IMG/VR virus record: IMGVR_UViG_3300025519_000052 | Location: 1 to 64,000 of that record | DNA length: 64,000 bases | Strand: one strand, 5' to 3' | DNA from: a virus | Lineage: Duplodnaviria > Caudoviricetes | Part shown: positions 1-64,000 of the stretch, one piece after another | Layout: each line of letters begins with the position of its first letter | Numbering within the stretch: the stretch's first letter is position 1 | The notes under the pieces: generated by a model | Databases searched by the model: none | The model's input: the letters and a program-made list of their open reading frames with translations, nothing else | Told to the model about the DNA's origin: nothing | Position numbers and translations under genes: made by a program

Positions 1-258
1 TTGCTTAGCATTAGCCACGTTGACAGATGCAGCAGGATCTACATATGTTTGTCCCTCACTGACTTTAACTACAACTGAGTTAATGCCGCCAGCTTTCATA
101 GTTTGGTAGAAAGATAATGGCAAGCCTTGTTCAGCATTATGGTGGCTTACGTCAATAAAATCAATATTTGGCGTTGCTGCAAATGATGTGCCGGCAAAAG
201 AAAACGCCAACCCTGCAGATAGGGCCAGCGCGCCGATGGTTTTAGATAGTCTATTCAA
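1..258 (-). CDS. Endolysin, GH25 muramidase, N-terminal part (runs off window), with Sec-type signal peptide
   Basis: Not in ORF track. TTG start at 258 with AAGGAG RBS; translates MNRLSKTIGALALSAGLAFSFAGTSFAATPNIDFIDVSHHN...VVVKVSEGQTYVDP. DVSHHN and KVSEG motifs are typical of GH25; lies downstream of the holin. Confidence 0.85.
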   Translation of the reverse strand, partial: MNRLSKTIGALALSAGLAFSFAGTSFAATPNIDFIDVSHHNAEQGLPLSFYQTMKAGGINSVVVKVSEGQTYVDPAASVNVANAKQ

Positions 259-270
259 TTCGATCACTCC

Positions 271-648
271 TTATTTAGATGCTGTATCGCTTTCTGTGGA
301 CGGTGTAGAAGCCGTGTTTTGTGCTGCCAATACTTGTGCCACGACAGCTTTAATTTTTTCATATTCGGCATCCTCTTTGGCCGCAGTGTCCTGTGCATAA
401 GAGATTGCTACCTGAGTTGCCTGTTCTTTCTTTTTTTTCGTCAGATAGGTGTTTAGGATTGTTGCAATTGAGCCGACAAAAAGCGCCCCAACCGCCACAA
501 TTAGCGATACAAAGGCATTAACCGAGTCTGCAGTTAACCATTGGAAATGTACATTAAGCGCCCCGAAAAAGGCAATCAATGCGGTTAGAACCCCGCCTAC
601 CAATGTTGCTGTCTGTTTCCACCAATTAAGATCAGATAAGTATTTCAT
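271..648 (-). CDS. Probable holin
   Basis: 125 aa, two hydrophobic helices followed by a KKKK charged tail, directly upstream of the endolysin. Confidence 0.65.
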   Translation of the reverse strand: MKYLSDLNWWKQTATLVGGVLTALIAFFGALNVHFQWLTADSVNAFVSLIVAVGALFVGSIATILNTYLTKKKKEQATQVAISYAQDTAAKEDAEYEKIKAVVAQVLAAQNTASTPSTESDTASK

Positions 649-663
649 TTTTCATTCGCTCCC

Positions 664-981
664 CTAGAAAAATTTTGTGATTAGGGTAATGATCCCATAA
701 ATTAAGCCCCCGCCACCAAAAAGGACAAGGGCTAAGTCCCATCTACGATAGGCATTATTTTTCCGAATATTTAGTGTGTGCTCGAGTAACCTGTTTAGCA
801 ATTCCTGCTGTTCTTCCCGCTGCTGGTTGATTAACTTTTTCTGTTCCTTTCCTTCCACCATCAACGTTTTTTCTATGCGCAGCTGGCCTGTCTCTACCGC
901 CTGCATTTTGTTGGTCAGGTCGGCATAGTTTTTTTCTAATGCTGTGATCCGCTCTTCATGATTCTCAATGCGTTCATCCAT
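664..981 (-). CDS. XhlA/BhlA-like lysis-module membrane protein
   Basis: Coiled-coil N-terminus plus C-terminal TM helix; GGAGG RBS favours the ATG at 981. Confidence 0.5.
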   Translation of the reverse strand: MDERIENHEERITALEKNYADLTNKMQAVETGQLRIEKTLMVEGKEQKKLINQQREEQQELLNRLLEHTLNIRKNNAYRRWDLALVLFGGGGLIYGIITLITKFF

Positions 982-1018
982 CGTCATCTCCTCCAATGGA
1001 CCCGTACCCCCTAACTCA

Positions 1019-1261
1019 TTACGATGCTGTTGTGTCTGATGCTGTTCCTTGAATGTTTTCTTCCACCTTTGATTTAATTAAATCTTCTAGCTTGATTGTA
1101 TCCCCGGCTGCTGATGCATATTCGTCTTTACTTACCTCCACAAATCCATTGAGGTTAAAAGTTGCTCCTGTGCTATTAAAATATAAGTTTACGCTTGTAT
1201 AATCACCATCATACCCGTTTTTGTAGTTAAAATTAATTGATGTAATGACAATTTTCATCAT
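1019..1261 (-). CDS. Small hypothetical protein (tail-tip/lysis junction)
   Basis: 80 aa ORF with GGAGG RBS, co-oriented with the operon. Confidence 0.6.
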   Translation of the reverse strand: MMKIVITSINFNYKNGYDGDYTSVNLYFNSTGATFNLNGFVEVSKDEYASAAGDTIKLEDLIKSKVEENIQGTASDTTAS

Positions 1262-1500
1262 TCATTTCCTCCTTTTGTGTGTGTTGATCTTGAATGTTTT
1301 GCCTTCTCTGCTGCCAATTCCTTTTCTACTTCTTCTTTTTTCTCGATCGCCTCCTTTAATTGTTCTTCTAGCTTCTTAATTTCATTTTGTTGCAAGGCTA
1401 CCAATGCCGTTTGTGTTGCCTTTTGGTCTGCCAGCGTGGCGATTTGATTTTTTAAATCTGCAATAATTTGCGGGTAAAAATCCTGTGCTTGAATTTCCAT
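1258..1500 (-). CDS. Small coiled-coil protein after tail fibre
   Basis: Heptad-rich 80 aa ORF abutting the tail fibre stop. Confidence 0.6.
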   Translation of the reverse strand: MEIQAQDFYPQIIADLKNQIATLADQKATQTALVALQQNEIKKLEEQLKEAIEKKEEVEKELAAEKAKHSRSTHTKGGNE

Positions 1501-1503
1501 ATG

Positions 1504-4500
1504 TTATGCCTCCAATTTTGCTAATCTAGCTTCAAGATCAGCAATTTTTAATAATAAATTCTTATTTTGTTCTTCAATTATTGATAAGCGTTCCTTATTG
1601 CTCTCGTCCCTTGCTGACAATTCCTGTACAGCACCGGTTAATACCCCTGTTACCTTGTATGTGTCTATGCCGTCCCGATCATAATTGAGAAACTCATCAG
1701 GTGTCTGATAACCGCCGCCAATTACAAAACCAGTGTATAGATCATCACGGCCTGCCTGCACGTCTGCTTTGTACTTAAACTGCACCACGTTTGCCTTTTT
1801 GATAATTTCAAGCATGTCCTGTGGTTCTATTGCCTGAAAGTCTTGCTTCCATTCAAATTTTGATGATGTCGCCCACGATTTTGCTTTCGGTGAATAGCTG
1901 TAATTACCACTTGAATCCGTGAAGTACAGAGCGGAACCATCACTAACCTCGAAAGTGTGGTAACCAATCCGCATATTATTTGGATTAACCCGCTGATCAA
2001 AATTCCCATTTGAAGCTGATATGTCTACTCTAGATCCACCACTATTCGTAAAATATAATTGACCGCCATCCTTGGAGATGATGGAATGAGCGCCATTGAA
2101 TGAGATGTTACCAAATTGTGCATTGCCATTGGAGCTAATTGTGCTTTGACCATTATAGTAATCAATCGAATATATAGCATTAGCTGTAATTTGGCTCACT
2201 ACACTATCATTTTCAGAAAATGTAATTAAATTTGGTTCAATGGTTGTTTTGGCCGAAGGAGCATTAATATCTGAGAAAGCTGGATAATATATTTCGATTA
2301 TACCTGATGATAAATACGTGTGCCTTGACTCATCATCATCAATGTGAATTGGGAATCTATAAGTTGGATTAATTTTAACGGTATCGTAATTCCCCCAAGG
2401 GTTCGTAACCGTTGATATAACATTTACGCTGCCAGAAAAAGTCCCTGACGTTGCATTGATTGCCCCCGTAATATTTGCGTTTTTCGCAACAAGGTTTCCG
2501 GCTGTATCGACGGTAAAGTTTCCGTTTCCAATGTTTATGTTCACGCCTGAAATATTTCCAGCTGTTACGCTTCCAAGATTTGCTGAAAGTGCAGATAAGG
2601 TTGAAACGTTCAGCTTACTTGCATCTATGGAGCCGGCGGCAATACGTGCGGCGTTTAGCGTCCCCGTTGTAATTTTAGATGCGTCGATGTTTGTAACGGT
2701 GGCTTTGCTTGCATCCAACGTACCCGTCACAATATTGCTGGCGTTTATGTTTTTCACCGTAATCACATTTGCGTCAATCGTGCCCGCCGTAAGCTTGTTG
2801 GCTGTCATGCTCTGTATCATTGCATCTTTGATAACCGCATTGTCAATTGTTGTTTGACCTGTTATGTGTACCTTTTTGCCATCGATTAAGATGCCCTCTG
2901 TGCTAATGTTTATTTGATTTATGACGTCATTTTGTTTGACCCTAAGGTTTATATCATTAGCCAATTGTGTGATTTGTGATTGAGTAGCCATGTCCTCGGG
3001 GGCTGGGCTCCAATCTGTAGCCTTAGTTCCCTTTTCTACTTTAATTTGTGAGAAATATACACTTGAAATATTTCCATTAGAACTTGCATTATTATCAATT
3101 CTTATATATCCGCATATCTCATCAGAATTAGTAGTAAATTTTGTAATATATTCTTGCCAATCATTTTTGTTTGTTGTTCCAGTCGCCAATGTATGAACAT
3201 AATCATAACTACCACCGATACCAGTTTTAGCGGTTTTTGAACCTAAAAAATATACGTCCATTGTAGTAGAATTTGTACTTCCTTTTATCCTTACTCTAAA
3301 AACGTATGTTGTATTAGGTTCTACATTGAATACTGTTCCCGAGCGCGTACTTTCCGATGTTCCAGAGTTTTGCACTTCTAATGAATTTGTCCCATCATTG
3401 TTAGCATGAGATATCGTGCCTTCTTGCCAAGATTGCGCAGTTTTCCCGTCTGGATTAAGCAATAATCCTGTGCTATTTGGTACTAAATTTCTACCACCGA
3501 TTTGCAAGTTATTGAGATTTGTTTGTACAGAAGTAATTTGACTAGTCAAGCTATTTGCTGTTTGCGTCAAGCTTGACTGTGTTGCGTATGTGCTGGCAGC
3601 ATCTTGCACTGATAACTTGCTTTGTAACGCCGTGTTTGTTTGCGTGACAAAACTATTATATGTTGTTTTATCAACTTTCCCTGACACTGTTGTTTGCAAT
3701 CCGTTTGTTGTTTGCGTTAACGAACTTATATTTCCTTCTGCATTTGAAATCCTTGTCGCAAAGGAATCGGAAGTTTGTTGCAATGCACTTATATTACCTT
3801 CTGCATTTCCAATTCGTGACACTGTACTATCCAGTGTTTGTGATAGCGTGTTAAATTGGACAGCTGTCACCATATCCTCAGGGGCGGGGCTCCAATCAGT
3901 TGCCTTATTGCCTTTTTCAATCTTCACATATGCCATATAAAAAGTTGAAGCACTTGAATTAAAGAATCCTATTGTATTTGAATTTGTAGGCTTTATTGTA
4001 ACTGTAAATAATTTCCATTCGGTCGTCACATCACAAGATAACCAAGATGTATTTGAATTTTGTATTTTAACGGTTGTTTCCTCATCAGCTTTCATTAACA
4101 GGGAAACAGTATATTCTTCGCCATATGTTATTTTTGAACCAACATTCTGTGTTACCCCTGATGCTGCTGACGTACCAGTTGTTACAACCTTTAAAACATG
4201 GCCATAGTCTGCACTGTCTAATACTGATAATGTTGCATTTTCATTAGGTTTCCAATTGCTATATCCATTAGAAAAATCACTATTTAAAAATAAGTTCCTC
4301 CCGCCAACCTGTAAGTTATCGAGATTTGTTTGTACAGCTGAAATATTGCTCGTCAGGCTGTTTGCCGTCGCTGTTAGTGCCGTCTGCGTCGCATATTTTG
4401 CGTCTGCATCTGTTTTTGTAATACGTGCAGCAATTTGGTCAGCCTGCGCAGTCAAAGTTGCTTCTGCCGTGCTAACCCTACCCGTTAGCGTGTCAACGGT

Positions 4501-5391
4501 CGATTTATCGGCTTTAAGCTGTATTGCATTGGTGTTTTGCTGAATAGCCGTTTCTGCGCTGTCTACGCGCCCTGTTAACGTGTTGACCGTGGTCGTGGTA
4601 GCGTAACCCTCGAGCGCATCATCAATCTCCGTTTTTGTATAAACGCTGGATGCATCCGCTTTTTTCTGTGCTTCTGCCATTGCATCCTGGGCTTTTGTCC
4701 ACGCATTGCTGGATTGTGTAGCCGCATTGGACGCTGTTTGACTCGCGTTGTTCGCTGTATCCACAGCACTGTTTGCTGTTGATAAAGCATCTTGCGCATT
4801 ATCAAAAGCCGTCTGTGCTTGATTGATAGCCGTCTGTGCATCTTCCGCCGCTTGGTTCGCAGTATCCACGGCGCTTTGCACCTGTGCTTTGGCATCATCT
4901 GCGTCCGCTTGTGCCGATTGGGCCACTTGGGTCGCCTGTTCCGCCGTTTGTTGCGCCTGTTCGCCTACTTGTTGCGCATTGGCCGCCGTTTGATTGGCTT
5001 CATCAATTGCTTCTTGGACGGCGACATTATCCACGTCGTCTACCCATTGCGTGCCGTCCCAATGCCGGATAGCCGTTACTTCACCGTTTGCATCGGTGAC
5101 AAACCAAATATCACCGGATTGTGGACTGGTTGGCGTTGTTGCACCATAATATGCTTTGTTTTTGCCATTGGCAGTCGTAATTGCTATCTGTGCTGCTTGT
5201 GCTGCATCTGCAGCTGTAGCTGCCGCTTGTACTGCCGTTTGTGACGCAGTTTCAGCAGTTGCTTGAGCCTGTCCAGCTGTCTGTGCTGCACCATTTGCCG
5301 TTTCTTGGGCAGTAGTTGCTGTTTGCTCTGCTCCTTTCGCAATCTTAGTTGAGTTTGTGAAAGAAATATCTACACTGCCCATTATGGTCAT
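1504..5391 (-). CDS. Tail fibre/spike with Ala-Gln-Thr coiled coil, two GGRNL...KATDWSPAPED carbohydrate-binding-like modules, gp58-like segment and C-terminal peptidase-S74-like chaperone
   Basis: Repeated motifs; INQINISTEGILIDG segment; SSKFEWKQDF chaperone-like motif followed by a terminal coiled coil. Confidence 0.85.
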   Translation of the reverse strand: MTIMGSVDISFTNSTKIAKGAEQTATTAQETANGAAQTAGQAQATAETASQTAVQAAATAADAAQAAQIAITTANGKNKAYYGATTPTSPQSGDIWFVTDANGEVTAIRHWDGTQWVDDVDNVAVQEAIDEANQTAANAQQVGEQAQQTAEQATQVAQSAQADADDAKAQVQSAVDTANQAAEDAQTAINQAQTAFDNAQDALSTANSAVDTANNASQTASNAATQSSNAWTKAQDAMAEAQKKADASSVYTKTEIDDALEGYATTTTVNTLTGRVDSAETAIQQNTNAIQLKADKSTVDTLTGRVSTAEATLTAQADQIAARITKTDADAKYATQTALTATANSLTSNISAVQTNLDNLQVGGRNLFLNSDFSNGYSNWKPNENATLSVLDSADYGHVLKVVTTGTSAASGVTQNVGSKITYGEEYTVSLLMKADEETTVKIQNSNTSWLSCDVTTEWKLFTVTIKPTNSNTIGFFNSSASTFYMAYVKIEKGNKATDWSPAPEDMVTAVQFNTLSQTLDSTVSRIGNAEGNISALQQTSDSFATRISNAEGNISSLTQTTNGLQTTVSGKVDKTTYNSFVTQTNTALQSKLSVQDAASTYATQSSLTQTANSLTSQITSVQTNLNNLQIGGRNLVPNSTGLLLNPDGKTAQSWQEGTISHANNDGTNSLEVQNSGTSESTRSGTVFNVEPNTTYVFRVRIKGSTNSTTMDVYFLGSKTAKTGIGGSYDYVHTLATGTTNKNDWQEYITKFTTNSDEICGYIRIDNNASSNGNISSVYFSQIKVEKGTKATDWSPAPEDMATQSQITQLANDINLRVKQNDVINQINISTEGILIDGKKVHITGQTTIDNAVIKDAMIQSMTANKLTAGTIDANVITVKNINASNIVTGTLDASKATVTNIDASKITTGTLNAARIAAGSIDASKLNVSTLSALSANLGSVTAGNISGVNINIGNGNFTVDTAGNLVAKNANITGAINATSGTFSGSVNVISTVTNPWGNYDTVKINPTYRFPIHIDDDESRHTYLSSGIIEIYYPAFSDINAPSAKTTIEPNLITFSENDSVVSQITANAIYSIDYYNGQSTISSNGNAQFGNISFNGAHSIISKDGGQLYFTNSGGSRVDISASNGNFDQRVNPNNMRIGYHTFEVSDGSALYFTDSSGNYSYSPKAKSWATSSKFEWKQDFQAIEPQDMLEIIKKANVVQFKYKADVQAGRDDLYTGFVIGGGYQTPDEFLNYDRDGIDTYKVTGVLTGAVQELSARDESNKERLSIIEEQNKNLLLKIADLEARLAKLEA

Positions 5392-7709
5392 GGGGTATCA
5401 CCTCTTTTATGTTCATTGATCCTAAACAATTGATTTGTCCTTTGGCTATCTTCTAAATCTTCATTTCCCCATGCGAAACCTTGTATTAGCCATTTCTTTC
5501 CATCCGAGTCGTAGTAATAACTGATTGCTTCAGGTTCGTTATACTGCCCTATTTGATCAATAGTGCCCTTATCAAAGGTATATACAATCTTATAAACTAG
5601 CGATTTGGATCGTATATCAACGCAATACATGACCCTTTCATCTAATCCATTTGCATCTCCTGCATCGAAATAAACGTAAGGAAAATCTAGACAAGATGAT
5701 TGGAAGGTTTGGCTAGATCCATCAAATCCAACATCACTGCCATTCATTGTATAGATTGGTTTGAAAAGGTTATTTTGAATATCTGATTTCTTGCATACAT
5801 ATAAGGTAACTTCACCTTTTGATAGATGAACATAACTATTTTTCTCATCATAATTTACACGATAATAGTCTGTTGCTCCGAACGAATAAAACTGAATTGA
5901 TGAATCTCCATATTTGAGGATTTTGTTAGGAACATATTTAAACCTTGCAACTCCCCAATAATGCGTTCCGTCTACTGCTGATTTTGATGTATTGATCATT
6001 GCAGACCATATATAAACATCACTGTCCACATGCTCTATTCCAAAATTAGAACCATGACCGCCACCAATCACCCACATTTGGTCAACGAACTCCCCATCTA
6101 ACGTGGTTCTTGTAATGCTGAATGATTGCCAGTCTCCATTAGATGACTTTTTATTACCGAAATACTCCTGCGACCAATAAATATAGCTATTTTTGGCATC
6201 TACTTGAGCATATTGGGCAACATGTGTATTTACATCATCACTAGGATTGTCCATCGGTAACGTTGCAAAATAGGCAGCATCTTCTTCTGTTGCAAATAGA
6301 ATAGGGTCAGTCAATCCATCATCAACCTGACAACGAATTGTACTTCCTACCACCTCCGAACCTACTGTGATAACATTTCCAACTCCTACATGTGCATCTT
6401 CCCATGCAGTATCGTGTGTGCCATCACTATTTATCTTTTGCCAAATAAATTTGTCACTATCGATCTGTGCTGTGACTTCATCAGTTCCTTGATAAACCCT
6501 GATGATAATGCGCTTTTCCGTATCATCTGCAAAATCCGTTCCATCTGGAGTAAAGTACTCCACTTTATATGCTTTGGCCTTTTGTGATTCTTGGTATGCC
6601 TGTGCAGCCTTAGCTTGTAGTTTCCAAATATCCTCTGGGGTAACTACTTGAACCTCAACAAATTCCCCTAGGATTACTTTATTGTTTTCTGGATTTGCCT
6701 CAGATTCATCCAGTTGGATGACCCTGGCATCCAAAGTTAATTCGGGATCCATCGAAAAATCAATAACCTGTATACGATCGCCAAGATTCGGCTTGTAGCC
6801 TAAATGGGCAACATCAACTGTATAAGTATATTTAGGATGATTATATTTGGCCAGTTGCTGTTTACCCCAATCTAATAAACCACTAGGGTTAGCAATACTG
6901 TCATTTACAATGTATCCTTCTAAGTATTGATTACCATTGTTATAGAGATCATTTGCTTCATCATCTACAATATACTCTCGGCCATTATTCACACTTGCTA
7001 TTGAGACTATCTCGCCTTTGCTATTTGTACCTCCGTAGACATATAGCTTAGTATACATCTGTGAGTCGTCACCGGTTCTAGTCACTCCTAATAAATCGTG
7101 AGAATACTCAAATCTGCGCCCCTCTGATTCTCCTAATTCTTCTACTATGTCAATTAATTTTCGAACAATTTTTCCGTTATAAACCTCTACATAAGCCCTA
7201 ATTTCAACAGAAAATTGAGTAGTTAATTGATCCAGCCAATATTGAGCGTTATTTCCAGAACTAAATTCTAATGATTTTACCCCTCCAAAGAAATCATTCT
7301 CACCTATTTCCCAGCCTGATCTTTGAAGAATATATTCAAATGCATCTTGGCTATTTGCAGCGCTAAATGTTTTTGGCTGTACGTATATGTGAGTTAAATC
7401 CCAAGCTAGCAGATTGATTGCTTGAACTGTTTTTGTATGTGTTGATCCAGCAGCTTCATCTTCTGGACTAAAAATTCTATAACAATAAAAACGGCCATCC
7501 CCTCCCTGCTTAAGAAGGTGATAGCCATTTGTCATGTAGGCTGTCTCACGATAACCATATGGGACTGATATTTGTAAGGTATCGCTCCAAATTTTACCTT
7601 GATCATCCGCAATTTTGGTTGATCGTATATCATTGTAAAACTTGCATCCTTTACCATCTAGGTCAAGCACTCCACAGACATTTAAATCCGGATCTAATAT
7701 TGTATACAT
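5388..7709 (-). CDS. Tal-like tail (prophage endopeptidase-type) protein with C-terminal putative beta-propeller receptor-binding domain
   Basis: Position after Dit; YKVDVAHL/LGDRIQVID/RVIQLDES-type Tal motifs; C-terminal half has QYAQVD..IYWSQ, GGHGSNFGIE and EPEAI motifs resembling TagC/phi11 gp45-type propellers. Confidence 0.7.
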   Translation of the reverse strand: MYTILDPDLNVCGVLDLDGKGCKFYNDIRSTKIADDQGKIWSDTLQISVPYGYRETAYMTNGYHLLKQGGDGRFYCYRIFSPEDEAAGSTHTKTVQAINLLAWDLTHIYVQPKTFSAANSQDAFEYILQRSGWEIGENDFFGGVKSLEFSSGNNAQYWLDQLTTQFSVEIRAYVEVYNGKIVRKLIDIVEELGESEGRRFEYSHDLLGVTRTGDDSQMYTKLYVYGGTNSKGEIVSIASVNNGREYIVDDEANDLYNNGNQYLEGYIVNDSIANPSGLLDWGKQQLAKYNHPKYTYTVDVAHLGYKPNLGDRIQVIDFSMDPELTLDARVIQLDESEANPENNKVILGEFVEVQVVTPEDIWKLQAKAAQAYQESQKAKAYKVEYFTPDGTDFADDTEKRIIIRVYQGTDEVTAQIDSDKFIWQKINSDGTHDTAWEDAHVGVGNVITVGSEVVGSTIRCQVDDGLTDPILFATEEDAAYFATLPMDNPSDDVNTHVAQYAQVDAKNSYIYWSQEYFGNKKSSNGDWQSFSITRTTLDGEFVDQMWVIGGGHGSNFGIEHVDSDVYIWSAMINTSKSAVDGTHYWGVARFKYVPNKILKYGDSSIQFYSFGATDYYRVNYDEKNSYVHLSKGEVTLYVCKKSDIQNNLFKPIYTMNGSDVGFDGSSQTFQSSCLDFPYVYFDAGDANGLDERVMYCVDIRSKSLVYKIVYTFDKGTIDQIGQYNEPEAISYYYDSDGKKWLIQGFAWGNEDLEDSQRTNQLFRINEHKRGDTP

Positions 7710-7724
7710 TGACTATCACCTCCT

Positions 7725-9401
7725 CTATTGAGTAGTTGGACGATATTCATAATACCAGTCTGCATCGCTTAGATCGGGGTCGAAGGAAAATACTTTTTCA
7801 ACACCACCTTGTAATGTTGGAAAATTACTTCCAATATAAAGTTTATCCATAAAAATAGCGCCGTTTTTATATACGGTGCGATCTTCACAATTGATTTTTA
7901 TTTCATCACCTTCATTGGCAATTATTGTTGGTGAAGTTGTGGATCCATTGCCTCCGTCAATGACATTCCAAACTTTAACATCACTAAGTGCCATCGAATT
8001 ATTTTTATAATTCTTGACTGGATCAGCTGCATCTTCTGCAATATCCATTTTGGCAGTATAAAAAGCAATTCCAGCTAATTGTTTTGCATATTTACCACTA
8101 GAATCTGTATATGTGTAAACCAAAGGTTTGCTCCAAGCAGGGTTTGAATTATCGTCAAATTTCATTATTTCAGCACGATATTTATTTCCTACTTTTTTCA
8201 ACTCGAGATAGCCGTAGAAATTAGTAAAAGTATTAGTTGATGTATCTTCACTTAGCTTGACAGTTCTCCACTGCTGCACTGTTTTTGTCTTTCCATTTTC
8301 AGTAACTTTCTTTGTACCCGTTCCAAGTTTAATTGTTTTTGTTTTTTTTTCCCCTTTTTTGATATTTCCTTTACCATAATAAATATTTTTATAATTATGT
8401 GACGTGCCAAGTTGTACTTGAGCATATACTTCTTCACTACTTCCGTTATCTTTCAGCATAATTTTTCCAAATCTCATCCCATCTGAGTCCAACAAATATA
8501 CTTCACATTTTCCTCGAGCTCTAGCATAATATTGATTATTCCACATTCTAACTCTAATCCTAAAGTCATCATATTGATTGGGAAGCCATTGCAATCTAAC
8601 AGGACCATGCCACTTTTTATTGTTTGTGGCAGGTCCAAAATCATCATTACCATCTGTTGTTTTCGCTACTTTTATTGAGTTTGATGTACTCATCATACTT
8701 CCTGATGGAATACCATTTTCCAATTCAAAAGTAATGTTAGATGAATCAATAGCAGTCCAAGTTGCTAATGTATTACAAGGATCGTGGAAAACTAAAGGTT
8801 CCTTATTTATTGGAGAATCACCAGTATCAGGATCAACATCAGCCCCTAAGTAGACATAATTTCCATCCTCATCAGTAATCGCAATTTTGGTTACATCCTG
8901 TTTGGGCATGCATGTAAAAATAGGATAGCATTCCGCTGTCCCGTCTGGAGTAATTATTATAGGATTTTCTTTCATGTCATGCTGTTGATATTCTCCATAT
9001 CCTTTCGGGTCACTACAAGAAAAGGTAAGAGTGCAAGTTGCCCATTGATTATTGCTTATAAGTTCTGGAGTAGAAATGGAACTAAAATGACCATAATAAG
9101 TCCATTCCGAATCATTACTAAAGACCATCGGATACTCACCATCACCAAATGTTGTAACAATGTTAGACAGGTCATGAATTTTATCTATTCTTTCTTGAGG
9201 TGTTTTTGCTTTTATCGTAATACTTATTTCAAATTGAAGTTGTCCATAAGAATTACCGAGATATATTTTACCAACCATTCCCGGTACATCTTGAACATTC
9301 TCTGAAATTTCTGGAGTGACTGGCCTTTTTATGTCGTTTACAATAAGTCCGAGGTCTTCCACAAAATCAACCCCGCAAAAAATGCAAGTTAACCTATCCA
9401 A
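7725..9401 (-). CDS. Distal tail protein (evolved Dit with large insertion)
   Basis: Follows the TMP; N-terminal DVPGMVG...FSCSDPKGY and C-terminal INCEDRTVYKNG...FPTL typical of siphophage Dit. Confidence 0.8.
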   Translation of the reverse strand: MDRLTCIFCGVDFVEDLGLIVNDIKRPVTPEISENVQDVPGMVGKIYLGNSYGQLQFEISITIKAKTPQERIDKIHDLSNIVTTFGDGEYPMVFSNDSEWTYYGHFSSISTPELISNNQWATCTLTFSCSDPKGYGEYQQHDMKENPIIITPDGTAECYPIFTCMPKQDVTKIAITDEDGNYVYLGADVDPDTGDSPINKEPLVFHDPCNTLATWTAIDSSNITFELENGIPSGSMMSTSNSIKVAKTTDGNDDFGPATNNKKWHGPVRLQWLPNQYDDFRIRVRMWNNQYYARARGKCEVYLLDSDGMRFGKIMLKDNGSSEEVYAQVQLGTSHNYKNIYYGKGNIKKGEKKTKTIKLGTGTKKVTENGKTKTVQQWRTVKLSEDTSTNTFTNFYGYLELKKVGNKYRAEIMKFDDNSNPAWSKPLVYTYTDSSGKYAKQLAGIAFYTAKMDIAEDAADPVKNYKNNSMALSDVKVWNVIDGGNGSTTSPTIIANEGDEIKINCEDRTVYKNGAIFMDKLYIGSNFPTLQGGVEKVFSFDPDLSDADWYYEYRPTTQ

Positions 9402-12400
9402 CCGTAGTCACTCCTTTAAACATATTTCGAATATTTGTAGTTGATTTTGCATATTTATTATAATTGTCATATAATTCTTTTCCATCCAGATAAACAGAAT
9501 TGTCTTTTTTCAACAATTGCATAAGAATCTGATTCTGTTGCAATGTTGCTTGTAAAAGTTTATACATAACGGATTCATCTTCATTAGATACAGAAACATT
9601 TGAAGACTGATTTAAACTTTTATTTCCTACATTTCCACCTTGAATTTGATTTCCAACTCCAAGGATTTTCTGAGTTTGGGAAAGTAGTTGCAAAGCTCGT
9701 GTTCTTTTTAATGGGTCGAGTGGAATGATCATTTCAGGTTTATTACCTTCACCAACCTCAACAATTTGATTCCTTGTTATTAAACCACCATTAGCATATC
9801 CATGTCCTTTACCTAAAGCACTCAATGATTTACCATATCTATGTTTTGCATAATTTAAGGCAGCTAGTAAGTTATCAAATCCATTGAAGATATTATCGTG
9901 ACCAGGAAATTTATAAGCATTGAATGTAGAAGAAATTGTTTGCATTAAACCTTTAGCTAAATCACCACGAATAGTGTTTATATCCGTATATCCATGTTGG
10001 ACAGCTCTAGGATTACCACCAGATTCAGTCTTTATTTGTCTTAATACTTTGTTTACCATGCTTGGGCTTGTAGATAATCCATTCATTTCCAAAGCTCTAA
10101 TTACATAAGGTCTCCATCTTTGAACACCTGAGCCACTGGGTTCGCCCATGTCAAAGAATTTCTTAATCCAGTTAACAGAAGCATCTTTAACAGTTGTAAC
10201 TGCCCCTTTAGCTATATCAAGGGTTGGATTTTCAAGACCCGATAAATTAGTAAATGAGCTTACAGCTTTATCAATAAGTTTTTTAGGATTACTCATATAA
10301 TCCCAAACTGTCTTACCAGCACTAAGAATTTTTCCTGTTACTTTACGTCCAACTGATTTAATAGTACTCCAAGCATTTTCTAACCAACCAGTACCATTAG
10401 CAAAGTGAGGATATAATGACATCAATTGTTCTGTAGCATTACCATTAAGAATACTTGTTCCTTTAGGAAGATTTACAAGAGTATCTGAATTAGGAGAAAG
10501 GAACACCTCACCATTTGGTAAAGAAATAAGCTCATGCTTCCCACCATCACCAACAACTGCTAAACCACCTTGGAAATTATCAGTACCTTTTGCAAATTGA
10601 GGAACCTTCCATTTAGGAATTCTTACACTCTTTGGAGCATGAACCTTATCTAAAATCCAGTTAATTCCTTTACGTACACCATTAACACCTTTGCCCAACC
10701 CTCTTAACATTGCATTTCCAATACTAATCATCGCACGTTCTAGGGCTCTAGCTCCACCTTTGATGCCATTAGCCATTTTATTAGGAAGACTTTTCGTAGT
10801 TGAAACGATCTTATCCCAAACTGAAGAAATTTTATTCTTCATACTTTCAGCAATTTTTACTGATTGGTCTTTCATACTGTTCCATCCATTTTTGACTAAT
10901 CTAATCAGCCATTTTAATGGAGAAGAAAAGATACTCTTTAAGCTATTCCACATTTTTGAAAAAATATTTTTTAAACCAGAAGACAAAGAACTAGAAATTT
11001 TAGTCAAACTACTCCATCCATTTTTAACTAAATTAATTATCCATTTTAATGGAGTAGAGAAAATGCTTTTTATGCTGCTCCACATTTTTGAAAACAATTT
11101 TTTAAAACCTGAAGAGAAAGAGCTAGAAATTTTGGTTAAACTGTTCCAGCCTTTTTTCACTAAATTTACAATCCATTTAATTGGAGCAGAGAAGATAGTC
11201 TTAATAGCAGACCATAATTTAGAGAAAATAGCTTTAAATGGACCAACAAAAACCTTTGCTGCTTTGAGCATTTTACCAATCCACATTAACTCGAACCAGT
11301 TTAAGATAAGTTTAAATGCTCCTTTGAATATATCTTTAATACCTTGCCACATTTTCTTCCAGTTACCGGTAAATAGACCAGAGAAAGTAAGGATAATACC
11401 CTCGATTATTTTTATTGATCCTTCGAAAATACCTTTTATATTATCCCAGACAGATTTAACAATAACAACCAAAGCCTTAAATCCGACTTTAAAGATCGGA
11501 GTTAGGATAGCTAATGCGGTTTTTATGATTACTCCAATTACTTTGAAAACATTTTTCGTAGCTTGTGTAATAGTAGACCCGTTCTCATTCCAAAATTTAA
11601 CAAGTCCTGAAATTTGTTTCTTGACAAATGAGCCAACAGCAGACAAAGCTTGTTGTATATAACCTTTCAAAATCTTAAAGATATTTTGTACTTTTGTAAC
11701 AGCAATAATTATTGCTTGAATTTGGTCATCAGATAGACCAATTTTCTTTAATAAGGTAGCTCCACCAGCCCAATTTCCCTGGAACATCTGAGTAATTGCA
11801 GATACAAATTGTTTTACTTTTCCATAGGCATTAGAAATTGATTTTCCTAAATTATTTACAAAGTCATGGAACGGTTTGCTTTTATTATAGGCAATTATAA
11901 ATCCAGCAGCTAATGCAGCAATTCCAGCAATGATTAAAGTGATAGGAGAAGTAAGTGAAGCCATTACTCCTCTTAAAATACCACCAGTAATACTTGTTGC
12001 ACCCATTGCCACTTGTAAATTTCTGAATCCAGTAATTGCTTTTCCAATCGTTCCGGCTACCATTCCACTGATCATGAACATAGGGCCAATAGAAGCAATA
12101 AATCCAGCTATTCCAAGTGTTACAGCTTGCATTGTTGTAGGCATTTTTTGGAATGGTTCCATTATTTTTTTAATAGCACCTGAAATTTTAGGAAGAATAG
12201 TTGCTCCTAAATTTAGAAGTGTATCTCCAACCGGTTGTAAATCTATTTGAACTTCTCGCCAAGCTTTTCGGAATTGGGCAGCTGGTGTATTTGTTAAAGC
12301 TTTAGAAGCTTTATCTGCAGAACCAGCAACATTGTCATAAGCTTTATTAGTATTATTCAGTGATTCAATGACTTTCATTGCATTGTCTTCACCAAGAGCA

Positions 12401-13932
12401 CTCCATACTGTTGAAGCAATAGTAAGTTTTTCTTGTTGGTTTTTCATGCCTTTTAAATCATTGATCGCTGAATTAAATACATCTTTAACCGTTGCTTTTC
12501 CAGATTTATATTTGTCAAATAGTTCTTGTGTTTTTTCTGAAAAACTACCTATATTTTCCTGGAATCTTCCGTCATTTAATGAAATCCCAAATTCCTTTAC
12601 AAAATCATTAACCTTATCAAAATTATAAGCTCCAGATTTTAAACCATTTTCAAGAATAGAGAACATTTCTTTTGCTGAGAATCCGTTTTGTGCCCACAGT
12701 TGGCCATACTCTGCAATGTTATCTTCTAATTCACCAGATTTATTAAGTCCTCGTTGGGCACCGGTAACCATATAGTCAAATGCTTCATTGGCCGACATAC
12801 CAAAGTTAACCATTAAACTGTTTACGCCACGAAGAGATTCTTGGATATCAGCACCAGTGATTTTAGAAAGAGTCAAAGCTTTTTCTGTAACACTTTTTAA
12901 TTGACTATCATCAATTCCTCGAAGATTTTGCTTGATTTTAATTACGGCATCGGCGACTTCATCTGTACTTTCACCGAATCCATCTGCCCAAACTTGACCA
13001 ACAATTTTACCTTGTTTTTTAGCTTCACCAGCAGTTGCTTTAGTCATAGCTTGAATATTTCCTTGAATGCTAGACATTTCAGAGCTAATCTTTGCTGCTA
13101 ATGTAGATACAGCTCCAATTGGTGCAGTGAGGGATTTTGTTAATGTACTACCCCAGACTTTAGCTTTCTCACCGTTTTCTGTGAATTTATTACCTATTTC
13201 GGTAAGATGATCGGCAAATTTTGCACTTTCTGAGCTAATATTTTGATACCTATTTTTAATATCATTAATACTTGCTTCATATTCAGATAACTTAGCTCTT
13301 GCTTCTGCATAAGCAGCTTGTTGAATTTTTGTTTCCCGAGCATCTTTTCCTTTGGCAGAAATGAGTTCGTTAAGTTTTTCTTTCTCTTTTTGTACGATTT
13401 GAGTTTGAAGAGTTTGCGATCTTTGTAAACCGGCTAAACGTGCGGCAACAGCTTGATAAGATTTACCTTGGGCTTGTAGAGTTCTGACGTAGGCATTTGT
13501 TGTTTTCTCTACTGTATTTAATTCATTTTTTAAGTTCTGTGTTCCTCTTTGATAATCTTTCATTGCAACTGTTGCTTGATCCAATTGTCTTGCATATTGA
13601 CCTTGCCTTGCAATAGCATTATTCAATGATCTTGCTAGGTTTTGAGCTTCTTTTGAATTCTCGCCATATGCATCTTTAGCTTCATTATATTTTCTTCTCA
13701 ATAATTCAATTTGCTTTTCATTGGCAGTCATGACTTCGTTTAAGCCGTTTACTTTTGCTTCTAGCTTTTCATACTCATTACCCGCGCTAGACAAAATGGC
13801 CATATTAGCTTTCATAGCACTTGTAGCAACATTAATTTGTTTCTTAATTCCATTGATGGTATTAGAAAAAGATGTGCTATTTAAACTTAAGTTTATGACC
13901 ATATTACCAAGTGGTCTGTTTGCCATTCTCAT
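9394..13932 (-). CDS. Tape measure protein with C-terminal lytic transglycosylase (SLT) domain
   Basis: 1512 aa, amphipathic repeats, TM segments, QIKTESGGNP...GLMQ...NLLAALNY SLT motifs. Confidence 0.95.
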   Translation of the reverse strand: MRMANRPLGNMVINLSLNSTSFSNTINGIKKQINVATSAMKANMAILSSAGNEYEKLEAKVNGLNEVMTANEKQIELLRRKYNEAKDAYGENSKEAQNLARSLNNAIARQGQYARQLDQATVAMKDYQRGTQNLKNELNTVEKTTNAYVRTLQAQGKSYQAVAARLAGLQRSQTLQTQIVQKEKEKLNELISAKGKDARETKIQQAAYAEARAKLSEYEASINDIKNRYQNISSESAKFADHLTEIGNKFTENGEKAKVWGSTLTKSLTAPIGAVSTLAAKISSEMSSIQGNIQAMTKATAGEAKKQGKIVGQVWADGFGESTDEVADAVIKIKQNLRGIDDSQLKSVTEKALTLSKITGADIQESLRGVNSLMVNFGMSANEAFDYMVTGAQRGLNKSGELEDNIAEYGQLWAQNGFSAKEMFSILENGLKSGAYNFDKVNDFVKEFGISLNDGRFQENIGSFSEKTQELFDKYKSGKATVKDVFNSAINDLKGMKNQQEKLTIASTVWSALGEDNAMKVIESLNNTNKAYDNVAGSADKASKALTNTPAAQFRKAWREVQIDLQPVGDTLLNLGATILPKISGAIKKIMEPFQKMPTTMQAVTLGIAGFIASIGPMFMISGMVAGTIGKAITGFRNLQVAMGATSITGGILRGVMASLTSPITLIIAGIAALAAGFIIAYNKSKPFHDFVNNLGKSISNAYGKVKQFVSAITQMFQGNWAGGATLLKKIGLSDDQIQAIIIAVTKVQNIFKILKGYIQQALSAVGSFVKKQISGLVKFWNENGSTITQATKNVFKVIGVIIKTALAILTPIFKVGFKALVVIVKSVWDNIKGIFEGSIKIIEGIILTFSGLFTGNWKKMWQGIKDIFKGAFKLILNWFELMWIGKMLKAAKVFVGPFKAIFSKLWSAIKTIFSAPIKWIVNLVKKGWNSLTKISSSFSSGFKKLFSKMWSSIKSIFSTPLKWIINLVKNGWSSLTKISSSLSSGLKNIFSKMWNSLKSIFSSPLKWLIRLVKNGWNSMKDQSVKIAESMKNKISSVWDKIVSTTKSLPNKMANGIKGGARALERAMISIGNAMLRGLGKGVNGVRKGINWILDKVHAPKSVRIPKWKVPQFAKGTDNFQGGLAVVGDGGKHELISLPNGEVFLSPNSDTLVNLPKGTSILNGNATEQLMSLYPHFANGTGWLENAWSTIKSVGRKVTGKILSAGKTVWDYMSNPKKLIDKAVSSFTNLSGLENPTLDIAKGAVTTVKDASVNWIKKFFDMGEPSGSGVQRWRPYVIRALEMNGLSTSPSMVNKVLRQIKTESGGNPRAVQHGYTDINTIRGDLAKGLMQTISSTFNAYKFPGHDNIFNGFDNLLAALNYAKHRYGKSLSALGKGHGYANGGLITRNQIVEVGEGNKPEMIIPLDPLKRTRALQLLSQTQKILGVGNQIQGGNVGNKSLNQSSNVSVSNEDESVMYKLLQATLQQNQILMQLLKKDNSVYLDGKELYDNYNKYAKSTTNIRNMFKGVTTVG
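10870..11225 (-). repeat. 132-bp (44-aa) internal repeat of the TMP, about 2.7 copies
   Basis: WSxIKxIFSxPxKWxxNLVKxGW recurs; CCACAT anchors at 10948 and 11080 are 132 bp apart. Confidence 0.8.
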
Positions 13933-14001
13933 TTCGCTCCTTTCAATAAATCAAGTGGGGTTAAAGGACATTGATTAATAACCCCATATGAAAGGACTAA
14001 G

Positions 14002-14498
14002 TTATATTGATTTATAGAAGTCTTCAATATTATCTGTTTTATCAACATCATCTTCATCCATAAGACTAAGAAAATAGTTAATGTCCATGCTGTCTATATC
14101 ATTTAACTTCCAACCATTTTCAAGAAGTTGTTTATACATCTTATTTAGATTTTTTAAATTTTCTTGATATGTTATTTTGTTACTTGTTCCAGATTTTCCC
14201 GTGCTTGCTTTTTTTCAGCTTCTCCTCCGAGAACATTCTCAAGAATTTCATTTAGTGTATCGCTTAGTTTATCAGCAGAAATACCATCAAGAATAGAATC
14301 GAATGTTACTCGTTCATCTCTAAATAAGCTTGCTACCAAAGCAATAATTTCATCCAATTGTTCGAGTTCTGTTAGTTCACCTTTTTCAGTTTTAGCACCG
14401 AACTCAAGAACTTTTCTCAATGAACGGGAAGGAACAAAATCTTCAGTAATAATTTCTGTTTTTCTTGTATCTGGATTGTAAAGTTCAATTTTAATCAT
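14002..14498 (-). CDS. Tail assembly chaperone GT-like product via -1 frameshift
   Basis: Slippery heptamer A AAA AAG at 14214-14208 in frame; the -1 frame stays open (KASTGKSG...KMYKQLLENGWKLNDIDSMDINYFL...) to TAA at 14002. Confidence 0.8.
14172..14498 (-). CDS. Tail assembly chaperone (gpG-like)
   Basis: 108 aa between the major tail protein and the TMP. Confidence 0.85.
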   Translation of the reverse strand: MIKIELYNPDTRKTEIITEDFVPSRSLRKVLEFGAKTEKGELTELEQLDEIIALVASLFRDERVTFDSILDGISADKLSDTLNEILENVLGGEAEKKQARENLEQVTK

Positions 14499-14530
14499 GG
14501 CTATATTTCTCCTTTTTGTTTTTATGTAAC

Positions 14531-14563
14531 AAAAAAGACTGGAATCATTTAAGAATCCAGTCT
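14531..14563 (-). terminator. Rho-independent terminator after the major tail gene
   Basis: AGACTGGA/TCCAGTCT stem followed by a U-tract on the minus strand. Confidence 0.8.
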
Positions 14564-14575
14564 CTTATAATCCAA

Positions 14576-15148
14576 TTACTCACCAGCCGGGGCGGTATAG
14601 CCTTTGAAGATAAATGACTTGAATTCTTCTTCCGTGAAGCCAGTTTGACTAGTACGACCTTTTGCGTAAACAAACGAATCAGAACGTGCAATGAATTCAC
14701 CAGAAATTGTATCTGTTGAAAGTTCAACACCTTTATCATCACCAGTTTTAATGTCTAAGTCAGGGTAAGCAAACTTACCTTTAGTCAAACCAATAAAAAT
14801 ATCATCACCCGCTGCGCCTTTAGCTTTCAGAATAACAGCTACATAAGGCGGTATAGTATTTGCCCCGATCTTAGCAATGCCGTTTTCAACAACAGCACCT
14901 GTAATTTCATTTAAAGCTTCTTCTGGAATATCTGCTACGTCTAAATCTAATTTAGGTGAAGAAACACCTTGAGCAGATACGAAGAAAGGAACGTTAGAAG
15001 CGTAAACAGTGTTCATTGTTGCACCTAGACCAGATAATTTTGCTTCGATAGCACCACCAGCTTTGGCGTCAATTGTATACACATTGGTTACATTTTCTTG
15101 TTCGTCCATAATACCGATCTGCACTTGGTCAAATCCTAATGTTGCCAT
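14576..15148 (-). CDS. Major tail protein (phi13-like family)
   Basis: Real start MATLGFDQVQIGI at 15148 with AAGGAG RBS (the ORF track extends upstream); GLTKGKF motif. Confidence 0.85.
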   Translation of the reverse strand: MATLGFDQVQIGIMDEQENVTNVYTIDAKAGGAIEAKLSGLGATMNTVYASNVPFFVSAQGVSSPKLDLDVADIPEEALNEITGAVVENGIAKIGANTIPPYVAVILKAKGAAGDDIFIGLTKGKFAYPDLDIKTGDDKGVELSTDTISGEFIARSDSFVYAKGRTSQTGFTEEEFKSFIFKGYTAPAGE

Positions 15149-15203
15149 ATGTCCTATCTCCTTTTTATCAAATTTAAAATACACCACATTGGGTGCTAAA
15201 TTA

Positions 15204-15593
15204 TTAGCTAAATTTAACCGGGACTGAAGCTCTATATCTTCTATAAATCCTTGGAGTATCATTAAAGTCTGGGTCTTTATCAAGTCCTCCTGAATATTTG
15301 AACCATCCATTCAAAGCCATTATCTTATCAATTTTGTCCTGGATTGGGTCAAGCTCTTTAACTGAACGACCCCAAATGTCAATCTGGACAGTTACGGATA
15401 ATGATATTGGCATATTAGAAGCAAACTCAGCTTGATATTCTCCTATCTGATTAATACGAATCAAGGGAAGTTCAGATTGCTTTTGATGATCAATAGGAAT
15501 ATCAAGGATAAAAATATTGTTAGGATTTATTAATGAAGATAATTCTTCATTTTTATACAGCAATGTATAAACATCTTTAATAGGATGTGTCAT
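15204..15593 (-). CDS. Tail completion/terminator protein (DUF806-like)
   Basis: Position; VQIDIW motif. Confidence 0.7.
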   Translation of the reverse strand: MTHPIKDVYTLLYKNEELSSLINPNNIFILDIPIDHQKQSELPLIRINQIGEYQAEFASNMPISLSVTVQIDIWGRSVKELDPIQDKIDKIMALNGWFKYSGGLDKDPDFNDTPRIYRRYRASVPVKFS

Positions 15594-15964
15594 AATCCTA
15601 ACCCCCTTGCTAATTCTTCCCTGATTATCTCCATTACCTTATCGCGCATTTCTTGCTCAGTATTTTCAATAAAATGTTGAGGTCGTTGCTTAATAGTTCC
15701 TAACTCAACAAAGTGAGCTCTCCAATAAGTTTCTTCTCCGAAACCAACGGTTACTTCACCATATTGATCAACACCAGATACAACAATATCATCTTTCATA
15801 TGTTTCTTATTGCCATCTCGTGGGTCGATTGGAGTATTATCTCTTAATCTACTAGCTAGTTTGTTACCAGCTTTTTTCAAGGCTGCATTTCTAGCTTTCT
15901 TTTCTTGACTGCCCATATTTCTTAGGGCTCGATCAATAGAAGATGTATCAATTTTTATACTCAT
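15590..15964 (-). CDS. HK97 gp10-like neck protein
   Basis: VGFG...YWRAHFVELGTIKQRPQHFI motif. Confidence 0.85.
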   Translation of the reverse strand: MSIKIDTSSIDRALRNMGSQEKKARNAALKKAGNKLASRLRDNTPIDPRDGNKKHMKDDIVVSGVDQYGEVTVGFGEETYWRAHFVELGTIKQRPQHFIENTEQEMRDKVMEIIREELARGLGL

Positions 15965-16296
15965 TAAGACACCACCTTGGCAATAATGAGATCAAACTTT
16001 TTATCATAAATATCTGGAGTGATTTGAATTATTTCATACTTTTGATTTCTGTATGAGATAGTCATGTCACTTGTTATCTTGACTTTTTGTTGATGTCTAA
16101 TAATGAAAGTTGTAGAATTTTGAAGTGTTGTTCCAATGGTACTAATGATTTCTTTATAGAATTGAGATCTTACTAAAGCCCAGCATGTCATAACCTCTTT
16201 TTCAGTTTTGACGACTTCTCCCCAATCATCTTTCTCATTGGCCACTTGATAGAAAGTAATTCTTTCATTTAATTCACCAATACCAACATTTTTCAT
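15964..16296 (-). CDS. Head closure protein (SPP1 gp16-like)
   Basis: GELNERITFYQ...TFIIRH...YEIIQI motifs. Confidence 0.85.
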   Translation of the reverse strand: MKNVGIGELNERITFYQVANEKDDWGEVVKTEKEVMTCWALVRSQFYKEIISTIGTTLQNSTTFIIRHQQKVKITSDMTISYRNQKYEIIQITPDIYDKKFDLIIAKVVS

Positions 16297-16306
16297 TTTT
16301 AGTCAC

Positions 16307-16639
16307 CTACAACTGAGAAGAATCGTCTAAACCGGAATTAGCATTCCAATTTCTATATATATCCAAAATGCCTGAAAAGATATATTTTAATTCTCCTTGC
16401 ACATTAGTTTGGATTTCTCTATTTTCATACCAATGGGCAATAAGAGCCAGTGCTGCAATTGTAAATTCATCAGGAATTTCTTCCATTTCAGAAAACTTAA
16501 TATTCAAATAAGACTGTATAAAGTTTTTAGCTGAGACAATCATGAGCGATAATAAATTATCATCTTCGTCATGATCTATTCTTAGATAATTCTTAACAAA
16601 ATCTAAATCTAGATCAGTAATTTTCACACCCGTATTCAT
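16307..16639 (-). CDS. Head-tail connector (HK97 gp6-like)
   Basis: VKNYLRIDHDEDDNLL...LIAHWYENRE. Confidence 0.9.
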   Translation of the reverse strand: MNTGVKITDLDLDFVKNYLRIDHDEDDNLLSLMIVSAKNFIQSYLNIKFSEMEEIPDEFTIAALALIAHWYENREIQTNVQGELKYIFSGILDIYRNWNANSGLDDSSQL

Positions 16640-16842
16640 TATTCTTCAGCCTTCTTAGCAGTTCGTTTTGAACTACTCTTTTTTGTCGCTTCCTTCTTCT
16701 CTTCAATTAGTACATCAACTATACCTTTTTCAGCAAGAGTATTAATAATTTTTTCATCATTAATCTCAAGCTCATCATTATAGTTCATGACTTTATCAAG
16801 AGAGAATAGATAAGCGCCTTGTAAAAATCTTACTCTTGCCAT
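16639..16842 (-). CDS. Small head-associated hypothetical protein
   Basis: 67 aa with AAGGAG RBS and a basic C-terminal tail. Confidence 0.6.
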   Translation of the reverse strand: MARVRFLQGAYLFSLDKVMNYNDELEINDEKIINTLAEKGIVDVLIEEKKEATKKSSSKRTAKKAEE

Positions 16843-16861
16843 CTATTTCACTCCTTGACAA

Positions 16862-16900
16862 AATAAAATTCATATTTTATAAATGGAATTTTTAATTAAA
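16862..16900. repeat. Direct repeat copy A flanking the methyltransferase
   Basis: AATAAAATTCATATTTTATAAATGGAATTTT, one mismatch over 31 nt versus copy B. Confidence 0.9.
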
Positions 16901-16912
16901 TCATGAAATACA

Positions 16913-17926
16913 TCAGTCATCCACATCTAATATATTTTTCAAACGTTGATTAGCGATACGCACATATTCCGGCTCACGCTCGAATCCGATAAATTTCCGG
17001 TTCAATTTCGCCGCAGCTACCGCTGTAGTTCCGCTTCCCATGAAGCAGTCGAGCACAATCGCGCCTTCGCCTGAACTGTGACGAATGATATTTTCGATTA
17101 ACTCGACAGGTTTCGGCGTTATATGGCCGATTTTCGGGGCTACTTCGTAATTCCAGACGTTATGATGCGTTTTTTGATTGTTGAATACGTATCGCTGTTT
17201 TTCATATTCTTGGCGAAGTGATTCGTATTCTTGGCGAAGTGATTCGTATGGTCTTGTGAAATAACCTGTTGACTGTAGTTTTTTGTAGTTACTATCTGTC
17301 GGTAGATGAAATTGTGTTTTTTCTCTTTTTGAAAAACCGAAGTAATGAACGGTCATTTGATTTCCTAACACGTCTTTTATCGTCTGTTCTGTATAACCAC
17401 TTTTTTCTAGTTCATCGTCTAAGTACTTTTTTATACTCGCAAAGCAATTTTTATCCGCGTTAATTTTACTTAATCCTGTACCATCCTGAAACGTATAAAA
17501 CAAAATATACTCTGCCATTTGTTTATAATTCCGTAATCCATCAACGGCGATACTCCCATCTAAATAACTTTTGAACTTTGCACCTTCAAACCTTTTATTC
17601 CAAACTATAAACTGTTTAAATATAAAACTAGTATTATCGTCTATCGCGTCCATTAGTTTCCGGATTTGTGGAAAGTCGTTATGGAACCAATAAAAAGAAC
17701 CAGTCGGTTTCAAGACACGTTCACATTCGCGAAAAATCGCCGTCATCCACGTTACATAATCATCAACACTTCTCCACTTGTCCCAACGTTTGTCCTTTCC
17801 TATGTTATACGGCGGATCAATCACGATAAGGTCAACGCTATCATCCGGTAACAACCGCATGCCCTCGATAGTGTCCATCTGATATATCCGATTTAGCTCG
17901 AGGCTTCCTATTAATTCTTCCGCCAT
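16913..17926 (-). CDS. Orphan DNA methyltransferase (N4C/N6A, beta class)
   Basis: DPPY motif before DCFMGSGTT; start MAEELIG at 17926 with AAGGAG RBS. Confidence 0.92.
   Translation of the reverse strand: MAEELIGSLELNRIYQMDTIEGMRLLPDDSVDLIVIDPPYNIGKDKRWDKWRSVDDYVTWMTAIFRECERVLKPTGSFYWFHNDFPQIRKLMDAIDDNTSFIFKQFIVWNKRFEGAKFKSYLDGSIAVDGLRNYKQMAEYILFYTFQDGTGLSKINADKNCFASIKKYLDDELEKSGYTEQTIKDVLGNQMTVHYFGFSKREKTQFHLPTDSNYKKLQSTGYFTRPYESLRQEYESLRQEYEKQRYVFNNQKTHHNVWNYEVAPKIGHITPKPVELIENIIRHSSGEGAIVLDCFMGSGTTAVAAAKLNRKFIGFEREPEYVRIANQRLKNILDVDD
17201..17249. repeat. 21-bp tandem repeat (YESLRQE units) inside the methyltransferase
   Basis: TTC(A/G)TATTCTTGGCGAAGTGA x2 plus a partial copy. Confidence 0.9.
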
Positions 17927-17944
17927 CCTATTGCTCCTTACTAG

Positions 17945-17982
17945 AATAAAATTCATATTTTATAAGTGGAATTTTGATTAAA
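17945..17982. repeat. Direct repeat copy B flanking the methyltransferase
   Basis: AATAAAATTCATATTTTATAAGTGGAATTTT. Confidence 0.9.
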
Positions 17983-17985
17983 AAT

Positions 17986-18012
17986 AAAAAAGGAAGCCTA
18001 AAAGACTTCCCT
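17986..18012 (-). terminator. Terminator after the major capsid gene
   Basis: GGAAG/CTTCC stem with U-tract on the minus strand. Confidence 0.7.
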
Positions 18013-18048
18013 TATTTTATGAAGATCTTCTCAAGATTACCTAAAAAC

Positions 18049-19194
18049 TTAAGCTTGTTGGGCTACAACTAAACGTGCCATAGCTTGTTCATTGTATACA
18101 ACGCCATCCATGTATCCATCAAGAACAAGCAATTGAGATCCACGGAGAGCTTGAGTAGTATCACCAGTTACATGTTGTAAAGCAAATCCTTTTTTAATCA
18201 TTACAGCATAAGTTGCTTCAACATTACCGAACAAGCAAGGAACTTCATCATCAAGAGCGTCAGTTACAATAACTTCAGCACCAAACAAAGTGTAAGTTAA
18301 ACGACCGTTTACTACACCATTTTGCATGTAATAATGGTTGTTACCATCTTTCAATTTAGATACTTGGTTGAAGAATTTACGAGACATAATATAGCTGGAG
18401 CCATCTAAAAATTCAGGATGAATTGCATTATACAAATCAAGTAAGTCATCAATAGTAGCAGCACCAGTAACATTGACTTCAGCAAGACCAGCAGCACCTT
18501 TAATACCAGTGAATTCTTCTCCGCCTTTACCTACAAGGATAGATTTTTCAACTGCTTTAGCTACACGGCGAGAAAGTAAGTTTACAGCATAGTCAACTAC
18601 ATCAACAGCAGCGTCATTGATAAATTGAGTTGATAAGCTGATAGCAGCACCAACACGTTTTTGTGATAATTTAACATCAGCAAGGCTGATTTGCCCTTCA
18701 AGAACATCCGAACCTTCACCAACAAAACCTGCAGCAGAGTCAGCAGTTTCTTTTGCAATTTTCAAAGTACCAGCAACCGATGGAAATTTACGAGCACGAG
18801 CAAAGACAGGAGAAGTTTCTTCCATTTTTTCAACAATTGTGCCTTCTACATTCTCAGGAATGATTGCTCCACCTTGTGCAGTTGTTTGGAGCTCACGAAC
18901 TTCTTCACCTTCTTGCTTACGAATAAACTGATCGAGACCACGTAACTCAACATCTTTTACATTTTCCATATCTCTTTCCTCCATGTTGACTTCAATTTTT
19001 TCTCCAGCAGAACGCTGGTTTTCAATTTCTTTAATTTGATTGTCTAATTCAGCAATCTCGTTTGTAATAGTTTCGAATTTTGTTTTTTCTTCGTCGTTCA
19101 AAGAACGGACTTCTTTTTCAGCTGCCTTAACCATTTCATCAGCTTGAGTAAGCAAATCGTTACGTTTTTCTTGAAGAGCTTTTAAATTATTCAT
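18049..19194 (-). CDS. Major capsid protein, HK97 fold, with N-terminal delta domain
   Basis: Coiled-coil N-terminus; GGAIIP, FVGEG and FGNVEA..VM motifs. Confidence 0.95.
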   Translation of the reverse strand: MNNLKALQEKRNDLLTQADEMVKAAEKEVRSLNDEEKTKFETITNEIAELDNQIKEIENQRSAGEKIEVNMEERDMENVKDVELRGLDQFIRKQEGEEVRELQTTAQGGAIIPENVEGTIVEKMEETSPVFARARKFPSVAGTLKIAKETADSAAGFVGEGSDVLEGQISLADVKLSQKRVGAAISLSTQFINDAAVDVVDYAVNLLSRRVAKAVEKSILVGKGGEEFTGIKGAAGLAEVNVTGAATIDDLLDLYNAIHPEFLDGSSYIMSRKFFNQVSKLKDGNNHYYMQNGVVNGRLTYTLFGAEVIVTDALDDEVPCLFGNVEATYAVMIKKGFALQHVTGDTTQALRGSQLLVLDGYMDGVVYNEQAMARLVVAQQA

Positions 19195-19209
19195 AAGAAA
19201 ATTAACCTC

Positions 19210-20277
19210 CTATTTTTTTAATGATTCAAGTTTATTTCTAAATTCAATTAATTCATCAAGAGGATTTGATCGTTCTTGTTGTTTATCTTCTTGTTGTTTA
19301 TCTTCTTGTTGTTTATTTTCTTGTTGTTTAATTTTTTCTTCCTTGTCAGGCTGCTCTTTAGTTGTCTTTTCATCTTCAACTTTTTCAGATTTACTAAATT
19401 CATTAGTAATATGTTTTTCTTCTTTAGGCTTTTCTTCTTCGGATTTTTTGTCTTCTGATTTTTCGTTTTCGGATTTTTCTTCTGTTTTTTTAGCAACTTC
19501 TTCTTGAGATTTTTCATCAACAGGTTCATCAGGTTTTTTCTCTGTAACTTCTGTTGATTTTTCCTCTTCATGGGGTTGTTCTTCAACAACTTCCAGTTTT
19601 GGAGTTAGTTCTTTTCGAACTTCCTCAACTTCTTCTTTTACCGATCGAAGTTCTTGAACTTCAGCTGCTAAAGCATTAACCCTTTCTTCAAGAGCAACTA
19701 ACAATTGTTTTAATTCTTTCATTGATCTGTTCTCCTTCATTACTTCTTGAGGAACTTCAACATCTTTAATAAGATCGATGCCTCGGGCAGCGATGCTTGA
19801 TTGTGAATATGCTGGATCACGAACTACCGAAACCTCAAACAATTCGAGTTCCTCAACTGTCCTTTCAAAAAGATCAAAGTCAATAGAACGCCAACTATCT
19901 TTAATCGTTCGGAATCCAAAACTCATATTTTTCAAAATTCCAGCTTTAATTAATTCGTAATAGTCTCGACCCCAAGAAGTTGGTGTAATAGTCGCAGACA
20001 TAAATAAACCTTTATCATCTTCTCTTAGTTTCAAAGAACCATTACGAGTTGATGCAAGGATTTTCTTATTATCATGTTCAGCTAAAAAATCAATGTCACG
20101 TTGGCTATTATCGATAGCTCTTTGAAAAGCTCCAGGAGCAATTTTTTCTACAAATTTTGTTGTAGCACCAAGTATATTACTCAGTTTACCAGTTTCATTT
20201 ACATATCCAGATACTGTCATTGACCCATCTTCAGAAGAAGTCAATTTAACATTCTGAACACGAAGCTCTATTCCCAT
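19210..20277 (-). CDS. HK97-type prohead protease with long charged C-terminal extension
   Basis: FLAEHD...LKNMSFGF...LFEVSVVRDPAY motifs. Confidence 0.92.
   Translation of the reverse strand: MGIELRVQNVKLTSSEDGSMTVSGYVNETGKLSNILGATTKFVEKIAPGAFQRAIDNSQRDIDFLAEHDNKKILASTRNGSLKLREDDKGLFMSATITPTSWGRDYYELIKAGILKNMSFGFRTIKDSWRSIDFDLFERTVEELELFEVSVVRDPAYSQSSIAARGIDLIKDVEVPQEVMKENRSMKELKQLLVALEERVNALAAEVQELRSVKEEVEEVRKELTPKLEVVEEQPHEEEKSTEVTEKKPDEPVDEKSQEEVAKKTEEKSENEKSEDKKSEEEKPKEEKHITNEFSKSEKVEDEKTTKEQPDKEEKIKQQENKQQEDKQQEDKQQERSNPLDELIEFRNKLESLKK
19273..19330. repeat. 15-bp tandem repeat (EDKQQ units) in the protease tail
   Basis: TTCTTGTTGTTTATC, about 3.7 copies. Confidence 0.9.
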
Positions 20278-20284
20278 ATATTAA

Positions 20285-21637
20285 TTACACCTCCTCATTT
20301 TGATTTGTGTTTGTTTTATCCACTTCTTCATTTTGAGAAGAAGGGTTATTTTCGTTTTGAGGTTGAGGTGTATTTTGATTTTGAGCAGAAGTTAGATTTT
20401 TAGGGTCAATAGTTGTGCCCATATTAGGAATTGTCATTAGACCTGTTTTAGGATCAAAGAAGATTGCTCCTAAGTTCCAAGTAAAATAATCATTATCAAG
20501 AGCTGGCATATCAATTCGGCGTCTTGCTTCACTAATAGACAATAAACCTTTTTCCATAGCTGTTACTGTTGCTTCGATTTTTTCTTTCTCAGTTGTTCTC
20601 AATAATTCAGAAACATCAAACCTAAAATAATATCCATCTTGTTTTTCAGACTCTAATAAAAGTGATTTATTAAGAGCTGCTTCAATAGATGTAATAATTG
20701 GCGAAATACAATATTGAAGGAAGTGAATATTATTTTGCTCGTTCGAAGCATATTTATTTGCTGAGCTATTAATCATTGATTCTGGAACATTAAAGATTCT
20801 AGCAATCTCTGCAACCGTATTTTTTCGGACATTGGTTAAGTCCAATTCATTTGGTTTCATAGAGATTGGCGAATAATCAAGTCCTTCTTCAAGGATGATT
20901 GTTTTGCCAGCTTTCTTTGCTCCACCATACAAATTTTCCCAGCTAGCTCTTAATCGATTGATTGCTTTTTCTGTTAATCTTGAACTTGCTTTTAAAATAC
21001 CAATTGGCAAAGCACCGTTTTTCAAAATCCCTGTTGTATAATCTTGTTCATCAAGAGCAAGTCGAAGTACATCAGAATTTTGTTTTAAAATACCTTCTGA
21101 AGTAATCCCATCTTTACTATCTTTCAGAACAATGATTAAATCTTCAGGCTGGTATTGTTCTTTTGTATTTCCATAAAGTAAATTAACAACTGCGGTAAAC
21201 TTATAACCGTTTTGACGGTATTTTGTAATTGATATTTCTTCAATTGGAAGATTGTATAATGCAATAGCATCATTTCTTACTCTCTCAACTTTTGTATATG
21301 AAGCTCCGTGGAATAAATAATCTTTTACAATTTGCTTCTTAAAATTGTATCCATTGATTAATTCATTTGGCTCATCATTAAGCAAAAAGGTTCTTCGGTC
21401 AGGAATAGGTGTTACTTCACCTTTTTCATTTTCTTTGTAAAGATAAATTGGCAATTGAGCAACTGATGAGGCTATTAATTCAACAGAAGTAGCTACGGCT
21501 GGGATTTTCATGGCTTGATCTTCAGTAATTTTTGCTCCATCGCCAAAAAAGGAGGTGATTGAAAAACTCCCATATGAATATTCTTGCTGATTTCGCTCTT
21601 CATCTGGGCCATTTTTCTTTTTATTAAAGATTCCCAT
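20285..21637 (-). CDS. Portal protein, HK97 family
   Basis: AMKIPAVATSVELIASSVAQLP...IARIFNVP...LLSISEARR. Confidence 0.95.
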   Translation of the reverse strand: MGIFNKKKNGPDEERNQQEYSYGSFSITSFFGDGAKITEDQAMKIPAVATSVELIASSVAQLPIYLYKENEKGEVTPIPDRRTFLLNDEPNELINGYNFKKQIVKDYLFHGASYTKVERVRNDAIALYNLPIEEISITKYRQNGYKFTAVVNLLYGNTKEQYQPEDLIIVLKDSKDGITSEGILKQNSDVLRLALDEQDYTTGILKNGALPIGILKASSRLTEKAINRLRASWENLYGGAKKAGKTIILEEGLDYSPISMKPNELDLTNVRKNTVAEIARIFNVPESMINSSANKYASNEQNNIHFLQYCISPIITSIEAALNKSLLLESEKQDGYYFRFDVSELLRTTEKEKIEATVTAMEKGLLSISEARRRIDMPALDNDYFTWNLGAIFFDPKTGLMTIPNMGTTIDPKNLTSAQNQNTPQPQNENNPSSQNEEVDKTNTNQNEEV

Positions 21638-21782
21638 ACCCTAAAAAATGACCCTCCTTTCTTGTAAAATGAAAGCAAATTGCTACATTTTTGGCTAAAT
21701 TTAAGTAATTTTTTTGACTTAAACTTAGATTTTATCTACGAAAATTAGTTTTTTTCCATAAAAAATCTCCCAAATTTAGATC

Positions 21783-21812
21783 AAAATGGGATAAAATGGG
21801 ACTAAAATGGAA
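21783..21812. repeat. Triple AAAATGG(G/A)A direct repeat between terL and portal
   Basis: Copies at 21783, 21793, 21804. Confidence 0.75.
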
Positions 21813-21827
21813 GAATTTTAACTAATT

Positions 21828-23525
21828 TTATAGGACAATTATGTCTCTTTCTTCATAAACACTTACTAATCCTTCTTCAACATCCTTATTCCAAAGGACC
21901 ATTGCATTCAGAGTGGCAGCAACCATATCAATTTTGCCGGTTGATTTCTTTTTATTTACGTAAGTATTCAAGTTATTGTCTTTAACTTCGCGAGCATTTG
22001 AGAAGTTAATTTCTAATAATTTGTTCTTTATATATTTGAAACTTCCTTTTAACACTCGTTCTTTTAAAAGTTTAGTTGCAGGATGCAAAACACTTGAATG
22101 TTGCTTTATTTCAATTGTATTATATCCAGCTTCATACCATCTGTTAGCAGAAGAAATAGCATTATAACGGTCATAACCAATACCGCGAATTTTTACACCA
22201 TATTTTTCTTCAAGCGAAAGAACAAAATCTTCTACAAATCTATAACTTATAACTTTATCTCCACAAAAGAAGCAATATCCATTGTCCCTCATTATAAAGT
22301 AATCAATTTTTTCAACTCTACTTTTTTCATGGGCTCTTTCCTCTGGGATAAATGCCCATGCCTGTGCAACATATTCATCTTTTTCAACGTCATAAGTTAC
22401 CATTGAAACTGCTGTATTGTCTGTTGTTTGAGATAAGTCAACACCAACATAGACTTCTCTTCCTGTCCAATCATATTCATCAATTCGTCCTTTTTTAAGT
22501 TCTTCAGTTGGAATATAAACTTCTGAATCATCACCATCAACGAATATATTCATATGCTTAGTCAAGAAGTTTTTCTTAGTGCTTGGAAGTTCAATTGCTG
22601 TTTTTCTTTTTTTCTTCAAATATTCTAGGTTCTCTGGAAGATCATTACAAAGAGGATTTGCTTCCAATAATGATTTATCAGATAACCAATCTTTCGGATC
22701 ATCTGGTGCATAAATTAAAGCAAATAAAGTTTCATCTTGAATTAATCCATCAAGAACTTTCTTAGCAAATTCAACTTCTTCAGCCATCGGATTATTCAAT
22801 GATTCATATGCTGTTGAGATTAATATTCCTGTACGGTTGACCATGTTCATCTGTGAAGATTGCATGGCATCAATTGGATAACGATTTCTTAAAGCACCAA
22901 CTTCATCAGCAACAAATACATTTGCTTTACGGCCATCCATCCTGTTTTCAGAGTAAGCAAGTGGAACAAATTTAGATTTTGTAAGAGTACATCTAATTTC
23001 GCTCCTTGTAATCTGGAAATATTTTTGGATTAATGGGGAAGCTAATATTGCTTGCTCAACTTCCTTCTTAACGATAGAAGAAAGTTCTCTATCTGGCGCG
23101 ACTGAATAGAACTCTGAAAATTCAGGTTCAATCAATAACAGAATTATAAAGATCAACGCAACTAAGAATGATTTACCTGATTTACGAGCAATAAGTAGAA
23201 CTGATTTTTCATATCTTCTTTTTATTGGATTATCTTTGTGCTTCCAACATAAAGCATTAACTAAAAAGAACCATTGAAATGGAGCCAATGCGTCATGTGT
23301 TGGAGTACCAGCTTTTAATCCAGAAGCCATGTTAATCAATTTTGTAAGATCAGTAATCTTCTTTAGTTCATTTTCATCAATAAAATATTTTGAATCCTCA
23401 TTATTTAATTCATCTAAGAATTGTTGACATGCTTTTATAACATACTTACCAGCAATGATATGTTTCTCAGTTACTTGGAGAGCATACTGATAAGCAGCAT
23501 GATCCTTAATGTATGAGGAAACCAT
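21828..23525 (-). CDS. terL: Terminase large subunit
   Basis: Walker A ARKSGKS, Walker B VADE, GVDLSQTTD nuclease motif, GKIDMVAA. Confidence 0.97.
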   Translation of the reverse strand: MVSSYIKDHAAYQYALQVTEKHIIAGKYVIKACQQFLDELNNEDSKYFIDENELKKITDLTKLINMASGLKAGTPTHDALAPFQWFFLVNALCWKHKDNPIKRRYEKSVLLIARKSGKSFLVALIFIILLLIEPEFSEFYSVAPDRELSSIVKKEVEQAILASPLIQKYFQITRSEIRCTLTKSKFVPLAYSENRMDGRKANVFVADEVGALRNRYPIDAMQSSQMNMVNRTGILISTAYESLNNPMAEEVEFAKKVLDGLIQDETLFALIYAPDDPKDWLSDKSLLEANPLCNDLPENLEYLKKKRKTAIELPSTKKNFLTKHMNIFVDGDDSEVYIPTEELKKGRIDEYDWTGREVYVGVDLSQTTDNTAVSMVTYDVEKDEYVAQAWAFIPEERAHEKSRVEKIDYFIMRDNGYCFFCGDKVISYRFVEDFVLSLEEKYGVKIRGIGYDRYNAISSANRWYEAGYNTIEIKQHSSVLHPATKLLKERVLKGSFKYIKNKLLEINFSNAREVKDNNLNTYVNKKKSTGKIDMVAATLNAMVLWNKDVEEGLVSVYEERDIIVL

Positions 23526-23549
23526 ATCATCACCTTCAGCATTATTGAT

Positions 23550-23616
23550 TCAGCGAGATGGGAATCGAATCCACATTTTTGCTACTGGCTACCATTTGCC
23601 ATTAAATTACTCGCTG
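23550..23616 (-). pseudogene. Degenerate tRNA
   Basis: Perfect 7-bp acceptor CAGCGAG/CTCGCTG, D-arm ATTT-AATGGC-AAAT, T-arm GTGGA-TTCGATT-CCCAT with the conserved G53 changed to A; anticodon arm about 4 nt short and unpaired; no CCA. Confidence 0.7.
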
Positions 23617-23625
23617 GTAATATTA

Positions 23626-23661
23626 AAAAGATCCTTGCGCCAATCGGAGTAAGCGCAGGGA
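23626..23661 (-). terminator. Terminator-like hairpin after terS
   Basis: TCCCTGCGC/GCGCAAGGA stem then TCTTTTT on the minus strand. Confidence 0.6.
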
Positions 23662-23667
23662 CCTTAA

Positions 23668-24162
23668 TTATGAGCTTCTTAATATTTTTAATAATGGATC
23701 AGCTTCTTCTTTTTTCTTCTCAATCTTCATTCCAGCTAATTGAGCACGAGATGATGGACTTAATCCAAGTTGAGTTGCCAAAAATCTAAATTGATTAAGA
23801 TATTTTTGTTTAGTCCCAACAGCTGGATTTTCTTTCTCTATTTCATGACCATAACGGTCAATTTGCTTAATTATAATACCTTCTTCATTAATTATTTTAT
23901 CAGCTTGTCTCATTTTACTTAGACAATCAGCAGTTTGTTCGAGTAATGGCTTGTCTAAGTTTGACAAAATATCATTAATCTCTAATTCATTAACTAAAAA
24001 TGTATAATATTCTTTGGCAAGCTCATCAAGATGTTCAGGAACTTTATAAATTAAATCCTTGTTTCCTATAAGCTTTTGCTCTTCTGCTGCGCGTTTTTTT
24101 AATTGGGCTTTAGACTCTGAATGTCCTTGTTTAAGAGATGCGGGCTTTTTAGGCCTTGCCAT
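23668..24162 (-). CDS. terS: Terminase small subunit (P27 family)
   Basis: MARPKKP start, ENPAV, LGLSPSSRAQL motifs. Confidence 0.93.
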   Translation of the reverse strand: MARPKKPASLKQGHSESKAQLKKRAAEEQKLIGNKDLIYKVPEHLDELAKEYYTFLVNELEINDILSNLDKPLLEQTADCLSKMRQADKIINEEGIIIKQIDRYGHEIEKENPAVGTKQKYLNQFRFLATQLGLSPSSRAQLAGMKIEKKKEEADPLLKILRSS

Positions 24163-24180
24163 ATTATTGCCCTCCTCTCT

Positions 24181-24621
24181 TTAAAGCTTGAAATCAAAAT
24201 CTGTATTTTTTAAATCAATATTCGGCTTGAAATCTAACTCTTTATTTGTACCAAGTTGTAAGTTACAAGTTTTACAAAGTGTAATCAGATTTGATTCATC
24301 ATAGATTAAATCAGGGTACTCAATACGAGGTTTTATATGATGAATTTGTAAATTCTCACTGTTAATAATGCCATACTTAATAAGACATCTTTGACAAATT
24401 CCCTTATCTCTTTTAATTATTAGAGAACGAAGTTTTCTCCATCTAGCTGTTTTTAACGGTGCTAAAATCTCTTTGTGCTCTTTATAATAATTTCGTTGAT
24501 ATTTATTTTTGTTATTTCCCTTTTTGCAAGAACAAGTTTCATTAAACGGTATTCGCTTACCACAATTTGAGCAAATCTTCATTTTCTTGTTGCTCATCTT
24601 CATCATCCAACTCAAATTCAT
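24181..24621 (-). CDS. HNH endonuclease (cos-packaging type); true start probably a downstream Met
   Basis: RWRKLR...RDKGICQRC...IHHIKP...NLITLCKTCN; immediately upstream of terS. Confidence 0.9.
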   Translation of the reverse strand: MNLSWMMKMSNKKMKICSNCGKRIPFNETCSCKKGNNKNKYQRNYYKEHKEILAPLKTARWRKLRSLIIKRDKGICQRCLIKYGIINSENLQIHHIKPRIEYPDLIYDESNLITLCKTCNLQLGTNKELDFKPNIDLKNTDFDFKL

Positions 24622-24790
24622 CTAATTCTTCTTGTTCTGCACCGCAATAAGAACACTCATATACTATTTTTCCTTGTTCATTTTTATATTTAATAATATG
24701 AGAACCACAATATTCACAAATTTTCCCTGTGCGATTATCCTTCATTTTTCTCACTACTTTTAAACTCATTTTGAAGTTAATCTCAAACAA
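24557..24790 (-). CDS. Small zinc-ribbon protein
   Basis: CEYC...CSYC with an acidic tail. Confidence 0.6.
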   Translation of the reverse strand: MFEINFKMSLKVVRKMKDNRTGKICEYCGSHIIKYKNEQGKIVYECSYCGAEQEELDEFELDDEDEQQENEDLLKLW

Positions 24791-25266
24791 ATTGCTTTTT
24801 CATACACTTAAAATGTCTCTATTTAAAAATATCTCTATAATATAATGTGCACAACTAGAAGTTTTCAGACACATTTTACATAAAAAATTAAAAAATTTTT
24901 TCAATAAAGCACGTACAATAAGTCAAAAAATAGTGCAAAAAAATAAGCAGCCAATAAGCTGCTTTATTGAATTGGCTTCATAATATGTTCTTAAGAATCC
25001 AATATCTTTTTCCATAGGTGTCTGAACTTAACCTCCACATGTTTGTTTTCATCTTCCGTATATCATGTAGATTGAAAATCTGAACAAAAACAAAAAATTA
25101 TTGCTGCGAATTTGACTCATACGGCTTGCATTTTGTTTCAGAGGGTTATTGCAAAGGGGTAAGGGTTAAAATGCGATACAGTGAGAATATGGAGTCCTGT
25201 GGGCAAAATAAAAAGCCTATTGATTTCACGCAAAAATCTCGTTTTGGGATGTTCGTTGTGAACGAA

Positions 25267-25320
25267 CCCCCGCGGTCTATCCCGTTGTCTGAATATTTTT
25301 TTTTTAAAAAGTAGGGGGGA
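25267..25320 (-). other. Candidate cos (cohesive end) site
   Basis: Minus strand TATCCCCCCTAC...CGGGATAGACCGCGGGGG: C-run then a GC-rich core in an AT-rich spacer upstream of HNH-terS. Confidence 0.5.
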
Positions 25321-25614
25321 TACTTTTTTCAGAAATTTTTTAGCTTCCAAATTTTATAATCAAAAAATATATCCACTATGCCCTGCAATTTCATCAAATT
25401 AAACGAATTTGAGAGAATTTTTGATATATAAAATATCTCCAAACAATATTAAATTATGATCAACGGTGCGATTTCTTAAAGATAATTAAAAAACAAACGA
25501 AGCATGCAAAAACAATAGACAAATAATATCAAACCATTTTGCTGAGATTAACAAAATAGTAATTCAAAAGCAAAAAGAATAAGTAATCATAAACCCTCAC
25601 ACTATGCCTGCTAC

Positions 25615-25649
25615 CCCATTAAAGAACCCCATTAAAAGAGCCCATTAAA
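25615..25649 (+). repeat. Triple CCCATTAAA direct repeat, 13-bp period
   Basis: Copies at 25615, 25628, 25641. Confidence 0.8.
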
Positions 25650-25698
25650 TAAGAACATAAAGGATTAAGAAAGATACTGCTAACCAGAACTCTTAGCT

Positions 25699-25724
25699 TT
25701 ACAAAAATAATTAACTCGATATAA
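25699..25724 (+). promoter_or_regulatory. TTAC-N15-GATATAA promoter motif
   Basis: Exact motif. Confidence 0.75.
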
Positions 25725-25759
25725 AAGTATAGGTATTTAATTTTTTATTTATAAATCCT

Positions 25760-25785
25760 TTACAAATACAATCTTCAAGATATAA
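25760..25785 (+). promoter_or_regulatory. TTAC-N15-GATATAA promoter motif (upstream of candidate ncRNA)
   Basis: Exact motif. Confidence 0.75.
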
Positions 25786-25799
25786 ATATACAAGAATAA

Positions 25800-26116
25800 C
25801 TTAATACATTTGCAGACATATTAGAAGCTGAGAGTTAAACTGCATTATCAAATATAACTCCAAGGTTAGCTGAAGCCGATGCTATAAAGTTCAGCCGTTG
25901 GATATACCAATTGATCGATAGTAACCGACCTTATTACTAATCTTGCAATCAGTTGGTAAGTTATCCATCGTAAGGGCTTTTGATGTTTGAGCCTTGATGA
26001 ATTAACATCTTAATCAACATCGGGAGGAGAACTCAATTAGAGGTTGATAACGCTGGCCACAAGTAAGGTTATCATTTGTCTCTACTGGAAGCTTGTGGAG
26101 TATATACTGGCTTATT
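25800..26116 (+). ncRNA. Candidate structured non-coding RNA of about 300 nt
   Basis: ORF-free island, GC-richer than its flanks, with at least eight complementary segments including a 17-bp bulged helix and several pseudoknot pairings; lies downstream of two promoter motifs. Confidence 0.55.
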
Positions 26117-26287
26117 ATATATAAATTAAATAAAAAATTAAACATAATAAATAAAATAATTATATAAATAAATAAATAAAAATAAAACAAATAACTAAAT
26201 AAAAAATAAAATAAAAATAAAAATAAATAATTAATTAATCTAGAATTGCTTTAGCAATTCGAGAAGGCGAAGCCGTAAGGCGAGCCT
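26117..26287. other. Candidate replication origin: near-pure A/T tract followed by hairpins
   Basis: About 120 bp of AAAT/AAAAT low complexity with almost no G/C, then GAATTGCT-TT-AGCAATTC and AGGCGAAGCCGTAAGGCGAGCCT. Confidence 0.45.
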
Positions 26288-26553
26288 AATAGATAACTAT
26301 ATTACATATCAATTAACTTAAATATAAAAATCAAATACAAATAACAATAATAATTATTAATTATAAATTAATCAGAGAAGTTATCTATGGTTATTAAGTA
26401 TAAATAAGTATTTGAATAAAAAGAAATATACACTACCATAAAAACTCTAAAGAATATTTATATTATTCATCTAATACAAATCTTAAGGCTCATCATTTAG
26501 CTTGCCTTAGGATTGGCAAACGGACTTGAAACAAAAATTTGTAATCTTTAAGC

Positions 26554-26579
26554 TTACGTTTTAATTTCTTTCGATATAA
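26554..26579 (+). promoter_or_regulatory. TTAC-N15-GATATAA promoter motif
   Basis: Exact motif upstream of the 26629 ORF. Confidence 0.75.
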
Positions 26580-26628
26580 GGAATTGCGTAATAACTCAAT
26601 TGCCTTATAGAATTGGAGGAAATTAACG

Positions 26629-26919
26629 ATGTTTGAAGATTACATTATCACAAAGCATGCTATTGAAAGATATGCAGAAAGGATTAAATGCAATAAGAAA
26701 GATATTATTAAAAGAATCAAAAATGATTTATATTTTACTAAAGTAAAAAAAATTATTAACAATGGTGATACTCGTTATGTATTTACACGTAACTCTAAAG
26801 AATTCATCTTTAAGAATGATAACGGTAAATGGATTTTAAAAACAGTTATTAAAAGAAGCAGAAATACAAATGCATATGCAATGCAAAAGAGAGCCAGATT
26901 ATCTAATTCTGCAGTTTAA
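26629..26919 (+). CDS. Small basic protein with HAxERxxER motif (RelE/DUF4258-like fold?)
   Basis: ITKHAIERYAERI; GGAGG RBS. Confidence 0.45.
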   Translation: MFEDYIITKHAIERYAERIKCNKKDIIKRIKNDLYFTKVKKIINNGDTRYVFTRNSKEFIFKNDNGKWILKTVIKRSRNTNAYAMQKRARLSNSAV

Positions 26920-26960
26920 TAATTAATAAAGATATAAGAATAATTGAGGAAGTGCAATTC

Positions 26961-27320
26961 ATGAATAAAGCCAATGAAGTGGCAATCAAAAAAGTAAAAG
27001 ATTGGCTTGACGCAGAAGGAAAATCCATTCAAGATCTTGCTGAGGAAGTAGGAATCAATAAATCTTTAATGAAATATATTTTAACAGGAAAATGTCAATT
27101 TCTTCCAAACAGAATGGCTCAAGTCGCAAAAGTTATGGGAATTACCGTTGAAGAATTGCTAGCTGAAGATCATTCAGAAAAATCTTATGTACTTTCTTTA
27201 CATGGGAAAGCCAATTCGAGGATTGCCAAACGACAGTTGGAAAATATGTTATTTGCAATTGAAGATTGCTTACGGATTGAAGAAATCAATCGTGCTATTG
27301 GGAATAAACTATATGAATAA
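26961..27320 (+). CDS. XRE-family HTH regulator
   Basis: KSIQDLAEEVGINKSLMKYILTG...VAKVMGITVEELL. Confidence 0.85.
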   Translation: MNKANEVAIKKVKDWLDAEGKSIQDLAEEVGINKSLMKYILTGKCQFLPNRMAQVAKVMGITVEELLAEDHSEKSYVLSLHGKANSRIAKRQLENMLFAIEDCLRIEEINRAIGNKLYE

Positions 27321-27497
27321 GTTGAAATTACAGTTGAATATGGAAGAAACTTATCATAGGCAGCCAAAAGGCTGTCTTTTTATTATAATCAAACCGTAAT
27401 AGTTATGTAAAGTCAATTAAATTTACTCTCTTAATTTAAACGATACAATAATAAAGATTCGTAGATAGAGAGAAGAATCAAATAAATTATTAGGAGC

Positions 27498-28046
27498 GTG
27501 CAAAACCCAATGAAAAAACTAATTGCACCAATTGCATTAGGACTATCAACGCTAATTGCCACTCCCTCAGATACTTTTGCTTATACGGTTAAAAGTGGGG
27601 ATACAATGAGTAAAATTGCAAAAGAAAATAATATTTCTTTGCAAGATTTATCAAAGGCTAACCCACAAATCAAAAACATTGATTTGATTTATGTTGGCCA
27701 AAATATCAATCTTTCTGCCAAAGAAAAAACACCATCACAACCTTCTTCAGTGAACAATGAAGGATTTAAAAATTTTATTTCAACTGCCTATTCTACTGGT
27801 TCAGTAACTGCAACAGGAACTTCAGTTAGTCAAGGTAGAACAATTGCAGTTGATCCAAATGTAATTCCATTAGGCTCAAAAGTTGAAATTATTTTTCCGT
27901 CCGAATATTCATATTTGAATGGAATTTATGTTGCTGAAGATACAGGTGGTGCAATCAAAGGCAATAAGATTGATTTGTATCTAAATTCCAAATCTGCTTG
28001 TATCAATTTTGGAGTTAGAAACGTACAATTAAAAATTATTGAATAA
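27498..28046 (+). CDS. Secreted LysM + 3D-domain cell-wall protein (YocH-like)
   Basis: Signal peptide, YTVKSGDTMSKIA LysM, AVDPNVIPLGS...AEDTGGAIKGNKIDLY 3D motif. Confidence 0.92.
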   Translation: MQNPMKKLIAPIALGLSTLIATPSDTFAYTVKSGDTMSKIAKENNISLQDLSKANPQIKNIDLIYVGQNINLSAKEKTPSQPSSVNNEGFKNFISTAYSTGSVTATGTSVSQGRTIAVDPNVIPLGSKVEIIFPSEYSYLNGIYVAEDTGGAIKGNKIDLYLNSKSACINFGVRNVQLKIIE

Positions 28047-28070
28047 GGAACTTAAGTTCCTTCTTTTTTT
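28045..28070 (+). terminator. Terminator
   Basis: AAGGAAC-TTAA-GTTCCTT then U-tract. Confidence 0.8.
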
Positions 28071-28327
28071 ATCAAAATAGATAAGAATATTCTTACTTAT
28101 AAATAAAAACAAAAAATGGGAGTAATTCAATAATGAACTATATAAATACATCCATCTTCAAAATTTGAATTGGTTGTGTCGCAAACATAAAGTCCTTTCC
28201 ACTTGCAAATCCATTCTTAATTCTTTTAACCCTTTCCTATGCTGCTCTATGATGTATATTGTGTATTATGTTTCATTCATGCTTACTTTAGGTTAAATAA
28301 AATTTTAAATAAATTTTTAAATAGGGG

Positions 28328-28356
28328 CGTACAAAACAGCAGAAACGCGTTAATAT
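28328..28356 (+). promoter_or_regulatory. SigA-like promoter of ardA
   Basis: CGTACA-N17-TAATAT. Confidence 0.5.
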
Positions 28357-28402
28357 ATTTATAGAGAAAAAAACTCAACTACTAAATGAAGGAGCGATTT
28401 AA

Positions 28403-28876
28403 ATGCTGGATATTTGTGTCGAGAAATTAAATACTGGAAGTTGGAAATGGTTTAACCTAGATAAAGTTGGAGCCGACGAAATTCAAGAATGGTTGAATGG
28501 CCAAGAATGGGAAATTGTTGATATTGAAGGTGGAAACACCTTGTATCGTGAATTAAGATATATGCCATTTGAAAAAATTAAAGAATTAAATGAAATGATT
28601 GAAGATGAACAACATTTGCAAATTGCAATTGAGATTTTAAAAAGAGGCATTGTAAATAATCTTGAAGAAGCATTGGAATATGAAAATTACAGATTATATA
28701 ATAATTGTAGTAGTATGGAAGATGTTGCTTATGAAGTTGTTGAAGAAAGTGGAATGTTGAGTGATGTTCCGGATCATTTAAGTAGATATTTCGATTATTC
28801 CTCTTATGGTCGTGATTTAGAAAGTAATGGTACATTCGTTCAATTAGATAATAATACGTACTTAGAAATTTGGTAA
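28403..28876 (+). CDS. ardA: ArdA antirestriction protein (DNA mimic)
   Basis: Acidic; SMEDVAYEVVEE...VPDHLSRYFDYSSYGRDL signature. Confidence 0.88.
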   Translation: MLDICVEKLNTGSWKWFNLDKVGADEIQEWLNGQEWEIVDIEGGNTLYRELRYMPFEKIKELNEMIEDEQHLQIAIEILKRGIVNNLEEALEYENYRLYNNCSSMEDVAYEVVEESGMLSDVPDHLSRYFDYSSYGRDLESNGTFVQLDNNTYLEIW

Positions 28877-28889
28877 AAATATAAAGCGA

Positions 28890-28914
28890 AGGCGCCCTAG
28901 TGGCGTCTTTTTTT
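28890..28914 (+). terminator. Terminator after ardA
   Basis: AGGCGCC/GGCGTCT plus U-tract. Confidence 0.8.
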
Positions 28915-28929
28915 ATTTGGCCATTTCCC

Positions 28930-28955
28930 TTACGTTTCCATCTGACAAGATATAA
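28930..28955 (+). promoter_or_regulatory. TTAC-N15-GATATAA promoter motif
   Basis: Exact motif. Confidence 0.75.
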
Positions 28956-28997
28956 AAATATTAGGAAACATAACAAATAACCGGAGGAGAAATTATT

Positions 28998-30068
28998 ATG
29001 GCCAAATTTAACGCACAAGCAAATTTTACAGCTGAACTTGATGGAACAACTGTGAATGAAATAAATAAAAAACTTGACTACTCAAAAAATAAGTTAGATG
29101 ATCGTAAAAAAATCGTTGAAGATATTTTAAACGAAACAGACTTCTTTGTTGAATATTTCTCTGAATATTTTAATCCAAATATTAATAATGTAGATTATCT
29201 TTCATCTAATATTAACGTCTGCAAATCTCTTGAAAGAATGGCAAATTACCTTCTTAACTCAAAAGAAATTAAGCAGCAAGAAGATGCTGAAAAAACTCAA
29301 TATGTCTTTTATACTGATGAAAAATATTTTCAAAGGAAATTAAATAAAGAAAAGTCTATCGAGTCAATTACACAAGATAATAAAGATAATGTAATTCACT
29401 TTTTGAAACGCAACGAACCAAACTACAAAAAAGAGAAAAAACAAACTATCAATTTGACCAGAAACGATAAAGTGAGATTTAAAAATAAAGCTGTTAAGAA
29501 AAATGAACAAGAATTAAAACGAATTCTCAATGATTATCAGCAGTTTCATGATTTTCTTACTGAAAAATTAGTTGATAAAAATAAATTAGCTAACCGATAC
29601 CTTTTATCGAAAACAAAAAGCCAGGTTGAACAAGATATGATTTATACCAAAGACTCTTTCTTAAGGATTTTTGGTTATAATCTTCAAAACTTCCATGAGT
29701 CAACTGTTCCAACCTTAGATGTTTTTGATTTTACGAATCCTCTACATGTTAAAGGTGGAAAAGTAACTTTTGTTGATAATGCAGGAAATGAGCATGAAGT
29801 TTATGCTAAAGGCTTATTGTATTTCAAAAATGATTTTGATCCAAATAATGAATTTAGTTTTGTTATTGCCGATTTCAATAAAACTGTGGATCAAGCCGGG
29901 TTAACTAATGATGAAAAATTTGTATTGAATTCAATTCGTAACGGTTTAACTCAAGAAGAAATTGCTGCTGAGCTTGGAACTTATCAGAAAAAAATTTCAA
30001 GGATGATAGATATAATTGCTAACAAAGTAATGAGAGTTGGAAATAAATATGACTTAGCAGAGGAATAA
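28998..30068 (+). CDS. Protein with C-terminal sigma-region-4/LuxR-like HTH; putative transcription factor
   Basis: GLTNDEKFVLNSIRNGLTQEEIAAELGTYQKKISRMI. Confidence 0.6.
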   Translation: MAKFNAQANFTAELDGTTVNEINKKLDYSKNKLDDRKKIVEDILNETDFFVEYFSEYFNPNINNVDYLSSNINVCKSLERMANYLLNSKEIKQQEDAEKTQYVFYTDEKYFQRKLNKEKSIESITQDNKDNVIHFLKRNEPNYKKEKKQTINLTRNDKVRFKNKAVKKNEQELKRILNDYQQFHDFLTEKLVDKNKLANRYLLSKTKSQVEQDMIYTKDSFLRIFGYNLQNFHESTVPTLDVFDFTNPLHVKGGKVTFVDNAGNEHEVYAKGLLYFKNDFDPNNEFSFVIADFNKTVDQAGLTNDEKFVLNSIRNGLTQEEIAAELGTYQKKISRMIDIIANKVMRVGNKYDLAEE

Positions 30069-30094
30069 TTTTCCTCTCTTTTTTTATTTTTAGC

Positions 30095-30120
30095 TTACGA
30101 ATCAAATCATCGAGATAAAA
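30095..30120 (+). promoter_or_regulatory. Promoter motif variant TTAC-N15-GATAAAA
   Basis: One mismatch, same spacing, follows a terminator. Confidence 0.6.
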
Positions 30121-30165
30121 AAATTAAGAATCGCGACTCCATATTTTGGAAATGGAGGAACTCTT

Positions 30166-30819
30166 ATGGAAAAATTGCAAGGCTATGAATTAAACAATAA
30201 AAATTTAATGAGATTTAAAGAAATTACTCATAAAATGATGGAGAAAAAATTTGTATATGATGAAATTAAAGGACATCCAACAAAATATGAATTAATAAAG
30301 CACATTCCTGGCTGGGAAACTCTTGATATTAACCATTCTTCAATTAAACCCTTATTTGATAAATTTGTAATGAAAAGGTCTTATGAACCTGGTTCTGCAG
30401 AATTTTTATTGCCAGAAACCATTAATATGTTACCAGGATGGAATGTAGCTAACTCAACAAAGTCCGAAGATATGAAAGGTCACTACGATATACTAGTAAC
30501 CAGTTTTAAATATAATATTATTGGAACTATCCAGGTATATTCTGGAAATGATTTTGATTATCTAATGCAAAAGATGAAAAATGAAATGTTATCTCAAATT
30601 AAAAAAACAGGCAAGCGAAGTGTCTATATTCAATCTGTTTTTGATGGTGATTTTGCTCATAAGGATGAAAGGGCTTACAAATGGATTGATTATGATGGAA
30701 GTGTCAAAGCAACAGTTTTCTTTCAAACTCCTTATGGACTCGATATTAATACAGCCAAACAAATAGAAAAGAAGATTCTCTTACCATCTATGGTCAATAA
30801 GTTTACGTTTGATTTTTGA
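30166..30819 (+). CDS. Hypothetical protein, possible PD-(D/E)xK-like fold
   Basis: EDMKGHYDILV...IQVY spacing loosely resembles nuclease motifs. Confidence 0.35.
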   Translation: MEKLQGYELNNKNLMRFKEITHKMMEKKFVYDEIKGHPTKYELIKHIPGWETLDINHSSIKPLFDKFVMKRSYEPGSAEFLLPETINMLPGWNVANSTKSEDMKGHYDILVTSFKYNIIGTIQVYSGNDFDYLMQKMKNEMLSQIKKTGKRSVYIQSVFDGDFAHKDERAYKWIDYDGSVKATVFFQTPYGLDINTAKQIEKKILLPSMVNKFTFDF

Positions 30820-30828
30820 TAGATATAA
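30803..30828 (+). promoter_or_regulatory. TTAC-N15-GATATAA promoter motif
   Basis: Exact motif upstream of the thyA homologue. Confidence 0.75.
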
Positions 30829-30860
30829 ATATTTTAGAAAATATACGGAGGTTCTAAAAT

Positions 30861-31670
30861 ATGAATTATGCCGATCAAATATTTAAACAAAATTTAAAAG
30901 AAATTCTTAATGAAGAATTTGAAATAGATAACAGAGCAAAATGGAAAGATGGCACTCAAGTTTACACTAAAAGAATCATTTCTGTTGTAAACAAATATGA
31001 TCTTTCAAAAGAATTTCCAGCTATTACTTTAAGACCTATTGGAATTAAATCAGTATTTAAAGAATTAGATTGGATTTATCGAAAACAGTCCAATAATATT
31101 AATGATTTAGGATTAAAAATTTGGGATTCATGGGCTGATGAAAATGGATCAGTTGGTAAGACTTATGGCTATCAAATTTCAAAGCCTGTATTTGGTTATG
31201 ATAATCAAATTGATTATATCCTGGGAGAAATTCAAAAGAATCCTACTTCTCGAAGACTGGTTGTGGAAATGTGGAATGTCAATGAATTATCTGAAATGAA
31301 TCTACCACCATGTTATCATAATTTGCAATTTTTAATCAAGAACGGAAAGCTTCATTTAATTTTGAAACAACGTTCTTTAGATATGATAACTGCAGGAAAT
31401 TGGGATGTTGTCCTTCATGCCCTGTTAGTTCATATGATTGCCAGACATTGCAATTTAGAAGTTGGTACATTAACTCATATCATTGGTGATATGCACATTT
31501 ATAATAAACATATTGACCAAGCTTATGAAATGTTGAATAGAAAAAGTTTAGAAGCTCCGAAATTTTGGTTAAATCCAGAAGTTAAAAATTTCTATGACTT
31601 TACTGAATCAGATGTGAAATTAACATATAAAGAAAAACATCCACAATTAAAATTTGAAGTAGCAATTTAA
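30861..31670 (+). CDS. thyA: Thymidylate synthase homologue with Asp at the substrate-specificity position (possible dCMP methylase/hydroxymethylase)
   Basis: PPC (Cys151), QRSLD, GDMHIY motifs; residue 182 is Asp where ThyA has Asn. Confidence 0.85.
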   Translation: MNYADQIFKQNLKEILNEEFEIDNRAKWKDGTQVYTKRIISVVNKYDLSKEFPAITLRPIGIKSVFKELDWIYRKQSNNINDLGLKIWDSWADENGSVGKTYGYQISKPVFGYDNQIDYILGEIQKNPTSRRLVVEMWNVNELSEMNLPPCYHNLQFLIKNGKLHLILKQRSLDMITAGNWDVVLHALLVHMIARHCNLEVGTLTHIIGDMHIYNKHIDQAYEMLNRKSLEAPKFWLNPEVKNFYDFTESDVKLTYKEKHPQLKFEVAI

Positions 31671-31706
31671 ACTTAAGAAAGATGCAGACTATCTAAAGTT
31701 TTTTAT

Positions 31707-31732
31707 TTACACTATCTGATCGCTCGATATAA
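31707..31732 (+). promoter_or_regulatory. TTAC-N15-GATATAA promoter motif
   Basis: Exact motif. Confidence 0.75.
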
Positions 31733-31742
31733 ATATATCGAG

Positions 31743-31952
31743 GTGATTTTATTGAGCAGATTAAATACTATGGCCCGTTTTGATGGACCAGATGAAAAAG
31801 AACCAAAAGTTATTGATTATTGTTATTCATGCAATGCTGAACTCTATGAAGGTGAAGAAGTTGTAGCTCTTGAGGATTTTTTATTTTGTGATATTGATTG
31901 TCTTTTCGACGCAATAAAATATAAGACTCTGGAGGAAAATAAATATGTTTGA
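31743..31952 (+). CDS. Small Cys-rich (zinc-binding) hypothetical protein
   Basis: CYSC...CDIDC. Confidence 0.6.
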   Translation: MILLSRLNTMARFDGPDEKEPKVIDYCYSCNAELYEGEEVVALEDFLFCDIDCLFDAIKYKTLEENKYV

Positions 31953-32388
31953 AAAACCTTGTGATGAAAAAGTATGTCCTGTTTGCTTGGCTTGTTGTAG
32001 CAGAATCTCTGAATTAGAAAATGACCTTCATTCCCTAGTTGTTGAAAATGAAAAGCTTAAAGCAGACTTTAAAATGTTTGATTTTTATAAGGAACAATAC
32101 AACAATTATTTAAGTGAAGATTATCATTGGTTAATGGAACAAGCTGAATATATTGAGAAATTAGAGCTAGAGATAAACGATTTGCGATCAGAAGTCCAAG
32201 AATGGCAACAATTTTATAATGAATCCGAAGAAAGCCATTTAGAAACGATGGAATTGCTGAAAGACATTGTGAATCAAAATAAACGCTTACGCAAGTCTAT
32301 AATCAAAGCTATTTCCGACATTGAGGTGATTAATCTGCATGAAGCGAAAAAGACATTAAGAGAGGCACTAAATGATGATGAAAATTGA
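31945..32388 (+). CDS. Coiled-coil hypothetical protein
   Basis: CPVC N-terminus plus heptads. Confidence 0.6.
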   Translation: MFEKPCDEKVCPVCLACCSRISELENDLHSLVVENEKLKADFKMFDFYKEQYNNYLSEDYHWLMEQAEYIEKLELEINDLRSEVQEWQQFYNESEESHLETMELLKDIVNQNKRLRKSIIKAISDIEVINLHEAKKTLREALNDDEN

Positions 32389-32707
32389 CAGTAAATGAAA
32401 CGGAAGGGGAACAATAGAAATAAAATTCTGAACACTTTCGAGGTGCAAAATCCTTGCTTGCCTTAAGAAGAACAAGAAAGTGAATTTATGATTTTAACCT
32501 TTATTAGTTGGATTGTTTCTATTCTTTCTCTGATTGTTTCAATTGTCGTAATGATTCAGTACAAGAACTAATATCATATGCCACTCCATAATGAATAATA
32601 AATAAAATAAGTATATGACTTTGAAGGTAAAAACCTATGAAACGAACAAATAAATTAACTAACAGCATCTTGAAACTTCAATGTGAAAATGAGGAGTAGT
32701 ATAATAA

Positions 32708-33517
32708 ATGAGTAAAGAATTACTTGGAAGTTTAGAATTAAATCGTGTGTATCAAATGGACTGCTTGGAAGGTATGAAGTTATTGCCTGATAAGAGCATT
32801 GATATGATTCTGTGTGATTTACCATATGGAACAACTGCATGTAAATGGGATACAATAATTCCTTTAGATAAACTTTGGGAGCAATATAAAAGGCTAATCA
32901 AAGACAATGGCGCAATTGTTTTGACATCTTCACAACCTTTTACAACTAAGCTGATAAGTTCAAATATGGAAATGTTTAAATATTGTTGGTATTGGATTAA
33001 AAGTAAACCTAATGGTTGGCAACACGCTAAAAATAAACCAATGACTAAAGTTGAAGAGGTGTGCGTGTTTTCAAAAGCACCTATGGGGCATAAAAGCCAA
33101 CTAGGAGATAGAAGAATGATATACAACCCACAAGGGGTCAAGTCGGCTGGAAAGAAAAAGGTGACAGAGGTTGCTCACGGAAGAATGATGGGCGCAAGAC
33201 CAAATCAAGTAGGTAAAGAATACGAAGCGTTTACAGGTTTTCCACATAATGTATTGGAATATCCTAATATTATTGGAAAACAAGCATTGCATCCAACACA
33301 AAAGCCTGTTAAATTGTTTGAATATCTTATTAAAACTTACACAAACGAAAATGAAATTGTTTTAGATAATTGTTTAGGTTCTGGAACTACCGCAGTCGCT
33401 TGTGAACTAACCAACCGTAAATGGATTGGGTTTGAAACAGAAAAAGAATATATTGAAATTATCAATAAAAGATTAGACCAAATACAACTTGATAATGACT
33501 TAAAAGATTATGAATAA
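32708..33517 (+). CDS. Orphan DNA methyltransferase (N4C/N6A, beta class)
   Basis: CDLPYG, HPTQKP, LDNCLGSGTT; N-terminus similar to the 16913-17926 enzyme. Confidence 0.93.
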   Translation: MSKELLGSLELNRVYQMDCLEGMKLLPDKSIDMILCDLPYGTTACKWDTIIPLDKLWEQYKRLIKDNGAIVLTSSQPFTTKLISSNMEMFKYCWYWIKSKPNGWQHAKNKPMTKVEEVCVFSKAPMGHKSQLGDRRMIYNPQGVKSAGKKKVTEVAHGRMMGARPNQVGKEYEAFTGFPHNVLEYPNIIGKQALHPTQKPVKLFEYLIKTYTNENEIVLDNCLGSGTTAVACELTNRKWIGFETEKEYIEIINKRLDQIQLDNDLKDYE

Positions 33518-33690
33518 CCGCACATTTTAAATTTTAATAGATAAGCTGTGTGGAATGAGTGCTTATATTACTATAGTCTAATTAGTTTTCCCTTATTCCT
33601 CACCTAATTTAGCCCAAAATATGCTGATGAAGTCATAAAAGAATATAATGAAAAAATTAAAGAGAGCAAATAATGCTCTCTTTTTATTTG

Positions 33691-33744
33691 GTTAACTAAG
33701 GTTGACACAGTTAACCGTTGGCATTATTATAAAGAAAAGTTAAC
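33691..33744 (+). promoter_or_regulatory. SigA promoter with three GTTAAC palindromes (operator)
   Basis: TTGACA(33702)-N17-TATTAT(33725); GTTAAC at 33691, 33710, 33739. Confidence 0.75.
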
Positions 33745-33754
33745 CAGAAAAGGA

Positions 33755-34642
33755 ATGATTAAAATGAGCACATATAGTGAGTTACTTGGAATTAAAGTTA
33801 AACCAGAAACAAAAGAAAATATCATGAAGTTAACTGAAAAATTAACTCAGGCTGGTCGAATTGATTATAAAGGTGATGTTATTGATTATTTAATTCAACG
33901 TGCCGATTTGAGAGATTTATCTGAAGAAATTTCTTATGGCGGCTATCTTAGAGACTTGCAACAACAAACCAAAAGAATTGAAGAAATATTTGTTTCCTTG
34001 GCTAAACAGAATGAGGGAAATTTGGAATTTACCAAAAAAGAAATGCAAGGAAAGATAATTGAACTTCAAGAAGTTGTTAATCAATTGGAGCGAGAGAAAA
34101 ACGAACTTGAAATGCAGTTAGCTGAAGAAAAGTCTAAAATAGAAGAGTTAACTGGGTTAATCGAAGTTAATCAAAAAGCAGTAAATGATTATTCTGATCG
34201 TATTGAAGAACAGAAAAATACAATTAGCATTATGAGTGCTAATATGAAAGCGCTTGAAGATAAAGTAAAAACTCTAAAGCAATTAGAAGATACTAATAGA
34301 AAATTGAATCAAGATTTAACCAATAAAGAATTTTATCTGAAAGAGCTAACTGATAAAGTATCTAGCCTAGAAAAATCGATTCAAGAACAAAAAGATTATT
34401 ATGAGAAGAAAATAGAAATGCAAAATTTTGAATGGGAAAAAGCATTATTTGAAAAAGAAAGAGAATTTCAAAATCACTTCCAGAGTATGGCAGATGAACT
34501 TTATAAGCAGCGTGATGATTACATTTCTAAATATGATGAAAAACTCTCTTCCCTTCAGGATAAATATAATACTCTTTTAGAAGAAAAGCAAAAATTGGAA
34601 GCTCAATTAAATAAAGAAGGAAATAAAAACCGGAATGATTAG
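33755..34642 (+). CDS. Long coiled-coil protein with putative N-terminal DNA-binding domain
   Basis: About 230 aa of heptads after a RHH-like N-terminus. Confidence 0.6.
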   Translation: MIKMSTYSELLGIKVKPETKENIMKLTEKLTQAGRIDYKGDVIDYLIQRADLRDLSEEISYGGYLRDLQQQTKRIEEIFVSLAKQNEGNLEFTKKEMQGKIIELQEVVNQLEREKNELEMQLAEEKSKIEELTGLIEVNQKAVNDYSDRIEEQKNTISIMSANMKALEDKVKTLKQLEDTNRKLNQDLTNKEFYLKELTDKVSSLEKSIQEQKDYYEKKIEMQNFEWEKALFEKEREFQNHFQSMADELYKQRDDYISKYDEKLSSLQDKYNTLLEEKQKLEAQLNKEGNKNRND

Positions 34643-34730
34643 AGTTAAAACTTCATGGATTGTCTGAAGTAGAAATAAAAATTTAATACCATTCCACCAT
34701 TAAATATGGTGGATTTTTTTATTCCTCAGT

Positions 34731-34756
34731 TTACATCTTAAAACCTGCAGATATAA
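34731..34756 (+). promoter_or_regulatory. TTAC-N15-GATATAA promoter motif
   Basis: Exact motif. Confidence 0.75.
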
Positions 34757-34809
34757 AGATTATGTAATTTTTATTGATGATGATTTTTAAAAAATATCTA
34801 AGATGCAGC

Positions 34810-34835
34810 TTACAAACGAAAATCATCAGATATAA
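34810..34835 (+). promoter_or_regulatory. TTAC-N15-GATATAA promoter motif
   Basis: Exact motif. Confidence 0.75.
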
Positions 34836-34879
34836 AAAAATTGAAATTAAACAAATCTTTAAATCGGAGGAATTTTATT

Positions 34880-35869
34880 ATGGAAAATACTCAACTTCGC
34901 CAGCTACAAAATACTGTTGAAATTATTGGTACTTTGAAATCTAAAGATTTAGAAGTTCGTACTTCCAAAAAAGGCAATCAATATATGTCTGGCAATTTAG
35001 TAGTTCAATCGGTTGTTGATAATAAAATTAATGAAACAAGGGTAAGAGTTTTCACTATGCAATCTTCCAAATTGTTTAAAGGAATTGAAACTGTTAAAAA
35101 CGAGTACAAATCAATTGATGAATATGGTGAAGAAAATGCAGATCGAATTCGAGTAATTGGTGAATTGGGATTAAATGAGTATTATAATCAACAAGGCAAC
35201 TTAGTTCAATTTAATGAAGTTAGAGGCGTTTTCTTCAATCGTTTAGACAAAGAAAATAAGCAACCAGATAAAGCTATTGCTTCAATTGAAACTGTTGTTG
35301 AAAATTTTGTTGAAAAAACTGATAAAGATGGTCTTCCAACCGGTGAATATGCTGTCAATGGTTTTACTGTTGGATGGGGAAATGAAGTTATTGAATTGAA
35401 AAATGTAGTAATTGGTAAAGAACTTGCTCAATCATTTATGGACTTATATCAACCTGGCTCAACTGGTCTATTAACATATAAACTTAATAACTATGTTGAG
35501 GTTGAAGAAAGACAAGAAGAACAAAATACTACACATGGATTTGGATCTAGTGAAAAAGTTTCCAGTTCAAATATTATCAAAAACTATGTAAATAACATTG
35601 AAATTATCGGTGGCGATATGCCATTCTTCGGTTCTAAGGAATACACACCAGATGAAATTGCGGCTGCAAAGAAAATTCGTGCTTTAAAATTGCAAGAATT
35701 ACAACAACCGGCACCTGAAATTCCACAAACCAATACTGGATTTGGACAAAAACCTTTGACAATGAAAGACATTGATAGTCAAATGCCAACAAATATGATG
35801 GACGGTAACCAAAATCCATTTGATGCAATGAATAATCTAAATGATGATGACGAAATGCCAGATTTTTAA
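34880..35869 (+). CDS. Putative single-stranded DNA-binding protein
   Basis: Beta-rich OB-like N-terminus (VEIIGTLKSKDLEVRTSKKG), acidic DDDEMPDF C-terminal tail; GGAGG RBS at MENTQ. Confidence 0.6.
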   Translation: MENTQLRQLQNTVEIIGTLKSKDLEVRTSKKGNQYMSGNLVVQSVVDNKINETRVRVFTMQSSKLFKGIETVKNEYKSIDEYGEENADRIRVIGELGLNEYYNQQGNLVQFNEVRGVFFNRLDKENKQPDKAIASIETVVENFVEKTDKDGLPTGEYAVNGFTVGWGNEVIELKNVVIGKELAQSFMDLYQPGSTGLLTYKLNNYVEVEERQEEQNTTHGFGSSEKVSSSNIIKNYVNNIEIIGGDMPFFGSKEYTPDEIAAAKKIRALKLQELQQPAPEIPQTNTGFGQKPLTMKDIDSQMPTNMMDGNQNPFDAMNNLNDDDEMPDF

Positions 35870-35952
35870 TAAATTGGTAACTTATCAAATTTGAAGGGAT
35901 TAAATATATCCCTTCTCCCCTATTTTAAATTAAAACCAGGAGGAAATTTTGA

Positions 35953-36693
35953 ATGGGCAATAAATATGACGATATTCGTTGGAAATGGTTGGCTGAACGA
36001 GGATTTAATGTCTTAGCTGATAAACACCAATATGCTTATGCTCAAAGTTTATTTGCGAGCCCTGACGTTGTAACTGGAGTTTTTTGTGATGCAAAAGCTG
36101 GAACTGGTAAAACAACAATTGCCACTTTAATTGGTGCATATGAAGTGGAACGAGGAAATTATGACAGAATTATTTATGTGAGAAACGCTGTTCCAGTTCG
36201 TGATATTGGCTTTCTTCCTGGTGGAATTGGTGAAAAAGAATTGCCTTATATGTTGCCATTTATTGAAGCTCTTGACCATGTTCAACCTGGATTATTTGAA
36301 AAATGGTCATGTCAACAAGAAGATGGAAAGAACAAAGATAAAGAAACTCCAAAGGTTCAAGTTACTACTTCTGCTTATTCAAGAGGTATTACTTGGAATA
36401 ATGCTTTTATTATCATTGATGAATTTCAATCTTTCGACCTTAATGAAGCACAAACTGTTTTAACAAGACCAACTGATAACTGTAAAGTTGTTGTTATTGG
36501 ATCAACAAGACAAAATGATAATCCAAAAAATAAAATTAATGGAATGACTCCGTTCGAAATATATATGAGACATTTTCAAGGTTATCCGGTAGCTTTCCAT
36601 AAACTTGAAACTAACTATCGTGGATGGTTATCAACTAGAGCTGATGAAATACATGAGACTATTGAGAAGTTAAAATCGGAGGAAATATCATGA
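35953..36693 (+). CDS. phoH: PhoH-family ATPase
   Basis: AKAGTGKT, IGFLPG, YSRGITW, IIDEFQ. Confidence 0.9.
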   Translation: MGNKYDDIRWKWLAERGFNVLADKHQYAYAQSLFASPDVVTGVFCDAKAGTGKTTIATLIGAYEVERGNYDRIIYVRNAVPVRDIGFLPGGIGEKELPYMLPFIEALDHVQPGLFEKWSCQQEDGKNKDKETPKVQVTTSAYSRGITWNNAFIIIDEFQSFDLNEAQTVLTRPTDNCKVVVIGSTRQNDNPKNKINGMTPFEIYMRHFQGYPVAFHKLETNYRGWLSTRADEIHETIEKLKSEEIS

Positions 36694-37175
36694 AAGGTTA
36701 TTTAGCAAACGGATTATTTTCAATAGGAGATAGGCTTGTAAATGAGATGATTGCAAAAGAAGTAAGAAAAGAAATTCCAAACATTGAGTTATATGTTCCT
36801 CAAGAAAATGATGATATTAATGATAAACAATCATATGCTGATAGTTTATTAATTGCTCAAGCTGATTCTCAAAAACTTTTAGAAAGTGATTTTTTGATTG
36901 CAGTCATTGATGGTGTAGAGATTGACTCGGGTGTAGCAGCAGAGATTGGTTTATTTTCTTCGTTAAAAAAGCCAATTTATGGTTTATATACTGATGTTAG
37001 ACAACTTGGTAGAGACAATAATTTAAAAATTGAAGCACTTATAAAAGATGGGACGGAAAATCAATTTATGTATAGAAATTTATTTGTTGTAGGATTAATA
37101 AAACAAAATGGTTTGATATTTTCTGATATTAAAAGTCTAATTTCACAACTTAAAGAAGATATTTATAATATCTAA
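36690..37175 (+). CDS. Nucleoside 2-deoxyribosyltransferase/nucleotide N-glycosidase family protein
   Basis: YLANGLF, YVPQE, IDSGVAAEIG, KPIYGL. Confidence 0.85.
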   Translation: MKGYLANGLFSIGDRLVNEMIAKEVRKEIPNIELYVPQENDDINDKQSYADSLLIAQADSQKLLESDFLIAVIDGVEIDSGVAAEIGLFSSLKKPIYGLYTDVRQLGRDNNLKIEALIKDGTENQFMYRNLFVVGLIKQNGLIFSDIKSLISQLKEDIYNI

Positions 37176-37221
37176 TATTATCAGAGGAATAGTCCCCTCC
37201 TCTTATTTTTTTTAATTCCAT

Positions 37222-37247
37222 TTACGTTTGAAAATTATCAGATATAA
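37222..37247 (+). promoter_or_regulatory. TTAC-N15-GATATAA promoter motif
   Basis: Exact motif. Confidence 0.75.
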
Positions 37248-37267
37248 ATAATTAGGAGGTTAAATAA

Positions 37268-37501
37268 ATGAAATATAAATACAAAGTTGGTGATAAAGCA
37301 ATTGTTTACCAACAAATTTGTGGTCATCAATTTGAACTTGGCTCCATTGTTACAATTGTGAAGTTTTCTTCAAATAGTGATTATTTTCAAGCAAATGATG
37401 GAAAGAACACTTGGTATGTCTCTAGGGATGAAATTTTTCCTTATGAACTTCTAAAAAATAAAATTTTAGAGAAATTACAAAATGGAGAATATACTTATTA
37501 A
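37268..37501 (+). CDS. Hypothetical protein (SH3-like beta barrel?)
   Basis: YKVGDKAIV start; GGAGG RBS. Confidence 0.55.
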   Translation: MKYKYKVGDKAIVYQQICGHQFELGSIVTIVKFSSNSDYFQANDGKNTWYVSRDEIFPYELLKNKILEKLQNGEYTY

Positions 37502-37517
37502 TGATGAGGTGGATTTA

Positions 37518-37658
37518 ATGAGATTATTAAGTTATTCAATTGGCGTTACTGCGGGAGGTTACCTCATGTATAATATACTTCACCCTTATCCTTTAGGTAT
37601 TTTAGTAGATGCAATAACAATTGTATTATGTGCAATTTCAAATAATAATTCAAAGTGA
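37518..37658 (+). CDS. Small membrane protein
   Basis: 46 aa with GAGGTG RBS, two hydrophobic stretches; below the ORF-track cutoff. Confidence 0.5.
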   Translation: MRLLSYSIGVTAGGYLMYNILHPYPLGILVDAITIVLCAISNNNSK

Positions 37659-37761
37659 TTATGGTTGGTTGATTTGTAAAAGTGGAAAATGGTGAGTTGT
37701 TGGCACGAAAGCGAAAATTATTAATCATCTATTAAACAAAATTCAAAAAGAGGTTGATAAA

Positions 37762-38280
37762 ATGAGTATAATTGACGAACAAAAAGAAGTCGTAGATCGT
37801 TTAGTTAAAGCATTAGGATATATCGATCTTGCAAAATCATCTTTTATGGTTGGCGGATTTGTGTCGGAATATAATGCGAAAGATAGTTTAGAAGAAGTCG
37901 CTAAGCAAATTCGTGAGGAAATTGAGATCCATAAGAGTCATATTCGTAGATTGTCAAAAAAATATCGTAAGTTGACTCGTAACGAGATCATCGAAAAAGC
38001 GAAACGAGAAGTAGAAGAGACACGGAATGATCCAATTAAAATGGAAGGATTACTTGCGACATTTGTAGTAGATAAAGAAAAACGAACTGTAACTACTTTA
38101 TTAGCATCTGTTTCAACTGGAATGGTTGAAAGAAAAGGTGTTGCTAAATGTCACCCAGATGATTATTTCAATGTTCATATTGGTAAGATTATATCTCTCC
38201 GACGTGCTCTAAGACTTGAAGTACCTTCTGAGTATTTGAATGTGCCACATCCGACAGAATTTTGTGAAGGAGGATTGTGA
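37762..38280 (+). CDS. Hypothetical phage protein
   Basis: GVAKCHPDDYFNVHIGKIISLRRAL segment. Confidence 0.6.
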   Translation: MSIIDEQKEVVDRLVKALGYIDLAKSSFMVGGFVSEYNAKDSLEEVAKQIREEIEIHKSHIRRLSKKYRKLTRNEIIEKAKREVEETRNDPIKMEGLLATFVVDKEKRTVTTLLASVSTGMVERKGVAKCHPDDYFNVHIGKIISLRRALRLEVPSEYLNVPHPTEFCEGGL

Positions 38281-38282
38281 TA

Positions 38283-38438
38283 ATGGAGAGAGTAAAAGCA
38301 AAAGTATCTGCAACTGCATCAGTGGAATTGGTTGCAATTATCAAAAAATATAATAATGGACAAATCGAACTCGATGAAATTTTAGATATTTTAGACTTAG
38401 ATGACATTGATGATATAGAAGTCAAATCAGAATTTTAA
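38283..38438 (+). CDS. Small acidic hypothetical protein
   Basis: 51 aa, GGAGG RBS, acidic C-terminus. Confidence 0.5.
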   Translation: MERVKAKVSATASVELVAIIKKYNNGQIELDEILDILDLDDIDDIEVKSEF

Positions 38439-38509
38439 TGTAGATTTATTGATCACCGTCATAATTTCGAAGTTAACACATATTACGAACTAAAAAGAGG
38501 TTTAAAAAA

Positions 38510-38701
38510 ATGGAAAAAGTATCATTGGAAAAATGTAAATGGTGTAACGGAACGGGTAATGGAGCATCCCACATTATGGATACTTCATATCCATGTCCCG
38601 ATTGCGAAGGAACAGGTTATAAAGAAGGAAAAAGAGCTGAACTGTATCTTGATTATTTGATGGAAGAAAGACATAAAGAAGAAATGAACAAAATCAAATA
38701 A
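38510..38701 (+). CDS. DnaJ-like zinc-finger small protein
   Basis: CKWCNGTG...CPDCEGTG. Confidence 0.75.
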   Translation: MEKVSLEKCKWCNGTGNGASHIMDTSYPCPDCEGTGYKEGKRAELYLDYLMEERHKEEMNKIK

Positions 38702-38751
38702 TTGGTAATATTTTCGAAAATCCGGAGTTGTTGGAGGCGAACGATGAATGA
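38701..38751 (+). pseudogene. YopX-family C-terminal remnant
   Basis: Reads IGNIFENPELLEANDE*, the conserved YopX C-terminus, with no upstream gene body. Confidence 0.65.
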
Positions 38752-39284
38752 ACTTACAAAAATTATTTGAAGCACAATTTGAATTAGATGAACGAATTAT
38801 TGAAAAGAAAGGATTACAGGGAGTTGATTTGCTTCCGAACTTAATCATAGCATTGCAAGTTGAACTTGGCAAATGTGCACAAGAATGGAGAGGGTTTAAA
38901 CTTTGGAGTAGTAGACAAGAACCAGTGACTGAAGATTTAAGGGTAGTGGATTTCAAAGGAAATGGAGAAGCAATTATTGAAACATACAACCCACTTCTTG
39001 AACAATATGTCGACTGCTTGAATTTTACTCTATCAATTGGCCTTCATCTCTATAATGAGGTCGTTTCAGCAGACTTGTATGGTTTTAGAAGAACTAACAT
39101 TCTAGATCAATTTAAAACTCTTTTTCATTATTCAACCATGTTATCTGGTGATTATTGTTATTGGCGTTTTTTTGAGTATTTAATTGGTCTCGGTGAGATG
39201 TTTGGTTTTACCTGGGATCAGATTGAACAAGTCTATTTTGAAAAGAATGAGAAAAATCATAGCCTTCTGGAAGATGGATATTGA
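38748..39284 (+). CDS. Dimeric (all-alpha) dUTPase-like protein
   Basis: LQVELGKCAQEWRGFKLWS...LLEQYVDCLNF...YFEKNEKN. Confidence 0.85.
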   Translation: MNLQKLFEAQFELDERIIEKKGLQGVDLLPNLIIALQVELGKCAQEWRGFKLWSSRQEPVTEDLRVVDFKGNGEAIIETYNPLLEQYVDCLNFTLSIGLHLYNEVVSADLYGFRRTNILDQFKTLFHYSTMLSGDYCYWRFFEYLIGLGEMFGFTWDQIEQVYFEKNEKNHSLLEDGY

Positions 39285-39295
39285 GGTGAAAAAAG

Positions 39296-39427
39296 ATGAT
39301 TGTAAAAAAAGAATGGCGCAGTAAAAAGACAGTTGGAAGCAAATTCACATCTCCATTATACATTTATACCGGATACTTTCTTTTTGGAGTTATTCCAGTT
39401 TATATCCATAGAGAATTAAACGTGTAA
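39296..39427 (+). CDS. Small hypothetical protein
   Basis: 43 aa, GAGGTG RBS. Confidence 0.45.
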   Translation: MIVKKEWRSKKTVGSKFTSPLYIYTGYFLFGVIPVYIHRELNV

Positions 39428-39448
39428 AATAAAAAAGATCATGCTTTA

Positions 39449-39651
39449 CCTAGTCTGTAAAATATTTGTTCATCTACCTATATTTTACACTGGGAGGGCT
39501 TGAAGCTGCAGCCTTAGAAGCAACTCTTCATTTCATTGATAATATTTAAAAAATTGTTTAAAATTTATTAAAAAAATTATTAAAAACGATTTACACTTTT
39601 ATTTAATCTGATATAAATAATATGTAATTTGATTAAATAAATTTTTAAATC
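39449..39651. repeat. Duplicated promoter region, copy 1
   Basis: CCTAGTCTGTAAAATATTTGTT...ATTTTTAAATC shared with 40243-40400. Confidence 0.85.
39591..39616 (+). promoter_or_regulatory. TTAC-N15-GATATAA promoter motif
   Basis: Exact motif. Confidence 0.75.
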
Positions 39652-39715
39652 AATTAGATAATAGTGTGAACATAACATGTAGGAGTGGATAAGTACAGGG
39701 AAGGGGAATGAAGGA

Positions 39716-40222
39716 ATGAGTATCAAAATTAAACGATTGCATTCGGATGCAGTGATTCCGAAATATATACATGCTGGCGATTCAGGGTTTGACCTTGTCG
39801 CTGTGGAAGATATCACTATCGAGCCTGGCGAAACGGTCAAAGTGCCGACAGGGCTTGCGTTCGAGTTGCCGGAAGGCTACGAGTTGCAAATACGACCACT
39901 GTCGGGCATTACGCTAAAAACGAAATTGCGTGTGCAACTCGGCACCGTCGATGCAGGATATAGAGGCGAAATCGGCGTGATTGTTGATAATATTGCCGAG
40001 GATCTGTTCGGAAATGTTGTGCCATATCTCTCGCATATTGACGGTAACGATTATCGGACGGACGGCGAAATCTATCCGAATGAAACGTACATCATCCGAA
40101 AAGGCGACAGAATTGCGCAAGGTGTAATTGCTCCGGTCGCTAAAATGGAGTTTGAAGAAGTAGACAAATTAAGTGATACAGAGTGAAGTAATAAAGGATT
40201 TGGAAGTACAGGTGTAGATTGA
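39716..40222 (+). pseudogene. dut: Trimeric dUTPase with nonsense codon before motif V
   Basis: GFDL, GTVDAGYRGEI and GDRIAQ present; motif II reads PLSG instead of PRSG; TGA at 40184-40186 then in-frame SNKGFGSTGVD*. Confidence 0.85.
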
Positions 40223-40242
40223 AACAAAAAGGCCAAGCTCTT

Positions 40243-40400
40243 CCTAGTCTGTAAAATATTTGTTTAGCTACCTATATAATATTTAAAAAAATTGTTTAAA
40301 AAATTGTTTAAAACTTATTAAAAAATTATTAAAAATGATTTACATTTTTATTTAACTAGATATAAAGAATACGTAATTTGATTAAATGAATTTTTAAATC
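40243..40400. repeat. Duplicated promoter region, copy 2
   Basis: See copy 1. Confidence 0.85.
40340..40365 (+). promoter_or_regulatory. TTAC-N15-GATATAA promoter motif
   Basis: Exact motif. Confidence 0.75.
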
Positions 40401-40414
40401 GGAGGAATGTATTT

Positions 40415-41449
40415 ATGATTGATCTTTTACATTTAGAACCAGTGAAAGCTTCTACTGACTTATCTTCTTACACTTCTTTTATTTATGGTATTCCTAAAAT
40501 CGGTAAAACAACTTTTGTTTATAACCTTTATAAAGACCGAGTTCTTTTTATTGCAACTGAAAAACGTCATAAAGTTTTAGTTGGTGCAAAAGTTCAATAT
40601 GTTTCATCTTGGGCTGAATATTTACAAGTTTTATCTCAACTACGCAATCCAAAAGTAAAAGAATTATTTGATGTTATTGCAATTGATACAGTTGAAAACT
40701 TATATCAAATGCTTGAGCAATATATTCTCGCAAAATATAACAAAACTGAATTTGGTCAAGTTGAATGGGGAAAAGATTGGGTTGACCTTAAAAATGACTG
40801 GAAAAATGGCTTGCAAATGATTGAAAGACTTGGTTATTCTCCATGTTTTATTTCTCACGCAACTCAAGTTACAACTAAGATTCCTGCGGCTGGAATTCTT
40901 CAAGAACAAGTCAATGATACTATGACTTTAAAAAGTGATAAGAAAACTGGAGAACAATACTACGAATTTGTTAAGTATGTCCCGGATTTGAAGGACAAAG
41001 TTATGGCACCAATTAACAAAATGGTTGATAACATACTGTTTATGACAGTTACAACTGATGAATCTGGACAAGAACACCGAGTTATTCATCTTCGTGAAAC
41101 ATTGCAATGGCAAGCTGGTTCAACATTTGAAGGTATTGATCCAGTAATTCCATTGGATGCAGAAGCTTATAAGAAAGCTGTTGAAGATGCAATCGGCAAA
41201 CTTGATCCTTCAATGTTGAAATCTGAAAAAGAATCAATTGGTATTGAAGAACAAGAAAAACTTAACTTTGATGAATTAATGCAAGAAGCTAAAGAAATTG
41301 CTTATAAATTTCATCAAGCCGGCCGTATGGAAGAAGTCCAACGAATTGTTGATGAAGTTTTTGGCGCCGGCAATAAATTGACTGATGCAAAACCAACTCA
41401 AGTACAACCATTATTTGTTGCAGTTCAAAGAATGAAAGAATCTTTATAA
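40415..41449 (+). CDS. AAA ATPase (AAA_24/Sak4-like recombination protein)
   Basis: YGIPKIGKTT, IAIDTV, FISHA motifs. Confidence 0.8.
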   Translation: MIDLLHLEPVKASTDLSSYTSFIYGIPKIGKTTFVYNLYKDRVLFIATEKRHKVLVGAKVQYVSSWAEYLQVLSQLRNPKVKELFDVIAIDTVENLYQMLEQYILAKYNKTEFGQVEWGKDWVDLKNDWKNGLQMIERLGYSPCFISHATQVTTKIPAAGILQEQVNDTMTLKSDKKTGEQYYEFVKYVPDLKDKVMAPINKMVDNILFMTVTTDESGQEHRVIHLRETLQWQAGSTFEGIDPVIPLDAEAYKKAVEDAIGKLDPSMLKSEKESIGIEEQEKLNFDELMQEAKEIAYKFHQAGRMEEVQRIVDEVFGAGNKLTDAKPTQVQPLFVAVQRMKESL

Positions 41450-41498
41450 CCAGAGAAATATTTTACTATGGTAAATAAAATCCAAAAATCGAAAAAAT

Positions 41499-41531
41499 TG
41501 TTACCAAGGCCGCCTACGGTCTTTGGTAACA
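41499..41531. other. Strong hairpin
   Basis: TGTTACCAA-GGCCG-CCTA-CGGTC-T-TTGGTAACA. Confidence 0.7.
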
Positions 41532-41689
41532 CATTAATTTAAGTACAAAAAGTAAATGAACTTCTTCGTTAAGGCATTTCTGAAGATGATGGAAAAGATT
41601 GAACATGTTAAAAAACAAACTCTCTGCGAGAAAAATAACAGAAAACAGAACCATTGTCAACGAAAATATAACGAAAAGGTGACATTTTA

Positions 41690-43237
41690 TTGTTTACGGA
41701 GAATAAAGATTTTTATCCAACACCTCGTGATCTGTTTTATAAATTGATTGATGGTAATCGGTACATCGATGGACGTATTCTCGAACCATCTGCTGGTAAA
41801 GGCGATTTAATTAAATACATTAAAGAGCTAAACCGGAGAGATAGTGTTAGAATAGACGCCATTGAAAAAGATGAACAGTTAGCCAACATATTAATGAGTG
41901 AAGGGTTTCACGTTGTATGGGATGATTTTCTAACATATAAAACATTTAAAGAATACAATTATATCATTATGAATCCACCGTTTTCCAATGGAGTCGATCA
42001 TGTACTAAAAGCCCTTGAACTTGCAGAAAAACAGATAAGCCGTTGTGAAATATATGCAATAATTAATAAAGAAACGCTTGCCAATGCTTACTCGAACAAA
42101 CGCAAGGAACTATTGCGGAAATTGGATGAGTATAAAGCTGAGATTCGATATGTACAAGGAGCATTCACCAATGCAGAACGGCGGACAGATGTTGAAGTAG
42201 CACTCATTCATGTTAAAGTCGAAAAAGCTGATGTAGGTAAGAATATTTACGATAAAATACCGTTCGTAAATGTGACAAATGCAAGTAAGGATGAACTAAG
42301 TACTGCGTTGTCTACCTATGTAAAGCAAAGTGAAATACAAGCGAAAATAGATGACATTGAACGTCTTGTGCTTGAATATGAAACAGCATGTGACCTAGCA
42401 AAAAAGGCATACAAAGCCATTCACGATAAAGAAGTATTTATTCAATATATTAACAAGGTTAATAGTGGAAAAAGTGTATATGACAGAAAGTTGTCATATG
42501 TTGTGTCGAAGCCATTTACAGCAAATGACTTAAATGAGGAACTAGACCGATTGCGACATGGTTATTGGCAGCTAATACTTGATACGGACGATTTTAAGAC
42601 GATGTTAACTAATGACGCCTTGCAGGAGTTAAATAAACGATTGAGTTTGGCAGAAGAAATGGAGATTAATTTGCCAAATATTAAAATGCTCCTTATGGCA
42701 CTGAACTACAACAAGCGTGACATCCTTATTGAAAGTATCGTATCGATTTTTAAAAAGATTACGAAGTATCATATGAACCGGTACAGCACGAATATCCATT
42801 ATTACAATGGCTGGAAAACAAATAATGCATACAAAATCAATAAGAAAATTATTATACCAATTAAGCATTCGTTTGACAGCTGGGACTTTAAAACAGATTA
42901 TGCACTGATTAATTACAATGTCCGCAACTTTATAAATGACATAATCAAAGCGTTTCAGTTGCTTGATCCTACTGTCAAAGGTGAGTTTACGGCGTTAAGC
43001 AACCAAGAATTCGAGTGCGATATACTGCGTTTTAAAATGTTTTTAAATGGCAATGTTCATATTTGGTTTAAAAACGAGCGCTTGCTAAACAAATTGAACT
43101 ACCTTTGTGGAAGTCATTTCAACTGGATTCCGAGCGAGGATGAAATTAAAACGGACAACAGGGCACGTGAGTTTGTTGTTAAGGAATTTGGAACTGAGGC
43201 AGTTACAGATGGATTTATCGAAATGAAGACAAAATAG
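41690..43237 (+). CDS. N6-adenine methyltransferase-like protein with long C-terminal domain (DUF4942-like)
   Basis: DFYPTP, ILEPSAGKG, IIMNPPF motifs. Confidence 0.8.
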   Translation: MFTENKDFYPTPRDLFYKLIDGNRYIDGRILEPSAGKGDLIKYIKELNRRDSVRIDAIEKDEQLANILMSEGFHVVWDDFLTYKTFKEYNYIIMNPPFSNGVDHVLKALELAEKQISRCEIYAIINKETLANAYSNKRKELLRKLDEYKAEIRYVQGAFTNAERRTDVEVALIHVKVEKADVGKNIYDKIPFVNVTNASKDELSTALSTYVKQSEIQAKIDDIERLVLEYETACDLAKKAYKAIHDKEVFIQYINKVNSGKSVYDRKLSYVVSKPFTANDLNEELDRLRHGYWQLILDTDDFKTMLTNDALQELNKRLSLAEEMEINLPNIKMLLMALNYNKRDILIESIVSIFKKITKYHMNRYSTNIHYYNGWKTNNAYKINKKIIIPIKHSFDSWDFKTDYALINYNVRNFINDIIKAFQLLDPTVKGEFTALSNQEFECDILRFKMFLNGNVHIWFKNERLLNKLNYLCGSHFNWIPSEDEIKTDNRAREFVVKEFGTEAVTDGFIEMKTK

Positions 43238-43286
43238 TAGTTCTCTTCTCTTTTAATTCAAATATATAATTGGAGGAATAATTATT

Positions 43287-45656
43287 ATGACAATTGTAAT
43301 TAAGGACAAAAATAAAAAGAATGAAAGAAGATTGGAATTTAATCGTGAAAGGCTGATCAACTTTATTGAAACAGGATTGAAAAATTTATCTGTCAATCCA
43401 GAAACAAAAGAAAAATATATTTCTAAGATTATTAGATTAATTGAAAGACGACCAGAAATTGAAGCCAAAGATATTTCAAAAATTCTTATTCAAAATGCTT
43501 TAGTACTTACAAATGATATTAAAAATAATGAAGGTTATATTTCTCCAGAATCACTTTCGAATATAAATTGGAATAAATTTGCTTCTTATGTTAAACTTCG
43601 AGAACTTTATAAACGAGCTTCTAAAAATCGAGCTTATGATGCAAGAGACAAATATGGTGATTTTTATGGATTGATTGTTACACTTACAGAAAAAGGTCTT
43701 TACACTCCAGATTTATTAAAAAACTATTCTCATGAAGAATTGGTTATGGCTGGTGAAGCTATTGTTCCAGAACGTGATGATTTATTTACTTTTGCTGGGA
43801 TTCATCAACTAGAAAGTCGTTATTTGGTTAAGGATTATGATAATTCAATTTATGAACTTCCTCAAGAACGATTTATGATTGCTGCTTTACATTTAATGAT
43901 GCCAGAAACTGAAAACAGAATTGAAAAAGTTAAAGAACTATATTGGGCAGTATCAAATTTATATTTAACGCTTGCAACTCCAACATTAACTAATGCAGGT
44001 CGTGTCACTGGTGGCCTATCATCTTGCTTTGTTTTAACTACTGAAGATTCTCTTCGAGGAATTTATGACGATAATACAGATGTTGCTACTTTCAGTAAAA
44101 ATGGGGCTGGCATTGGAGTTTACTTTGGCAAGTTGAGGGCAACTGGTTCTGATATTCGTGGTTTTAAAGGTGCTTCATCTGGAATTATTGGATGGATTAA
44201 ACAATTAGATAATACAGCTGTTTCGGTTGACCAATTAGGACAACGTAAAGGTGCAATTGCTGTTTATCTTGATATTTGGCACAAAGATATTGAAAACTTT
44301 ATTGACTTAAGATTGAATACAGGTGACAAATCAAAACGTGCCTACAACATCTTTACTGGTGTTTGCATTCCAGACGAATTCATGAGGCAAGTTGACAAAC
44401 GCGGTGATTTTTATCTGTTTGACCCTTATGAAATTGAACAAAAAATGGGATTCAGACTTGAAGATTTTTATGATAAGAAAAAACTTGGAGAAAAAGAAAC
44501 CCCGAATGAAAAAGATCATGCATGGACTTATCATTACTATCAATGTGTAGATAATAATAAACTCTCAAAAGTTCGGATTCCAGCAATTAACTTGATGAAA
44601 AAAATTATGCAAGCCCAATTGGAAACTGGAATTCCTTATATGTTCTATCGTGATACGGTTAACCGGAATAATCCAAATGCTCATTGTGGAATTATTTATT
44701 CTTCAAATCTATGTTCTGAAATTGCTCAAAATATGAGTCCGTCTTCAGTAACTCAAGAAAAAATTAATTGGGAAACTGGTGAAGTAATTATTACAAAACA
44801 AATTGGCGATCTTGTAACATGCAATTTATCATCATTAGTTTTAAATAATATTGTTCATGATGATGTTCTTGAACGAGTGATTAATATTCAAGTTCGTGCA
44901 CTGGATAATGTTATTTCACTTCTTAGAGTTCCTGTTCCACAAGCTCAATTTACAAACCTTAAGTATCGTGCAATTGGTGCCGGTGAACAAGGTATAGCTG
45001 CAACATTAGCTCAAGGAAAAATTATGTGGGATAGTGAAAAATCTGTTGAATATATCAAAAAACTTGAAGAGCAAATTATGCTTTATACAATTAAAGCTTC
45101 TGCTTTACTTGGTAAAGAAAAAGGCTCTTATCCTGCCTTTGAGGGTTCTAAATGGAATACTGGTGAATGGTTTGAAGAAAGAAACTTAAATTCGCCTGAA
45201 TGGCTAGAAGTAAAAGAGTTGGCCATGAAACATATGAGGAATGGATACTTGAGGGCTGTTGCTCCAACTGGGTCAACGTCTATAATTTCAGGTAGCACTC
45301 CAGGTGTAGATCCGATTTTTGATGTTATTTATTTTGAACGGAAAAAAGATTATCAATTACCAATTGTTGTTCCAAATTTAAATCCATCAACCTGGTTTTT
45401 CTATAAGCCAACTATGAAGATGACCTATGAGGGCGAAAAAGATTTGGCTCATATGTGGGCAATTCGTCAAGGTGAAGTTCGTCAAAAATTTGTAGACCAG
45501 GCTATCAGTCATAACTTTTATGTCCCTCAAAATATTAAAGCAAAACATTTTTTAAGACTTCATATAGAAAATTGGAATCGTGGAGTTAAAACTTCTTACT
45601 ATACTAGGAACTGGAATCAAAAACATGAAGATAATTGCTTAGCTTGTTCTTCATAA
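43287..45656 (+). CDS. nrdA: Class I ribonucleotide reductase alpha subunit
   Basis: ATPTLTNAG, SSCF, NLCSEI, CNLSS, APTGS, C-terminal CLACSS. Confidence 0.95.
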   Translation: MTIVIKDKNKKNERRLEFNRERLINFIETGLKNLSVNPETKEKYISKIIRLIERRPEIEAKDISKILIQNALVLTNDIKNNEGYISPESLSNINWNKFASYVKLRELYKRASKNRAYDARDKYGDFYGLIVTLTEKGLYTPDLLKNYSHEELVMAGEAIVPERDDLFTFAGIHQLESRYLVKDYDNSIYELPQERFMIAALHLMMPETENRIEKVKELYWAVSNLYLTLATPTLTNAGRVTGGLSSCFVLTTEDSLRGIYDDNTDVATFSKNGAGIGVYFGKLRATGSDIRGFKGASSGIIGWIKQLDNTAVSVDQLGQRKGAIAVYLDIWHKDIENFIDLRLNTGDKSKRAYNIFTGVCIPDEFMRQVDKRGDFYLFDPYEIEQKMGFRLEDFYDKKKLGEKETPNEKDHAWTYHYYQCVDNNKLSKVRIPAINLMKKIMQAQLETGIPYMFYRDTVNRNNPNAHCGIIYSSNLCSEIAQNMSPSSVTQEKINWETGEVIITKQIGDLVTCNLSSLVLNNIVHDDVLERVINIQVRALDNVISLLRVPVPQAQFTNLKYRAIGAGEQGIAATLAQGKIMWDSEKSVEYIKKLEEQIMLYTIKASALLGKEKGSYPAFEGSKWNTGEWFEERNLNSPEWLEVKELAMKHMRNGYLRAVAPTGSTSIISGSTPGVDPIFDVIYFERKKDYQLPIVVPNLNPSTWFFYKPTMKMTYEGEKDLAHMWAIRQGEVRQKFVDQAISHNFYVPQNIKAKHFLRLHIENWNRGVKTSYYTRNWNQKHEDNCLACSS

Positions 45657-45694
45657 TAGAGGGATTTTCCCCTCTATTTTTTTACTAAATTAGT

Positions 45695-45720
45695 TTACAA
45701 TGCAAAAATTCCAGATATAA
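45695..45720 (+). promoter_or_regulatory. TTAC-N15-GATATAA promoter motif
   Basis: Exact motif. Confidence 0.75.
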
Positions 45721-45753
45721 ATATTTTGAATCAAATAAATGGAGGCAGAACAT

Positions 45754-46800
45754 ATGAAAGAATTAACTAAACAAGTACGTATTTTTGACGAAAGTCTCAA
45801 TAATAGTTCACCAAAATTATTTGATGAAGTTAGTGGTATTCTTTATTGGGATGATATAGCTAATCAAACTTATTATGATTTATATAAAGAAATGCGTGAG
45901 CAATTCTGGATTCCTGATGAAGTAAGTATGAACCAGGATGCTCTCCAATGGAAGAACGGAACAATGGATGATAACGAAAAAGAGCTGTTTAAAAATGGTA
46001 TTGGTGTTTTAGCTGTTCTTGATTCAATCGCTACTTATTTTGATAAAATTGCTTCTGATTATATTCGCGATTCAGCTGTTAAAGCAAATATGGCCTTTAT
46101 CGCTTCAATGGAAACAATTCATAATGAATCTTACACTTATACTTTAGCCTCGTTAGTTCCTAAAAATGTTGCCATGGAAGTTTTTGAACGACCAAAAACA
46201 AATAAGTTTATGATCAGAAGAAACAAAATGATGATGGACCTATTTGATAATTTCTTAAAAGAAAGAACAATTGAAAACTTCGCTAAAGCCCTGGTTGCAA
46301 TGTCTGGACTTGAAGGCCTATGTTTTGTAAATGGCTTCACTCCATTTTACCATTTTAATAGAAATAATAAAATGTTCGGTACCGGAACAATTATTCAATA
46401 TATCCAGCGTGATGAAGTGAAACACTCATACTTTCAAACTGTTTTGGTCCGTGATATTATGACCCAATATCAAGAATACAACACACCTGAATTTAGCGAA
46501 TTTGTTTATGATTTTTTCAAAGAATTAGTCGAGCTTGAAAAAGAATTTTGTGAGGATCTTTACAAAGACACTCCTGATATTGATATTGAAGAAATAAAAG
46601 AATATATCGGATTCAGGGCAAATCTTATCTTAGATAACCTTGGGCTTGATAAAATTTTCCATGCTAAGAAAAATCCTATGCCTTGGATTACTGCTTTTGA
46701 TCCAGATAATTTAAATAGGATGAAACGTGACTTCTTTGAAGATAAAGAGGTTAATTATAAGAAAACTACTGAAGAAACGAATGATTGGGATGAGCTATAA
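45754..46800 (+). CDS. nrdB: Class I ribonucleotide reductase beta subunit
   Basis: FWIPDEV, METIHNESY (radical Tyr), RDEVKH. Confidence 0.93.
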   Translation: MKELTKQVRIFDESLNNSSPKLFDEVSGILYWDDIANQTYYDLYKEMREQFWIPDEVSMNQDALQWKNGTMDDNEKELFKNGIGVLAVLDSIATYFDKIASDYIRDSAVKANMAFIASMETIHNESYTYTLASLVPKNVAMEVFERPKTNKFMIRRNKMMMDLFDNFLKERTIENFAKALVAMSGLEGLCFVNGFTPFYHFNRNNKMFGTGTIIQYIQRDEVKHSYFQTVLVRDIMTQYQEYNTPEFSEFVYDFFKELVELEKEFCEDLYKDTPDIDIEEIKEYIGFRANLILDNLGLDKIFHAKKNPMPWITAFDPDNLNRMKRDFFEDKEVNYKKTTEETNDWDEL

Positions 46801-47231
46801 TGAATTCTCCTATTCTTCTAGTTCTCACTTCGAAGACAGGGAACACTAAAACTTTTTTGAACTTTTTACAAAACCACTTAAATAAAGAAATTCAAGTTTG
46901 TGAAAAGTTCGATGTTCCCGTTAAAGATTATAATTATATCATTTTTGGAACATACACATGGGGAAACGGCAAAATTCCTAAGAAAATGAAAGATTATTTG
47001 ATTGCAAATCACAAAGATCTTAAAGGTAAAGAAGTTTTTATTTTTGGTAGTGGAAATTCTATTTATCCGCACTTTTGTAGGGCAGTTGATAATGTTGAAA
47101 AAATTTGTTTAGACAGTGGAGCTATAGTAAGGGGAAAATTCAAGTTTGAACAAAGATTTAATGAAAAAGAAGTACCTCAAGCTGAGCTCGAAGAACTTTC
47201 TAACATATTAAGCAATTTTGGAAGAGATTAG
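46800..47231 (+). CDS. Flavodoxin (RNR-associated)
   Basis: TSKTGNT, GTYTWG, FGSG motifs. Confidence 0.9.
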   Translation: MNSPILLVLTSKTGNTKTFLNFLQNHLNKEIQVCEKFDVPVKDYNYIIFGTYTWGNGKIPKKMKDYLIANHKDLKGKEVFIFGSGNSIYPHFCRAVDNVEKICLDSGAIVRGKFKFEQRFNEKEVPQAELEELSNILSNFGRD

Positions 47232-47266
47232 TCTCTTCCATTATATGACTTTTTATTTTGTCTAAT

Positions 47267-47292
47267 TTGCATTTTTCATAGACTGGATATAA
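47267..47292 (+). promoter_or_regulatory. Promoter motif variant TTGC-N15-GATATAA
   Basis: One mismatch, same spacing. Confidence 0.55.
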
Positions 47293-47324
47293 TAACAATA
47301 ATTTAAGGAAAGGAATGTCATCTT

Positions 47325-47501
47325 ATGAAATTTCTATTTTCACTTGTAATTTTTAGTATAGCTATCATCACTACTAGCTTCATGTTTAGGTGGGGTTTTG
47401 AACGATTATTTAATATTAATCTTGATCTGTTTGGACTCTCTGCCATCTTGTTATCTATTTTTATGATTAAACTCATTTTCTTCTTCGATAACAACGAATA
47501 A
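47325..47501 (+). CDS. Small membrane protein
   Basis: 58 aa, two hydrophobic helices, AAGGA RBS. Confidence 0.55.
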   Translation: MKFLFSLVIFSIAIITTSFMFRWGFERLFNINLDLFGLSAILLSIFMIKLIFFFDNNE

Positions 47502-47631
47502 AAAATTTGGAATCTTAAGTGAATTATGAATTGATAGAGATTATAGAAGAATAGATTTAATCACAGATGAGTTTATGATTTAATTAAATATGTTGGAAAG
47601 TCCCCACAAAATTTTGTGGGATTTTTTTATA

Positions 47632-47668
47632 CGAACATATGTACAATTTTTGATAGACGTGATATAAT
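47632..47668 (+). promoter_or_regulatory. SigA promoter overlapped by a LexA (SOS)-like box
   Basis: CGAACATATGTACA overlapping TGTACA-N17-TATAAT with extended TG. Confidence 0.65.
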
Positions 47669-47718
47669 AATTTATGTAAGTTGTTAAATAAAAAATTATT
47701 TAAGGGAGAGGAAAAAAT

Positions 47719-48093
47719 ATGAAACTCAACTACGCTACCATTAAACCTTTCGAAGAGCTTAAATTAAAATCTTCATTAGACAGTTCTTACAGTACCATAA
47801 AGAAAGAACTTGATGATGCTATAATGGATGTTGTCACTGTCGATGAATTGGATTTTTGGTTTAATGATGAATTTTTGTTTAATGAAAAACCAATTCCAAC
47901 AGTAATTATTAAAAATAACCGAGTTCCTAATATCACTAATTACGATATTGTTCTTTGTGGAAATGTTGTTATTGCTTCTCACGATGAAGAAGGAAATACA
48001 GTTAGTTTAACCGAAGAAGCTATCAATAAGCTAAAACAATTCAAGCTTGCTTTCTTGGGGGTTAATCCAGTTTATATCTATGAAAATTATTAA
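47719..48093 (+). CDS. DUF3846-like protein
   Basis: DFWFNDEFL...LCGNVVIASHDEEGNTVSL. Confidence 0.65.
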   Translation: MKLNYATIKPFEELKLKSSLDSSYSTIKKELDDAIMDVVTVDELDFWFNDEFLFNEKPIPTVIIKNNRVPNITNYDIVLCGNVVIASHDEEGNTVSLTEEAINKLKQFKLAFLGVNPVYIYENY

Positions 48094-48204
48094 TTTTGCA
48101 TTTCTCGACAAAAAAATGATGAATCTCTTGCTACAATTCCACCGACCTCATTATAAAGAATTGTAGCATTGTATGTAGAACCTATTCCTATTAATATTTT
48201 ATAC

Positions 48205-48243
48205 AAAAATATCGACAAATATGCTTTGTTTGTCGATATTTTT
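48205..48243. repeat. 15-bp perfect inverted repeat
   Basis: AAAAATATCGACAAA-N9-TTTGTCGATATTTTT. Confidence 0.8.
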
Positions 48244-48320
48244 TTGTATTTTTATTTTGCAAACATTTGTTCTATTGGTATCATATCACTTGATTTAATT
48301 GAATTTTTTAAATAAAAGAG

Positions 48321-48363
48321 TATTTAATAAGTTATTTATTAAGCTATTTAATAAGTTATTTAA
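48321..48363. repeat. 12-bp tandem repeat, about 3.5 copies
   Basis: TATTTA(A/T)TAAG(T/C). Confidence 0.7.
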
Positions 48364-48389
48364 AAATGATGAGATTCTTTCCTGTCTTT

Positions 48390-48415
48390 TTACGTTTTCA
48401 TTTGTTTAGATATAA
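48390..48415 (+). promoter_or_regulatory. TTAC-N15-GATATAA promoter motif
   Basis: Exact motif. Confidence 0.75.
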
Positions 48416-48435
48416 TAACACAAAACGAGAGGTGA

Positions 48436-48954
48436 ATGAAATTGAGTAGCAGACTTTATAAGTGCTACGGATATTGTGGCAAAAGTTATCCAAAGTCAGA
48501 AATGATCGTATATAGCCCTACCGGTAAAGGTGAAGGAAAAAGATATTGCCTTTCTTGTTATCAAAGAAAAATAAAAGAAGTTAAAGATCGTGAAGAATTA
48601 TATAACTACATTAAAAAAACTTACAACATTAATTTTCCAACTGGAAACATGCTTCGTCAAATCAAATCTTTTGTTAGAGAACGAGGTTATACTTATAAAA
48701 ATATTCGCTTAACTCTTGATTACATCTTCAGAATTAAGAAAGCTGCAAAGCCTGAAGCAAAATATGGAATTGCGTTAGTCCCCTACTATTATGATGAAAT
48801 GCTTACTTATTATAAAAACCTTCAAGAAAAACGAAAACATACAGTAATTAAGAAACCAAATATTGTCCATGTAAAGATGAAACCATTTACTCAAGAAAAT
48901 ATCTATCGCAATAATAAATTAATCAATATGGAAAGGTTGCTTGATACAAAATGA
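48436..48954 (+). CDS. Zinc-finger protein upstream of the helicase (putative loader/accessory)
   Basis: CYGYC...CLSC; overlaps the helicase start. Confidence 0.6.
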   Translation: MKLSSRLYKCYGYCGKSYPKSEMIVYSPTGKGEGKRYCLSCYQRKIKEVKDREELYNYIKKTYNINFPTGNMLRQIKSFVRERGYTYKNIRLTLDYIFRIKKAAKPEAKYGIALVPYYYDEMLTYYKNLQEKRKHTVIKKPNIVHVKMKPFTQENIYRNNKLINMERLLDTK

Positions 48955-50525
48955 TGCAAAATACAAATATTCTTAATCCACCTCGCGCTATATATTCAGT
49001 GATTGGAAACTTGTGCAAAAATCCACAAGTTCTTAGAGATCCTGAAATATTTCTTACGGAAAAGGATTTTGCTCAGGAATTTCATAAAATAATATTTTCA
49101 GCGATCTACAATCTTGCTTATGAAAATGCAGAGACTACTAGAATAAATGAAATTGATATTGATAACTATTTATCTGCTTACCCTAAGTTATATAAAATTT
49201 GGGAAAAACATGATGGATTAACTTATATTCGAGATTCCATTGAACATGCAAATGCAGATACTTTTAAACAAAATTACGAGAGATTAAAGAAATTTGCTTT
49301 ACTTCGTCACTATGTTGAAAATGGGGTTGACATTTCAGACCTTTATAACTATCAATCTCTTGATTTAAAAGAGCAAGACAAAGGCATGAAAACAATTGAC
49401 AAAATGACAGTGCAGCAAATTATCGAGCATTATACATTAAAAATAATAAAAATTCGCGATGAATTTAATGTTGGTCAAGAATCAAAAAACTTTAAGGCTG
49501 GTGATGATTTAGATACACTGCTTGAAGATTTGAATAAAGAACCAGAATTTGGTTATCCATTTCAAAATGGTTATTACAATGCTATTTTTCGTGGAATGAG
49601 AAAAGGAAAGTTTATGCTTCGTTCTGCTGGTACTGGTACTGGTAAAACAAGACAAGCATTGGCCGACATTTGCAATGTTGCTTGTGATACTATTTTCGAT
49701 TATGAAAAAGGATGGAAACCAAATGGTCCTTCTCATCCTGCCCTATTCATATCAACAGAATTAGAAAAACGTGAAGTTCAAACTATTATGTTAGCTTTTA
49801 TTTCTGGTGTAAATGAACAAGTTATTAAAGATGGTAAATATGCAGAGCCTGTTAGAAAACGATTAGAAAAAGCAATTCAAATTTTAAAAAGAGCACCAAT
49901 TTATTGTGTATATGTTGATGATTTTTCAATTGCAGATATTGAAATGATTATTGAAAGACATATCATTGAGCACAATGTTCAATTTGTGGCATTTGACTAT
50001 ATTCAAATGACTCCAAAACTTTCTCGAACAATGCAAAGTGTTTTTGGAAGTAACCTTCGTGAAGATCAAATTTTAGTTCAATTTTCAGCAGCATTAAAGA
50101 CTTTGTCAAATAAATATAATATTTTTATCGAATCGTCAACTCAATTGAACAGAAATGCAAAAGAAAATGAAAATCGTGATACAACGTCTCTTCGTGGTGG
50201 TAGTGCTACAGCTGATAAAGTTGATCATGGCTTAATGACATTCAAAGCAACTGGTAAAGATCATCATAACTTGAAGCATATTTTGGAACAAGGATTCTTT
50301 GAAAAACCAAATTACTCTCATTGGATTTATAAAAACCGTTCAGGAAGAAACAATTGTATTATTTGGACGTCAATGGATTTAGGAACAATGAGAGAGACAC
50401 CTTTATTTGTTACTGATTATGACTTCAACCTTATTAATGATATAGATCAAATTGTAATTGATTTTTCTTTGGAAAATGATATTCCGGGCCAAAATGGAGA
50501 TGTGCCTTCTGATTTTATTTTTTAA
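48951..50525 (+). CDS. dnaB: DnaB-like replicative helicase
   Basis: SAGTGTGKT, ISTELE, FDYIQ, SSTQLNR. Confidence 0.92.
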   Translation: MMQNTNILNPPRAIYSVIGNLCKNPQVLRDPEIFLTEKDFAQEFHKIIFSAIYNLAYENAETTRINEIDIDNYLSAYPKLYKIWEKHDGLTYIRDSIEHANADTFKQNYERLKKFALLRHYVENGVDISDLYNYQSLDLKEQDKGMKTIDKMTVQQIIEHYTLKIIKIRDEFNVGQESKNFKAGDDLDTLLEDLNKEPEFGYPFQNGYYNAIFRGMRKGKFMLRSAGTGTGKTRQALADICNVACDTIFDYEKGWKPNGPSHPALFISTELEKREVQTIMLAFISGVNEQVIKDGKYAEPVRKRLEKAIQILKRAPIYCVYVDDFSIADIEMIIERHIIEHNVQFVAFDYIQMTPKLSRTMQSVFGSNLREDQILVQFSAALKTLSNKYNIFIESSTQLNRNAKENENRDTTSLRGGSATADKVDHGLMTFKATGKDHHNLKHILEQGFFEKPNYSHWIYKNRSGRNNCIIWTSMDLGTMRETPLFVTDYDFNLINDIDQIVIDFSLENDIPGQNGDVPSDFIF

Positions 50526-50549
50526 TGATGAGGATTTTCCTCGTCCTTT

Positions 50550-50575
50550 TTACATACCTGATTGACCAGATATAA
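50550..50575 (+). promoter_or_regulatory. TTAC-N15-GATATAA promoter motif
   Basis: Exact motif. Confidence 0.75.
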
Positions 50576-50597
50576 TAATAAAAAATAAATTTAGAAG

Positions 50598-51647
50598 GTG
50601 AAAAGGTTGAGGGCTAACGATGTAAAGGAAATGCTTAGTGAAAATGACCTCATTAGTCTTTTGGAAGACCTTGGAGCCGAACCTCAAATTCGTGGGAATA
50701 ATATTGTCTCAAAAACTATTTGTCACGGTGGACATAAACATAAATTAGTTTATTATTCAGATTCTAAGGCTTTTAAATGCTTCACCGATTCATGTGGACT
50801 GATGGACATATTTGAATTAGTTGGAAAAGTATTAAACTTGGACTTTTTCAATTCTTTTAAATATGTTTGTATGAAGTTTGGCATTTCATATCAGGGAGAA
50901 GTACAAGACAATGATCGAATTGATACTTTATTTTTTAAGAAATTCAAAAAACAAAAGAAAATAATTTCTTTAAATAAACTTCCAAAGAATATCCTTAATA
51001 CTTATTATGACCTCTATCATAGAGCTTGGATTAATGATGGAATAAGCATTAATTCTATGAAAAAATTTGGTATTAGGTTTTCTATTATGGATAATCAAAT
51101 CATTATTCCCCATTTTGATATTGATGGAAATTTAATTGGAGTTCGTGCTAGGAATTTAAATGAAAATCTTATTGAAGATGGTAAAAAATATATGCCTGTC
51201 TACTATAAAAATAAGGTTTTGAAACATCCAACAGGTGCGGCACTTTATGGACTTAATTTGACAAAGAGACATGTTGAAAAATACAAAACAATTATTCTAT
51301 TTGAATCTGAAAAATCAGTACTTCAGTTAGATACTATGTTTCCTGATATGTCGATTGGAGCTTCTATTTCTGGGAGCAGCTTAACAGCTTATCAATTAGA
51401 AATTCTAAAAGGATTAGATATTGATGAAGTCGTAATTGCCCTCGATAAAGAATTTGAAGAAATTGGAAGCGATGAGGAAAGATTCTATAAGGATAAGATT
51501 AATCGAGTATTTTTAGATAAATTAATGCCCTATTTCCGTTGCAGTGTAATTTGGGATTTTGATAATCTACTAAAATTTAAAGACAGCCCAACAGATAAAG
51601 GAAAAGAAACATTTGAAAAATTATTTGAGAGAAGAATCATAGTTTGA
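50598..51647 (+). CDS. dnaG: DNA primase
   Basis: CH...C..C zinc motif, IIIPHF, FESEKSVL and ALDKE Toprim motifs. Confidence 0.88.
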   Translation: MKRLRANDVKEMLSENDLISLLEDLGAEPQIRGNNIVSKTICHGGHKHKLVYYSDSKAFKCFTDSCGLMDIFELVGKVLNLDFFNSFKYVCMKFGISYQGEVQDNDRIDTLFFKKFKKQKKIISLNKLPKNILNTYYDLYHRAWINDGISINSMKKFGIRFSIMDNQIIIPHFDIDGNLIGVRARNLNENLIEDGKKYMPVYYKNKVLKHPTGAALYGLNLTKRHVEKYKTIILFESEKSVLQLDTMFPDMSIGASISGSSLTAYQLEILKGLDIDEVVIALDKEFEEIGSDEERFYKDKINRVFLDKLMPYFRCSVIWDFDNLLKFKDSPTDKGKETFEKLFERRIIV

Positions 51648-51687
51648 TTCTTCTTTTTTATTTGCTTTGGTTCCTTGGTTTTCTCTT

Positions 51688-51713
51688 TTACGTTTTGTTT
51701 TATCAAGATATAA
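51688..51713 (+). promoter_or_regulatory. TTAC-N15-GATATAA promoter motif
   Basis: Exact motif. Confidence 0.75.
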
Positions 51714-51752
51714 ATATTAAGAAGTTATAAATATTAGGAGGAAAACTCAACT

Positions 51753-53495
51753 ATGAAAATAAAACAAATTGGTAATTACAACGGAGATATAATAAAAACA
51801 ATTCTTGAAAATAGAAATATAGAAGACGTTGAATTGTTTTTGCACCCTAAAAAACAAAATGAATTAAACAGCTTTAATTTATACAATATGCGGCAAGGGG
51901 CTGAAGTGTTGCTTGCTCATTTATTAGTCAATAACAATGGTGCCATACTCGTTGACCCAGATGCTGATGGTTTTTCATCATCTTCAATAATCTATCAATA
52001 TATTAAAAAAATCAAGCCTGATGCGAAACTTAATTATTTGCTTCATGATACTAAAGCTCATGGATTAACTGATAAAATTATTGATAAGATAGTTAATTCT
52101 CCCGAGCCATTCGATTATATTATTATTCCTGATGCTGCTTCGAATGATGAAAAAGCAATTTCTAAGCTTTATTACATGGGAATAGATGTTATTGTTATTG
52201 ATCACCACGAAGTTGAAAATATTCCAAAACAAGGAATTATTATTAATAACCAATTAGATTCTAATATAGAAACAAATAAAAATCTTGTTGGTGCAGGAAT
52301 GGCTTATAAATTTTGTCAAGCTCTTGATCATATTTTGAATACCAATTTTGCTGATGATTTTCTTGAATTGGTTGCAATTGGTCAGGTTGGAGATTCATCA
52401 GACATTAGTGAAAATGAAGTTCGTTACCTTGTTTTTCAAGGAATTAAAAATATAAATAATCCATTTATTCAAGTTGTTCTTGCAGATAAATTAAAGAATC
52501 AAGAAAATGTTGCACCAAAAGATTTATCTTTCTCTATTATTCCACTAATTAATGCTGTTGTTCGTGTTGGGACCGATGAAGAGAAAGATTACTTATTTAG
52601 GGCACTAAACTCAATTAATGCTGATGATACTTTTGTTGTCACTAAAAAGAAAAAGAATAAACAAACAGGAAAATTTGATTCTTTTGAAGTAGAACAAAGC
52701 TTTTATGAATATGTATATGATATTTGTAAAAGAGTTAAATCAAGACAAGATAATCTGGTAAAAAAAACAATGGCTGAATTGTTGACCAACATCGATAATT
52801 CAGGTGGTATTGTTATTGGTGTGCTTCAAAATTCAGATCAAGGTTCAATTACTGGATTGGTTGCAAATAAATTAGTTTCTAAGTTCCAAAAACCAGTTAT
52901 TCTTGTTCACCATGTTCCAGGAAAATATGTTGGTTCTGGCCGTGGTTATGTAAAAGTTCTTCCCTCTTTAAAAGATTGGTGCAATGAAACTAAATTAGTT
53001 GAATTTGCCCAAGGACATGCTAATGCTTTTGGAATTTCTATCTTTGAAGAAAATTTTGAAGCCTTCAAAGAGAAAGCTAAAAAAGTTGAAAAACAAGAAT
53101 TTGTTTATGAAGTTGATTTACTCCTTGAAGGCAAGGTTGATAAAAAACCAATTCTTGATGTTGAGGAGCATAAATATTTATTTGGCGGACGGGTTCATGA
53201 TCCACTCTTTGCCTTTACTGGAATTAAAGTTCGTAAAGAATGGATTAAACAAAGAGGACAAACACTTACATTCTTCGACTCTGGAGTAGAATTTGTTTTC
53301 TATCATGCACCAGAGGGATTATTTGAAAGTCTCACTCACAACTTTGACCAATTCATAACAATGGATTTTGTAGGAAAACCATCAGTGAATAGATATGGAA
53401 ACAAAATAACGCCACAAATAATTCTTGAAGATTGTGAAAGAAATGAACAAAAAACAGAAGAAAAAGAAATAACAATTGCTGATTTGGTATTCTAA
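51753..53495 (+). CDS. recJ: RecJ-like ssDNA exonuclease (DHH)
   Basis: DPDADG, IDHH, GSGRG, GHANAFG. Confidence 0.93.
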   Translation: MKIKQIGNYNGDIIKTILENRNIEDVELFLHPKKQNELNSFNLYNMRQGAEVLLAHLLVNNNGAILVDPDADGFSSSSIIYQYIKKIKPDAKLNYLLHDTKAHGLTDKIIDKIVNSPEPFDYIIIPDAASNDEKAISKLYYMGIDVIVIDHHEVENIPKQGIIINNQLDSNIETNKNLVGAGMAYKFCQALDHILNTNFADDFLELVAIGQVGDSSDISENEVRYLVFQGIKNINNPFIQVVLADKLKNQENVAPKDLSFSIIPLINAVVRVGTDEEKDYLFRALNSINADDTFVVTKKKKNKQTGKFDSFEVEQSFYEYVYDICKRVKSRQDNLVKKTMAELLTNIDNSGGIVIGVLQNSDQGSITGLVANKLVSKFQKPVILVHHVPGKYVGSGRGYVKVLPSLKDWCNETKLVEFAQGHANAFGISIFEENFEAFKEKAKKVEKQEFVYEVDLLLEGKVDKKPILDVEEHKYLFGGRVHDPLFAFTGIKVRKEWIKQRGQTLTFFDSGVEFVFYHAPEGLFESLTHNFDQFITMDFVGKPSVNRYGNKITPQIILEDCERNEQKTEEKEITIADLVF

Positions 53496-53540
53496 TTATA
53501 ACTTTTATACTGGTTATAACAGCTTATAACTGTTATAACC
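53495..53540. repeat. Array of (G)TTATAAC units with 9-10 bp period
   Basis: ATTATAAC 53495, GTTATAAC 53513, CTTATAAC 53523, GTTATAAC 53532. Confidence 0.85.
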
Positions 53541-53541
53541 T

Positions 53542-54093
53542 TTATTTTTTCCAAAACTTCCACCGGCGTTTTTTCTGAGTTACTGTCATCATTTGTTTAA
53601 CTTCTTGTATTGTTCTTAGAGATTCCATTAGCATTTTGTCTCTTTCAGAAATCTTATTTTCTATTAATCTTTGTGAATTTTTATTTTCTTCTTTTAATTC
53701 AATTAATTCTTTTTGCTGATTTTTTAAAATGTTATGCTGCAGAATCATCATTTTTTTCATTTCTTCTATTTGCTTTGCCATAGCCGTTATAACTTCTATA
53801 TTTGGCATAGAAGTTGTATCTTGCTTAAATTCCGGCTCTTGATACACGGTTATAGTAGTTGTGGAAGCGATCACTTGCTTAATTGCATCTTCAACTTTTA
53901 TGCCTGGCTGATTCTTCAATTGAATTATTTTTCTAAACATTTCTATATCCATCTGGCTGAAAGAAAGTCTTCCTTGGTTAGTTCTTTTAAAACGATAACC
54001 CTTTTCTTCAATTGCTAAATAGTACTTTTTAATTGTTGCAGGTCTAACGCCCAAAATAGAAGCAACTTCATCTACTCCAACAAATATATCCAT
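53542..54093 (-). CDS. MerR-like HTH + coiled-coil protein (DUF3967/RacA-like)
   Basis: VDEVASILGVRPATIKKY...RDKMLMESLRTIQE...KKRRWKFWKK; GGAGG RBS at MDIFV; only minus-strand gene in this arm. Confidence 0.8.
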   Translation of the reverse strand: MDIFVGVDEVASILGVRPATIKKYYLAIEEKGYRFKRTNQGRLSFSQMDIEMFRKIIQLKNQPGIKVEDAIKQVIASTTTITVYQEPEFKQDTTSMPNIEVITAMAKQIEEMKKMMILQHNILKNQQKELIELKEENKNSQRLIENKISERDKMLMESLRTIQEVKQMMTVTQKKRRWKFWKK

Positions 54094-54215
54094 TTTTTTC
54101 CTCCATAGTTGAGTTATATCTTTTATAACTATCATAACTATTATATCTTAGTTTTTTCATACTTTCTATTATTTTCTTTAGACAAAAGTCGTCATCTTTT
54201 TTATTTTTATTCAAT

Positions 54216-54241
54216 TTACGTTTCCTTTCATCAAGATATAA
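54216..54241 (+). promoter_or_regulatory. TTAC-N15-GATATAA promoter motif
   Basis: Exact motif. Confidence 0.75.
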
Positions 54242-54279
54242 AAAATATGTAAATTAAATGATTCGGAGGAAAAAACAAA

Positions 54280-54717
54280 ATGACTAGAGAATGCTCAACT
54301 ACTGAACCAAAAATCATTATTTTAGAAGGTGTTGATCGTGTTGGTAAAAGTACTTTGAAAGACACAATTCATAAGTTAACCAATTTCAAACATTTCTTAA
54401 TTGATCGAGGACCAATTTCATACATGGCGTACTGTGAAATTTTTAATAGGCCTATAGATTTGTATTTAAAATATTCAGACATGGAAAAAAGGCTTGCTAA
54501 AATGCCAAATGTTTTGGTGTTTTATTTAACTGCAAATAATGAAACTCTTGTTGATCGTTGTATTGCAGATAATCATGAAATTATTGACTTTGATTTTCAT
54601 AAGCAAGTTTTTGAAAGAATTATAAAAACTTCTCCACTAAAATCGATTACTATCGATACTTCAAATAATTCTTCTGAAAGCATTGTTACAGATTTAATTA
54701 AAGAAGGTGTTTTGTAA
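54280..54717 (+). CDS. Nucleoside monophosphate kinase (dTMP-kinase-like)
   Basis: ILEGVDRVGKST P-loop, IDRG. Confidence 0.85.
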   Translation: MTRECSTTEPKIIILEGVDRVGKSTLKDTIHKLTNFKHFLIDRGPISYMAYCEIFNRPIDLYLKYSDMEKRLAKMPNVLVFYLTANNETLVDRCIADNHEIIDFDFHKQVFERIIKTSPLKSITIDTSNNSSESIVTDLIKEGVL

Positions 54718-54718
54718 T

Positions 54719-55171
54719 ATGAATAAAATTATAATTTATACCGATGGAGGCACTCGTGGGAACGGTAAAGAGTGCAATGTCGGTGGTTTTGGAGCCGTTC
54801 TTCAATATGGTAACCATACTAAAGAAATCTATCAAGGCTTTAGAAATACAACAAACAATCAAATGGAATTAAAAGCTGCAATTGAAGCCTTAAAACAAAT
54901 AAAGAAGTTTAATATTCCTGTTTATGTTTATTCAGACTCTGCTTATCTTGTTAATTGCATGAATCAGAAATGGTATAAAAAATGGATGAACAATGGCTGG
55001 ATAACCTCTAGTAAGAAGACTGTAGAAAATCGTGAGCTCTGGATTGAATTAATTGAATTGGTTCAAAAATTTACGTTTATAACTTTTATAAAGGTTAAAG
55101 GCCATAATGGTAATCCATTAAATGAACGCGCTGATCAATTAGCAAATCTTGCTATGGATTCAGTATCTTAA
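54719..55171 (+). CDS. rnhA: Ribonuclease HI
   Basis: YTDGG, TTNNQMEL, YSDSAY, KVKGH, NERADQLA. Confidence 0.95.
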   Translation: MNKIIIYTDGGTRGNGKECNVGGFGAVLQYGNHTKEIYQGFRNTTNNQMELKAAIEALKQIKKFNIPVYVYSDSAYLVNCMNQKWYKKWMNNGWITSSKKTVENRELWIELIELVQKFTFITFIKVKGHNGNPLNERADQLANLAMDSVS

Positions 55172-55185
55172 TGGAGGAAATTAGT

Positions 55186-55605
55186 ATGAAAAAAATACTT
55201 TCATGGGATGAATACTTTATGGAGCTTGCTCGTGTATCTGCCATGAGAAGTAAAGATCCTCATACACAAGTTGGAGCTTGTATTATTGATTCTGAAAAGC
55301 ATGTTGTTGGTTTAGGATATAACGGCCAGCCCAAAGGGCTTGACAATAAGTTTTCCTGGGATAAAAATGAAAAACATTATTATGTTGTCCATGCCGAATT
55401 AAATGCCATTTTAAACAGTATTAAAAATTTAGATGGTTGCACTATTTATTGTACTCTCTTTCCATGTGCAGAATGTGCTAAAGCAATTGCTCAATCTGGA
55501 ATTATTAAAGTAATTTATCTTTCTGATAAAGATAAAGACAAGGAATACAATAAAGCAGCTAAAAAAATATTTACAGAATGCGGAATTGAATATGAGCAAA
55601 TGTAA
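55186..55605 (+). CDS. dCMP deaminase
   Basis: SKDPHTQVGA, HAELNA, PCAEC. Confidence 0.93.
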   Translation: MKKILSWDEYFMELARVSAMRSKDPHTQVGACIIDSEKHVVGLGYNGQPKGLDNKFSWDKNEKHYYVVHAELNAILNSIKNLDGCTIYCTLFPCAECAKAIAQSGIIKVIYLSDKDKDKEYNKAAKKIFTECGIEYEQM

Positions 55606-55640
55606 TAGTCAAACCAATAAAAATTGATTTGATTTTTTAT

Positions 55641-55666
55641 TTATGCTTCTAAATGAAGAGATATAA
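55641..55666 (+). promoter_or_regulatory. Promoter motif variant TTAT-N15-GATATAA
   Basis: One mismatch, same spacing. Confidence 0.55.
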
Positions 55667-55700
55667 ATAATTTGTAATAAATAAGGAGGTTATAACAATT

Positions 55701-56249
55701 ATGATTGATATAGCTGAGAAAATCAAAGCCCTTGGTGATGAACAAATTTTATGTCTTGGTGAAATTGTTCGTTACAATAATCATCCAAAAGTCCATCGTG
55801 AAACTGTTGCGGAGCATTCTTTCTATGTAGTTACAACGGTTATAAAAATATGTAAGATGTTCGATCTTCCAGATGAAGTTGAATATAAAGCCCTGAAATT
55901 TGCAACTGTTCATGATATTCCTGAAATGCTTACAGGTGATGTTCCTTTCGATACGAAAGTTGCAAATCCATTATTGGAAGATGTACTGGAACAATATGAA
56001 TTGTGTCAACTAAAAGAAAATATACCGGAGTTTTTGGATTTATATAAAGAATTTTGTGATGCAGCAAAAGAAGAAACAATTCCCTTCCTAGTAACAGATT
56101 TAGCTGATAAAGCTTCTGTGTTGCAATACTCCAATTATGAAATTAAATTAGGAAACCGTACCAAACAAATGCTTGATATTAATGAAAAATCGCAAAAGCG
56201 TGTTGCTGCTTTAATTGAAAAATTGGAATCAAAAATTAAAAGAAATTAA
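55701..56249 (+). CDS. HD-domain phosphohydrolase (YfbR/DatZ-like deoxynucleotidase)
   Basis: RY...ETVAEHSF, HDIPE..TGDVP, LADK. Confidence 0.88.
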   Translation: MIDIAEKIKALGDEQILCLGEIVRYNNHPKVHRETVAEHSFYVVTTVIKICKMFDLPDEVEYKALKFATVHDIPEMLTGDVPFDTKVANPLLEDVLEQYELCQLKENIPEFLDLYKEFCDAAKEETIPFLVTDLADKASVLQYSNYEIKLGNRTKQMLDINEKSQKRVAALIEKLESKIKRN

Positions 56250-56385
56250 TGGTGCTTTCGGCAATTTGTTTTTGTCTAAGATTAATTTCAATATAACCGT
56301 TATAACTGAAAATCTTTAATTAATTTTTTACATCATTTTTTAAATGTATTCAATTATTTTTTAAATATTTTTTTTGCATAATAAC

Positions 56386-56411
56386 TTACATTTTCAGTTT
56401 ACCAGATATAA
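56386..56411 (+). promoter_or_regulatory. TTAC-N15-GATATAA promoter motif
   Basis: Exact motif upstream of dnaE. Confidence 0.75.
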
Positions 56412-56451
56412 AGGTTATGTGAAATGAATAAAAAGAGAGGTTATAAAAGTT

Positions 56452-58924
56452 ATGACAAAGCTTGGCTATTATGGGAATCATAACCACACAGATGCGAGCA
56501 ATTTTCGTTTGCGCGACGCAATCAATAAGCCTGAAGAACTTCTTGAATATGCTTTAAAGATTGGATTATCTGGAATTTCAATTACAGATCATGAAACATT
56601 AGCTTCACATGTAAAAGCTTATAAATATCTTCAAGCAAATAAAGAGAGATTTGGAGATTTTAAGCTCGGTTTTGGTGATGAAATTTATCTAGTAGATAAA
56701 GAAGACATTTTAAATAAGAAAAAACAAAATGAAAAGATTAATTTCTATCACTTTATTTTGGTCGCTAAGAATCAACATGGATATGAAGGACTTAAAAAGA
56801 TTTCCTCAAAAGCTTGGCATAATTCATTTTTCTACCGTGGAATGGAAAGAGTACCAACCTATAAAGATGAATTGATGACAATCATGGAAGAATATCGTGG
56901 AGATATTCTTGCTACAACTGCTTGTATTGGTGGAGAATTACCACAATTATTAATCAAATATCATGATGAACCAACCCGGGAAAACAAGTTGAAAGTTCAT
57001 AATTTTATTGTTTGGCTTAAGGGTGTTTTTGGTGATGATATTTATTTTGAGTTGCAGCCATCTCATAATAGAGACCAAGTTGTTGCCAATGAAATGTTAT
57101 ATAAAGTAGGTAAGGCATACGGAGTTAAGTGTATTGTTGCAACCGATGCTCATTATTTAAATCCTTCATTTGCAAAAACTCATGAAATTTATTTAAAAGC
57201 TTCAGAAGGAGAGCGCGAAGTCGCTGAATTCTATGCTACTACTTATTTAATGTCTCATGATGAATTACTTGAATTTTTTAATCCAACTCTTTTAGAAGAA
57301 CTTGAACAAAATACTCTTGAGATTCGCGAGAAAATCGGTGAGATTACTTTTGAGCAGGAAATTAAAGTTCCAAGAGCGCATATTCCTAAATTTGAATTAA
57401 ATCCATTATTCCAACCATTTTATGATAAATATGAATACATTAAGAAATATTCTGAAAGCAGTTATGATGTTGATCGTTACTATCTTCATTTGATTGCTGA
57501 AGGCATGATTGCAAAGAATCAGGAATTGAATGATACAAACTTAAGTCGCATTAATCTTGAATTAAATGAATTATATCATATCAGCGAAAATCTCGGACAA
57601 CCAATGTCATCTTATTTTGTTCTTACAAAAGATATTGTTGATTTAATGTGGGAAGTTTCATTAGTTGGAGTTTCTCGTGGCTCTGCAAGCTGTTTTTATT
57701 TAAATTATTTATTGGACATTGTTCAAATTAATCCATTGAAATATAACTTACCTCACTGGCGATTTATTTCAAAGGAACGCCCGACTTTACCAGATATTGA
57801 TATTGATACAGAAGGTTCAAAACGGCATGAAATTATTCATATTGCAAAAGAGCATTACGGAGAAGAAAATGTTTTAAACATGGGAACTTTCACAACTGAA
57901 GGTACTCGTTCAGCCGTTTTAACTGCTTGCCGCGGATTAGGAATTGATAATGATATTTCTCAAAATATCGCTAATCTTGTTCCAACTGAAAAAGGTAATA
58001 AACTTTGGTCATTAAGTGAATGTTTCTATGGTGATGAAGCAAAAGGTAAAAAACCAGCAAGAGAATTTGTTAACGAAGTTGCTAAATTTAAAGGATTAAA
58101 AGAAGCAATGCTATCAATTGAAGGATTGATTTCTGGACGCAGTCAACATGCTTCTGGAGTTATTATCTTCCCAGATGGCTATATCAAGCAAAATGCAATG
58201 ATGAAAACTACATCTGGCTTGCCAGTAACTCAATTTGATGCTGTAGATACTGAATATATGGGCGGTTTAAAATTAGACTTCTTATCAATTAACGCTTTGG
58301 ACAGAATCAGAGCTTGTATGGAACTTCTTCTTGAGCATGGAAAAATTGAATGGCAAGGTTCATTAAGAAAAACTTACAATAAATATTTTCATCCTGATGT
58401 ACTTGAAATGGAAGCACCGGAAATGTGGGATATGTTGTTTGAAGGTCATGTTTTAAATGCTTTCCAATTTGAAACTGATGTTGGACAACAAGCATTAAGA
58501 AAAATTAATCCCCGTTCATTTGATGAATTATGTGCTAGTAACTCATTAATGAGATTAAGTGCTTCAGATGGTGAGCAACCAATTGATAAATATGTTCGAT
58601 TTAAGAATGATATTAGCTTGTGGTACAAAGAAATGGATGAAGCTGGTTTAACTAAAGAAGAACAAAAAGTATTAGAAGATTTACTTCTTGATCGATATGG
58701 AATCTGTGATACACAAGAATTTCTTATGCAGATTGCCATGAGTCCAAAAATTTCAGGTTTTACCTTAACACAAGCAAATAAATTTCGTAAGGCTGTTGCT
58801 AAGCAAAACGAACAATTAATTGAAGAACAAAAACAAATATTCTATTCTCAAGGTGAAAAAATCGGTACTCGAAAAGAATTTCTTGATTATGTTTGGAATA
58901 AAGAATTAAAACCTCAATTTGGGT
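56452..58924 (+). CDS. dnaE: DNA polymerase III alpha subunit, exon 1
   Basis: PHP domain HNHT/ITDHE, SRGSA, PDIDID, KLDFL. Confidence 0.95.
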
Positions 58925-59230
58925 GAACATGCACGCCCAAGTAAAACTCGGTGAACCAAGGCCATGGGTGTCATATGTAAATATATCCCAGTTCTCTATA
59001 TAATATTTACATATGGCTAACGGGGAAACCTGTAAGATGGCAATCCCGTGCCAAGCCAATGAATTTTTCATTGGAAGGTGTAGAGACTATTATGTAGGAC
59101 AACTATTGGCACGTTGTTCGAAGCGCCGAGCAATAATGTGTTATTATTTCTTTAAGAAAGATAAATTAAAATGAGTCAACACATTATTGAAGATATAGTC
59201 CACTCCGTATGGAAACATACGGGATAAGTG
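58925..59230 (+). ncRNA. Group I self-splicing intron (306 nt, no homing endonuclease ORF)
   Basis: Splicing restores GGG-TAT-GCA (G-Y-A-F-S-L-P-H); exon ends in U and intron in G; P1 TTGGGT/GCCCAA; core AATCCCGTGCCAAGC, GTAGAGACTA, AAGATATAGTCC; P9 CCGTATG-GAAA-CATACGG. Confidence 0.95.
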
Positions 59231-60564
59231 ATGCATTTTCACTTCCGCACATCTCGGGGTATTCATTAATCTTGATGATTGAGATGAATATTTGTTATCG
59301 ATTTGGTCCAGTTTGGTGGAAGACAGCTTGTTTATCTGTTAATGCAGGATTAATTGGTGAAACTGAGAAAAATACAAAATATGGTGCGGTTGCTAAAGCT
59401 GTTGGAGATATGCATGGTGATGTTTTGAATCCTGATATTAACCTTTCTAATGTAGGATTTACTCCATTGGAAAAGGAAAACAAGATTCTATTTGGTTTAA
59501 AACCTATTGTTGGCTTAGGATCCAATGACATTGCAGCAATTATTGAAAATCGACCATTTAAAGACTTCAAAGACTTTTTTGTTAGAATGATTAAAACCAA
59601 AATTCTTTCTGAAGCAAAAGGCATAACATTAATTAAAGCTGGATGCTTTGACAAAATGAATCCAAACAGAAGAGAACTGATGATTGCTTATGTTCGAGCA
59701 ATTACACCTAAAAAAGAAAAACTTACAATGACACAACTACCTTCTATTATTCAGTTTATAGATAAAAATAAATATTCAAAAGAGCTTGCAGCTTATAAAC
59801 TTAGGAACAAATTATTTGGAAGAAATAAAGTTCCAATGACTAAAGAACTTGAACATGAATTTATGTTATTCTTGAAAGCTTACCCTTTTGAAGTTGAATA
59901 CGATTTTCAAGATGGACAATTGGTTGTTGATCAAAAATCATTCGATAAAGCCTATAAACAAATTATTAAACCATTGAAAGAATGGGTTACTTCTCCAGAA
60001 GCAGCTCAACTGTATAACAAAATTAAAATGCAAGAATTCTGGAAAAAGAATTGTATGGGCACAATTGAAGCATGGGAAATGGACACTCTATTGTTCTATT
60101 CTGACAAACATGAGATTGATTATATGCCTTTAAGCAAGTATTTCAATATATCAAGCTTTAACAAGCTTCCTCGAGAGCCAGTTATAACTGGTTATAAAAG
60201 TTATAGAGGTAGACAAATTCCTCAATATAAGATTGATATAATTGCTGGTACGGTTGTTGATAAGAATAAAAACAAATCTCTTGTTTATGTATTAACGCAG
60301 GACAGTGGCGTTGTTACTGTTCGGTATTCTAAGAGCCAATTCGCCCATTATGATAAAAAAGTGGTTCGTGTAAATGGGAAAAATAAAGAAATACTGGACC
60401 CAAGTTGGTTTGATCGTGGCACCAAACTTATTCTTATAGGATTTAGAAGGCAAGATGAGTTCGTATTAAGAACAACAGGCAGTATATTCAACCATACAAC
60501 TATTAAAATATTGGGGTATAACAGTCATAATGTATACTTTCAACAAGAAAAAGCCGAGGCTTAA
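59231..60564 (+). CDS. dnaE: DNA polymerase III alpha subunit, exon 2
   Basis: AFSLPH, LIKAGCFD, C-terminal OB fold. Confidence 0.93.
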
Positions 60565-60596
60565 TTGCTTCGGTTTCTTTTTTTACCTTTTTCAAT

Positions 60597-60622
60597 TTAC
60601 ATATTCATTATAAAAGATATAA
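60597..60622 (+). promoter_or_regulatory. TTAC-N15-GATATAA promoter motif
   Basis: Exact motif. Confidence 0.7.
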
Positions 60623-60732
60623 CAATTATGAAGCTACTAGTTACGGAGATTATAACAAAATCCATCAATAATATATTCAATAAAAATATCAATAATTATT
60701 TATTGCAAATAAAAATTTATTGAAAATCTTAT

Positions 60733-60758
60733 TTACGTTTTTATTTAATCAGATATAA
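60733..60758 (+). promoter_or_regulatory. TTAC-N15-GATATAA promoter motif
   Basis: Exact motif. Confidence 0.75.
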
Positions 60759-60803
60759 ATAATATGCAAGAAACAAAACTTAAAAGAAAGGAACTTAATT
60801 ACT

Positions 60804-61178
60804 ATGGACAAATTACAATTTTTATTAGATTCACAAGAAAAATTTCAAAAACGCCTTGGACAAGATTTTCCACTTATGAATGAAAAAGAAAAATCGGAAT
60901 TTCTTCATGTTCATGGTTATTTCTTAATTGAGGAAGTTGCTGAAATGCTGCGTGAAACTCCATTTCATAAACCATGGAAACAATATAACTGGGATGAAGA
61001 AAAAACTTTAAGCCAGGAAGAACTTCAAAAAGATGAAGCAATTGATGCTTTACATTTTTTAATTAATATCTTTTTAGCACTCGGCATGGATTCTGAAGAA
61101 GTTATTGAACGATACAAAGAAAAAAACAAACTCAATTATCGTCGTCAAGAAGATTCAAGTCTAGGTTATATAAAATGA
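60804..61178 (+). CDS. All-alpha NTP pyrophosphatase (dimeric dUTPase/dCTPase/MazG-like)
   Basis: LIEEVAE...HKPWK...DEAIDALHF...YKEKNKLNYRRQ. Confidence 0.85.
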   Translation: MDKLQFLLDSQEKFQKRLGQDFPLMNEKEKSEFLHVHGYFLIEEVAEMLRETPFHKPWKQYNWDEEKTLSQEELQKDEAIDALHFLINIFLALGMDSEEVIERYKEKNKLNYRRQEDSSLGYIK

Positions 61179-61254
61179 TTTTTTGAAATGATTTTTGAAT
61201 TTATCTTTCACTATTTTTAAGACCAAAAAACAATAATCGGAGGTTATAACAATT

Positions 61255-61473
61255 ATGACTACTTTAATGACAACTACTAAAAAATTTTTTGCAACTACTG
61301 AACTTGAAGCTCAATCACTTATTAATCAAATTAAGAAAGAACACGGTTCGCACATTAAAAATTCTTCAATCACTAAGAAAACCAAGAAAACCAAGAAAGA
61401 AGTTGAGTACTATATTGTTTCTGTAACTATTGAATTCTACCGTGATAAGGATTTAGTTACTGTGGCTAATTAA
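61255..61473 (+). CDS. Small basic hypothetical protein
   Basis: 72 aa, GGAGG RBS. Confidence 0.55.
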   Translation: MTTLMTTTKKFFATTELEAQSLINQIKKEHGSHIKNSSITKKTKKTKKEVEYYIVSVTIEFYRDKDLVTVAN

Positions 61474-61508
61474 ACTTAATACTGCTAAAAATTGGGAGGA
61501 ACTTATTT

Positions 61509-62120
61509 ATGGGAAAAATGGATGAAATGATTATTGTCGCACCACGTTCTGAAGTTTTTGAAAATGAAAAGCTTTCATTCCAAGGAACTCTTCAAGATAA
61601 GACAGTAAATAAAATTATTAAAAATATTTCAAATACTTACGAAGTAATGAGGCGTGGAGACGCTGAAAAAAATGAAAAATTTAAGCAACCTATCCCTTAT
61701 GCTGTTATAAAACGTGGGAATGAAGTATTTGTCTATGAAAGATTAAAAGGAGCAGGAGAAGTAAGATTGCATAACAAACTTTCAATTGGTGTTGGCGGTC
61801 ATATGAATGAGGTTCCAGGAGAAAAAGATTTTAATAAAATTTTAAATGAAAATCTTCTACGAGAAATTGAAGAAGAATTGATTATTGATAATAAAAAATT
61901 CAAAGTAACTCCAATTGGACTTATTAATGATGATGAAGACGAAGTTGGACGAGTTCATATTGGAATATTGGTTGCAATTGAAGTTCCAGAAGGCACTGAT
62001 GTTCAAGTTCGTGAAACTGAAGAGCTTCAAGGACAATTTCTTCAAATTGAAAAATTAAAACTGAGACAGTTCTATGAAAGATTAGAAAATTGGTCAAAGA
62101 TTGCCATTGATATTTTGTAA
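61509..62120 (+). CDS. Nudix-superfamily phosphoesterase (YmaB-like)
   Basis: KQPIPY, RLHNKLSIGVGGHMN, REIEEEL, VGRVHIG. Confidence 0.8.
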   Translation: MGKMDEMIIVAPRSEVFENEKLSFQGTLQDKTVNKIIKNISNTYEVMRRGDAEKNEKFKQPIPYAVIKRGNEVFVYERLKGAGEVRLHNKLSIGVGGHMNEVPGEKDFNKILNENLLREIEEELIIDNKKFKVTPIGLINDDEDEVGRVHIGILVAIEVPEGTDVQVRETEELQGQFLQIEKLKLRQFYERLENWSKIAIDIL

Positions 62121-62172
62121 TCAGGAAGAAAATCTTCCTGATTAATTAATTACTAATATCGGAGGACCGATT

Positions 62173-62451
62173 ATGATTAAAATTACTTACATTTATAAAG
62201 AAAACAGCTTGATTACTCCGTTCTTAGATCGACAAATTGATGAAGCTAATTTAAAAGGTTATGAAATTGAAAGAATAAAACTTGATGATGAAGTTGCTGA
62301 AAAATATCAGCTTGTAAGATGGCATACTATTATTTTTTCAGATAAAAGAGGAAATGAGCTTTTAAGATACAATAAAGCATTTGATTCTAGGACTCTTGAA
62401 AAATTGTTATATGAAACAAAATGCATATTATCAAACAGATTAAAAGGGTGA
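62173..62451 (+). CDS. Thioredoxin-fold-like small protein lacking CxxC
   Basis: EVAEKYQLVRWHTIIF pattern only. Confidence 0.35.
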   Translation: MIKITYIYKENSLITPFLDRQIDEANLKGYEIERIKLDDEVAEKYQLVRWHTIIFSDKRGNELLRYNKAFDSRTLEKLLYETKCILSNRLKG

Positions 62452-62457
62452 TTTCTT

Positions 62458-63009
62458 ATGATTTATGTCTTATTAGGTCCAACTTGTTCTGGTAAGACTA
62501 CAACTCTAAAGCAACTTGTTGATTTTGGTTATGAGCCTATCATAACTTATACAACTCGGCCAAAAAGAAAAAATGAAGTAGATGGAAAAGATTATTATTT
62601 TATTTCAGAAAGACAATTTAATCACTTAGACGAATTCAATTTATTGATAGCAAAAAATACATTTAAAAATGCTTTTGGAACAGAATGGCATTATGCTATC
62701 AATCGGCAAGATATTGATTTAACTAAAGATTTGGTAGTAATTACTGATCCTAAAGGTTATCGAGATTTAGTTAAAACTTTTGGAAAAGAAAACGTAACAA
62801 GTATTTACTTGAATACAAACTATGAAATTAGACTTATTCGTGGATTGAACAGACAAGACCAAGTAAATGAGCTATATAGAAGATTGCTTTCTGATGAAGA
62901 AGTTTTTAGAGGGTTTGAGAAAGAAGCTGATTATATAATTACTGAGACTACAAAAGTTGGTGTTCTGAATAAAGTTCTAAAAATAATTTATGGAGGTAAG
63001 CAATCTTGA
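62458..63009 (+). CDS. Guanylate-kinase-like nucleotide kinase
   Basis: GPTCSGKTT, TTRPKRKNEVDGKDYYFIS. Confidence 0.9.
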   Translation: MIYVLLGPTCSGKTTTLKQLVDFGYEPIITYTTRPKRKNEVDGKDYYFISERQFNHLDEFNLLIAKNTFKNAFGTEWHYAINRQDIDLTKDLVVITDPKGYRDLVKTFGKENVTSIYLNTNYEIRLIRGLNRQDQVNELYRRLLSDEEVFRGFEKEADYIITETTKVGVLNKVLKIIYGGKQS

Positions 63010-63563
63010 AAAAATTAGTATTAACTTCTCCATTACCTCCTTCAGTAAACAATTACCTAAACTATAGAGTTGCTAGAAGAGGTAAAAAAAGATTTGTTCA
63101 AACTTATCCATCAGAAGAAACAAAAGTCTATAAAAACTTTTTTGTTGATTATGTTAAAGATCAAATAAGAGAACAAAATTGGTCAAAACCAGAGAATGGA
63201 AAACTCGTTTATATTAAAATGACTTTCTTTCTGGATAGAAAAAGAAAAGATCCAAATAATTTTTTGAAAGTTCTATTTGACTCCTTAACTGAAGCCGGAG
63301 TTTATGCTGATGATGATATTGCTTTACCGTTAGTTCCAAGACTTTATATTGACAAGCAAAATCCTCGAATTGAAATTGAAATTTATAAATCCAACGCTAT
63401 TGGAATTTTTGATGATAAAGAAGATTATCAATTGTTTATACAAAATAATTGCAATATGTGTAAAAAGAAAACCGAATCATGCAGCATCTTAAAAAATTTA
63501 CTTGATAACCGTTTAGTGGAAGATGTTGAATATCGGACCTGTTTAAGAAGAAAACCAATCTAA
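63006..63563 (+). CDS. rusA: RusA-like Holliday junction resolvase
   Basis: PPSVNNY, RKDPNNFLKVLFDSLTEAGVYADD, NPRIEI. Confidence 0.9.
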   Translation: MKKLVLTSPLPPSVNNYLNYRVARRGKKRFVQTYPSEETKVYKNFFVDYVKDQIREQNWSKPENGKLVYIKMTFFLDRKRKDPNNFLKVLFDSLTEAGVYADDDIALPLVPRLYIDKQNPRIEIEIYKSNAIGIFDDKEDYQLFIQNNCNMCKKKTESCSILKNLLDNRLVEDVEYRTCLRRKPI

Positions 63564-63574
63564 AGGCAGCATGG

Positions 63575-63609
63575 AATAGAAAAGAAGGTGCAAAGCCTTC
63601 TTTTCTATT
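63575..63609. terminator. Bidirectional terminator
   Basis: Perfect 14-bp inverted repeat AATAGAAAAGAAGG/CCTTCTTTTCTATT. Confidence 0.85.
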
Positions 63610-63903
63610 GTAAAAAATTCAAATTTTATTTACTGTGATAGGTTCTAATGTACTTATTCTTCCATTCATTAACACAGTATTGGAAATTTTTTGAATTATC
63701 TTTTAGTCAATCTATACAGTCTTCTCATTATTGGACTTAACTGGACTTATTTGAATAGTGAAAAACAATAAACCTTCATCCCCTGATTTCATTAAGGAAG
63801 TATTGATATATTTTCATTGCCTTTCTTTTTACAATATTTGTTTTTTTTCCAATTGACTTGCTTTTCTTAATTATATTAAAAAGAGACATGATGAATTTTT
63901 TTG

Positions 63904-63959
63904 TGTACTTTTTTTCAAGTACTGCGTATAATAAATAATGTAAATCGAACATATGTTCG
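63904..63959 (+). promoter_or_regulatory. SigA promoter followed by a perfect LexA (SOS) box
   Basis: TGTACT-N17-TATAAT (63904-63932); CGAACATATGTTCG at 63946-63959. Confidence 0.85.
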
Positions 63960-64000
63960 AATCTACTTCCTGAAGAATTGCGATGGTTGATTAGGTCAGT

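Follow-up and report, generated by a model that had tools for sequence, protein, structure and literature searches.

The large ornate RNAs GOLLD, ROOL, and OLE have been studied by cryo-EM (PMC12286853). The phage RNA reported here resembles all three in its elaborate pseudoknots and in the combination of a conserved core with a variable periphery, and it shares with GOLLD and ROOL that it is carried by phages or prophages. As in GOLLD and OLE, its self-complementary elements covary from one palindrome to another, and oligomerization of the phage RNA is something that we infer. By contrast, there is no sequence or structure match to any of the three, the phage RNA is much smaller (190-330 nt vs. 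600-800 nt), and its known members belong to one lineage of Bacillota phages of about 80-97 kb, where it is not located at tRNA islands.

The phi29 pRNA is likewise a phage-encoded structured RNA with a strong early promoter and a gene near a genome end or junction, and it self-associates through complementary elements, as the phage RNA may do. It differs in that pRNA comes from protein-primed, phi29-like podoviruses lacking TerS and HNH, whereas the phage studied here has HNH, TerS, and TerL. It is these genes that adjoin the RNA, and not a phi29-like motor consisting of a gp16 ATPase without TerS. Copies of pRNA join hand in hand through two different loops, as opposed to the palindrome of the phage RNA. 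No mutually complementary loop pair of the pRNA-ring type was found in the latter, in which the covarying palindrome would allow a symmetric dimer, and there was no covariance-model match to pRNA.

With ColE1 RNA II, T7 phi1.1A/B, and T4 oriF/oriG, the locus has in common one or more promoters followed by AT-rich DNA, and the availability of RNase H. Unlike these origin transcripts, the phage RNA keeps its fold regardless of the AT-rich DNA downstream, is flipped or moved among relatives, and is followed by a terminator in one of them (genome G002). The T4 species 1 and 2 RNAs (rnaC and rnaD) are small, stable, and structured, have their own early expression, and sit in a tRNA cluster; they are comparable as orphan structured phage RNAs, but their sequences are unrelated.

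Comparison of homologous sequences shows decisively that positions 25812-26110 of the DNA analyzed here encode a member of a real, uncatalogued structured RNA family. Well supported and of medium size (190-330 nt), this multi-pseudoknot family joins the few structured RNAs that phages are known to encode.

Locus, homologues, and transcript limits

The DNA analyzed (the window) comprises 64 kb from the start of an IMG/VR virus record of 84,361 bp. The RNA locus lies inside a 2-kb ORF-free gap at a divergent gene junction. Rightward, on the + strand, follow genes for a 96-aa protein, an HTH regulator, a LysM-3D protein, ArdA, a sigma factor, and thymidylate synthase. A preliminary description, made from this DNA alone, had called the island free of ORFs, and there are indeed no + strand ORFs of at least 30 aa within 25314-26629. 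The features of the locus are as follows.

21828-23525, minus strand: TerL gene (565 aa), left of the RNA
23668-24162, minus strand: TerS gene (PF05119), left of the RNA
24181-24621, minus strand: HNH endonuclease gene (PF01844), left of the RNA
25698-25725, + strand: distal one of the two tandem promoters, TTTACA-N15-GATATAAA, a copy of the phage promoter word
25759-25786, + strand: proximal promoter, a copy of the same word, with a predicted start at about 25793-25796
25812-26110, + strand: conserved structured RNA core, from the 5' strand of pseudoknot PK1 to a 3' ACUGG, marked by an island of 72% identity to phage GR1, covariance-model scores, and covariation
26117-26240, + strand: A-rich tract of about 125 bp (GC 0.17-0.24)
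26243-26286, + strand: twin hairpins, GAAUUGC-UUUA-GCAAUUC at 26243-26260 and GCC-GUAA-GGC within 26266-26286

The stretch from the HNH gene to the RNA promoters (24622-25697, about 1.1 kb) has no ORFs, is not alignable to GR1, and contains a T10-A5-GTAGGGGGG run near 25296-25320; it may harbor the cos site of this HNH/TerS/TerL phage.

The preliminary description had proposed a new large noncoding RNA class that could be assigned to no known family, and the proposal is supported by strong covariation over 11 homologues and by the lack of a match in Rfam 15. At the gathering threshold, the 4227 models of Rfam 15 detected only a group I intron (58962-59222) in the whole window. When matches with E<=10 were considered between 24800 and 26800, the sole one inside the RNA was a minus-strand match to FasX, which scored 20 bits where the gathering threshold is 100. 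ARAGORN found no tRNA or tmRNA in the window.

A megablast search against phages gave no match. Distant blastn gave one, between positions 133-507 of Geobacillus phage GR1 and 25778-26178 of the window, at 72% identity and in a syntenic position with unalignable flanks; blastn with three divergent members of the family found GR1 as the sole cultured phage. GR1 is also the nearest cultured relative of the window phage (TerL identity 86.5%), and farther TerL relatives are Enterococcus VPE25-like and Staphylococcus 6ec-like phages. GR1 is a 79-kb siphovirus of 32% GC with G. stearothermophilus as its host (PMC10237291).

Further copies were recovered with a covariance model built from three sequences (R1) in combination with word searches, and covariance-model scores in relatives were 168-356 bits. 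These copies are L007 (contig 3300035670_009638), L008 (3300025519_000015; near-identical to L061, L063, and L337), L041/L042 (2756170314_000001), and L031 (3300012983_000099), and the more distant L024, L025, L198, and L199 in genomes G011, G012, G002, and G003, respectively. The copy in genome G001 (L356) was first spotted by eye and then scored 37 bits with a second model, R2, with which true members reach at least 37 bits and the background at most 18 bits. The comparative set thus consists of 11 distinct sequences from a single phage lineage, all of them in GR1-like or neighboring uncultured phages of 79-97 kb, and the GC content of the RNA is 32-38% across members. In the Sextaecvirus/Staphylococcus and Enterococcus relatives tested, the RNA was not detected (core model R2 <=18 bits). 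Searches of IMG/VR with the word patterns GAAGCTGAGAGT..AACTCCAA and TTATCAA..AAGGT..GCCG returned mostly chance matches in coding sequence; in word scans of genomes and metagenome contigs, at least one true copy, L337, was among the matches listed.

The word TTTACR-N15-GATATAAW comprises a -35 box TTTACA, a 17-nt spacer, and a -10 box TATAAA. It occurs 15 times in the window compared with 0.17 copies expected, an enrichment of about 90-fold, at sites from 25698 to 60759 that lie ahead of early and middle genes (14 of the 15 on the + strand). Two of the copies, near-consensus and of the early type, form the pair upstream of the RNA, which bears out the tandem phage promoters noticed in the preliminary description. 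In sequence, the word resembles host promoters of the sigma-A type, and a conserved GA stands ahead of its -10 box. A promoter block of the form TTTAC(A/G)-N16/17-TATAAAT is located upstream of the RNA in every homologue.

The A-rich tract at 26117-26240 is probably part of the primary transcript. A-rich spacers 3' of the core are present in the window clade and in G001 and missing in L024, L025, and L199. The twin hairpins persist with different stem sequences in GR1, L007, L008, L041, L031, and L024; because the stems differ while the hairpins are kept, in all relatives of the window clade and in L024, we consider them functional. They probably mark the region where the RNA transcript ends or is terminated, whether or not they also serve an origin. 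A simple scan found no canonical terminator 3' of the RNA in the window. The window clade has, between the twin hairpins and the first ORF, another promoter of the kind that precedes the RNA; in G002, a canonical terminator (a long stem and U7) and then a further promoter lie 3' of the core. Beyond this terminator and the next promoter, G002 has a TA-rich tract with repeated CCTATAT words of iteron-like appearance (L198:1130-1300, minus strand).

Secondary structure and covariation

The predicted structure comprises the following elements, all on the + strand.

25812-25843: pseudoknot PK1, GCAG of the leader (25812-25815) with CUGC of the P2 loop (25840-25843)
25826-25866: universal 5' core, with blocks invariant in alignments A9 and A10
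25869-25895: hairpin P3, GCUGAA/UUCAGC, with the conserved loop start GCCGAUGC at 25875-25882; compensatory changes in 5/6 pairs
25896-25970: long hairpin P4; 10 covarying pairs (helices 4-6)
25982-26021: P5, 25982-25990 with 26014-26021; 100% paired, 3 covarying pairs
25995-26010: hairpin P5a inside P5, 25995-25999 with 26006-26010, loop AAUUAA; 2 covarying pairs
26026-26083: 3' domain, GGAGA (26026-26030) with UCUCU (26079-26083) around P6 and P7; GAAGA/UCUUC in L041
26030-26045: P6, 26030-26033 with 26042-26045, within the 3' domain
26045-26074: P7, 26045-26051 with 26068-26074; 4 covarying pairs
26057-26098: pseudoknot PK2, CCACAAG of the P7 loop (26057-26063) with CUUGUGG (26092-26098); 100% paired, 3 covarying positions
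26099-26110: P8 palindrome AGUAUAUACU (26099-26108), then a conserved UGG (26108-26110); the palindromes vary across lineages

Covariation in homologues, which the preliminary description had named as a check, is present. In alignment A7 (seven sequences; 76 pairs curated by hand, among them those of one pseudoknot), 93.2% of cells were paired, vs. 27-48% when the 3' partners were slid by 1-3 columns. Both sides had changed in 29 of the 76 pairs, a number that none of 500 shuffles reached (shuffle mean 12.6), and the covariation score was 0.343 vs. 0.157 in shuffles. Compensated pairs, two to five in each element, occur in P3, P4b, P4c/d, P5, P5a, P7, and the pseudoknot between the P7 loop and the 3' tail. 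P2 is invariant in A7, and distant members covary at this helix (GUCUU/AAGAC, CAUUAU/AUAAUG, AAGUU/AACUU). G·U exceeded A·C among the pairs (24 vs. 8), which favors the + strand; together with the promoters, this excess identifies + as the RNA strand. The preliminary description had also held that a real structure should fold better than shuffled controls, and here it failed, the z-scores of the minimum free energy being -0.95 (+) and -1.03 (-). Since these values are about -1 on both strands, the structure rests on covariation and not on thermodynamics; a nonsignificant z-score is compatible with a real AU-rich structured RNA.

The 5' core is composed of AGCUGA (25826-25831), P2 (25832-25837/25855-25860), the loop sequence UUAUCAA (25845-25851), and CAAGGU (25861-25866). 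PK1 ties this core to the leader. Its strands read GCAG/CUGC in the window, GGAG/CUCC in seven members, and GGUG/CACC in three members; each leader matches its own loop in 11/11 members and cross matches number 0/22, with the position of the P2-loop tetramer fixed. A further contact joins AAGG in J2/3 (25862-25865) to CCUU in the apical loop of P4 (25929-25932), and L031 has AAAG/CUUU here. PK2 is found as CCACAAG/CUUGUGG, UCGUAAG/CUUACGA, and ACAUAAG/CUUAUGU. A pairing of the P2-loop UUAUCAA with a P7 strand was considered and dropped, being inconsistent in L041.

All nine pairings read from the single sequence in the preliminary description exist where they had been placed, and seven of them stand under comparison. 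GAGTTA/TAACTC (P2), GCTGAA/TTCAGC (P3), the long P4 hairpin with its inner TAGTAA/TTACTA, TGATAAC/GTTATCA (P7), and the pseudoknot CCACAAG/CTTGTGG belong to the comparative structure. AGGGCT/AGCCTT has one compensatory change, in GR1, and is thus weakly supported; an optional helix GGGCU/AGCCU at 25974-25978/25990-25994 would turn P5 into an H-type knot. GATGTT at 25982 does have a long-range partner, but this is the second AACATC, at 26016-26021, and not the copy at 26004 that had been proposed. The pairing with the second copy is perfect and covarying in 7/7 sequences (GATGTT/AACATC, AATGTT/AACATT, AGTGTT/AACACT), while the first AACATC serves as 3' strand in a hairpin formed locally, GATG-AAUUAA-CATC. 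CCGATG/CATCGG was not supported, with zero compensatory changes and broken pairing in L031 and L041.

Some segments may pair in more than one way. UGUCUCU at 26077-26083 has an alternative partner in the leader, AGACAUA (25814-25820), and its partner is ambiguous; similarly, the 3' UCUCC can pair with a leader GGAGA or with an internal GGAGA.

Mini versions of the RNA, 190-220 nt long, are present in G012 and G002. Their middle domains are replaced, and they retain PK1, P2, the AGCUGA/CAAGGU junction, P3 with its GCCGAUGC loop, and the 3' A-UACUGG. All members thus share the 5' core and the 3' ACUGG, and the middle domains are variable or, in the mini versions, absent.

A self-complementary element near the 3' end

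Directly 3' of PK2 and before UGG sits a perfect palindrome of 8-10 nt. Six such palindromes were observed, AGUAUAUACU, AUUGUACAAU, AAUGCAUU, AUAGCUAU, AGUAAUUACU, and, in L024, CUAGCUAG, so that between lineages one palindrome is exchanged for another. As hairpins these segments are not stable (0 kcal/mol), and the homoduplexes have predicted energies of -9 to -16 kcal/mol at 37 °C and -5 to -12 kcal/mol at 55 °C.

In OLE and GOLLD, intermolecular bridges have been confirmed by covariation from palindrome to palindrome (PMC12286853). The phage RNA has a self-complementary element that covaries in this manner; by analogy it may work like OLE and GOLLD, and membership in these families does not follow. 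Copies of the RNA probably pair with each other through the 3' palindrome. The mini versions have an ordinary P8 hairpin and no palindrome, and dimerization may thus not be universal. The covariation of the palindrome suggests self-assembly in an RNA far smaller than OLE, ROOL, and GOLLD, and if it does self-assemble, the quaternary structure of natural RNA could be studied on it conveniently. A cultivable member is available in GR1, grown on G. stearothermophilus ATCC 10149, so that direct testing is possible.

Possible roles of the RNA and its gene context

As a whole, we lean slightly toward the view that the locus specifies a stand-alone, trans-acting, self-dimerizing, uncatalogued ncRNA with early-type promoters. 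The RNA folds into a compact body made up of PK1, P2, P3, the long P4 touching J2/3, P5/P5a, the P6-P7 domain, and PK2. According to this reading, 25812-26110 (+) would be the core of its gene; the transcript would end at the twin hairpins (in G002, at a true terminator); and two copies of the RNA would pair via the 3' palindrome. That the RNA would act in trans is suggested by the new promoter after it and by its change of orientation and position among relatives. In G011 and G003, it is flipped and points to HNH-TerS-TerL, and in G012, it lies between TerL and the portal gene; in none of these three genomes is there an AT-rich tract downstream. The gap in G012 that holds the mini RNA (L025:11698-12175, 476 nt) has an apparent promoter of its own inside the late operon.

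AU-rich helices in phages of a thermophile suggest that the RNA probably works as a protein-bound particle; from its 32-38% GC and the thermophilic host of the cultured member, stabilization by protein, Mg2+-dependent tertiary structure, or dimerization may be expected. A tentative guess, and one that we would sooner bet against, is that early in infection the RNA ties up a host or phage factor, or diverts it, in host takeover or antidefense.

Y RNAs and Rsr (Ro60) offer a parallel as structured ncRNAs working as protein-bound particles. They differ in that the phage RNA matches neither Y RNA nor YrlA, and in that Staphylococcus phage 6ec, whose genome contains an annotated Ro-like 'RNA-binding protein, vWA-like' gene between TerS and TerL (within L364, NC_024355.1 4000-13500), lacks the phage RNA. 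A search for the TROVE domain (PF05731) in G000, G001, G002, G003, G011, and G012 detected the controls and no other protein, and a Y RNA/Ro60 particle was rejected. In 6ec, the interval from TerS to TerL also holds an exonuclease gene and a tRNA-Pro, a homing endonuclease splits TerL, and the 880-nt ORF-free junction upstream of HNH contains no homologue of the RNA. Two candidate partner proteins were likewise discarded: the 96-aa downstream ORF is present in genomes without the RNA and missing from G012, and the '50S ribosomal subunit' protein of GR1, examined as an L7Ae-like partner, is a zinc ribbon only.

An unlikely alternative to a stand-alone RNA is a cis-acting leader, either a processive-antitermination RNA of the HK022 put or Bacillus EAR-like type or a large riboswitch gating read-through of the hairpins. 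The RNA is always upstream of, and codirectional with, a long gene array, it is followed by hairpins or a terminator, in G012 it is located inside the late operon, and the two possible GGAGA partners of the 3' UCUCC hint at alternative conformers. Because the junction is divergent, the RNA would precede some gene in either orientation, and position alone says little against a cis role. The RNA is not the sole transcriptional route into a conserved class of genes: a separate promoter of the same class between the RNA and the first ORF makes the downstream genes independent of the RNA transcript, and these genes differ among relatives (early genes, HNH/terminase, portal), which disfavors a ligand-specific riboswitch. 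Antitermination is not obviously needed, given that 14 further promoters are spread over the early region, and there was no match to an Rfam riboswitch or to EAR.

Quite improbable, too, is the suggestion of the preliminary description that the transcript serves as a replication primer or R-loop RNA. In such a scheme, the tandem-promoter transcript would enter the AT-rich tract and form a persistent R-loop, and processing by RNase H would prime the leading strand. The arrangement of tandem promoters upstream and about 125 bp of A/T-rich DNA immediately downstream fits this scheme, as does the recurrence of A-rich or TA-rich tracts after the RNA in GR1, L007, L008, L041, L031, G001, and G002. 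A cumulative GC-skew minimum falls at 25.7-25.9 kb; the skew switch coincides with the switch in gene direction and is therefore uninformative. The phage RNase H gene noted earlier does exist (54707-55171) but is not specific evidence for a primer. Against the scheme, an AT-rich tract comes after the RNA in the window clade, G001, and G002 only; the RNA is flipped in G011 and G003 and moved to the TerL-portal gap in G012, each time without the tract, and in G002 a strong terminator separates it from the TA-rich DNA. Moreover, in the window clade the A-rich tract leads to two covarying hairpins and a fresh promoter, and an initiator-like gene of GR1 is located elsewhere, at 42.9 kb. To our knowledge, a conserved tertiary fold is not required in the known origin transcripts of T4 and T7. 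The AT-rich DNA seems to go with the early side of the junction and not with the RNA.

We regard it as very doubtful that the RNA is a packaging cofactor, that is, an oligomerizing RNA of the HNH/TerS/TerL machine or the portal, comparable to phi29 pRNA, in a cos-type siphovirus. Were this true, it would explain why the RNA has been kept within a few kilobases of TerL through three rearrangements: it is 0.1-5 kb from TerL in 7/7 arrangements examined, which include three placements, and its self-complementary element suits oligomerization. The linkage is weakly informative, since the placements are local rearrangements of one junction. The promoters, in addition, belong to the early class that serves genes of replication and nucleotide metabolism, the TerL relatives in Enterococcus and Staphylococcus phages do without the RNA, Rfam gave no pRNA match, and we know of no terminase-type motor that needs RNA.

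Hardly credible is an element acting as DNA, such as operator palindromes, hairpins of single-stranded DNA, a cos site, or a site bound by terminase. In its favor, the locus adjoins the HNH-TerS-TerL genes, the usual location of cos in phages that depend on HNH, and it has palindromes inside. Against it, compensatory changes keep pairing rather than sequence across nested helices and pseudoknots up to ~50-260 nt apart, G·U is three times as frequent as A·C, and every member has a conserved, correctly oriented promoter.

Returning to the stand-alone RNA, 2.5-3 kb downstream of it and in the same early block are genes for the antirestriction protein ArdA (28403-28876) and a phage sigma factor (28998-30068). 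With early promoters beside genes of these two kinds, the RNA may reveal an RNA-based mechanism of host takeover or antidefense.

Elsewhere in the window, the group I intron (RF00028, 71.9 bits, + strand) interrupts the phage DNA polymerase III alpha gene, its flanking ORFs being 56452-58926, with PHP, pol3-alpha, and finger domains, and 59209-60564, with HHH_6.

Follow-up and report, generated by a model that had tools for sequence, protein, structure and literature searches.

Does the only thymidylate synthase homologue of this phage act on dUMP, or has its substrate been switched to dCMP, as an aspartate in the pyrimidine-specificity column suggests? The gene (P0001) lies in the IMG/VR virus record IMGVR_UViG_3300025519_000052 (Duplodnaviria; Caudoviricetes), which comprises 84,361 bp, is rated 100% complete and has a G+C content of 32.3%. 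The window, i.e. the stretch of DNA that was analysed, covers positions 1-64,000 of this record, its first 64 kb. No near-identical phage record was found by megablast. The gene and its decisive positions are:

30861-31670, + strand: ThyA-family gene P0001, predicted dCMP C5-methyltransferase, 269 aa (PF00303, AF2 model, sole ThyA)
31161-31163, + strand: Thr101, beside catalytic Tyr102 (E. coli Tyr94); convergent Ala-to-Thr change in three of four Asp lineages (column comparison)
31311-31313, + strand: catalytic Cys151 (E. coli Cys146), invariant column
31404-31406, + strand: GAT, Asp182, in the pyrimidine-specificity column of E. coli Asn177 (HMMER alignment to 1b02)
31416-31418, + strand: CAT, His186, in the column of E. 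coli Tyr181, one helical turn past Asp182 (HMMER alignment to 1b02)

The reading frame at 30861-31670 is the sole long frame at the locus. Its product matched the Pfam profile PF00303 (Thymidylat_synt) end to end (6.8e-74, profile positions 2-266 of 266) and PHROG 160. The best solved relative was ThyA of B. subtilis (PDB 1b02; HMMER, 2.4e-60). An AF2 model built with 49 homologues in the alignment reached a pLDDT of 95.7 and a pTM of 0.93, and superposed on 1b02 with a TM of 0.95. By profile and by fold, P0001 is a member of the ThyA/thymidylate synthase superfamily. It shares 39% identity and the subfamily architecture with the B. subtilis ThyA/phage phi3T-type synthases, and in both the residue after the catalytic Cys is not His. 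The B. subtilis enzyme, however, has Asn and Tyr at the two positions in question (NPFNVFQY) and uses dUMP. The nearest named phage enzyme is gp68 of Geobacillus virus E3, which is 57% identical, of the Asn type and adjoined by a DHFR gene. The preliminary description had noted a single gene of this kind in the window, and this holds for the entire 84,361-bp genome. Across the same 84,361 bp, neither a ThyX nor a C5 DNA methyltransferase was found.

The segment around the specificity column (31371-31418) reads CGT TCT TTA GAT ATG ATA ACT GCA GGA AAT TGG GAT GTT GTC CTT CAT, which translates to R171-S-L-D174-M-I-T-A-G-N-W-D182-V-V-L-H186. Canonical dUMP-dependent thymidylate synthases (EC 2.1.1.45) have Asn at E. 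coli position 177; P0001 has Asp182 instead. The placement of this GAT codon in the Asn177 column, 31 residues past Cys151, had been proposed before and was confirmed by the DNA and the alignment, the spacing being identical to that between Cys146 and Asn177 in E. coli. Apart from Asn177, all known catalytic or folate residues are retained: R25, E68, W88, W91, Y102, R131/R132 and C151, and further R171, S172, D174, H212 and Y214, occupy invariant columns, and the C-terminus (...EVAI) is preserved. Among them are the Arg residues that bind phosphate, the equivalents of Tyr94 and Glu58 and, for folate binding, the Trp pair and the counterpart of Asp169. Asp182 and His186 lie within helix 181-196 of the AF2 model, where their side chains are predicted to be neighbours. 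A sequencing error at the GAT codon, a concern raised at the outset, is excluded because four non-identical proteins from JGI, Logan and ENA assemblies make up the 90%-identity cluster of P0001 and all of them carry the Asp...His motif. The cluster representative differs from P0001 at 4 of 269 residues, none of them in the active site.

Aspartate is rare at this position. A set of 122 sequences, consisting of the best 120 homologues from 5.8 billion proteins, P0001 and the Geobacillus virus E3 enzyme, had Asn in 115 cases and Asp in seven. A further 88 relatives from 80 GTDB genomes and eight IMG/VR contigs had Asn throughout (88/88). Asn was found in 221 of 221 Asn-type relatives examined, and 98% of Asn-type relatives had Tyr in the column of His186. 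P0001 itself is nested among Asn-type, B. subtilis-like ThyA proteins with 65-72% identity. A phylogeny of the Asp-type homologues had been suggested as a check, and in a maximum-likelihood tree of 143 sequences four gains of Asp were needed, at least three of which are forced by well-supported branches. The lineages concerned are:

Asp lineage A: this phage's cluster; stem 0.43
Asp lineage B: two Clostridiales bacteria (P0098, G003); stem 0.75; nested in Asn-type Lachnospiraceae/Eubacterium ThyA
Asp lineage C: phage group P0016, P0050 and P0081; stem 0.47
Asp lineage D: single phage P0073; tip 1.14

Tips in this tree had a median length of 0.17, and all four switches to Asp fell on accelerated branches. 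Several further active-site changes recurred along with them. The Tyr in the column of His186 was replaced by His in lineages A and B and by Phe in lineage D, and Ala101, which adjoins the catalytic Tyr102, was changed to Thr in lineages A, B and D. Asn179 was lost in all four lineages (Gly, Gly, Leu/Met and Trp), and residue 173 (E. coli Cys168) is Leu, Ala or Cys, i.e. hydrophobic or small, in lineages A, B and C. The triple Gly179...Asp182...His186 is common to lineages A and B, which are only 48% identical to each other. Repeated adaptive re-aiming of the pyrimidine pocket would leave such a pattern, which is unlike drift or decay. The replacement of the Tyr had been taken for adaptation rather than error, and the convergent appearance of the same His in this phage and in a lineage of bacteria is in line with this view.

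An Asp/His pair is also characteristic of the Xp12-like phages (genus Pamexvirus), in which all C is replaced by 5mC and in which DHFR, a dCMP deaminase (cd), a ThyA homologue and a nucleotide pyrophosphohydrolase are encoded side by side (PMC9206674). The PaMx74 record contains the same module of DHFR, deaminase, ThyA homologue and pyrophosphohydrolase. Its enzyme carries the motif RSSDVFVGLPYDVMGH (PYDVMGH), with Asp at position 177 and His at position 181, and among the best 120 homologues of this enzyme (53-96% identical, Xp12 included) both residues were present in 120 of 120, in the pattern PYD..GH. Upon co-expression with T4 gp1, the enzyme of Xp12 and five out of seven further phage enzymes of the Asp177 type are reported to have introduced 5-methyl-dC into E. 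coli DNA (bioRxiv 10.1101/2024.12.05.627091). In phages, the synthase positions 177 and 147 are those most associated with cytosine-modified contigs (PMC8670742; same group as the preprint), and the mutants N177D and N229D are cited in PMC8670742 as methylating dCMP. The invariance of Asp and His in the Xp12/PaMx74 family thus lends support to the earlier proposal that the Asp would mark a switch to dCMP.

P0001 resembles the dCMP methylases of Xp12 and Pamexvirus phages (PaMx74, AXL1, DLP4; EC 2.1.1.54) in its ThyA fold, in Asp177 and His181 (motif NWDVVLH) and in the retention of the long C-terminus. This genome, too, has a DHFR, a dCMP-family deaminase and an NTP pyrophosphatase and no second synthase. 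In contrast to that group, P0001 does not descend from the Xp12 clade: it is ~25% identical to the PaMx74 enzyme and falls outside the clade, and it is closest (72%) to synthases of the Asn type from the B. subtilis ThyA subfamily. Therefore, the Asp/His signature is convergent with that of Xp12. The Pro that follows the catalytic Cys (E. coli position 147) in 116 of the 120 Xp12-family members is Tyr152 in P0001. Its partner genes are spread over 45 kb rather than adjacent, and the genome, with 32% G+C, resembles phages of Bacillota and not a Proteobacteria phage with 67% G+C. A further likeness exists to the Asp177-type homologues found by MetaGPA, for which Asp177 goes with dCMP as the predictive rule and a bypass of dUMP by deamination of 5-methyl-dC nucleotides is proposed (PMC8670742; bioRxiv 10.1101/2024.12.05.627091). 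Deaminases encoded beside such enzymes can be 5mC-selective (bioRxiv 10.1101/2024.12.05.627091). In most published cases the deaminase gene lies within 3 kb, while it is 24 kb from the synthase in this phage. The characterised mSCD-B5 acts on triphosphates, whereas the deaminase encoded here has the look of a canonical dCMP deaminase.

The genome is unusually rich in genes of nucleotide metabolism. Its replication module is SPbeta-like, with YorF/YorH-like genes, DnaB, primase, RecJ and a DnaE-type polymerase. The genes that bear on pyrimidine nucleotides or belong to the same set are:

38748-39284, + strand: 178-aa NTP pyrophosphatase, all-alpha (dimeric dUTPase_2 family); candidate for a dCTPase or a house-cleaning function within the module (PF08761 1.4e-26, phrog_173)
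39716-40186, + strand: trimeric dUTPase homologue, damaged (motif II Arg to Leu; TGA for the motif V Arg)
54280-54717, + strand: short thymidylate-kinase-like dNMP kinase, 145 aa; candidate for dTMP or 5-methyl-dCMP (phrog_761 3.6e-15; PF02223 6e-6, below cut-off)
55171-55605, + strand: dCMP-deaminase-family gene P0123, 144 aa; predicted to form dT nucleotide from 5-methyl-dC nucleotide, dUMP from dCMP, or both (phrog_174 6.4e-49, PF00383 3.9e-27)
60804-61178, + strand: second, shorter dUTPase_2/MazG-like NTP pyrophosphatase, 124 aa (PHROG and Pfam matches)
62458-63009, + strand: guanylate-kinase-family gene (PF00625 1.2e-15)
73793-74269 of the genome, outside the window: DHFR

The deaminase has the motifs GYNG, HAE and PCxxC and an ordinary ComEB/T4-type look, and the thymidylate-kinase-like protein contains a P-loop and a DR motif. 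The trimeric dUTPase had been described as inactivated, and damage was indeed evident: PLSG replaces PRSG in motif II, and the motif V Arg has given way to a TGA, followed in frame by SNKGFGSTG. A thymidine kinase is encoded beyond the window, and the genome also encodes a nucleoside 2-deoxyribosyltransferase, a class I RNR with NrdI, an HD-domain nucleotidase and an amidoligase/GGCT pair. A 2-aminoadenine (Z) genome was considered and rejected: the HD protein (55701-56249) matched the PHROG annotated as 'dATP triphosphohydrolase' but is YfbR-like, there is no PurZ, and the 342-aa ORF at 34841 had no Pfam match. For the ORFan that immediately precedes the synthase gene (30166-30819), a role as a nuclease for C-containing DNA was considered and not supported. 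The protein had no PHROG or Pfam match. The atlas gave only weak leads to restriction-enzyme families (0.89), the sole homologue in 5.8 billion proteins was a 99%-identical copy, and a single-sequence AF2 model had a pLDDT of 39.

A syntenic relative with an Asn-type synthase was used for comparison. This IMG/VR record (G062; 82.5 kb, 98% complete, 32.5% G+C) encodes a synthase that is 65% identical to P0001. Synteny extends over the genes for the sigma factor, the synthase, YorF, PhoH, deoxyribosyltransferase, Sak4, DnaB, primase, RecJ and the Tmk-like kinase, over those for RNase H, the HD protein, DnaE, the short MazG-like protein, guanylate kinase and RusA, and over those for thymidine kinase, topoisomerase, amidoligase and GGCT. 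Counterparts of the dCMP deaminase, the DHFR and the 178-aa NTP pyrophosphatase were sought in G062 and not found, while this phage has all three. Judged by their family assignments, these three genes are exactly the partners of the Xp12 module. The dCMP deaminase had been assigned to the same scheme as the synthase before, and its gain together with DHFR and the NTP pyrophosphatase relative to G062 fits this assignment. G062 is also without the trimeric dUTPase, the RNR, two methyltransferases and the ORFan just upstream of the synthase. Among the shared genes, the Tmk-like kinase is 47% identical to its G062 orthologue, compared to 66-70% for its neighbours; the values for the 124-aa MazG-like pyrophosphatase and the guanylate kinase are 49% and 81%, respectively. 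Composition and site avoidance gave no sign of blanket 5mC protection. GATC was avoided with z = -5.0 in this phage and -7.0 in G062, GATATC with -4.4 and -3.3, respectively, CATG was avoided alike in both, and the G+C contents are 32.3% and 32.5%.

A parallel to this constellation was found in bacteria. The source names of lineage B are Clostridiales bacterium GWD2_32_59 and GWD2_32_19. The neighbours of the P0098 gene encode MutS, ClpP, aspartokinase, Pta and AckA, and the chromosome is bacterial. Between pta and ackA, a run of genes encodes an NTPase_1 protein, a dCMP-family deaminase, the synthase with Asp and His, DHFR and MazG, and the deaminase, synthase and DHFR genes overlap. Sister genomes of P0098 with an Asn-type enzyme have ThyA and DHFR only, without an adjoining deaminase gene. 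In both genomes (G001 and G003; ~2.0 Mb each, metagenome bins of unknown completeness) the Asp/His enzyme was the only ThyA found, and a search of these bins for ThyX and a credible thymidine kinase found neither. In G001 the deaminase of the operon is the only gene of the dCMP-deaminase type, the two other PF00383 matches looking like TadA and Cdd. Going by this gene content, the cells must obtain dTMP through the Asp/His enzyme, either via 5-methyl-dCMP and the deaminase or by residual dUMP activity. The case would show only that such enzymes can support the supply of thymidylate in cells, as residual dUMP activity also fits. As judged from the tree, the Clostridiales enzyme arose separately, by convergence, from a ThyA of the Lachnospiraceae type. 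A scan of genome contigs with the bacterial Asp-type protein as query returned only Asn-type ThyA of Lachnospiraceae.

From the sequence signature, its convergence and the contrast in gene content, all of which are direct observations, we infer that P0001 is probably a dCMP 5-methyltransferase that works with the NTP pyrophosphatase, the DHFR and the deaminase of the phage. It would be a reductive C5-methyltransferase of the ThyA fold with a substrate switched from dUMP to dCMP, and the predicted reaction is dCMP + 5,10-methylene-tetrahydrofolate -> 5-methyl-dCMP + dihydrofolate. Asp182, in place of the Asn that reads the O4/N3-H edge of uracil, would accept the N4-amino group of cytosine and protonate N3. 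His186, located one turn on and on the same face of the helix, most likely positions or buffers the carboxylate of Asp182. The all-alpha NTP pyrophosphatase may supply dCMP from dCTP or clean the pool, DHFR would recycle the dihydrofolate, and dT nucleotides would arise from 5-methyl-dC nucleotides by the predicted flow through the dCMP-family deaminase. A dUMP-dependent synthase would then be dispensable to the phage, which would have reached the Xp12/Pamexvirus scheme by convergence, starting from a synthase similar to B. subtilis ThyA. Several observations run counter to dCMP methylation by P0001: the ordinary-looking deaminase, encoded 24 kb away, could simply make dUMP, the catalytic Cys is followed by Tyr and not by the Pro of the Xp12 family, and no deaminase gene was detected along contigs of the two other Asp-type phage lineages, in partial views of 24-30 kb.

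If dCMP is methylated, 5-methyl-dC nucleotides almost certainly feed dT synthesis, because there is no other synthase in the genome. The chances that 5mC also replaces C in the virion, as in Xp12, or that the dT route is used alone are then roughly even. The preliminary description had treated a 5mC genome and the dT route as alternatives, an opposition that does not stand, since in the published model for Xp12 incorporation of 5mC into DNA and deamination to dT operate at once (bioRxiv 10.1101/2024.12.05.627091). In favour of 5mC in the DNA are the precedent of Xp12, the possible dCTPase that this phage has gained and the strong divergence of its Tmk-like kinase. Against it, or neutral, are the bacterial parallel, which shows that such a module is able to function without 5mC in the genome, as well as the ordinary deaminase encoded far from the synthase and the agreement with G062 in site avoidance and G+C content. 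A broader interpretation, which we regard as possible but speculative, is that an Asp/His ThyA, deaminase, DHFR and NTP pyrophosphatase may form a portable, dUMP-free pathway (dCTP/dCMP -> 5-methyl-dCMP -> dTMP) that evolved repeatedly. It would make dT in this phage and in the two Clostridiales while the cytosine of the DNA stays ordinary, and with dUMP no longer needed, the trimeric dUTPase would have been lost as a consequence.

We consider it rather improbable that P0001 is a conventional dUMP-dependent synthase, in which Asp182 is tolerated (protonated, or compensated by His186 and the other local changes) and which belongs to an ordinary dTTP-supply set of deaminase, DHFR, Tmk-like kinase and thymidine kinase for an AT-rich genome. 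A dCMP deaminase, a synthase, DHFR and kinases constitute the textbook dTMP pathway as well, the two Clostridiales bins with the Asp/His enzyme as sole ThyA and neither ThyX nor thymidine kinase found are compatible with dUMP activity, and P0001 scores above the cut-off of the equivalog TIGR03284 (179 bits versus 108). It falls, however, below the cut-off of the closest equivalog, NF002495 (248 versus 327). Moreover, Asn is invariant in the 221 relatives and Asp occurs only on long, accelerated branches together with convergent active-site changes, Asp with His is the invariant signature of the family that contains the verified dCMP methylase of Xp12, and the N177D and N229D mutants cited in PMC8670742 switch to dCMP.

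The product had been suggested to be 5-methyl- or 5-hydroxymethyl-dCMP. The former is favoured here, while a dCMP hydroxymethylase of the T4 gp42 kind (EC 2.1.2.8), providing 5-hydroxymethyl-dCMP for a hypermodified genome, is very unlikely. It was stated before that T4-type gp42 has Asp in the specificity column, and this was seen in the alignment with gp42 of Aeromonas phage Aes007; P0001 and gp42 are thus alike in this residue and in dCMP as the (here predicted) substrate. The amidoligase/GGCT pair could in principle decorate a base, but the pair is also present in the Asn-type relative G062, and PHROG scans turned up no glycosyltransferase or DNA-kinase genes. In addition, gp42 of Aes007 has Ser and not His at +4 and ends ~50 residues early, whereas P0001 is full length and keeps the folate-closing C-terminus as well as the Trp88/Trp91 pair, as reductive synthases do. 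The C-terminal segment is missing from gp42, the enzyme releases tetrahydrofolate, and a separate synthase of the Asn type is present alongside it. DHFR is needed only where dihydrofolate is produced; a hydroxymethylase does not need it, and this phage has it. Because of the full C-terminus and the DHFR, methylation is much likelier than hydroxymethylation. That the gene is decaying under relaxed selection, like the trimeric dUTPase, while the host supplies dTMP, is scarcely credible: the long stem branch, the differences from the closest relatives at 8 of 16 positions of the most conserved segment and the damaged dUTPase in the same genome would fit, but the frame is intact and retains all the other catalytic residues, the confidence of the AF2 model is very high, the four cluster variants are told apart by only ~4 of 269 residues, all outside the active site, and the changes are the same as those in a functional, verified family.

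For phages, the association of Asp177-type ThyA with C-modified DNA (PMC8670742) and the production of 5mdC as well as the deaminase bypass to dT (bioRxiv 10.1101/2024.12.05.627091) have been published. New are the lineage, which arose by convergence within the subfamily of B. subtilis ThyA and belongs to a phage that is AT-rich and SPbeta-like, the short list of other residues that changed convergently, and partner genes that lie scattered instead of in a cluster. A further new point is that His181 accompanies Asp177 in every independent methylase-type case examined except one. If the prediction is true, a dCMP methylase arose independently and recently from a B. subtilis-type phage synthase, and close Asn-type relatives (65-72% identity) are on hand for comparison. 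The convergent set of Asn177 to Asp, Tyr181 to His, Ala to Thr beside Tyr94 and the loss of Asn three residues upstream would provide a testable list of changes that may suffice to re-aim the enzyme. The rule for predicting 5mC genomes could be sharpened accordingly, with Asp, His and a full C-terminus indicating a methylase. The Xp12-type scheme would reach beyond the high-G+C phages of Proteobacteria to SPbeta-like phages with AT-rich genomes, and the Clostridiales would represent a Bacillota case of a cellular dCMP-first thymidylate route. The pair of enzyme and deaminase may also interest developers of 5mC-selective reagents.

A ThyA with the same Asp/His pair as the phage synthase, in the motif AGNWDVVQH, was found in the Clostridiales bins GWD2_32_59 and GWD2_32_19 (genomes G001 and G003). 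Loci carrying Asp-type enzymes, each with its own coordinates, are:

L005-L007, 10001-10831, and L046, 4977-5807 (-): Clostridiales Asp/His ThyA, genomes G001 and G003
L008, 10001-10648, and L010, 5452-6285: Asp-type ThyA of two further phage lineages (proteins P0016, P0050, P0081, P0073)

In both bins a gene run between pta and ackA encodes NTPase_1, a dCMP-family deaminase, the Asp/His ThyA, DHFR and MazG. The Asp/His enzyme is the sole ThyA of both genome bins, and neither ThyX nor thymidine kinase was found in them. Its ancestry lies in Asn-type ThyA of Lachnospiraceae, with a very long branch (0.75). Judged by sequence, the run is a predicted cellular, convergent case of thymidylate synthesis in which dCMP is methylated first and 5-methyl-dCMP is then deaminated, bypassing dUMP. 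The deaminases of the two species share 41% identity; DHFR, MazG and NTPase share 81-89%. In G003 the NTPase_1 (THEP1-like) and deaminase parts are joined in a single 370-aa open frame (L046:5804-6916, -), and the deaminase has HGE in place of HAE.

Asp at the column of E. coli Asn177 was also acquired independently by two further SPbeta-like phage lineages. Their motifs read NYDVVEY and NFDVVMF, with the Tyr at +4 retained in one and replaced by Phe in the other. No deaminase was seen near these synthases in the 24-30 kb visible.

The other phage genes considered here are (window coordinates unless stated):

16913-17956 (-), 32708-33517 (+) and 41690-43237 (+): two N6/N4 DNA methyltransferases and a methyltransferase-like DUF4942 protein
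28403-28876 (+): ArdA anti-restriction protein
30166-30819: 217-aa ORFan directly upstream of the synthase
39716-40225: trimeric dUTPase homologue
55701-56249: HD-domain protein matching a PHROG named 'dATP triphosphohydrolase' (DatZ-like)
56452-58926 and 59209-60564: DnaE-type polymerase, two ORFs
genome 74464-75912 (L004:10964-12412): amidoligase (PF12224) and gamma-glutamyl cyclotransferase (PF06094) pair directly past DHFR

In the dUTPase homologue, motif II reads PLSG, with Leu for Arg, and in motif V the stop codon TGA replaces Arg, after which SNKGFGSTG continues in frame. This gene has no counterpart in the syntenic, Asn-type phage relative G062, nor has the ORFan. The latter matched no family; a search of 5.8 billion proteins turned up just one homologue, a copy with 99% identity, and the atlas pointed only weakly, towards families of restriction enzymes. 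The amidoligase/cyclotransferase pair is common to G062 as well and therefore has no tie to the Asp-type synthase.

A C5 methyltransferase is absent from the phage genome. Of the methyltransferase-like genes listed, those at 32708-33517 and 41690-43237 were compared with G062, and neither has a counterpart there. The HD-domain protein, which does have one, is a YfbR-like 5'-deoxynucleotidase by Pfam; despite its DatZ-like match, the phage genome contains no PurZ. The DnaE-type ORFs are separated by ~280 bp. Because the two parts directly adjoin in G062 (50246/50242), the gap would fit an insertion, such as an intron, in this phage but not in its relative.
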